From the NCBI GenBank assembly GCA_019056805.1, contig DXJG01000013.1, forward strand, positions 1-32,000: a stretch of DNA of 32,000 nucleotides, in the 5' to 3' direction. The notes under the pieces were generated by a model that was not told the DNA's origin, did no database searches, and worked only from the letters and a program-made list of their open reading frames with translations. A program made the translations under genes and the position numbers. Source of the DNA: Candidatus Baldrarchaeota archaeon (GTDB taxonomy: Archaea; Asgardarchaeota; Baldrarchaeia; Baldrarchaeales; DXJG01). Shown here piece by piece: positions 1-32,000 of the stretch; positions within the stretch are counted from its first letter, which is position 1, and each line of letters begins with the position of its first letter.

Positions 1-744
1 AAATATTAGGCCTATAAGCCAAGGATCCTTCATAAAATTAACATTGTATAGAGGTAAAAACGTTTCAATACTTTGCATAGCAAAATAGGTTGAAGCTTCA
101 ATAAGACCAATTGTAAGTAGTAGTCCGATTGCGTATCCAGTAAGAGGCTTATCTACTAACGTTGTTTCTTTCCTGGATATTTCAGGTTCTGAAGATGTAT
201 AATTTGATGGGAGGAAGGTTACAAGTATAAAAACTATTGTTCCTAGTGCACCGCATGTTATGTAGGTGAAATGAAAACTATACGTGTAAATGATTATTCC
301 TGCAAGAGTTGGAGCTATTAATCTGCCAATAAGTGTAGAGGTTGAAAATAATCCCATCATACCCCCTTTCTTCGACGGGTAAAGATCCGCTATTAGAGCT
401 GTGGTAACAGGTACAAAGACCGCTGTTGCTATTCCATGATAAACTCTTACAGCAGCTAACTCCCATGCATTTGACACAAAAAGATAAAGAAAAGGAGCAG
501 TCATGAAAACTATTGCACTTACTATTAGAAGTTTTTTTCTCCCATAGATATCGGAGAGGTAACCGGCAGAAAAGTTGATAATAATTCCTGTGATGGTTGA
601 TGCAGATGCTACTAAACCTATTTCAAATGGGTTAAGACCGAGATGTTTGGCGTACAGAGACAACGTTGGAGATTTAGAGGCAGTGGAACTCATTATGGCA
701 AAAAATCCCACTATACTTAAGAGTAAAAATATGGATAACAGCAT
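1..744 (-). CDS. MFS transporter (5' part; runs off the window start)
   Basis: Missing from the ORF track. My translation from ATG at 744 is MLLSIFLLLSIVGFFAIMSSTASKSPTLSLYAKHLGLNPFEIGLVASASTITGIIINFSAGYLSDIYGRKKLL...; it has MFS motif A (GYLSDIYGRKK), successive hydrophobic helices and no stop to position 1. Confidence 0.9.
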   Translation of the reverse strand, partial: MLLSIFLLLSIVGFFAIMSSTASKSPTLSLYAKHLGLNPFEIGLVASASTITGIIINFSAGYLSDIYGRKKLLIVSAIVFMTAPFLYLFVSNAWELAAVRVYHGIATAVFVPVTTALIADLYPSKKGGMMGLFSTSTLIGRLIAPTLAGIIIYTYSFHFTYITCGALGTIVFILVTFLPSNYTSSEPEISRKETTLVDKPLTGYAIGLLLTIGLIEASTYFAMQSIETFLPLYNVNFMKDPWLIGLIF

Positions 745-755
745 GGTGCCAGCCT

Positions 756-1259
756 CTACTTAGATTCTATTTTAGATCTAAGAAATTCTATTCGAGCAAT
801 TCTATCCATACCTTTAAGTTCATCCTTAAATTTTTTCTCAATTTCCTGAGCTTTAAAATATGCATAGAGCGAATCCCATATTTTAAAACCTATCTCAAGA
901 GCTTTATAATCGCTTTCAACAATGAGTCTTAATCCGCTAAACAATGCTTTTATTCCGGAAGCCTCAGGAACCTTATGAAGTTCTTTTTCGATATCAGCTG
1001 CATGAACTATCTGGGCAACCTTCGTAAGAATTGGATCCTTTATCTTATATTTATCCATGATGACTTCAAAGGTACATTTTCCATTTTTATGCCCTAGTTC
1101 AACACCGCTGATATCAAAAGGTATACCATGTTCTGGTTTAGGTTCTTCCCGTGGATAATCTATAAAAACAAATTCAGCGTTTTGGTCAATGAATTTTTTA
1201 ATAAGCCATGCACTAGCTGTACGATCAACATGCACAAACCTTCTAGTAACCCATTTCAA
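756..1259 (-). CDS. ChrB C-terminal-domain (chromate-resistance-associated) protein
   Basis: KWVTR..HVDRTASAWLIKKFID..AEF, FDI.GVELGH..GKCTFE, IVHAADI match the ChrB_C family; TTG start follows a GGTGA RBS. Confidence 0.85.
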   Translation of the reverse strand: MKWVTRRFVHVDRTASAWLIKKFIDQNAEFVFIDYPREEPKPEHGIPFDISGVELGHKNGKCTFEVIMDKYKIKDPILTKVAQIVHAADIEKELHKVPEASGIKALFSGLRLIVESDYKALEIGFKIWDSLYAYFKAQEIEKKFKDELKGMDRIARIEFLRSKIESK

Positions 1260-1364
1260 CCCCTATCACCCATCGCGTTTTGTGATATTAACTAAGCTTA
1301 CCATAGATATTTAATCTTACGACAAAATATCTTCACTGTTTTAAGCTAAAGCAGATAAAGATCT

Positions 1365-1979
1365 CTATTTTTCTCCTTTGCAGTGAATTTTAACTGGGCA
1401 TTTTTCACATTTATGTTTCTTACAATATTCTAAGTAAATTCTTACAAGTTTTGATTCGAAAATTTCAATGTCTTTTAGACCTAAGCGATTAGCAACTTCA
1501 ACGGCAATAGGTGATGGTTTAGGTTGAGCTTTAGGCCATACGCCTCTAAGTTCTCTTAAAAATATATTTACAGCTGTCGGACCAAAACCTTTAAACTCCA
1601 TAAGCTTTTTCTCAAGATCTCTTGGATCTAAAGCTTCTTCATGTAACTTTTCCAAGCTACCATCATACTTACTTTTAAGCAACTTAACGGTTTCAAGAAT
1701 ATTTGTCGCAGTAGAGAAATCATACCTTACATAGCCCCCAGAATCAAGCACCTCCACCAACCTATCCCATCCTGCATCCAAAATTCTATCAGGTGTGGTT
1801 AAATTTTCCTCAACGAATCTTCTAAAAGTCCTTTTAGCAATGTCCGCTGAAATTCTTTTAGCAAAAAGCAGAGAAGCCAAAAACCATTTAAATCGATCTT
1901 CGGCGACAGAAAGATTTAGTCCAAGTTCTTCCGAATAATTTGGCAACTTTTTAAGCTCGTCTTCAATGTCCAAACTCAT
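1365..1979 (-). CDS. HhH-GPD / endonuclease III-like protein with atypical active site and C-terminal Cys cluster
   Basis: HhH motif LMEFKGFGPTAVNIFL; C-terminal CKKHKCEKCPVKIHC. Start moved to ATG 1979, which follows GAGGGG. Confidence 0.75.
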   Translation of the reverse strand: MSLDIEDELKKLPNYSEELGLNLSVAEDRFKWFLASLLFAKRISADIAKRTFRRFVEENLTTPDRILDAGWDRLVEVLDSGGYVRYDFSTATNILETVKLLKSKYDGSLEKLHEEALDPRDLEKKLMEFKGFGPTAVNIFLRELRGVWPKAQPKPSPIAVEVANRLGLKDIEIFESKLVRIYLEYCKKHKCEKCPVKIHCKGEK

Positions 1980-2193
1980 CCCCTCAACTAACATAATATT
2001 CAATATATTACAGGATCAAAGGAATATCTCTGTTAAATTTCAATAATTAGATAACTATGCTTAGAAAGAATCTTTAACTATCTAAAGATTTCTAAATTTT
2101 TGGGTTAAAAAAGACGTCGTTTCCATATGTCATGACAAAATTTATTAGTCGGAAAAGAAAGAGATTAGTCATTATTTTATCGGAGGGATCTTT

Positions 2194-2724
2194 GTGGAGC
2201 CATATGTCTTATTTATGAGTGGAAAATTCATAAATAAGATGAAAAAAGCTTTTAAAATTGGAACATTGGCAAGAAAACCATTCAAAGATGTTGCAACGGT
2301 GCTTGGCTATTCCCCAGTTGAAATTTCATCCAAAGAAGCAAAAGAATACTTTGATAGGTTAGCTCCTTCCCTTAAAGACCTAGCACGTGGCATCATCCAA
2401 GCATTCTTCATCCCAGCAGGCCTTTTATCTAGGAAAAATTACATTACACAAGAGATCCTCGACATAGGGGATTTCTCTCTTTTGCATTTTGCAACATTCG
2501 TAGGAAGAATGGTCAAGAAAACATACTTTGGTTGCATTGTTCTACCCAAGAGTGAAAGTGGATTAGAATCTTCCAAAAACTTCTTTAAAACAATACTCTC
2601 CAAAGTAGGTCAAAATCCTATCGACGATAAAGGGTGGAAAGACACACTTCCAGCTAGAGAAAAATTCATCGCAGAAAAAATCAAAGGTTCGGATAGAAAT
2701 CTATGGCCAGAAATAGCCTCCTAA
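2194..2724 (+). CDS. hypothetical protein (176 aa)
   Basis: Open frame with GTG start after GGAGGGA; no recognisable motif. Confidence 0.75.
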   Translation: MEPYVLFMSGKFINKMKKAFKIGTLARKPFKDVATVLGYSPVEISSKEAKEYFDRLAPSLKDLARGIIQAFFIPAGLLSRKNYITQEILDIGDFSLLHFATFVGRMVKKTYFGCIVLPKSESGLESSKNFFKTILSKVGQNPIDDKGWKDTLPAREKFIAEKIKGSDRNLWPEIAS

Positions 2725-2771
2725 ATTCCTATTTCCTAATATTGTGTAAATTTTATGTGGAAGTGTGTAAG

Positions 2772-3692
2772 ATGCCATTGTTTGGTCCAAAAGTAGAATT
2801 AAAAATGGAAACAAACAAAGATGCTTATTTTCCTGGAGATGAGCTTAAGGTCAAAATACTAATTTCCAGTAATAAAAAAGTAAAAATGGAGGAAGTCAGA
2901 CTCGAATTGATTTGTACAACTACGGTTGAATACCATGTAGCAAGAAAATATGCTATAACGTATCCGGATAGTGAAGATGGTGACGAACTAGTACCAGAAG
3001 AAAGACTTTTTGAACTTGTAAAAATACAAGAACAAATACTAAAGAAAGGAGTAATTCCACCTAGAGACCTTTTCCTAGAAAAAACTTTAACAATTCCAAT
3101 GGATGCTCCACCAACATTCAATGGAACCCATATAAAGACAAATTGGCTTGTAAAAACAGTAATAAATAGAAAATTAAAAAGAGATATTGTTGCAAAAAAG
3201 GACATCACAGTTATGGGACGTATGACAGATCCGGAATTGAAAGAGCCACGTGAATTGCCTTATGAGCTGAAAGATGTAATTATATATATTAAGATTCCAA
3301 GATTTGGCTTCATTTTCGGTGAAACTGTTTCAGGAGAGGTTAACATCAAAGCTAAGAAAAATGTAAAGTTTAGTGAAGTAAGAGCAGAGTTGACCTGTAT
3401 TGAAAAACTAGATCCCTCAAATATTTTAGTAACGCCAATAATGAGTTTTACAGAATTTCAAGGCGATTGTTTCGATATCTTTGCGCGCGATGTTCTTACG
3501 AAAAGCTTAGAACTCAAGGAAAATGATCAACAAAAATTTTGGTTTAACCTAAAAGTTCCAAATATACAAAAACCAATGTGTGAAACAGCGTACTATAAAG
3601 TAGCCTGGTTTCTCAATATAGTTTGTTCAAGGAAATTGAAACCAGATTTGAAAGCCACTATTCCTCTAGCTATAACAAATAGTATCGACTAA
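2772..3692 (+). CDS. tandem arrestin/Spo0M-fold (Vps26-like beta-sandwich x2) protein
   Basis: Two similar beta-rich halves: YFPGDELKVKI..EVRLELIC..W..RKLKRD and FIFGETVSGEV..EVRAELTC..W..RKLKPD. Start moved to ATG 2772 (MPLFGPKV). Confidence 0.65.
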   Translation: MPLFGPKVELKMETNKDAYFPGDELKVKILISSNKKVKMEEVRLELICTTTVEYHVARKYAITYPDSEDGDELVPEERLFELVKIQEQILKKGVIPPRDLFLEKTLTIPMDAPPTFNGTHIKTNWLVKTVINRKLKRDIVAKKDITVMGRMTDPELKEPRELPYELKDVIIYIKIPRFGFIFGETVSGEVNIKAKKNVKFSEVRAELTCIEKLDPSNILVTPIMSFTEFQGDCFDIFARDVLTKSLELKENDQQKFWFNLKVPNIQKPMCETAYYKVAWFLNIVCSRKLKPDLKATIPLAITNSID

Positions 3693-3737
3693 CAAAGAAA
3701 AATGATGTAGATATCAAAATATTTCATTTTTCTTTTT

Positions 3738-3756
3738 AGAACTTTAAGTTCTTTTT
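3738..3756 (+). terminator. possible terminator hairpin + T tract after the arrestin-fold gene
   Basis: AGAACT-TTA-AGTTCT followed by TTTT and preceded by T-rich sequence. Confidence 0.3.
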
Positions 3757-3898
3757 ACACGTTATATTCGCAACTAAGTCGTGACAAAAATGTTCGCTTC
3801 TAAGCCATTAAAATTAATTAAAGATTGAGAATTATCAATAAAGAAGCATAAATATTTTGTAATGCTGTAAATTTAAAACTAAAATTTGGTGATTATAT

Positions 3899-4549
3899 AT
3901 GAAATGTGCTTATTGTAAGGTTTTAGTATGCGCTGAAGGAAAAACTAAAGGATCTAAAGGCTGTCCAATGCTTAAATATATGAATGTAATTGAAGAAGTA
4001 CGTCACGAATATGAGAAGCCTTTTGCAAGAAAACTTGCTTCAAATGCGGGGATTGTTGAGGCAAGTGGCTATATTGAATGGCCACGTCTCAGGGAAATCA
4101 TAGAATTTGCACGTCTCATGGAATATAAAAAGTTAGGTATCGCCTTCTGTATAGGTTTACAGAAAGAAGCAGCAATTGTATCTAAAATTCTTGAAGAAGC
4201 TGGATTTGAAGTTCATTCAGTAAATTGTAAGGTTGGAGCAATTTCAAAAGAAGATGTTGGAGTTCCCAAAGAGTATCAAGGAGTTTCAAAAACCGGTTAC
4301 AACATTGGTTATGTAGCTTGTAATCCAGTAGGCCAAGCTCGTCTCCTTGCTGAAGTTAAAACTGACCTTAACATCGTATTAGGGCTATGTGTTGGCCATG
4401 ACACTCTCTTCTTCAAATATTCAGAAGCTCCTGTCACAGTTCTTGCAACAAAAGATAGAATTAGCGGACATAATCCTCTAGGATTCCTTCACACATATTA
4501 TGGTAAAAAATATTTTCAAAAACTGTTTTCTAAACCAGAAACAATGTAG
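3899..4549 (+). CDS. DUF1847 family Cys-rich putative metal-binding protein
   Basis: CAYC..C, GIAFCIGL, VNCKVG, CNPVGQA, LGLCVGHD, KDRISGHNPL; GGTGA RBS. Confidence 0.9.
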   Translation: MKCAYCKVLVCAEGKTKGSKGCPMLKYMNVIEEVRHEYEKPFARKLASNAGIVEASGYIEWPRLREIIEFARLMEYKKLGIAFCIGLQKEAAIVSKILEEAGFEVHSVNCKVGAISKEDVGVPKEYQGVSKTGYNIGYVACNPVGQARLLAEVKTDLNIVLGLCVGHDTLFFKYSEAPVTVLATKDRISGHNPLGFLHTYYGKKYFQKLFSKPETM

Positions 4550-4818
4550 TTTTCATATTTTCTTTCCAATTTTATCTTAAATATAACTTTTTACATTAAA
4601 TATGTTTACATCATTAGAAAGATCAAATATTAGTTGTTTGTGTCGAAATTAAAAACTAAGTACCTATGTTTTAAAGGTAATATAGGGAGAAAAAGTGTGT
4701 CATTTTAATATTATAGCTTTGCTCTTTGTCTTAACTTTTTAACGAATTATCTTTATTTAGTTTAACCGAAACTATTATATAGTATAAGACCTTTAACGGC
4801 TTTATCGGGGTTTTTAAG

Positions 4819-5991
4819 ATGAGAAAAGTTGCTGTTATAGGGGTAGGAAACTCTAAATTCGGTAATAGACAGGATGTAAATGTCACCGAACTTGCTTTTG
4901 AAGCAGTGAAGCCAGCCCTTGAAGATGCTGGTCTAATACCAAAAGACATCGAATTCGTAGCAGTTGGATCAGCAGGAGCCGGTGCATGGTACGAAGAAGC
5001 ACTTCCAGCTGTTATCGCTGCCGAGTACTGTGGACTAACCGGTGCAGGTCTCGTTCGCTGCGAAGCAGCCTGTGCATCAGGCAGCGCGGCTGTTTTCACA
5101 GTTTATTCAGCTATTGCAAGTGGACAAATCGACATCGGAATGGCACTGGGTCTTGAAAAAATGAGAGAAGTAGATACACTTACAGTTGTCGAGCTTATTG
5201 GAAGAGCTGGATACTATCTCTGGGAATTCCACAATTTCGGAATGACCTTCCCAGCATACTACGCAATGCATGCAACTGCGCACATGGCAAAATACGGTAC
5301 AACAGAAGAAGACTTGGCACTAGTTGCCGTTAAAAACCATAAATACGCAGCACTAAACCCAGTAGCACATTTTCAAAAAGAAATAACCGTTGATGAGGCA
5401 TTATCATCCTATCCAATAGCTTGGCCACTCAAACTCTACGATTGTTGCCCAGTAACCGACGGAGCAGCCGCTGTAATTCTTGCATCCGAAGAAAAAGTGA
5501 AAGAATTGAAAATAGATACACCAGTTTGGATCGAGGGTATTGGAGCCTCCTCTGGCACAGGTAATCTAAGTAAAAGAGATAGTTACGTAGGACTTAAATC
5601 AGCCGTTATCGCGGCTCAAAAAGCATATAAAATGGCCGGTGTTGGTCCTGAAGATATTGAAGTTGCTACAGTTCATGACTGCTTTACAATTGCTGAAATA
5701 TTGGCTTATGAAGACCTAGGTTTCTGTAAGAAAGGAGAGGGTCCAAAACTCATAAGGGAAGGGCAAACTGAGATCGGCGGTAAAATACCTGTGAACGTTG
5801 ACGGAGGATTAAAAGCTAAGGGTCATCCGATTGGTGCAACTGGATGCTCAATGATTTATGAATTAACAAAGCAGCTTAGAGAAGAAGCAGAGAAGAGGCA
5901 GAGGCAAGTTCCATTAAAGAAGTATATAGCTTTAGCTCATAATGTCGGAGGAACTGGTCACTACTGTTATGTAACCATATTAAGAAGGTGA
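4819..5991 (+). CDS. thiolase, SCP2/SCPx type (acetyl-CoA C-acyltransferase)
   Basis: EAACASG nucleophile, HDCF, GHPIGATG, and C-terminal HNVGG typical of SCP2-type thiolases. Confidence 0.92.
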   Translation: MRKVAVIGVGNSKFGNRQDVNVTELAFEAVKPALEDAGLIPKDIEFVAVGSAGAGAWYEEALPAVIAAEYCGLTGAGLVRCEAACASGSAAVFTVYSAIASGQIDIGMALGLEKMREVDTLTVVELIGRAGYYLWEFHNFGMTFPAYYAMHATAHMAKYGTTEEDLALVAVKNHKYAALNPVAHFQKEITVDEALSSYPIAWPLKLYDCCPVTDGAAAVILASEEKVKELKIDTPVWIEGIGASSGTGNLSKRDSYVGLKSAVIAAQKAYKMAGVGPEDIEVATVHDCFTIAEILAYEDLGFCKKGEGPKLIREGQTEIGGKIPVNVDGGLKAKGHPIGATGCSMIYELTKQLREEAEKRQRQVPLKKYIALAHNVGGTGHYCYVTILRR

Positions 5992-5996
5992 TGAAG

Positions 5997-6428
5997 ATGG
6001 AAGTCGGTTTTCCTACAATTAAATCGAGAAAATTAACTATCGTAAATCACATACCGATAAGTAAAACACTAAAATTCTGGGAAGGGCTAAAAGAAGGTAA
6101 AATCTACACAACCAAGTGCAAAAAATGTGGCACAATATTCTTTCCACCAGCTGGAGACTGTTCAAAATGTTATTCTTCAGACATGGAATGGATTGAGTTA
6201 AGCAATGAAGCAGAAATCGAAACATTTACTCATATCTTAGTTAGACCTGCTACGTTCCAACACTATGAACCTTACACTGTTGCAATTGGAAGATTGAAAG
6301 AGGGAGTCAAAGTACTTGCTTGGCTGACCGGCGCAAAGTTATCAGAGATCAAGGTGGGAATGAAGGTTAAATTGGTTGCCAAAGTTACACCGGAAGGAGA
6401 GCCAACTTACGAGTTCCAGCCAATCTAA
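5997..6428 (+). CDS. DUF35 Zn-ribbon/OB-fold thiolase partner
   Basis: KCKKCG..FFPP..DCSKC Zn ribbon followed by an OB-fold region; the GGTGA RBS overlaps the thiolase stop and favours ATG 5997. Confidence 0.9.
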   Translation: MEVGFPTIKSRKLTIVNHIPISKTLKFWEGLKEGKIYTTKCKKCGTIFFPPAGDCSKCYSSDMEWIELSNEAEIETFTHILVRPATFQHYEPYTVAIGRLKEGVKVLAWLTGAKLSEIKVGMKVKLVAKVTPEGEPTYEFQPI

Positions 6429-6617
6429 ACCAAAATACAACGCTAAAACACTTATACTAAACAATTTTTATGTTACAAAAAATTGAAGTATTTAATGTTC
6501 GGGATAGATGCGTTTAGATATAAATATGGATAAATTATCTTTTGAAATAAAAAATATCTGAAGGAACAAAAAAACTTTTTAATAATATCTTAACAACTTA
6601 ATCAAGAGGGGAGAAAA

Positions 6618-7805
6618 ATGGAAAAAATAGAAAAAGTAGCCGTAGTAGGTTCCGGAACAATGGGCCATGGAATAACCCAAATACTAGCCATGTCCGGATA
6701 CCAAGTTACCATGATAGACATAAGTGATGAAATTTTAAACAAAGCAATGGAAAAAATCAAATGGAGCCTGCAGAAATTCGCTGAAAAACGGAGAATAAAA
6801 CCAGAAGATGTAGATACAATAATGTCAAGAATAAAAACAAACACTAATCTTGAAGAAGCCGTTAAAGACGCAGACTTCGTTATAGAAGCAGTACCAGAAA
6901 AAATGGATCTAAAGAAACAAATCTTTTCAAGAGCCGACAAAGCAGCACCTAAACATGCAATTTTAGCTACAAATACCTCAAGTCTAAGCATAACAGAAAT
7001 CTCCGAGGCAACTGAAAGACCAGACAAAGTTGTTGGAATGCATTTCTTTAATCCACCACAATTAATGCCTCTTGTTGAAGTAATTAAAGGAGAACACACC
7101 AGTGATGAAACAGTAAACATCACCGTCGAATTAGCAAGAAAACTAGGTAAAACACCAGTTATCTGTAGAAAAGACACCAGAGGATTTATTGTCAACAGAA
7201 TATTGGGAGCAGTATTTAACGAAGCATTCTGGGCAGTATACAATAAAGAAGCAACAATCGAAGAAGTTGATTCAGCAGTTAAATACAAAGCAGGTTTCCC
7301 AATGGGAATATTTGAACTCGCAGACTATGTTGGACTAGACGTCCTCTACTATGTTTCAAACGTAATGGCAGAAGCATTTGGCGACATAGCAAAGCCTTGC
7401 CCAATAGTTGACCCACTTGTAAAAGAAGGAAAACTAGGTCAAAAAACTGGCCAAGGATTTTACGATTGGAGTAAAGGTAGACCAAGAATACCCTTCCATC
7501 TCGCAGATAACTTTGATATCATGAGAATTTATGCAGTAGCTGTCAACGAAGCTGCCCGATTAATATACGATGACGTTGCAGATCCAGAAGACATAGACAC
7601 AGCCATGAAATTCGGCACAGGCTGGCCTTCCGGTCCATGTGAAATTGCAGACCGACAAGGAATCGATGTCATAGTCAACAAGCTAAAAGAACTCTACGAG
7701 AAAACTGGTGAAGCTAGATATAAACCATGTCCACTACTAGAAGAATATGTTAGTAAGAATTGGCTTGGAAGAAAAACCGGTAGGGGGTTCTACAAATATG
7801 AGTGA
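6618..7805 (+). CDS. 3-hydroxyacyl-CoA dehydrogenase (NAD-binding + duplicated C-terminal domains)
   Basis: VVGSGTMGHGI Rossmann motif, EAVPE, ATNTSSL, GMHFFNPP, GFIVNR, two PMG/PSGP-type C-domains. Confidence 0.95.
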   Translation: MEKIEKVAVVGSGTMGHGITQILAMSGYQVTMIDISDEILNKAMEKIKWSLQKFAEKRRIKPEDVDTIMSRIKTNTNLEEAVKDADFVIEAVPEKMDLKKQIFSRADKAAPKHAILATNTSSLSITEISEATERPDKVVGMHFFNPPQLMPLVEVIKGEHTSDETVNITVELARKLGKTPVICRKDTRGFIVNRILGAVFNEAFWAVYNKEATIEEVDSAVKYKAGFPMGIFELADYVGLDVLYYVSNVMAEAFGDIAKPCPIVDPLVKEGKLGQKTGQGFYDWSKGRPRIPFHLADNFDIMRIYAVAVNEAARLIYDDVADPEDIDTAMKFGTGWPSGPCEIADRQGIDVIVNKLKELYEKTGEARYKPCPLLEEYVSKNWLGRKTGRGFYKYE

Positions 7806-8592
7806 AAAAAGATATGAAAACCTCATATACAAAAAAGAAGATGGAATAGCTTGGATAATCCTAAACCGACCGCACAGACTCAACACTTTTACAGCAGATA
7901 TGATGTTAGAACTCGGAAAAGCTCTTGACGAAGCAGAACAAGATAAAGAAGTCAGATGTATTGTTATAACAGGGGCAGGTGATAAAGCATTTAGTGCAGG
8001 AGCAGATATAACAGCTTTCACTGGTTTAAAACCAGCAACAACCGCAGTTGAAGCTTCAATGAGAGGACAAGAAGTCATCAACAAAATTGAGAGACTATCC
8101 AAACCAGTAATAGCCTCAATTAATGGATATTGCCTTGGCGGAGGCTTAGAACTAGCATTAGCATGTGACTTCAGAATAGCTGCGGAGCACGCTCAACTTG
8201 GAAGTCCAGAAATAAAACTTGGGCTAATACCCGGCTGGGGTGGAACGCAAAGACTTGTTAGACTTGTAGGGCTTGCAAAAGCAAAAGAGCTTGTAATGCT
8301 TGGCGATAGAATCACAGCAGAAGAGGCGTTAAAAATCGGCTTAGTTAATAAAGTTGTGCCTTACGACAAACTTGAAGAAGAAACCAAGAAATTCGCCGAG
8401 AAGCTGGTTAAAGGTCCACCAGTTGCACTCAAGTATGCAAAATACGCATTAAACTTTGGTGCACAAGTACCCTTGGAAGTTGGCTTAAAACTTGAAGCTA
8501 GTGCTTTCGGCCTTGTCTTCTCCACAAAAGATTTAATCGAAGGCGTAACCGCTTTCATGTCTAAAAGAGAGCCAGAGTTCAAAGGAGAATAA
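7798..8592 (+). CDS. enoyl-CoA hydratase / crotonase
   Basis: FSAGADI, GGGLELALACD, PEIKLGLIPGWGG with both catalytic Glu. True start is ATG 7798 (after GGGGG), overlapping the upstream gene by 8 nt. Confidence 0.93.
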   Translation: MSEKRYENLIYKKEDGIAWIILNRPHRLNTFTADMMLELGKALDEAEQDKEVRCIVITGAGDKAFSAGADITAFTGLKPATTAVEASMRGQEVINKIERLSKPVIASINGYCLGGGLELALACDFRIAAEHAQLGSPEIKLGLIPGWGGTQRLVRLVGLAKAKELVMLGDRITAEEALKIGLVNKVVPYDKLEEETKKFAEKLVKGPPVALKYAKYALNFGAQVPLEVGLKLEASAFGLVFSTKDLIEGVTAFMSKREPEFKGE

Positions 8593-8672
8593 ACAATATT
8601 TCTTTCTTTTATTTTAATTTTACAGCGGTTCTAAAAATTAAATAAAATAAGAAATTAAGAAAGTAGTTGTTT
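8593..8672. terminator. probable bidirectional T-tract terminator region between convergent genes
   Basis: T-rich left half (TTTCTTTCTTTTATTTTAATTTT) and mirror A-rich right half between two convergent stops. Confidence 0.4.
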
Positions 8673-9014
8673 TTATCCGCTTGCGACTTTATCAAGTATT
8701 GTTTTTAGTTTCATAGCATCCTCAAGTGAACCTTCGATTCTTAGTTGTCCTGACATATATGCTGCCACAGAATCTAATTCTCCTTTTAGTATTTGTTCCC
8801 ATACTGCTGAATCAGCTGTTAAAACTAGTGATGGGTTTTCATGTTGACCTTTTGCAACGTTAAATGTGCCTTCTTTTACTTCTACATAGCAAGGTTCTCC
8901 GTCTGTAACCATTATTTGGAAAACTTTTTCGAAACCTTCAAGTTCGCTTTTTAATTCTTCGATTTTTGAAGCCTTTTCTTCAAAAAGTTCCTTAAGTAGT
9001 TCATAGATGCTCAT
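8673..9014 (-). CDS. SCP2 sterol/lipid-binding domain protein
   Basis: CYVEVKEG..VAKG..PSLVLTAD..VW..IL.GELD...AYMSGQLRIEG...AMKL is the SCP2 pattern. Confidence 0.9.
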   Translation of the reverse strand: MSIYELLKELFEEKASKIEELKSELEGFEKVFQIMVTDGEPCYVEVKEGTFNVAKGQHENPSLVLTADSAVWEQILKGELDSVAAYMSGQLRIEGSLEDAMKLKTILDKVASG

Positions 9015-9070
9015 ATTATATACCTCCCTTCCTATTTCACTTAATTTAAAACAAGCTTACATAAAAAATT

Positions 9071-10486
9071 TTAGGTATATTGTTGTTTTCGCTGGTAAAA
9101 TTCATAAACTTTAGCTAGCGCATTAGCAGCCCTTATAATGGATGTAAATACTGGTATCTTGGCATTTAAAAACTGATTTTTGGCTTCTAACCATGCTTGT
9201 TCACAATAAGTTAAGGGAAGAACAACTAGAAAAGGCTTATCCGCAGCTAAATATTGACGTCCAGTTTCAACAAAAATTTTAATCATTTTTTTAACTATGC
9301 CGCGTTGACCGAAACTTTCTCTCAAAGTTAAAAAGTGAACTTGAAAATCAAAAATAAGAGCATCAATATATTCCATAACTTCCTGTAAAACAAACTCTAC
9401 AGCATTAGGATCAAAAAAGGAACTAGCTAAATCAATAGGATTTTTAATATTCACACCAACTGGTTGAACTACTCTGTGAATTTTTTCTTGAACTTCTCGA
9501 GGCAACTCGGGAATATTAAAACCAAACTGTGCAGCTACATCTGTACAAACAACGCTAGAACCACCACTAATCGAAAGAATACCAATATTTCTACCCTCGG
9601 GCGGCGGAAGAAAAGAGAAAGCACAGAGAAGATCAATCATTTCCTCTAAACTATGAACACTTACAGCATTAGCCTGTTTAAAAACACTTTCCCATATCTG
9701 AGCAGAACCAGCCAAAGCACCTGTATGGGAAGCAACAGCTTTAGAACCCAGTTCAGTGATTCCACCTTTCCAAACAACAACAGGTTTTTCAACTGTTGTT
9801 TTCTTTAAAACAGACAATAGCTTACTACCGTTTTTTATTCCCTCAATATATAACCCGATAATTTTTGTCTCTTCGTCCCAACGAAGGTATTCTAAAAGAT
9901 CAGTACTATCAAGATCAGCTGCATTTCCATAAGAGAAAACTTTCGAGAATTTCAGACCCCAAACAGCACCACAAATAACAACACCGATAGCATTTCCACC
10001 ACTTTGAGAAATAAAACCTACATTTCCACTATCTTTCGGCAGGTCAGGTCTAAAACTTAATTTTCGTCTTGGAGCATAAACACCCATACAATTTGGTCCA
10101 AAAGCTTTAATCCCAGTTTTTTTAACAATCTCAGCAACTTTCTTCTCCAATAAAACTCCTTCTTTTGTACCTGTTTCAGAAAAACCAGATGAAAAAATAG
10201 TAACCAATTTAACATCCTTTTTAGCACAGTCTTCTAAAACTTTCGGGACAATTGGAGCAGGAACAGCAATTATAGCAAAATCCACATCTTGAGGAATATC
10301 TAAAATACTTGGATAACATTTAAGCCCTAAAACTTCTTTCTCCTTAGGATTTACTGGGAAAATTTTCCCTGGAAAACCGTATTCTAAAAAAGATCTAACC
10401 CAGTAAAATCCTCTCGTGCGAGAAGCCCCAATGATGGCAACGGATTTAGGTTTCAATAAATTATCAAAGCTCATGGGGTCGAACAC
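9071..10486 (-). CDS. acyl-CoA synthetase (NDP-forming) alpha subunit
   Basis: PKSVAIIGAS CoA-binding domain, GPNCMG, SQSGG, phospho-His SHTGALAG, NPIDL; no ATP-grasp domain. Confidence 0.88.
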   Translation of the reverse strand: MFDPMSFDNLLKPKSVAIIGASRTRGFYWVRSFLEYGFPGKIFPVNPKEKEVLGLKCYPSILDIPQDVDFAIIAVPAPIVPKVLEDCAKKDVKLVTIFSSGFSETGTKEGVLLEKKVAEIVKKTGIKAFGPNCMGVYAPRRKLSFRPDLPKDSGNVGFISQSGGNAIGVVICGAVWGLKFSKVFSYGNAADLDSTDLLEYLRWDEETKIIGLYIEGIKNGSKLLSVLKKTTVEKPVVVWKGGITELGSKAVASHTGALAGSAQIWESVFKQANAVSVHSLEEMIDLLCAFSFLPPPEGRNIGILSISGGSSVVCTDVAAQFGFNIPELPREVQEKIHRVVQPVGVNIKNPIDLASSFFDPNAVEFVLQEVMEYIDALIFDFQVHFLTLRESFGQRGIVKKMIKIFVETGRQYLAADKPFLVVLPLTYCEQAWLEAKNQFLNAKIPVFTSIIRAANALAKVYEFYQRKQQYT

Positions 10487-10831
10487 TATAGTTCCCTCAA
10501 CATCATTTGTTTTGTTGCATGAAATTTTAAGTTAAAGCTAAACTTAATGAAAGCAATTACAACAACTACAGCTAAAACTGTTATAAATACTTAAGTTTCA
10601 CACAACACACTAACTTAAGCTTCAAGACTATATAAGAAATAGGTCATTGTTTATAGCAGTTTCATAGCTTCATAGAAGGCACATTACCGATAAAATAACA
10701 TTACATGATGAATATCATACCTAACGCTTTCAATATTTCAGTTTGTTATAATAAATCACAATCTTAGAAGATTCCAAAATTCTCTAAACTCACATTGATG
10801 TAAAATTGAAAAGAAAATTAGATAGTTGTGT

Positions 10832-11836
10832 TTAAATTCTGGTTAGTAAATCAAGAATAATGACAGCAGCTGTTAAAAATGATAAAATTGAGATTGCTCT
10901 AAGTATGTAGAACTTTGCAACTTTCTTCTCATAATATCTTCTTGGACCAATATTAAGAAGGATAGGAGCAAGAAGAGAACCAATTAAAAGACCAAGAACG
11001 TTTTCAAGAGTAAGTAAAAATGATCCAAGAAACATTTGAGAATCTAACATTCCAATAGCTATACCAACAACCACAGAAGGAGGTAATACCGCAGCAGCTA
11101 TAGCTATTCCAGCAAGAATTTCTGGTATATCCATTGCCATAGCCATAATCGCTGCAAATCCAAGCAAAATCGTCATAATAACATAAATTAAGCTTGGCTC
11201 ACTTCTTAACATTATTTCAGACCCGGTTTCAAGAGGGAAAATAAATCGCAATAGAAAAGTAAGTAGAGCTGAGAAAGAGATTACTACCCCTACGAAAGAT
11301 AATAGCTCGAGTAAAGCTTTTAACGAATCTTTTATTTTTCCAAGAGCAGAATTGATCGAAAAACTGTATATTGGTCCCAATATTGGTGACAATAACATTG
11401 CACCAATTATAATTGCTATGTTGTTTAAGAAAAGGCCTATTAGGGCTATTAAACCAGCAACTACGGTGAGAGTAAGTTTTGGAACATCTATTATTGTATA
11501 TTTTTTTGCTTCCAATAGAAGCTTTTCTATCGGAGTTTGTGGCTTTATTTTTCCATTTCTATTCAGTTTCCCTCTTATCCGGTCAAATTTCGTCGATATA
11601 GCTGCCTCAACATTAGAAACAAGCATAATATTTTTTGAAAATCTGAAATCAATATTTTCCATTAATTCCTGAATTAGTTCATTAAGAATTTCATCAGGAA
11701 CAAGCAAGTCAACATGATATATTTTACTCCCATCTGATTCCATTTCCTCAACATATTTTGGTAAATCTCTAGATTCGATAATACTTATTGCTTTTTTAAA
11801 GCTCCTTTCCAGCAAGTATAATTCTAATTTTTTCAT
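10832..11836 (-). CDS. TIGR00341 / DUF389 membrane protein
   Basis: IIIGAMLLSPILGP, AGIAIAAAVLPP, LLTLENVLG with about 7 TM segments after a soluble N-domain. Confidence 0.88.
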   Translation of the reverse strand: MKKLELYLLERSFKKAISIIESRDLPKYVEEMESDGSKIYHVDLLVPDEILNELIQELMENIDFRFSKNIMLVSNVEAAISTKFDRIRGKLNRNGKIKPQTPIEKLLLEAKKYTIIDVPKLTLTVVAGLIALIGLFLNNIAIIIGAMLLSPILGPIYSFSINSALGKIKDSLKALLELLSFVGVVISFSALLTFLLRFIFPLETGSEIMLRSEPSLIYVIMTILLGFAAIMAMAMDIPEILAGIAIAAAVLPPSVVVGIAIGMLDSQMFLGSFLLTLENVLGLLIGSLLAPILLNIGPRRYYEKKVAKFYILRAISILSFLTAAVIILDLLTRI

Positions 11837-12169
11837 TACTCTTCACCTTCCCAGTAACATTGGCAGAAGTTAGTGAACCCCTTACATTCAAGCAAACCAC
11901 AAGGTATCAACTTAAACAAAAGAGAGCTACTGAGTGCCTCATCACTCTATATCACTAATTCATACTCCATGAGTCACCTTATTTGTAAACAAGTTTTTAT
12001 TAAGCTTTTAAGTAACCTATTGTTCACATAATAATTTTTTAAGTGTTTCGCTTCAAAAATTTAGATTTACTAACCTTTTTTCGTTTAAAAAGACGTAAAA
12101 AAACTGTTTTCAATTTCAATAACCCATTTCAAAAATAAAGATTAAAAAGAAAGCATTTGTCTATTTCTT

Positions 12170-12784
12170 TTAAACAACGGAAGTAATACCTGTTTCTTCT
12201 ATCGTTGCAGTTGCGTGGACAACCCCACCAACGTTATGCTCCGTGAGAAATATTGTTTTTCCCTTTTCAGCTTTACAATATATATCAATGTATAGTTTGT
12301 ATGTTATGCCTTTTTGTAAAGTTACTGGTTCATCGAATCTTATTAAAATCGGTAAGGTTCTATTTGAAGTTATAAGTAGATTTCCTTCTTCATCGTATGC
12401 ATTTATGTTTCTTGCATATAAATGAAGAGCTCTATAGGTACCCTCAGCAACGAAAAGATCATCGTAACCTTTAACAAATTCAAGACCATTAGCACTTAAA
12501 TTCAACGATATACTTACATCCTGAGCCACGACAGCCTGCCCTGGTACATTTGAATGTTCACCCTCTCCTGCTGGTATCCAAACGAATCTCACAACTTCCA
12601 TCAGAATGTAACTGTAATTTAACTGTACAGGATGTCCAGGTGGCGGTGGATCAATAAAATACACATCCACAACTGCTGCTCCAGCAATATAACCTTGAAT
12701 ATTTGATCCATAATATGTCCACGTTAAACCTAATGCCAATACTGCGAACAATACAGCTATTATAGTTCTCTCTTTTCGATTCAA
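12170..12784 (-). CDS. N-terminally anchored secreted protein, DUF4382-like
   Basis: Basic N-terminus + hydrophobic helix, then IDPP, beta-rich body, GTY..LHL and L.IDI resembling DUF4382; TTG start after GGGGTGA. Confidence 0.5.
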   Translation of the reverse strand: MNRKERTIIAVLFAVLALGLTWTYYGSNIQGYIAGAAVVDVYFIDPPPPGHPVQLNYSYILMEVVRFVWIPAGEGEHSNVPGQAVVAQDVSISLNLSANGLEFVKGYDDLFVAEGTYRALHLYARNINAYDEEGNLLITSNRTLPILIRFDEPVTLQKGITYKLYIDIYCKAEKGKTIFLTEHNVGGVVHATATIEETGITSVV

Positions 12785-12915
12785 TTGTTTTCACCCCAAA
12801 ACTTTAAATTTAACTTGATACAATTATGTTAAAATGAAAATATAATCTTTTAGTTACACTTTTATCGAAATCTAACATTCGACCCCAATCGAAGTACACA
12901 GGAAGGCCTCCTAAA

Positions 12916-13766
12916 ATGTCAAAGAAAAACAAAGATGAATCGATTATATTTGAAGCAGCATCACACCCAGCTAGAAGAAAAATAATAAAATTAATCGGAG
13001 AAAAAGGAGGCGTCACATATAAAGATTTATCAAAACTCGGAATAGAAACCGGAACACTCTACTTCCATTTAAATTCCCTCATGAGCAAACCATATCCAAT
13101 AATTCAACGAGACGAAAAGAAAAGATATATCTTAACACCTTTAGGAGAACTAACCTACAAATTAATAACAGAAACCGAAGACAAAATCGCATGGATCACA
13201 ACTAAAGAAACCTCAAAAACATCTAAACTACCCGCAAATATAGGAAAACCCTAGGATTTAAACAAATTTTACAAACAATATATAAAACACCAAAAAGCTA
13301 TATTCCCAATGCAATAACACTCTCAACACTATATGGCATCACCTCATTTTATTCAGAACAAACACCCTTAATCTTACTGATACTTCCCCGTAAATTGCCT
13401 TTGCTACAAACAATAGCCTTGGCAATACTCTCTTGGCTTACAATATTCGGCATTTCCGAAATGCTCTCCAGAGGAATCTATAAAAAAACGGAGAATACAA
13501 CCAAACTCTTAGTAGGGTCAACCATTCCATTAATACCTCCCACAATAAGTATGGGACTAAACATCCTAGTCAAATCTTTTAACCTCCGATTTTTCCCAAG
13601 AACAACATTAGCTATATCAATATTCTTCCTTTTCTCAGAAGTATGGTCACTATGGACATTAACATACACGATAGGCTTAGCAAAAGACCTAAAACCTACC
13701 AAAGCAGCACTAATAGCACTAATAATAGGATACATAAATTTAACATTGCTACAACTCCTTAAATGA
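12916..13766 (+). pseudogene. ArsR-like wHTH + multi-TM membrane protein split by a -1 frameshift near 13231
   Basis: The wHTH ORF (SHPARRKII..TLYFHL..YILTPLG) stops at 13254. The membrane-domain frame is open from 13227 to 13766. One extra base joins them into 283 aa. Confidence 0.65.
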
Positions 13767-14004
13767 CAGTAGAAATACGAAAAGGGTGAGAAAAAGACTT
13801 AAATCTGATAGAGTAATACTTTTTCTAAATTCAGTAATACTAATCTGGTGCCATGTAATGACTAAAATAACTATGATTGGTTATTAATTTAGACTATCTA
13901 TTTTGAAGCTGTTAAAAAATGAATGAAGTTACATAAAATTTCATTACTAAAATCAGTGTTTTTATAGTATGAAGATTATTCTCTAAAAATGGAGAGATAT
14001 TTAT

Positions 14005-14529
14005 ATGGATGAGAAAGAGCTTAAGAGATTTGTAAAACCTTACTATGAGTCTAAAGATATTATGCACAATTTTTCTCACGTTTTAAGAATATTGCGAGAA
14101 GCTGAAAAACTTGCTAAAAACTACGATATTGGCAAAGAACTTTTAACGTATGGAGCATATTTGCATGGAGTAGTGCCTAAACATGAAGAAGCAGCGAGAC
14201 AATTTCTTAAAAAGCAGGGTTTGTCTGAGCAGAGAATCAACCAAATTATCCAAGTCGCATGGGAATCGCATAAAGAAGTTGAACCACAGCCCATTGAAGG
14301 AAAAATTCTACACGATGCGCATCTAATTGAAGGAGGAAAAACCTTCATGATCGTAAAATCTCTAATAACAGGAGCACTACGAGGACAAACCCTACAAGAA
14401 ACAATAAAATACATCGAAAATAATCTGCTAGGCAAATTTCACTGCTATTTGCCAGAAGCAAAAAAGCTCTACAAGGAAAAAGAAATTTTTGCACGAGAAT
14501 TCCTAAAAGAATTAAAGAAGCATCTTTGA
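14005..14529 (+). CDS. HD-domain-like protein with variant metal motif
   Basis: MHNFSHVLR, YLHG, LHDAHLIE occur in HD-like spacing. Confidence 0.65.
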   Translation: MDEKELKRFVKPYYESKDIMHNFSHVLRILREAEKLAKNYDIGKELLTYGAYLHGVVPKHEEAARQFLKKQGLSEQRINQIIQVAWESHKEVEPQPIEGKILHDAHLIEGGKTFMIVKSLITGALRGQTLQETIKYIENNLLGKFHCYLPEAKKLYKEKEIFAREFLKELKKHL

Positions 14530-14615
14530 ATCTTATTTTCAGTTGTTTGCTCTAGATTGTAGTACATTATTATTTAAATTGTTCAGTTTTAGTATTTTAG
14601 TGCTGGTGAGTTGAA

Positions 14616-15587
14616 ATGATGAAGGAGGTTATCAATTTCTACATTGATGAGATGAAAGACTCGACATTATACAAAGCTTTAGCAAAGATTGAAAAAGATG
14701 AGGACATAAAAAAAGAGTTGTTGAAGCTATCTTCAATGGAGAAGGGTCACGCAGATTTTTGGAAAACATTTCTCCTAAGTAGAGGAGTTAAAGTTAAAGA
14801 ATACAAACCCAGTTTCATTATAGGGTTATATAGGGTTCTTCGGAAAATTTTTGGTCTTGCTTTTACCTCAAAAGTTATGGAAATGGGTGAAGCGAAAGCA
14901 ATTAGAAAATACTATGAATTTTACCAGAAAGCTGATATATCTGAAGAAGAAAAGAAGCAAATAGAGAAAATAATCGAAGACGAACTGTTACATGAAGATG
15001 TTTTCCATAAAATGAGTAGTAGCGAAAAAATAGAACATATACGAGATGTTTTCCTCGGAATGAACGATGGCCTCGTAGAGATACTGGCAACAGTTGCAGG
15101 ACTAACTGGAGCATACAGCGGAAACCCCTACATTGTAGGAATTATAGGGAGCATAGTAGGTATTTCAGGTATGCTTTCAATGGTTATAGGAACTTACATA
15201 TCTGTAAAGAATCAAAGACAGGTAAAAGAACAGAAAATATTTGAGAATAGGGTTTTACATGAACTTTTAAACCAAAAAATGGGTATAGAAGAGACTTTAG
15301 AGAATCCTTTAAAAGCTGCATATTATACAGGGCTCTTCTATCTTCTCGGAACAATCCTAACAGTATTCCCCTTCTTCCTAGGGTTAAACAGCACATCCGC
15401 TCTTTTAACATCCGCTACTGCAGCTATCATTGCATGGATTATTTCAGGTTTCATAGTAGCGTTAACCAGCGGCTTAAGTGCCACAAGAAAGATATTAGAA
15501 ATGCTTATAACAGGCCTAGGAGCTGCGACCATAACCTACACAATAGGTTCGCTTATATCATCTATCTTAGGAATAAGCCTCCTATAA
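14616..15587 (+). CDS. rubrerythrin-like domain + VIT1/CCC1 iron exporter
   Basis: E..D..LY, E..H (EKGH, ELLH) di-iron motifs, then RDVFLGMNDGLVE VIT1 signature and TM helices. Confidence 0.9.
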   Translation: MMKEVINFYIDEMKDSTLYKALAKIEKDEDIKKELLKLSSMEKGHADFWKTFLLSRGVKVKEYKPSFIIGLYRVLRKIFGLAFTSKVMEMGEAKAIRKYYEFYQKADISEEEKKQIEKIIEDELLHEDVFHKMSSSEKIEHIRDVFLGMNDGLVEILATVAGLTGAYSGNPYIVGIIGSIVGISGMLSMVIGTYISVKNQRQVKEQKIFENRVLHELLNQKMGIEETLENPLKAAYYTGLFYLLGTILTVFPFFLGLNSTSALLTSATAAIIAWIISGFIVALTSGLSATRKILEMLITGLGAATITYTIGSLISSILGISLL

Positions 15588-15784
15588 CAAGTATCAAACT
15601 CATCTAACAATTTCCACAACCATTTATATTTAAATATTTGTGTAAAATAGTGTTTTAAAGCTAATATTGCATTTTTAGAAATCTTAAAAATCAGTTAATT
15701 CTATCAAAGGTAAATAGTTATAATTATCATTGTAATATATAGTCATAGACTTTGAATAGTTTAATATCAATTGGAGCTGGTTAA

Positions 15785-16531
15785 ATGTCTAGTGTTTCTA
15801 CCCTTTTATTATCTTTAAAAAAGAACAAAGCAACCTTAACAGAGTTAAAAGAAGCTTTTAACCGCAGTATTGACATGATTAGCCGAGACCTAGATTCGTT
15901 AACTGAGCGATTAGAACGGTTAAAAAATAAACTCGAAGAAAGACAAAGCATCGAAGAAGAAAAAGAAAAAACAGTATCAGAATTAGAAGCCGCCGTTTCT
16001 AATTTAGAAAGAGAAAAAACACAAACAGAAACCAAGCTTTCAACACTTAAAGAAACCGAATCCCAGCTCAATGAACAACTAAAGGAACTAGAAAGCGAAT
16101 TAATCAAAGTTCAAGATAATATAACCAAAATGAAAGATAGTATTTCCAAGCTTACCCAAGCTTGCAAAGAAAAAGAAGATGAAATCACCAGATTAGAAAA
16201 GCAAATTGAGGACATAAAGAAAGAACATGATAAGGCTATAGCTTCTTTAAGATCATCATACGAAAAAGAATCAAATAGACTAAACGAATTAAAAGCAAAA
16301 TATTCTGCCCTGAAATTTTTGATAAAGAAAAACATTTTGGAAATACCAGAACTCAAAGTAATTCAAGTAATAAAAGATCAAAAAACTACAACCATCAGCT
16401 TCATAGAGAAAAGCACCTCACTAAAAACATCATTCATTCAACACGTTGTTAAAGGATTAGCTGACAGAGGAGTTATAGAATATAATGCAAGTACAGGCGA
16501 AATAAAGACTTTGAGAGAAATTGAAATTTAA
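15785..16531 (+). CDS. long coiled-coil protein with C-terminal winged helix (paralog A)
   Basis: About 170 aa of E/K/L heptads, then IPELKVIQVI..TISFIEK..VVKGLADRGVIEYNASTGEIK. Confidence 0.8.
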   Translation: MSSVSTLLLSLKKNKATLTELKEAFNRSIDMISRDLDSLTERLERLKNKLEERQSIEEEKEKTVSELEAAVSNLEREKTQTETKLSTLKETESQLNEQLKELESELIKVQDNITKMKDSISKLTQACKEKEDEITRLEKQIEDIKKEHDKAIASLRSSYEKESNRLNELKAKYSALKFLIKKNILEIPELKVIQVIKDQKTTTISFIEKSTSLKTSFIQHVVKGLADRGVIEYNASTGEIKTLREIEI

Positions 16532-16553
16532 TTTAAGAATGGAGGTTCCAATA

Positions 16554-17288
16554 ATGTCTGAAACATCTGGTATTAGGGATTTACTGAAAAAGATTGAAGA
16601 AGAAACATCAGGATTTAAAGAATCTATCGTTTCTAAACTCGAATCAATAATTGAAGAAGTAAAAATATCAAATAAAGCAGTAGAGGATGTTGAAAAAGAA
16701 ATAGAAACTACTGAAACTCGAATCAAAAAATATGATGAGCAAATTACTGAATTAAAAGAGAAGAAATCCAATCTCGAACAAGCAGTTAAAAATCTTAAAG
16801 CAAATGTTGAAGAGACGAATAATAAAATAATAGAACTTAAAGACAAAATATCTAATATCAAAACTAAGCTGGAAGAAGCAAATGAAGAACTTGCACAATT
16901 AAAGAACGAAAACGAAAAGAAAAAAGAAGAATTAGAAGAATTAAATGAAAAAGTAAGGCAACTTGAAGAAGAAGTTACCCGTATTAAGAAAGCTAATGAG
17001 GAAGAATTCGCAGAAAAAAGTACTGGCCTCAACAAAATAAGAGAAGAGCTAAGTAGTTTAGTAAAAGAAAATGCTGTAGTCGACTTCATATTAGCTGAGG
17101 GAAGTTACACCACCCCAGAAGTAGAAATTCTTACAATACTATTTCAAACAAAAGTATCAAGCATAGAAGAAATAAAAAGAGGAGTTAAAGTTCCCCCAGT
17201 AATGACCGTAAGAACCATAAAGAAACTAGCTGAAATGAAAATCTTAAGCTACGACGAATCAACAGGACAAATAAAACTTCTACTTTAA
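16554..17288 (+). CDS. long coiled-coil protein with C-terminal winged helix (paralog B)
   Basis: Heptad coil, then TPEVEILTIL..SIEEIKR..TIKKLAEMKILSYDESTGQIK. Start moved to ATG 16554 after GGAGGT. Confidence 0.8.
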   Translation: MSETSGIRDLLKKIEEETSGFKESIVSKLESIIEEVKISNKAVEDVEKEIETTETRIKKYDEQITELKEKKSNLEQAVKNLKANVEETNNKIIELKDKISNIKTKLEEANEELAQLKNENEKKKEELEELNEKVRQLEEEVTRIKKANEEEFAEKSTGLNKIREELSSLVKENAVVDFILAEGSYTTPEVEILTILFQTKVSSIEEIKRGVKVPPVMTVRTIKKLAEMKILSYDESTGQIKLLL

Positions 17289-17537
17289 CAAACAACACAG
17301 AATTTACCTCTTCAACGCGAACAACCGTTAACCTCAACTTTTTATTCTACATTTATTATCCTTTAAACGAGTAAAATGAGTCGTCATCAATACTTTCTTA
17401 TTTTTTAGTTAGAGGATATCTACTTTTATTATGGGACATCTGTCGTTATAGCTCTTGTTTGGATTGAGTGGAGCTAAAATTTGGTTTCACCTTACGTGGC
17501 AGATTCGTAGCAATATTTAGTAACATCGGGTTATAGT

Positions 17538-17553
17538 GAATAAAATTTATATA
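17538..17553 (+). promoter_or_regulatory. BRE/TATA promoter of the surface-protein gene
   Basis: GAATAAAA followed by TTTATATA at 17546-17553, about 47 nt before TTG 17600. Confidence 0.55.
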
Positions 17554-17599
17554 TATTCCAACGACTAAAAGAGCCTAAATTGCTGGTTGAGGGAAGGTT

Positions 17600-20500
17600 T
17601 TGAAAACAAACAAAAGCCATATAATTATTGCTTTGTTGATTGCTATTTTGCTTCTATCTTCGGCGCTTCCCATATTGTCAGTGTCATCTCAACTTATCCT
17701 AAAAAATTGACTAATAGTAACGTATCAACACCGTTCAAAACGTTCGGTTCAACCAGCTCCGTGGAACACGTTTCTTTTAGAAATGTAACTTTTACTGATA
17801 TCGTAACAATAGGCAACAACTCTATCGTAAGAATTACAGACTCTAACATAACTTCAGATACCATATATGTCTATGATTGCGCAGAGCTCATATTGGAGAA
17901 TGTAAGTGCACCGTATGGTACAACCATAAAGCTATACGACAATACAACCCTGATACTTAAAAACTCTAACATAAGCGTGCCTTACATGTACTTTTACGTT
18001 TATGACCACGCCAAAATTTACATCATAAACAGTTTTCTAAATAAATCAAACATATATGCAAATGACTTTTCTGAAACATACATCTACAATGCAGCAATAA
18101 ACTATATGTATTTCCACGATAATTCTACAGCCTATTTAACGAATGTCACACTTTACTTCCATACCTACCTTTATGATAACAGTAGCATAACCGTGGAACA
18201 CGCAACGTTCGACGGATACTGGTATTTCCGTGACAACAGTAGTGGAATTTTGTGTAACGTAGCCGGAACTAGTGTCGCAGATATACGCCTATATGATTAT
18301 TCTAACGTCATCATAGAGAACTCTACCCTTGATGATCTTTCATTAATAGGCTACTCAACAGTCACTATAATTAACTGTGTTCTCAATGATATCTACATTA
18401 ACCAGGCTGATCAGTCCTATTATCATTATGGCGGGTATCGTAGTGTACCACATATTTACAATTCTACATTCGATATTTTACGGTGTTATAGCGAACTTAA
18501 AACCTATCTGACAAACGTCAGAGGAAACACTGTTTGCCGCGGTTTCATAATAGAGGGTACTGGAAACGTTAGCGGGAGTACGGTGTACATGTCTTCTGGA
18601 ACATTCGAATACAATGTTGTAAATGATACTTCTTCAAGAATAACAGATTTCAACAATGCAACATACTTCACGTTTAAAAACTCTAATTTCCATATGGAAA
18701 ACATTGCAGCAGAAAGAATTGCAGCATATAACTCTTGTCTTCAAATACATGGTGGAGCTATAACCGTAAGAACCTACGGATACAACTCTACGTTCAACAT
18801 TTATGGAACTACTCTTCCATATTACGTGGAATTTGAAAAAAGTACAGCAGTTTTAAATGCAACAACTGGATGCATAGAACTGTTAGTTGAGTATAGTAAT
18901 ATCACTGCTGTTAACTCAACAAGTTTTTTGGGTCTACGTATAAAACATTCAGCCTTGTTAATAGTTAATTCAACTGTTTTTCTTTTCGCATACAATAATA
19001 GTCAGGTGTACTTTGATTTTTCAGGAGCAGAAGGCATATTTGCCTACGATTACTCGAAAATCTACATCAACTCTTCTTCTACAGGGTTAATGTGTTCAGA
19101 TAACGCTTATGTATCTGTGTTTAACTCGACTGTTTACACCACTTTACTTCAAGGAAACAGCACTGTTTATGCAGATAAAACAAAGTTCATATGCGAAATT
19201 AGTGTTTGGGATAACGCTAACATTACAGTTATAAATTCAAATATATCCGAAAGCTATTCAACAATAGTTACACTGACGAATAATAGTTATGCGTTGTTCA
19301 AAAACGTGAGATTCACAAGTACTGATTGTGATGCAATTATTCAAGCAAACGACAGTTCAGAAGTAATTTTTGAAAATGTGTTTATCGAGGCGGACGGTGA
19401 CTATTTTGAATTTACATTATGGGGTAACGCTCAACTTAAAATTATAAACTCGAAGATAAACACTACTTCAACCATTCTGGGAATCGGCTTGGTTCTTGAC
19501 AACGCTATGGTTTACATAAATGTTACCCAGATCTTTAGAGATACTTCGACTCTCTCCATAGAGTTACGAAATACTACTACTTTAACTACGTTTAACGTAA
19601 GTTCTTTTGCTGTTCTTCTTTGTGATTCAGCTAAATCTTTCATGTATAACAGTAATGTTACAAGGATAGTTGCCATGGAACATGCTTACTTTGAAGCTAT
19701 TAGCAGACGTGGTTTCGACAGTTCGACTACCATTGAAATGTATGATAATTCCGTTGGAAAAATTGTAAACCACAGCATATATTCACTTTACCAGAGTGAA
19801 TTAACTCAATTTTACCTAGAAAACGTTTATGCGAACTTTTCTGGCAGTTTCATTTACTTAGAGGAACAAGCTAGGTTGACAGCGTTAAACCTAACTGCAG
19901 CGGGAATCACCACAGATTTCTTAGTTAATCTATCAAACATGGGCTACGTTAATCTCACAAATTCAAAAATCGGGAAAATAACAGAAGAAATATCAATATA
20001 TCACTACGGTAACACAACTATCAATGGAAAACGATACATTGCTGAAGCTACAGTTGACATATTTAATCACACAATCTTGCAACGCACGACCGTAAATGAA
20101 AAGGAAAGTGCACTGAACATTGAAGAGTTCATCAATGCTGTTATCGGAAACATCACATACACACACGTCTCAGTAAAGCGTCTAGTTGACACCCAGGCAC
20201 CAATAGTATCTGTAACTCCTCCTTCAACGGAATTTGAAAAAGGAATGATAGTAGAAGACATGAAATGGACAATATTGGAAGAACATCCAGACGTCTATGA
20301 ACTGGAGAAAAACGGCACAATAATTATGAACGGTACATATAATAGTGGAGAAGCAATCTCACTAAATATTTCTGCTTTTGATCCAGGGTTCTGGACATTA
20401 AAACTTACAGCTAAAGATAGAGCTGGATATAGTACAACTATATTGTCAAATGTTACGGTTTATCCAAGTGAACCTCCGATATTCACAGTCAAACCACCAA

Positions 20501-20838
20501 GAACATACGAGATGACTGAAGGAAGCACTGGAAACATTCTTAACTGGACTGCAACAGACCGATTCCCAGCAAACTATGAAATCTACGTTGACAATGAATT
20601 AAAAGCAGCAGGAACTTGGACAAGTGGCGTAAAAATAGAATATAACATTGACAATTTAACCGAAGGGAACCACGCAGTAAAAATAGTAGTTTACGACCTT
20701 GCAGGAAACTCCGCTGAAGACACGGTTTCAGTCATTGTAAAACCCGCTGTAGGCTTTCCATGGACATATATTCCCATAATTGTTGGAGTAACCGCTACTG
20801 CAGTGATCATAGTTATCGTCATCAAGAAGCATAAATAA
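17600..20838 (+). CDS. large cell-surface protein: signal peptide (out of frame), beta-helix repeats, two Ig-like domains, C-terminal TM anchor
   Basis: TTG 17600 after GAGGG encodes MKTNKSHIIIALLIAILLLSSALPILSVSS, then stops at 17710. The -1 frame holds YDNS-type repeats, Ig domains from about 20188 and 20464, and TM FPWTYIPIIVGVTATAVIIVIVI-KKHK. Confidence 0.8.
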
Positions 20839-20884
20839 ACTAAACCCCTTTTTATTTTGTTTTGAAGATACCTAGAAACTCTAA

Positions 20885-23332
20885 TTATTCCATATTTTGA
20901 AGTGTTGATTTCTTTATTTCTGGAATATATCTTTTCATCAGCAGTGACCATGAAGTTACTGAAACTGAGCTCATTGCCATGGCTATTCCAGCTAACGCTG
21001 GGTATAAAAGGCCCGCTACTGCAACCGGAATTAAAACAGTGTTGTAGACAAATGCCCAAAAGAGGTTTTGCTTTACCTGCCTAATTGTTCTCTTACTAAG
21101 TTGAATAGCTGCTACAACATCTCTCAAGTCATCTCTAACCAAAATAATGTCTCCAGCTTCAATCGCGATATCTGTTCCACTCCCTATAGCAAATCCTACA
21201 TCAGCTTGAGTTAAAGCTGGAGCATCATTCACACCGTCTCCAACCATACCAACAATGTAACCTTCTTTCTGAAGCTTCTTTAACTCTTTAGCCTTGTCAC
21301 CAGGTAAAACGTTTGCTAACACTCTATCAATACCAAGTTGGGCAGCAATTGCTTTAGCTGTTCTTTCATTATCTCCAGTTATCATCCCAATCTTTACTTT
21401 CATCTTTCTGAGTTCTTCTAATGCTATTTTCGCCTCTCTTCTAGGAACATCCATGATTCCTATTAAACCTATTATCTCATTGTTCACCGAAACACCTACA
21501 ACTGTTTTTCCTTGTTTCATTAGTTTTTCAGCTTCTTTTTCAGCTCCATTGAATTTAACTCCTTTCTCCTTCAACAATCTCATACTTCCAACCAATATTT
21601 CCAAACCGTTGTATATCGCTTTAACTCCTTTTCCAGGAATAGATATAAAGTCCTCCGGATCTTCAATTTTCAAATCCTCTCTTAATGCTTTTTCGACAAT
21701 AGCTTTAGCAAGAGGATGCTCTGAATTCTTTTCAGCTATTGCAGCTAATCTAAGAGCTTCTTTCCCTAAATCTCCATTTCCATCAGCTAACACCTCAACC
21801 GGCTTTAAACCAACTACATCCGTAACTTCTGGACTACCTTTGGTCAGTGTGCCTGTTTTATCGAAAACAACGATATCTAGTTTTCCAGCCAGTTCTAATG
21901 CTTCCCCACTTTTAATCAAAATTCCATACTCAGCTCCTTTACCCATTCCAACCATTATGGCAGTTGGGGTAGCTAATCCTAGGGCACATGGACATGCCAC
22001 AACTAGAACAGCAACCATATTCAATATGGCCCTTGCTGCTCCAATGTGAAACCCAAAATACCACAGTACGAAAGTTAAGATTGAGATTGATATAACTGTA
22101 AAGGTGAAATATCCCGCTACCTTATCAACTATTTTTTGAATTGGTGGTTTCATACTTATAGCTTCTTCAACAAGCTTAACTACTTGAGCTAAGAAAGTAT
22201 CACTTCCAACTTTTGTAGCTCTAATCTTTAAAACTCCTTCTCTATTTACTGTTCCACCTATAACCTCATCTCCAGGTTTTTTCTCAACTGGAATGGATTC
22301 TCCCGTAACCATCGATTCATCCACAGCAGAGTGACCTTCTATAACTACTCCATCTGTAGCTATTTTTTCTCCTGGTCTAACAATCATTATATCTCCTACT
22401 TGTATTAATTCAGCTGGTATTTCCTCTTCAACACCATCTTTTAGAAGTCTTGCTCTTTTCGGCCTTATTTCTAAAAGTTTTTTGATAACAGCAGATGTTT
22501 TGCCTTTAGTTTTAGTTTCTAGATATTTTCCAAGTAGCACAAATGAAATGACTATTGCTGAACTATCGTAGTAGATGTTTCTCCACACAGGTGTGGGGAA
22601 AGTATACCACGCGCTTAAGAGGAATGCAGCTGTTGTACCAATTGAAACTAATGTGTCCATGTTTGCTGTTTTCATTTTAGCTGCCCTAAAAGCTCCTTGA
22701 TAAAATCTCCAGCCAACACCAAACTGAACTGTTGCTGTTAAAACAAATATAAGGTATCCTGCTAGAGGTGTTCCAGCTAAGGGGAGAAAGCTAAATATTT
22801 CTGGATAAGCATAAAGAACCACTGGAACCGATAGGATTAAGCCTATAATGGCTAGGCGTTTTAATTTTTTAGCTTCAATTTCTTCAACAGATAATGCAAA
22901 TTCTTCATGAATAACATCTAACCCGTAATCGGTAATAATTTTCTTTATATCGCTAAGAGAAATTAAAGCAGGATTATACTCTAAAAACACTTGACCGTTC
23001 ACATAATTAACAGAAACATTTCTTACTCCCTCAACTTTCCTAAGGGCTTCTTCTAGCTTGTTAGCATCAATTTGATCTCTTAAACCTCCCACTTGAATCG
23101 TAACTTTTTCATATACAACATAATAACCAGTCTCTTCAATAGCTTCTTCAATTTTCTTAAGATCGACCTTTTTTGGGTCAAAAACTACCGTAGCTTTTTC
23201 CGATGCAAAACTAACCTCTGCTTTTTCAACGCCATACAGGTTTTTTAAATTCTTTTCTATTGTTAAAGCACATCCAGCACAATGCATACCTCCTATTTTC
23301 AAGGAAATTATCCTTTTTTCTTCCTCAGACAT
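20885..23332 (-). CDS. copA: Cu(I)-exporting P1B-type ATPase
   Basis: [38 protein letters not shown] and MAMSS of P1B-1 ATPases. Confidence 0.95.
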
Positions 23333-23365
23333 TTTATCACCTCCATAAAAAATGAAAGAGAAGGT

Positions 23366-23536
23366 TTATCCACAACAGTGATGACGTCCACTGGTTTTTA
23401 CGTATTTACCTGGATTTTCGTCGAATGCTTTTTTGCAATGTTCACTACAGAAATAGTACACTTTACCCATGTACTCTGACTTATACATTGCAGTCTTTTC
23501 ATCTACTTCCATTCCGCAAATAGGATCTTTAGCCAA
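23366..23536 (-). CDS. YHS/TRASH-domain copper chaperone (56 aa)
   Basis: Missing from the ORF track. MAKDPICGMEVDEKTAMYKSEYMGKVYYFCSEHCKKAFDENPGKYVKTSGRHHCCG; TTG start after GAGGTGA; directly upstream of copA. Confidence 0.92.
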   Translation of the reverse strand: MAKDPICGMEVDEKTAMYKSEYMGKVYYFCSEHCKKAFDENPGKYVKTSGRHHCCG

Positions 23537-23585
23537 AACTATCACCTCACATATCTTTACGTGTAGCTTAATATGAAGTTTTTTG

Positions 23586-23600
23586 TTTTCAAATTGAAAA
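23586..23600. promoter_or_regulatory. palindromic operator candidate (copper box 1)
   Basis: TTTTCAA-A-TTGAAAA, proximal edge 50 nt from the YHS start codon. Confidence 0.65.
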
Positions 23601-23722
23601 GAAAGAAATTTGGAGGAAAATAAAACAAGTAATCATAGTAATATTAATGTAAAAGGTAAAAAAGTAAATTTGACCACCATATACAAGACTGTTCATTTCG
23701 TGTTGTTGAATGTATTCATAAG

Positions 23723-23875
23723 TTACAAGTGACAGCACATTGACCGGTTTTTCATTAAGCTTCTATCAATCATAAACCCTACTATAAATCCTGCTAATGG
23801 AGCAATGAAAGTCCATGGCCACCCAAGCATATAACCAATCATAAGACCGAGAATGATACCTAAGCAACAGAGCAT
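23723..23875 (-). CDS. small two-TM membrane protein with terminal Cys pairs (50 aa)
   Basis: Missing from the ORF track. MLCCLGIILGLMIGYMLGWPWTFIAPLAGFIVGFMIDRSLMKNRSMCCHL; ATG after GAGGT; paralog at 24708-24929. Confidence 0.8.
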   Translation of the reverse strand: MLCCLGIILGLMIGYMLGWPWTFIAPLAGFIVGFMIDRSLMKNRSMCCHL

Positions 23876-23924
23876 TGCAACAACCTCAATATGCTCTCAA
23901 AGGCACAATATATATCTATTATTG

Positions 23925-23939
23925 TTTCCAATTTGGAAA
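23925..23939. promoter_or_regulatory. palindromic operator candidate (copper box 2)
   Basis: TTTCCAA-T-TTGGAAA, proximal edge 50 nt from the small-protein start codon. Confidence 0.65.
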
Positions 23940-24016
23940 GAAACCAAATATAGCATAAAATTTAATTTTTACATAAAAGACGGATAGAAGTACAGCGAAC
24001 TTTAAGGGGAAATTAA

Positions 24017-24607
24017 ATGGACGCTAATGAACATATAATTAAGTTTACCACAAAAAACTGGTTAGGTGTTGGAATATTACTTGTTATTTTGGGATTTTTA
24101 GGAATCGTTCAATATACGCTTATGGCAAAATTAGGAATCTTTTCTACTTCCTCACTGGAAATAAAAATAAGCTCAGAAGATCCAAGTACAATTATAGCTT
24201 TAATAGCATTACTAGGAGTTCTTCTTATCCATGAGCTAATCCATTTTTCCATAACGAAAAGATGGGATAGAAACGCAAAAATTATCCTACTCGGACCAAA
24301 ACTTTATAAAATCAGATTCCCAACCAGTTTCCTTCTAATATATAATGGAATTACAATAATCCAATACATTATCATAGCCCTATCCCCGCAAATACTTTCA
24401 ATAATGTTCCTGCTGTTAATAATAATGCCTATAAGTGAGGCATTAAAGAATTCGATTTATATAATTTATTTTTTCCACTTAATTTCTTCAGCAGGAGACT
24501 TTTACGGTGTGCTGTTTGTAATTTACAAATTTAGATTCAAACCCGTAAAACTTAGCTGTCTAACAAAAGATAATGAGTTTATTGGAGTAAAAGTAGAACC
24601 TCTATAA
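24017..24607 (+). CDS. DUF3267-like membrane zincin (putative metalloprotease)
   Basis: TM helices, LIHELIHF (HExxH), ALSP and SSAGDF motifs. Confidence 0.75.
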   Translation: MDANEHIIKFTTKNWLGVGILLVILGFLGIVQYTLMAKLGIFSTSSLEIKISSEDPSTIIALIALLGVLLIHELIHFSITKRWDRNAKIILLGPKLYKIRFPTSFLLIYNGITIIQYIIIALSPQILSIMFLLLIIMPISEALKNSIYIIYFFHLISSAGDFYGVLFVIYKFRFKPVKLSCLTKDNEFIGVKVEPL

Positions 24608-24707
24608 GAAATTTACATTATGAAGGGTTATGTCTAAAGTATATTGGTAGATAAGTTTTTAACACGTAAAATCTATCAGAAAGCTGTTTGAAGCTAAGAA
24701 ACTTTAT

Positions 24708-24929
24708 TTAATCGTTTTCAGACAATTCGTTGTGTATATGTCTTTCTATTTTTATATCAATAAGTAGCCCTAATATAAGACCTATTAATGGAAGAATAAT
24801 CACCCATGGTCCCCCAATCATGTAACCAGCTATAAAACCCAGAAATACACCTAGGCACCAAATACCACATCTTATCAGCTCAAATCCCCCGGAGTTTTCA
24901 AAATTAAATATGCATAGTATATTTATCAC
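24708..24929 (-). CDS. small two-TM membrane protein, paralog of 23723-23875 (start uncertain, possibly frameshifted)
   Basis: CLGVFLGFIAGYMIGGPWVIILPLIGLILGLLID aligns gap-free with the 50-aa protein; C-terminal ERHIHNE. Confidence 0.6.
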   Translation of the reverse strand: MINILCIFNFENSGGFELIRCGIWCLGVFLGFIAGYMIGGPWVIILPLIGLILGLLIDIKIERHIHNELSEND

Positions 24930-25056
24930 ATAATTTTAATTTTCATTTAATTTTTATATCTATTTTTCATCTTTATCAGTACCCAGAAATGTTGGTGGTT
25001 ATAATTGTAAATATCCTGAAATACGGGGAATTACGATATTATTTGATGTTAAACTA

Positions 25057-25656
25057 TTAAGATTGTTTCTTTTTTCGTTCTAAGGCATGTATTCTTTCTT
25101 TAAACTCTCTAAGACATATTGGGCAGCAGAAATAAAACCTTCTATTATATAAAGTGTATGTGTAAGGTTCATCTGTGATTTCCTTCCCACAATAGTCACA
25201 TTTCAGTTTTAAACCTAACTTGGGCGCATATTCTGTTTTTTTCACAGTTTTCAGAACAATGTTTGTTTCAAAAGGAATGTTTAGGTCTACAAATTTCTTC
25301 AACATGTCTCTAAGCATCTTTATATTAGGAATTACCGCCTTACAAATAACATTTTTTTCTCCACTAGTAACATATATCTCGGAAATTACATCCATTTTTT
25401 CCAATTCCTCTACCAACTGCTCAGTATTAGGTGCCTTAAACCCAATTAAAACTTGAACACCTTGTTCCATTAATTTTTCATCCAAAATAACAGTAAATTT
25501 TTTGATTATTCCATTTTCAATCAACTTCTTTATTCTTTGCCTCACTGTAACTCTGCTTAATCCCAATTCACGAGAAATATCTGAGATAGAGGCACGCGCA
25601 TTTTCTTGAAGAATTTTTAAAATTTCATAGTCAATTTCAGTTAAATTCACACCCAT
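25057..25656 (-). CDS. copR: Lrp/AsnC HTH regulator with C-terminal TRASH domain (archaeal CopR/CopT type)
   Basis: IDYEILKILQENARAS..ISRELGLS..TV..RIKKL HTH, AsnC domain, then CDYCGKEI..YFCCPIC. Confidence 0.85.
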   Translation of the reverse strand: MGVNLTEIDYEILKILQENARASISDISRELGLSRVTVRQRIKKLIENGIIKKFTVILDEKLMEQGVQVLIGFKAPNTEQLVEELEKMDVISEIYVTSGEKNVICKAVIPNIKMLRDMLKKFVDLNIPFETNIVLKTVKKTEYAPKLGLKLKCDYCGKEITDEPYTYTLYNRRFYFCCPICLREFKERIHALERKKKQS

Positions 25657-25767
25657 CTTTATACACCTAAAACATCACAAATATTTGGAGACTTAAAGAA
25701 TATTTACTTCTAACATATCTTGCATACGATATGATAATTAAAAATAGTAGTTGTTTAAGTTTATATG

Positions 25768-26598
25768 TTACTCTTGTTTTCGATAGACTATTATTGTGAG
25801 TGGAAGAGCTATAGCAAGATATAACCCGTGAACTATGATTCTTGTCCATTCAGCTTTTACAGTGTAGCCAAACATTACAGCAAATATAGATCCAATAAGA
25901 CCCTTATGATGTAAAGGACTATCACTTGATATATTCAGAACATAAGCATTCTCAGCTAGCCAACCAAGATTAATTCCACTTAATTTCAAGTATTCCATGA
26001 GCTCATGTGTACCGTACCCTGCTAAACCACCAGCAAGAAGAATCAACAGTACGCTTGTGAAATAGAAGAATTTACGGATGCTTATTTTTATTCCAGTCAC
26101 AAATATAGCATAAGCAAATATAATCGAAGTTATTGATCCGAGAATCATTCCAACAATAGTGCCTACTGTATCATTGAGTAGGAAAGGCATTAGGAAAAGA
26201 ACTGTTTCAACACCCTCCCGAAACACGACTACGAACGAAATTGATATTAGTCCAAAAGCCGTTGAACGCGTGGTTACAGCTTCAATACGTTGTTCAATTT
26301 CCTTCTTAATATATTTTCCTTTAGCAGCCATCCAATATATCATTGAAGAAAGTACAACAACTGCTATAAACGCCGTTATGGCCTCAAACAATACTTGAAG
26401 TGTTTTTGGAAGAGTTCCATATACAAACCAGACAAATACACCTAAAATTATGCTTAAAAATAGTGATAGATAAACCCCATACCACACATAACGAGAAAAT
26501 GATTTTCTACCAGTTCTAGCTAGGTATGCTAATATTATTGAAATTATAAGAATAGCTTCAAAGGTTTCTCTAAACGTTATTAAGTATTGACCGAGCAT
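25768..26598 (-). CDS. FTR1 family iron permease
   Basis: Two RExxE motifs (FRETFEA, FREGVET) in TM helices. Confidence 0.92.
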   Translation of the reverse strand: MLGQYLITFRETFEAILIISIILAYLARTGRKSFSRYVWYGVYLSLFLSIILGVFVWFVYGTLPKTLQVLFEAITAFIAVVVLSSMIYWMAAKGKYIKKEIEQRIEAVTTRSTAFGLISISFVVVFREGVETVLFLMPFLLNDTVGTIVGMILGSITSIIFAYAIFVTGIKISIRKFFYFTSVLLILLAGGLAGYGTHELMEYLKLSGINLGWLAENAYVLNISSDSPLHHKGLIGSIFAVMFGYTVKAEWTRIIVHGLYLAIALPLTIIVYRKQE

Positions 26599-26632
26599 AG
26601 ATCCTCAACACGTTAAATATCTTCTTATCAAC

Positions 26633-26661
26633 ATACTTATATAACACTGTTATATAAGTAT
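26633..26661. promoter_or_regulatory. perfect 14-bp inverted repeat containing the FTR1 TATA box
   Basis: ATACTTATATAACA-C-TGTTATATAAGTAT. Confidence 0.6.
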
Positions 26662-26726
26662 TTCTCACACAACAACACAAAAAGAGGACTAATTCCACAG
26701 AAATAAAAAATAAAGTTGAATAAGTT

Positions 26727-27005
26727 TCAAACTTCTATTAACTCTTTAAGAAGAGGGCCAAGAAACTGTCTAACACTTTCAGCTAGCTTTTCTGCCTGTA
26801 TTAATGTAATACAACAGGTTTCTCCTTCTCTGCAACATGATATAGCCACTAGTTTATCTCCAGCCTTTAGACCGAGTTTTTCTCTTAAATCTTTAGGTAA
26901 TAGAATTTGTCCTCTATCATCAAGAGTTAGTACGGCTTCAACAGCGCAACGAGGTCTACTGGTACCCGTTGAGGAACAACAATCTTTATCTTCTTTCCGC
27001 ACCAC
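26727..27005 (-). CDS. Cys-rich AbrB/SpoVT-fold protein resembling HgcAB-associated HgcC family
   Basis: LDDRGQILLPKDLREKLGLKAGDKL AbrB motif with CC/C pairs; GTG start after GAGGTG. Confidence 0.7.
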   Translation of the reverse strand: MVRKEDKDCCSSTGTSRPRCAVEAVLTLDDRGQILLPKDLREKLGLKAGDKLVAISCCREGETCCITLIQAEKLAESVRQFLGPLLKELIEV

Positions 27006-27622
27006 TTAACACCTCTATTATAAATATGAAAAATGGGAATATATAAAATTTTCTGATTATACAGAATTTTCTGAAAAATAAAAAGTGTTGTATCGTATGG
27101 TGAGAGATCCGAAATTTTAATTTCAACATACATAATTAGTATTCGTTATTAAATTGTAATTTTAGGCGTTGTTTTACGGGGGAGAAAAGATTTTACAATG
27201 GAGATTAAGAACAACTGAAGATGATAAAAGAACCATAAGATAAATTCGCCTCTTCTTACATGTAGGCAAGACATCCACAAAATAAGAATGCCAGTAAGAA
27301 CTGGAAATACCAATCAACTCTATTTCCTCTATCAAAACCGTTAAAAATTCATTATTTTAAATCTACTTAAGAAATATTGAAATTCTTTAGGGTGGGGAGA
27401 CTTTGAAGAAGCGGGTGTTGACCTTCGTACTTTCGGTTCGATACTTACAGTACTTTCTGGCTTCTTTTATCAGTCCCAGCCATACAAATTAGTAAGAAAA
27501 TCAATGACAAGTATAAATTGAACTAATAAAGAAAAATCGGAAGTCACCTTTAAAAGTGCATGGAAAAGTAGTATATAATCTTAAAAACTATATATCTATA
27601 TCTATATGTAGAGGTGTTCAAG

Positions 27623-27862
27623 ATGGCTCGGACAATTGCTATTTCTGATGAAGTGTATGAGATGTTAAAGAAGTTGAAGTTACCAGGAGAAAGTTTTAGC
27701 GATGTTATTAAAAGGTTGATAAAGCGTGGCGGACGTCTTTCTGATATTGCTGGCTCTGGAACTGTAACGAAAGAAGGGTGGGAAGAACTGAAGAAGTTGA
27801 GAGAAAAGAGGGAAAGATTAGATGAGGAAAGGAAAAAGATGTTAATGGAAACTTTACGGTGA
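27623..27862 (+). CDS. vapB: VapB-type antitoxin (DUF217/COG1753-like)
   Basis: RTIAISDEVYEML..LKLPGESFSDVIKRL; directly upstream of a PIN gene; ATG after GAGGTG. Confidence 0.88.
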   Translation: MARTIAISDEVYEMLKKLKLPGESFSDVIKRLIKRGGRLSDIAGSGTVTKEGWEELKKLREKRERLDEERKKMLMETLR

Positions 27863-27867
27863 TAAAA

Positions 27868-28278
27868 ATGTACCTATTTGACACTGATTTCATTATTAAT
27901 TTGGTAAGAGGGGACAAGAGTGCTGTAAGGTTTGCAAAGAAAGTTGATGAAGAAATGGCCTTTCGTGCAATATCGGTTGTTTCTGCACATGAATACCTTC
28001 TGGGAGTCTATTTCTCTCATTGGAAAAATCCAGAAAGACTGTCAGAAATGCTTGTAAAAGCCGAATCAGAACTAATGAGATTTGAAATTATCCCATATAC
28101 CTATGAAATAGCGAAAAAATCAGCTGAAATAGACGCTCATCTAACAAAATCAGGTCAAACAATAAGTTTAGCAGATATAATAATTGCGGCAACAGCAATA
28201 GTTCACAATTTACAGCTCGTTACGAGAAATGTAAGACATTTCTCTCGAATTTCAAACTTAAAAATAAAAACTTACTAA
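27868..28278 (+). CDS. vapC: VapC PIN-domain ribonuclease toxin
   Basis: FDTDFII, SAHE, DIIIAATA, LVTRNVRHF. Confidence 0.92.
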   Translation: MYLFDTDFIINLVRGDKSAVRFAKKVDEEMAFRAISVVSAHEYLLGVYFSHWKNPERLSEMLVKAESELMRFEIIPYTYEIAKKSAEIDAHLTKSGQTISLADIIIAATAIVHNLQLVTRNVRHFSRISNLKIKTY

Positions 28279-28366
28279 CAAAACACATTTTCCAGATATA
28301 CATATATAACTGGACATTTTCGAGCGGATGTTTACTAACCTTGTATAGGAAATATTGGAACCAAAT

Positions 28367-29185
28367 TTATAGGAAACCTGCTGAAAAGCTTTTATTTTTT
28401 ATTGCAAACTTCTTAGCGCATGTAGATAGTAGTTTTCTCGTTCCCCCCGCTTCACTCACTACCTTTAACATCAAATCTACATCAATTATACGTGCACCCA
28501 TAATGGCAGTTATTCCTCTTTTAAAGAGAGGATCAGGGACAACAGATGCTGTTGGGCCTAACAATATGAATTCTCTTGCATTTTTACCTAGTTCTAAGAG
28601 TCTATCTAATGTTTTGTTTACAAGAGTGCTACCCGTAGCGATTACGACATCTGCCTCAGGTACAATATATTCTGCTGCAAAATCAGGAAGAATCTCCACG
28701 TTTTCCATTTTCAAGAGGTTTCTTTCAAGTACTATTAACTTATTGGTTTTTTCAAGAATAGAAGGAATAAGTGGCTTAAAAAGCCCAATCATAACAACCT
28801 CATCATCCTTTTCCACTAGATCAACGACGTCTACATTTAAGAAATTGTATTTATCCGCTTCTTTTTCAAACACTATGCTTGATGCTGCATTTAATGTAGC
28901 AACCCCGATAGATGCCTCCAAGAGATTCCAAGAAGATGCAAATTTAACTGCTTCCCTAAGCGACCTACCACTAATACTTCCTTTTATTGAGAGACATATT
29001 TCATGTAGAGATGTCACGGTTTCCTCAATAAGTGTATACGCGACTCCACCGTGTCCAGATGATAATTTTACCCCCGTGTATAGAAGTCCAATACGTACAT
29101 CCTCTAAAAGCACATTATCAAATAAGGAATCTCCCAGCTTCCTCAAAAGAAAATTCGCTATTTCTTCAACAATGGGTGTTAACAT
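28367..29185 (-). CDS. DUF364 family (putative heavy-metal chelation) protein
   Basis: RIGLLYTGV..G..GVA, ASIGVATLNA, MIGLF.P, VLER, ATGSTLVNKT, LGPTAS. Confidence 0.85.
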   Translation of the reverse strand: MLTPIVEEIANFLLRKLGDSLFDNVLLEDVRIGLLYTGVKLSSGHGGVAYTLIEETVTSLHEICLSIKGSISGRSLREAVKFASSWNLLEASIGVATLNAASSIVFEKEADKYNFLNVDVVDLVEKDDEVVMIGLFKPLIPSILEKTNKLIVLERNLLKMENVEILPDFAAEYIVPEADVVIATGSTLVNKTLDRLLELGKNAREFILLGPTASVVPDPLFKRGITAIMGARIIDVDLMLKVVSEAGGTRKLLSTCAKKFAIKNKSFSAGFL

Positions 29186-29240
29186 GACTTCCCCCTTATA
29201 ACTAATATTTACAGGTAATTTTCATTTAATCTAGGTTAAA

Positions 29241-29570
29241 TTATGTTTCCTTAAAGTATTGTTGATAATGTTCTTCTAAAGCTAGTATAAGTTCTCCATA
29301 AGATTCAAGTAAATGGCTTTTCTCATGTTCAGCCTTACTCATCGTCTCCAATGCGTCACTAAACGCCTGTATCGCCTCAAATCTAAGCTTTAACAATTCT
29401 TTGAATTGCTCAGGTCCTGGTTTAACTCCCACTTTCTCAATAGCGTCATTTAACCTTGCAAATTTCGTTATACAGTCTTTTAACGCCTCAATACCTTCTT
29501 TTTCATACTTTAAAAATTCGTTAAGTCTAACTTCTAGTTTTCGAATTTCCTTGGCCAATTTTTCTGGCAT
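29241..29570 (-). CDS. hypothetical all-helical protein (109 aa)
   Basis: Open frame with GGTGA RBS; amphipathic helical pattern; no family recognised. Confidence 0.75.
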   Translation of the reverse strand: MPEKLAKEIRKLEVRLNEFLKYEKEGIEALKDCITKFARLNDAIEKVGVKPGPEQFKELLKLRFEAIQAFSDALETMSKAEHEKSHLLESYGELILALEEHYQQYFKET

Positions 29571-29666
29571 AATATCACCTAACTATAAATGATAATGGAA
29601 CATTATTTTAAATCAATTTTAGGTCAAACATTGAGAATTAAAATATAATTGTTGTAGGGAATTGTG

Positions 29667-30131
29667 TTAAATGTGTTCGTGATGTCCGTGTCTATGCATT
29701 TTACAAGCATTTTTATCTGTTGCCTCTTGAAGTTTTCCGGCCTTCCATGCTTCAATAACTTCTCTCACAGTTCCTGTCGCACCAACGTAGACTTCAATTC
29801 CAAACTGTTCAAACATTTTAATCGCTCTCGGGCCAATACCTGAACAAAGCATCACATCCACACCATGTTCCCTCATTATCTCCGGCGGATACCCGCTTCC
29901 ACCCATATGCATACTTGTATTCGGAATAACTTTGACCTCCCCTGTTTTTAAATTAAAAATTGTGAATGTTGGAGCTCTTCCAAAATGATCACTAACATAA
30001 TCATTTAAACCTCCATGTCCAAGTGTTGGGACACAAACCCTTATATTCTCACTTTCTTTCTTGATATTTGATTTTTTCATCGTTTCAAGCAGTTTTTTCC
30101 TTTTTATTCTTTCAAGTTCAAAATTTTTCAT
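29667..30131 (-). CDS. NifB/NifX (dinitrogenase FeMo-cofactor-like) family protein with His-rich tail
   Basis: VSDHFGRAPTF, GVDVMLCSGIGPRA..F...GIEVY; tail CKMHRHGHHEHI. Confidence 0.9.
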   Translation of the reverse strand: MKNFELERIKRKKLLETMKKSNIKKESENIRVCVPTLGHGGLNDYVSDHFGRAPTFTIFNLKTGEVKVIPNTSMHMGGSGYPPEIMREHGVDVMLCSGIGPRAIKMFEQFGIEVYVGATGTVREVIEAWKAGKLQEATDKNACKMHRHGHHEHI

Positions 30132-30163
30132 ATATTTCTACCTCCATTCTTGTTCACATATTT

Positions 30164-30263
30164 TTAGGCACCTAAGGCTGATTTCCAATAAGGATTACCC
30201 ACGATGCAAAAAATGATGTAGGGGATAATAGAGTGGTTAAAGATCATTTTTAGGGAAACCTAA
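30164..30263. promoter_or_regulatory. two TTAGG...CCTAA palindromes (DtxR/MntR-like operator candidates)
   Basis: TTAGG-CA-CCTAA at 30164-30175 and TTAGG-GAAA-CCTAA at 30250-30263, upstream of the NifX-like gene. Confidence 0.45.
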
Positions 30264-30443
30264 CTTCCAATTGCGTATTTTACGTTTAACAATTTATGTG
30301 TATATGCATTAAAATATTTCGTACTCTAATTAGGATAAGATGTTAAAAATTGAAACTTAAAATTAAAATTTCATAATCTAGGATCTTTAAATTTCATTTT
30401 AATGATTAAAAGCTAATACGATATAGTAAATTGACTTTATAAA

Positions 30444-30758
30444 TTGTTATTTCTAACATGTTACTCTATCGACGATTCTTTCAACATTCCAGGTTTATAT
30501 CTTGCCCAAAAAAAGATACTCAGAATAAACAATGAGAACTGTAAACATTACCTTGAGGCATTAGATAAAATAAGGGTATGTCCTTTCCTTAAAAGACAAA
30601 TTGCATTTCCTAGCAGTTACATCTATATATGCGAGGCCTCTAAGTATGTGCATGTTTCATTCTCAAAGATAAACGAAGTACAACTCTCCAAGCATTATAG
30701 AAAGAAAAATAGAAAAATTAGTAAAATAAAACAAATAAACTTTGAAATGTTTGATTAG
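30444..30758 (+). pseudogene. decayed partial duplicate of the Cys-repeat region of 30843-31790
   Basis: 30540-30677 aligns gap-free with 31533-31670 (29/46 identical aa by my count); the last two Cys of the repeat are lost. Confidence 0.7.
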
Positions 30759-30842
30759 TTGATCTTATTTCTATATTTAGAATGGAGTTAAGGTTTAATG
30801 GTTTAGTTGCATAATATTTAGCTAAGAGGGGGTGATGTTAAA

Positions 30843-31790
30843 TTGGGTTATTATATGAAGTTACTAGTAGATTCGGCTTTTTCAGTCTTGTACTTTGTTA
30901 TTTCCCGCAAAATTGGCAAAAATTATGGGAGATGTTTTAAACTTAAAAATGGGAGGCTATGCGGAGTAATCATGTGTGAAAATTATATCCCCAGTTTTAT
31001 AGGGTTGGCTTCAATAGCCTTTATATTAAGGGAGGAAGAGAACAACAAGACAGTTTTAGAAATATTTTCATATGGTGGCATAATTCCAAGACATTTCGGT
31101 ATGTTTTCAAGCCGTTTCAGCGTAGTTTCAGGCAATCTAATTTATCAACAACATAAACAACGTGTTCATAATGTCTCTAAAATGCTGAAAAATCTTGGAT
31201 TTAAATATGAAATATTAGAGGAAATTCGTGACTTTACTTCTCAAAGTATTTCTTCTGAACTTGAAAAACTAATTTTAGAAAAGGGAGAGCTAACTTTCGA
31301 GAAGAAAAGGTTAGAGAATATAGAATTGAAGAAAGAAATCGTGGAGAGACGTGAACCTGTTCAATTTCTACCAGAAAAGATGAGGAGTTTAGCTCCTTGC
31401 CCTTTCCTAGAAATTTCACCAGAGTTTTCAGATATTTATATTTGCGGCGTTTCAAAACATGTTTATGTTACTCAAAGCTCTCTAAGCGAAAAAGAGGCTA
31501 TAGATAGATGTACTGGAAATCATTACACGGGCTGTAAAAATTATCTTGAAGCATTAAATAAATTGAAAATGTGTCCTTTTCCTAAACGACGGGTTGTACT
31601 TCCTGGTAGGTACATTTACATCTGTGAGACCTCAAAATATGTACAAGTTCCATTTTCAAAGCTAGATGAAGAAGATTTGCTAAGATACTGTGTTGAAAAT
31701 AGATACTATGATTGCACCTACTACTTAAACACATTAAACATAATAGAAAAAAGAATAAAGGAAATAGAGAAGAAAATAGCAGAAAAGTAG
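30843..31790 (+). CDS. hypothetical protein with two tandem four-Cys repeats
   Basis: TTG after GGGGGTGA; repeats start at residues 186 and 244 with pattern C-x14/16-C-x21-C-x7-C. Confidence 0.8.
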   Translation: MGYYMKLLVDSAFSVLYFVISRKIGKNYGRCFKLKNGRLCGVIMCENYIPSFIGLASIAFILREEENNKTVLEIFSYGGIIPRHFGMFSSRFSVVSGNLIYQQHKQRVHNVSKMLKNLGFKYEILEEIRDFTSQSISSELEKLILEKGELTFEKKRLENIELKKEIVERREPVQFLPEKMRSLAPCPFLEISPEFSDIYICGVSKHVYVTQSSLSEKEAIDRCTGNHYTGCKNYLEALNKLKMCPFPKRRVVLPGRYIYICETSKYVQVPFSKLDEEDLLRYCVENRYYDCTYYLNTLNIIEKRIKEIEKKIAEK

Positions 31791-32000
31791 AATTTTGAAA
31801 AAAGCAAGTGCAACTTTATATACGTGTATGTTTGATCGCTTTTATCAAAATGACTGGAGGTAAAGCTCTCCCCATTTCTTAATCATTTTAATAGCTTCAT
31901 CGTAATCTTTTTGTGCTTTGAGAAATTAAGGGAATTCAACATAAGACATGTTAGGCTTAGTGTTTTATCGGAAACATAGCCGCTGTAAAATTTTATGAAA

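Follow-up and report, generated by a model that had tools for sequence, protein, structure and literature searches.

Does the short signal-peptide reading frame at 17600-17710 of the analyzed DNA belong to the roughly 1000-residue surface protein encoded directly behind it, and, if it does, what is to be made of the one-base break that holds the two apart? The locus lies in a 32,000-nt stretch (the window) of contig DXJG01000013.1 from a Candidatus Baldrarchaeota archaeon, and all features of the window given below are on its forward (+) strand.

The signal-peptide ORF (S frame, 36 codons) opens at TTG 17600, 6 nt downstream of a Shine-Dalgarno-like GAGGG (17589-17593) that resembles the GGAGG/GAGG motifs upstream of many starts in the same genome. 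About 45 nt 5' of this TTG lies an A/T-rich, TATA-like element, tttatatatatt (17546-17557), which on the basis of sequence alone is a probable archaeal promoter; the scan for sigma-70 promoters is inapplicable to archaea. The encoded peptide, (M)KTNKSHIIIALLIAILLLSSALPILSVSSQLILKN, ends in the codons CTA (17699-17701), AAA (17702-17704) and AAT (17705-17707), followed by the TGA stop (17708-17710). The long frame (L frame, 17587-20838) is at -1 relative to the S frame. TTG 17587, the start given to it in the ORF track, has no Shine-Dalgarno sequence, and the first 38 codons from there carry no hydrophobic signal and are disordered in the AlphaFold model (pLDDT about 26). The annotated start is wrong at the N-terminus; the true start is TTG 17600, and the gene is frame-broken.

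The break coincides with a run of six A residues (A6, 17701-17706) within the heptamer A_AAA_AAT (17701-17707), which is in phase with the S frame and directly adjoins the stop. Reading through the run gives a product of 1079 residues. The N-terminus of the orthologue P0003, MKKCKIHVIVFLLIGVLLLFPTFPIIP.., is homologous to the 36-residue peptide, as are those of P0004 and G001, and in all three proteins signal peptide and mature part share one frame. When the break was aligned as an X, the first ~87 columns were ungapped and the conserved EHVSF occupied residues 56-60 of P0003, of P0004 and of the read-through window protein. Homology in the S frame ends at ..SVSSQ and in the L frame begins at ..PFKT. 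One base added at A6 restores the exact spacing of the orthologues, which places the break within 17693-17710, and the homologous N-termini together with the ungapped alignment put the link between signal peptide and long ORF beyond chance. The comparison thus supports the assignment of the signal peptide to the ~1000-residue surface protein, to which it is joined only if the frame moves by -1 at the A run. The initial annotation had described this arrangement from the letters alone, with GAGGG, TTG 17600, a signal peptide ending CTA AAA AAT TGA, a heptamer abutting the stop, a -1 frame reaching 20838 and a 17587 start devoid of ribosome-binding site and signal peptide, and each of these elements was found at the coordinates it gave.

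The mature protein occupies 17707-20838 in the -1 frame, 1043 codons and a stop with no internal stop, and shares 58% identity with P0003 and P0004 and 41% with P0005. It is predicted to be an N-glycosylated, membrane-anchored beta-helix protein of the cell surface. The segment 17767-19986, dense in N-x-S/T sequons (46 per 1000 residues in the protein), is modeled by AlphaFold from residue 61 to ~800 as all beta, mostly at pLDDT 80-95. This right-handed beta-helix (solenoid) is predicted with high confidence despite a score of 20.0 bits against Pfam PF13229 Beta_helix, which is below the family cut-off of 25.9; Foldseek found weak resemblance to PL6 lyases, Ag43 and pertactin. Two putative Ig/FN3-like beta-sandwich domains follow (20194-20739; model residues ~870-1051), with sub-threshold Big_13 and PKD matches as well as FN3 and adhesin matches, and this part is matched by many Asgard paralogues. 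A modeled C-terminal transmembrane helix (20773-20826; residues 1063-1080) with a KKHK tail, the latter read from the sequence, would serve as membrane anchor.

The break was sought in the four orthologues G001, P0003, P0004 and P0005 and was present in none, so that the check on a conserved break and heptamer suggested with the initial annotation went against conservation. At the corresponding position the orthologues carry no A run and read ..SSETES.. or ..SQTEQA..; in P0005, where the gene call starts after the signal peptide, the homologous linker is unbroken. P0003 represents a cluster of 25 members, mostly of 1455-1456 residues, and the window gene lacks by in-frame deletion ~370 helix residues that are present in every orthologue. 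The G001 orthologue, 39% identical and too saturated for dN/dS, is itself broken elsewhere by a ~16-nt deletion. Given this damage and the missing ~370 residues, the family looks dispensable. In a search across the phylum (400 genomes) with the N-terminal 500 residues, G001 was the sole match, and within this set the family does not extend beyond the genus. Closer relatives were sought in JGI metagenome contigs, where a protein scan gave no confirmed locus and an exact-flank DNA pattern permitting A5-A8 gave 0 matches, in a collection that may lack records of the window's own genome.

The surface gene is not the only one of this genome to be broken by a single base. At 13227-13254 of the window, GGAAAACCC (13243-13251) is one base short, and a wHTH domain (12916-13254) is thereby severed from the membrane domain (13227-13766); relatives of this wHTH-membrane protein are single frames of 283-341 residues, and the G001 counterpart reads ..SKTSKPLIMIGEILGFKQILQ.. 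in one frame, in agreement with the one-base loss noted earlier near 13231. Contigs of runs X1, X2 and X4 are identical to the window at 13227-13254. One base is also missing at an A6 run of a secreted S8 subtilase (C15:72136-72141), at a G8 run of a large subtilase (C9:84850-84857) and, likely, in a GNAT gene (C14, ~6121-6127) whose product is apparently cytoplasmic. Beyond the surface gene there are thus at least three confirmed breaks and one likely one; with the surface gene included, each of the five is of the -1 type. The genome-wide searches for detached signal peptides and for junctions at homopolymers gave much noise, and this count is therefore a lower bound, not a census. In the C15 subtilase the break falls on the same nonamer as in the surface gene, CTA_AAA_AAT, likewise in phase, and the rare codon ACG comes next; as contexts of this type occur at 3 of the 316 A7 runs in long ORFs, a shared nonamer at both A6 breaks would be a coincidence of about 1% under random deletion. 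The gene calls of the three confirmed cases, as a minimum, and probably that of the fourth have the same annotation fault as the surface gene.

The reading we prefer, with a probability of about 0.58, is an ordinary, lineage-specific A7-to-A6 deletion that left an off or strongly hypomorphic allele, i.e. a pseudogene or null of recent origin, perhaps with a slight leak, and not an evolved recoding site or switch. The break is real relative to intact orthologues. We infer an A7 ancestor in which CTA AAA AAA TTG would have become CTA AAA AAT TGA, the simplest such deletion, just behind the signal peptide. Ribosomes starting at TTG 17600 would make the 36-residue signal peptide and stop, and the 1043-codon mature part has no export signal of its own; the allele would therefore be off or strongly hypomorphic, with little or no product. 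Full-length protein might still arise only by a rare ribosomal -1 slip on A_AAA_AAU, by addition of an extra A by RNA polymerase or by reversion to A7. Several observations speak against a plain null. The 1043-codon frame is free of stops in a genome of 35% GC, the signal-peptide ORF, the Shine-Dalgarno sequence and the TATA-like element are intact, and sequon density is unchanged. A relative-rate test against P0003 gave 85 versus 78 lineage-specific changes, that is, no acceleration, and among the signs of decay that were sought only the ~370-residue in-frame deletion was seen. The second A6 break with the same in-phase nonamer and the uniform -1 type of all breaks count on the same side, and minority A7 alleles would not show in contigs. 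The stop-free frame, the intact start signals and the steady rate are compatible with a very recent lesion or with continuing selection via leaky expression. If the alleles are simply off, this subsurface Asgard population could do without large glycosylated surface proteins and secreted proteases, which would be decaying in it.

A first alternative is recoding of the kind described for fucA1 of Saccharolobus (Sulfolobus) solfataricus P2 (SSO11867/SSO3060). A -1 slip on CUA_AAA_AAU, in tandem or at the P site and maybe aided by the slow adjacent UGA, would yield a low level of functional exported protein, and frameshifts would survive only where such a leak exists; CUA_AAA_AAU would then be a working, low-efficiency -1 site through which both the surface protein and the C15 S8 subtilase are throttled. 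We regard this as rather unlikely. That A_AAA_AAT is the -1 site of fucA1, as had been stated at first reading, is correct; it frameshifts at 5% in Escherichia coli and at about 10% with S. solfataricus ribosomes (PMC1616953). The heptamers are identical, and the two genes also share a short upstream ORF followed by a long -1 ORF in an AT-rich archaeal genome. The fucA1 break is likewise limited to a few strains, other orthologues being full length with an A run that differs by one base (PMC8211752), and the relation of the window gene to its full-length orthologues, one base in an A run at A_AAA_AAT, is of the same type. The stop in the 0 frame adjoining the heptamer, the intact ORF, signal peptide and start signals, and the C15 subtilase broken at the same nonamer ahead of a rare codon would all suit such a site. 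On the other hand, the ORFs of fucA1 overlap by 40 nt, and rare CAC codons flank the site together with a putative stem-loop, whereas in the window gene the stop abuts the heptamer, the upstream ORF is a signal peptide only and no RNA fold is predicted; mass spectrometry, western blotting and translation in vitro established the product of fucA1, whereas the window gene is known from sequence.

Three further findings weaken the recoding account. The first is the lack of the break in every orthologue. The second is RNA structure, for which minimum free energies of nested folds were compared with those of shuffled sequences: a stimulatory fold was sought in the 93 nt 3' of the site (17708-17800), and its value, -14.1 kcal/mol, equaled the shuffle mean of -14.0 (z -0.03). 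A fold spanning the site gave z -0.64, and the first 3' stem, which is weak, begins 22 nt downstream, where stimulators of -1 programmed frameshifting are expected at 5-9 nt; only weak downstream stems had been reported before as well. A slippery X_XXY_YYZ thus stands in the 0 frame at the junction, and neither a downstream stimulator nor conservation among orthologues was found with it. Classical bacterial sites (dnaX, IS elements, A_AAA_AAG; PMC8211752) share the Lys-codon X_XXY_YYZ and a -1 ORF without a start of its own, but they are conserved across species, carry Shine-Dalgarno-like and stem-loop stimulators 5-9 nt downstream and set a fixed ratio of two products, none of which applies to the window gene. 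The third is other breaks, one at a non-canonical site, that of the wHTH gene, and a likely one in the apparently cytoplasmic GNAT.

Codon-level statistics bear on how slippery these sites may be. Ordinary long ORFs contain 166 in-phase A_AAA_AAT, with 167 expected from synonymous shuffling, and A6 runs are at observed/expected (O/E) ratios of 1.03-1.16 in all phases; from the absence of avoidance of either, slippage at them is probably rare, and any intrinsic slip rate must be low. Since any A7-to-A6 deletion in this phase yields the heptamer, and 166 ordinary cases exist, the match to the fucA1 heptamer tells little. Homopolymer avoidance sets in at A7-A8 (A8 and longer, O/E 0.04). For A_AAA_AAA, the in-phase runs are selectively avoided, at O/E 0.35 versus 0.87 in phase 0, which suggests that runs of Lys codons do slip on these ribosomes and provides a cheap, genome-internal hint that such slippage matters to them. 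Should the surface gene prove leaky, it would add a second class of archaeal cellular genes with A_AAA_AAT after fucA1, and the first in Asgard archaea. These are the archaeal lineage closest to eukaryotes, and a fucA1-like mechanism would then operate there, with two natural test sites.

Phase variation, in which slippage during replication would change the run from A6 (off) to A7 (on) and back and so display the antigen reversibly, with the G8 tract of the large subtilase as a second switch, seems quite doubtful to us. Such a switch would be well placed in a 5' poly-A tract right behind the signal peptide of a surface protein, and in three secreted or surface genes the break lies in a homopolymer, which in one case is a G8 of classical length. 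The use of poly-A length in surface-protein ON/OFF states, invoked in the initial annotation, has a sound precedent in inlA of Listeria monocytogenes, in frame at A7, off at A6 and reverting at 5.5e-7 (PMC2831843). The same source describes poly(A) tracts as enriched at gene 5' ends in 18 archaeal genomes (PMC2831843). As in the window gene, the inlA tract is an A7/A6 run near the 5' end of a surface gene, the A6 allele stops after few codons, and the allele is a natural, recurrent and potentially reversible null (PMC2831843). In inlA, however, both alleles occur among strains and reversion was measured, whereas in the gene of this uncultured archaeon A6 alone has been seen, in every contig at the site (X1 and X3 cover the run, and X2 has no indel listed) and in three gene-called contigs. 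Moreover, a contingency locus would call for a tract unusually long or hypermutable and kept in relatives; A6 is short, one of 4009 A6/T6 runs in the genome, is not avoided and thus not hypermutable, and the lack of an A run in the orthologues shows that no tract is maintained. The wHTH break, at an A4 site, and the GNAT break do not suit an antigen switch either. Of the original proposal that recoding or an A6-off/A7-on switch controls surface display, the break and the A6 run thus stand; control is unsupported, as conservation, stimulator, avoidance and an A7 allele were all missing where sought, and other genes, probably including one apparently cytoplasmic, are broken too.

That the organism actually carries A7 and an intact gene, the A6 being an assembly or sequencing artefact, is very improbable. 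It might be suspected from the nature of the genome (a MAG of 18 contigs, 91% complete), from the fact that every break found is a base missing in a run, and from the evidence at the site, which consists of assembled contigs of runs (Logan) and not raw reads, so that minority A7 alleles would be invisible. However, the contig of the likely source run (X1, 17116-21500) and one from an independent 2020 study (X3, 17551-18192, depth 7.6) both match the window with 0 differences and 0 gaps. The truncated 1083-residue gene call is identical on two JGI/IMG contigs and the NCBI/Logan contig, and JGI/IMG assemblies carry the same truncated call for the C15 subtilase. No in-frame variant was found in the 90% protein cluster, and no A7 allele in any contig or protein cluster, bearing in mind that minority alleles are lost on assembly into contigs. 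Nextera adapters in X4 identify the data as Illumina, a platform on which errors at A6 are rare; one X4 contig diverges after 17556 into unlike sequence that is absent from the window's genome (G000), and X4 has a contig boundary at 17711. Genome-wide, junction windows with A/T runs of at least six were not enriched (53 versus 73 expected). We conclude that A6 is present in the DNA itself and did not arise as an error of a single assembly, and the homopolymer sequencing error first held to be a real alternative is now unlikely, as the contig of the independent study and the JGI assemblies share A6. A bulge-helix-bulge intron of 3n+1 nt can be dismissed, as one base restores the exact orthologue length (EHVSF at 56-60) and leaves no spare sequence for intron removal, and no significant structure is present.

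Some other loci raised by the scans were examined and set aside as likely separate genes or alternative starts, namely L019 (TrmB), L020 (oxidoreductase and AAA), L022 (KaiC-like) and L023 (GT4). Elsewhere in the same genome, a VWA ORF lies in the -1 frame of a MoxR AAA+ ORF (G000:C6:67013-67061) and, like the long frame of the surface gene, has no start of its own.

The SD sequence GAGGG (17589-17593, + strand) lies 6 nt upstream of a TTG at 17600, from which a signal-peptide ORF on the same strand, (M)KTNKSHIIIALLIAILLLSSALPILSVSSQLILKN, runs to the TGA at 17708-17710. The A6 run (17701-17706, + strand) is part of the heptamer A_AAA_AAT (17701-17707), which is in phase with the signal-peptide frame and adjoins its stop, and the surface protein continues on the + strand in the -1 frame to the stop at 20838. 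These elements, all described in the initial annotation, were confirmed in the sequence. The long frame, started by the ORF track at TTG 17587, had also been said to lack a signal peptide; this was borne out by translation, as its first 38 codons are signal-peptide DNA read out of frame, where no hydrophobic signal is present and the predicted model is disordered. Because homology in the signal-peptide frame extends to ..SVSSQ, homology in the long frame is seen by ..PFKT, and the former frame stops at 17708, the break is confined to 17693-17710, where A6 is the sole run. The signal peptide is part of the surface-protein gene, and the break amounts to one base.

In the model predicted from an alignment of four sequences (pLDDT 69 on average, mostly 80-95 in the solenoid), the protein consists of a right-handed beta-helix spanning residues 61 to about 800, a pair of Ig/FN3-like sandwiches (residues about 870-1051) and a C-terminal membrane helix (residues 1063-1080) with a KKHK tail. 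Pfam matches to Beta_helix, Big_13 and PKD were all sub-threshold, the similarity that Foldseek detected to PL6 lyases, Ag43, pertactin and modules of FN3 or adhesin type was weak, and N-x-S/T sequons number 46 per 1000 residues. A surface protein of this predicted make-up would have to leave the cell by export.

Among 441 genomes searched, orthologues were confined to this genus. Compared with P0003 (1456 aa, 58% identity), P0004 (1446 aa, 58%), P0005 (1423 aa, 41%) and the orthologue in the same-genus genome G001 (L002, 39%), the window gene is ~370 aa shorter in the beta-helix, with an in-frame deletion at about 18950-18990 (residues ~455-468 of its protein, P0002). A homologous signal peptide is in frame with the mature part in G001, P0003 and P0004; the P0005 gene call starts past the signal peptide, and its homologous linker is without a break. 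When X is placed at the break, the first ~87 columns of the alignment between the window gene and P0003 contain no gap, and residue 56 is the first of the conserved EHVSF motif in the window gene as in P0003 and P0004. The initial annotation had proposed looking for a conserved break and heptamer in orthologues; the frame break was found in none of the four compared, so the site lacks the conservation of a programmed one, and relatives have no A tract at this position.

The simplest account of the window break is a single-base deletion, which would detach the signal peptide from the rest of the surface protein. We give a probability of about 0.58 to an ordinary deletion having uncoupled the export signal, as one of several such lesions and with the family decaying in the sister genome too. 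The break is a homopolymer frameshift allele, a kind already known. The G001 orthologue is broken elsewhere, by a ~16-nt deletion (L002:775-800, contig C279; FA joined to NSTFDYM vs FAKAEIYNSTFDYM in P0005). Since G001 is a MAG of 330 contigs with 9% contamination, some of its breaks may be assembly faults.

Other frame breaks were identified in the window's own genome, G000 (a MAG of 18 contigs, 1.92 Mb, 91% complete). A secreted subtilase of ~1200 aa, which has Ig-like domains and is anchored in the membrane at its C-terminus (C9:83920-87557; L025:121-3758), is split by a -1-type break at a G8 run (C9:84850-84857). This break separates the Asp motif (IGIIDTGID) from the His motif (HGAHVAG), and a G9 run would restore one frame. 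In the window, at 12916-13766, a wHTH domain is split from a membrane domain by one base missing in GGAAAACCC (13243-13251). This loss, previously noted near 13231, is confirmed by the single 283-341-aa frame in relatives and by identical contigs from sequencing runs X1, X2 and X4; the G001 orthologue likewise carries a break. On C14 (C14:5863-6839, L021), a long frame has the C-terminal half of a GNAT Pfam domain alone, with a 93-aa ORF upstream in another frame, and this acetyltransferase is probably split at T7 (about 6121-6127) by a missing base. We also observed a start-less VWA ORF lying in the -1 frame behind a MoxR-type AAA+ ORF of 286 aa (C6:66201-68134, L024; 49-nt overlap, ..GGTTTTTCAAAATTTTCAATAG), and, at 27859-29201 of the window, a 139-codon ORF with a tail PIN/VapC-like by eye. 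The next ORF there, of 307 codons, is in the -1 frame, overlaps the first by 150 nt and has no SD-preceded start within 75 nt.

Leakage through the break by -1 frameshifting at the heptamer, as in Saccharolobus solfataricus fucA1, is unlikely, though the best placed of the alternatives. The fucA1 gene has a strain-specific A-run break, full-length orthologues and 5-10% frameshifting (PMC1616953, PMC8211752), and the window gene resembles it in a break limited to strain or lineage and in its full-length orthologues. The window gene has kept its ORF, signal peptide, SD and TATA-like element intact, a relative-rate test shows no acceleration (85 vs 78), and the stop adjoins the heptamer. The strongest point comes from a scan of G000 for detached signal peptides, where a second case was identified at C15:71993-73518 (L015:1494-3019): the signal peptide MFRRITITLLIVMLLFLSVSPLTGYCSSA... 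extends to ..MEPRLKN in one frame, and an S8 subtilase (PF00082) carries on in the -1 frame from ..KKYEETSNYTWKIHPLDLEYL. Because a single frame, ..AMESRLEAYEETHDWRLKVHPSDLEYL, crosses the site in the orthologues P0007 and P0008, this break is pinned to A6 at 72136-72141, where the nonamer CTA_AAA_AAT has the same sequence and phase as in the window. The surface-protein gene and the C15 subtilase thus each have a natural CTA_AAA_AAT site at the break; no more than 3 of 316 A7 runs in long ORFs lie in such a context, and the match at two independent breaks is about a 1% coincidence. The truncated subtilase call was found again on three JGI contigs.

Against this, A_AAA_AAT is the expected product of any A7-to-A6 deletion in that phase. 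The 93 nt past the site fold at -14.1 kcal/mol (-14.0 for shuffles), so the downstream stems are as weak as first described and no stimulator was found there. Of the initial interpretation, the detached signal peptide is supported; programmed recoding, with neither a shared break nor a stimulator, is not. G000 contains 4009 A6/T6 runs, and synonymous shuffling of 780 ORFs at least 300 codons long gave an O/E of 1.03-1.16 for A6 in all phases, 166 in-phase A_AAA_AAT vs 167 expected, and 0.04 for the nearly missing A8+. In-phase A_AAA_AAA is strongly avoided (0.35), unlike A7 in phase 0 (0.87), a phase dependence that suggests selection against ribosomal rather than DNA slippage on Lys-codon runs. 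With A6 and A_AAA_AAT unavoided, these statistics argue for little slippage at A6 in G000. Genome-wide, junction windows with A/T runs of six or more were not enriched (53 vs 73 expected).

An evolved A6/A7 switch, as in Listeria inlA (PMC2831843), is more doubtful still, since the tract is short and unremarkable for G000, relatives lack it, and A7 was seen in no contig, a comparison that minority alleles could escape. The A6 break is real in the DNA. Among Logan contigs compared with window 12000-21500, those of X1, the likely source run (17116-21500), and X3 (17551-18192, depth 7.6, from another study and year) show zero differences and zero gaps, and no indel was listed for X2. The 1083-aa gene call starting at 17587 recurs on two JGI/IMG contigs, differing solely in the notation of TTG, and its 90% protein cluster has no in-frame variant. 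With contigs and calls agreeing on A6, the assembly or sequencing error that the initial annotation had kept as an alternative is very improbable.

A bulge-helix-bulge intron joining both frames was ruled out, there being no spare length and no structure at the break. Run X4 contains Nextera adapters, so the data are Illumina. One of its contigs (depth 19) starts exactly at 17711, the preceding bin having a depth of 3.8, and a second departs from the window after 17556 into sequence absent from G000; this may reflect a strain in which the promoter and signal-peptide region is different, or mere fragmented assembly.
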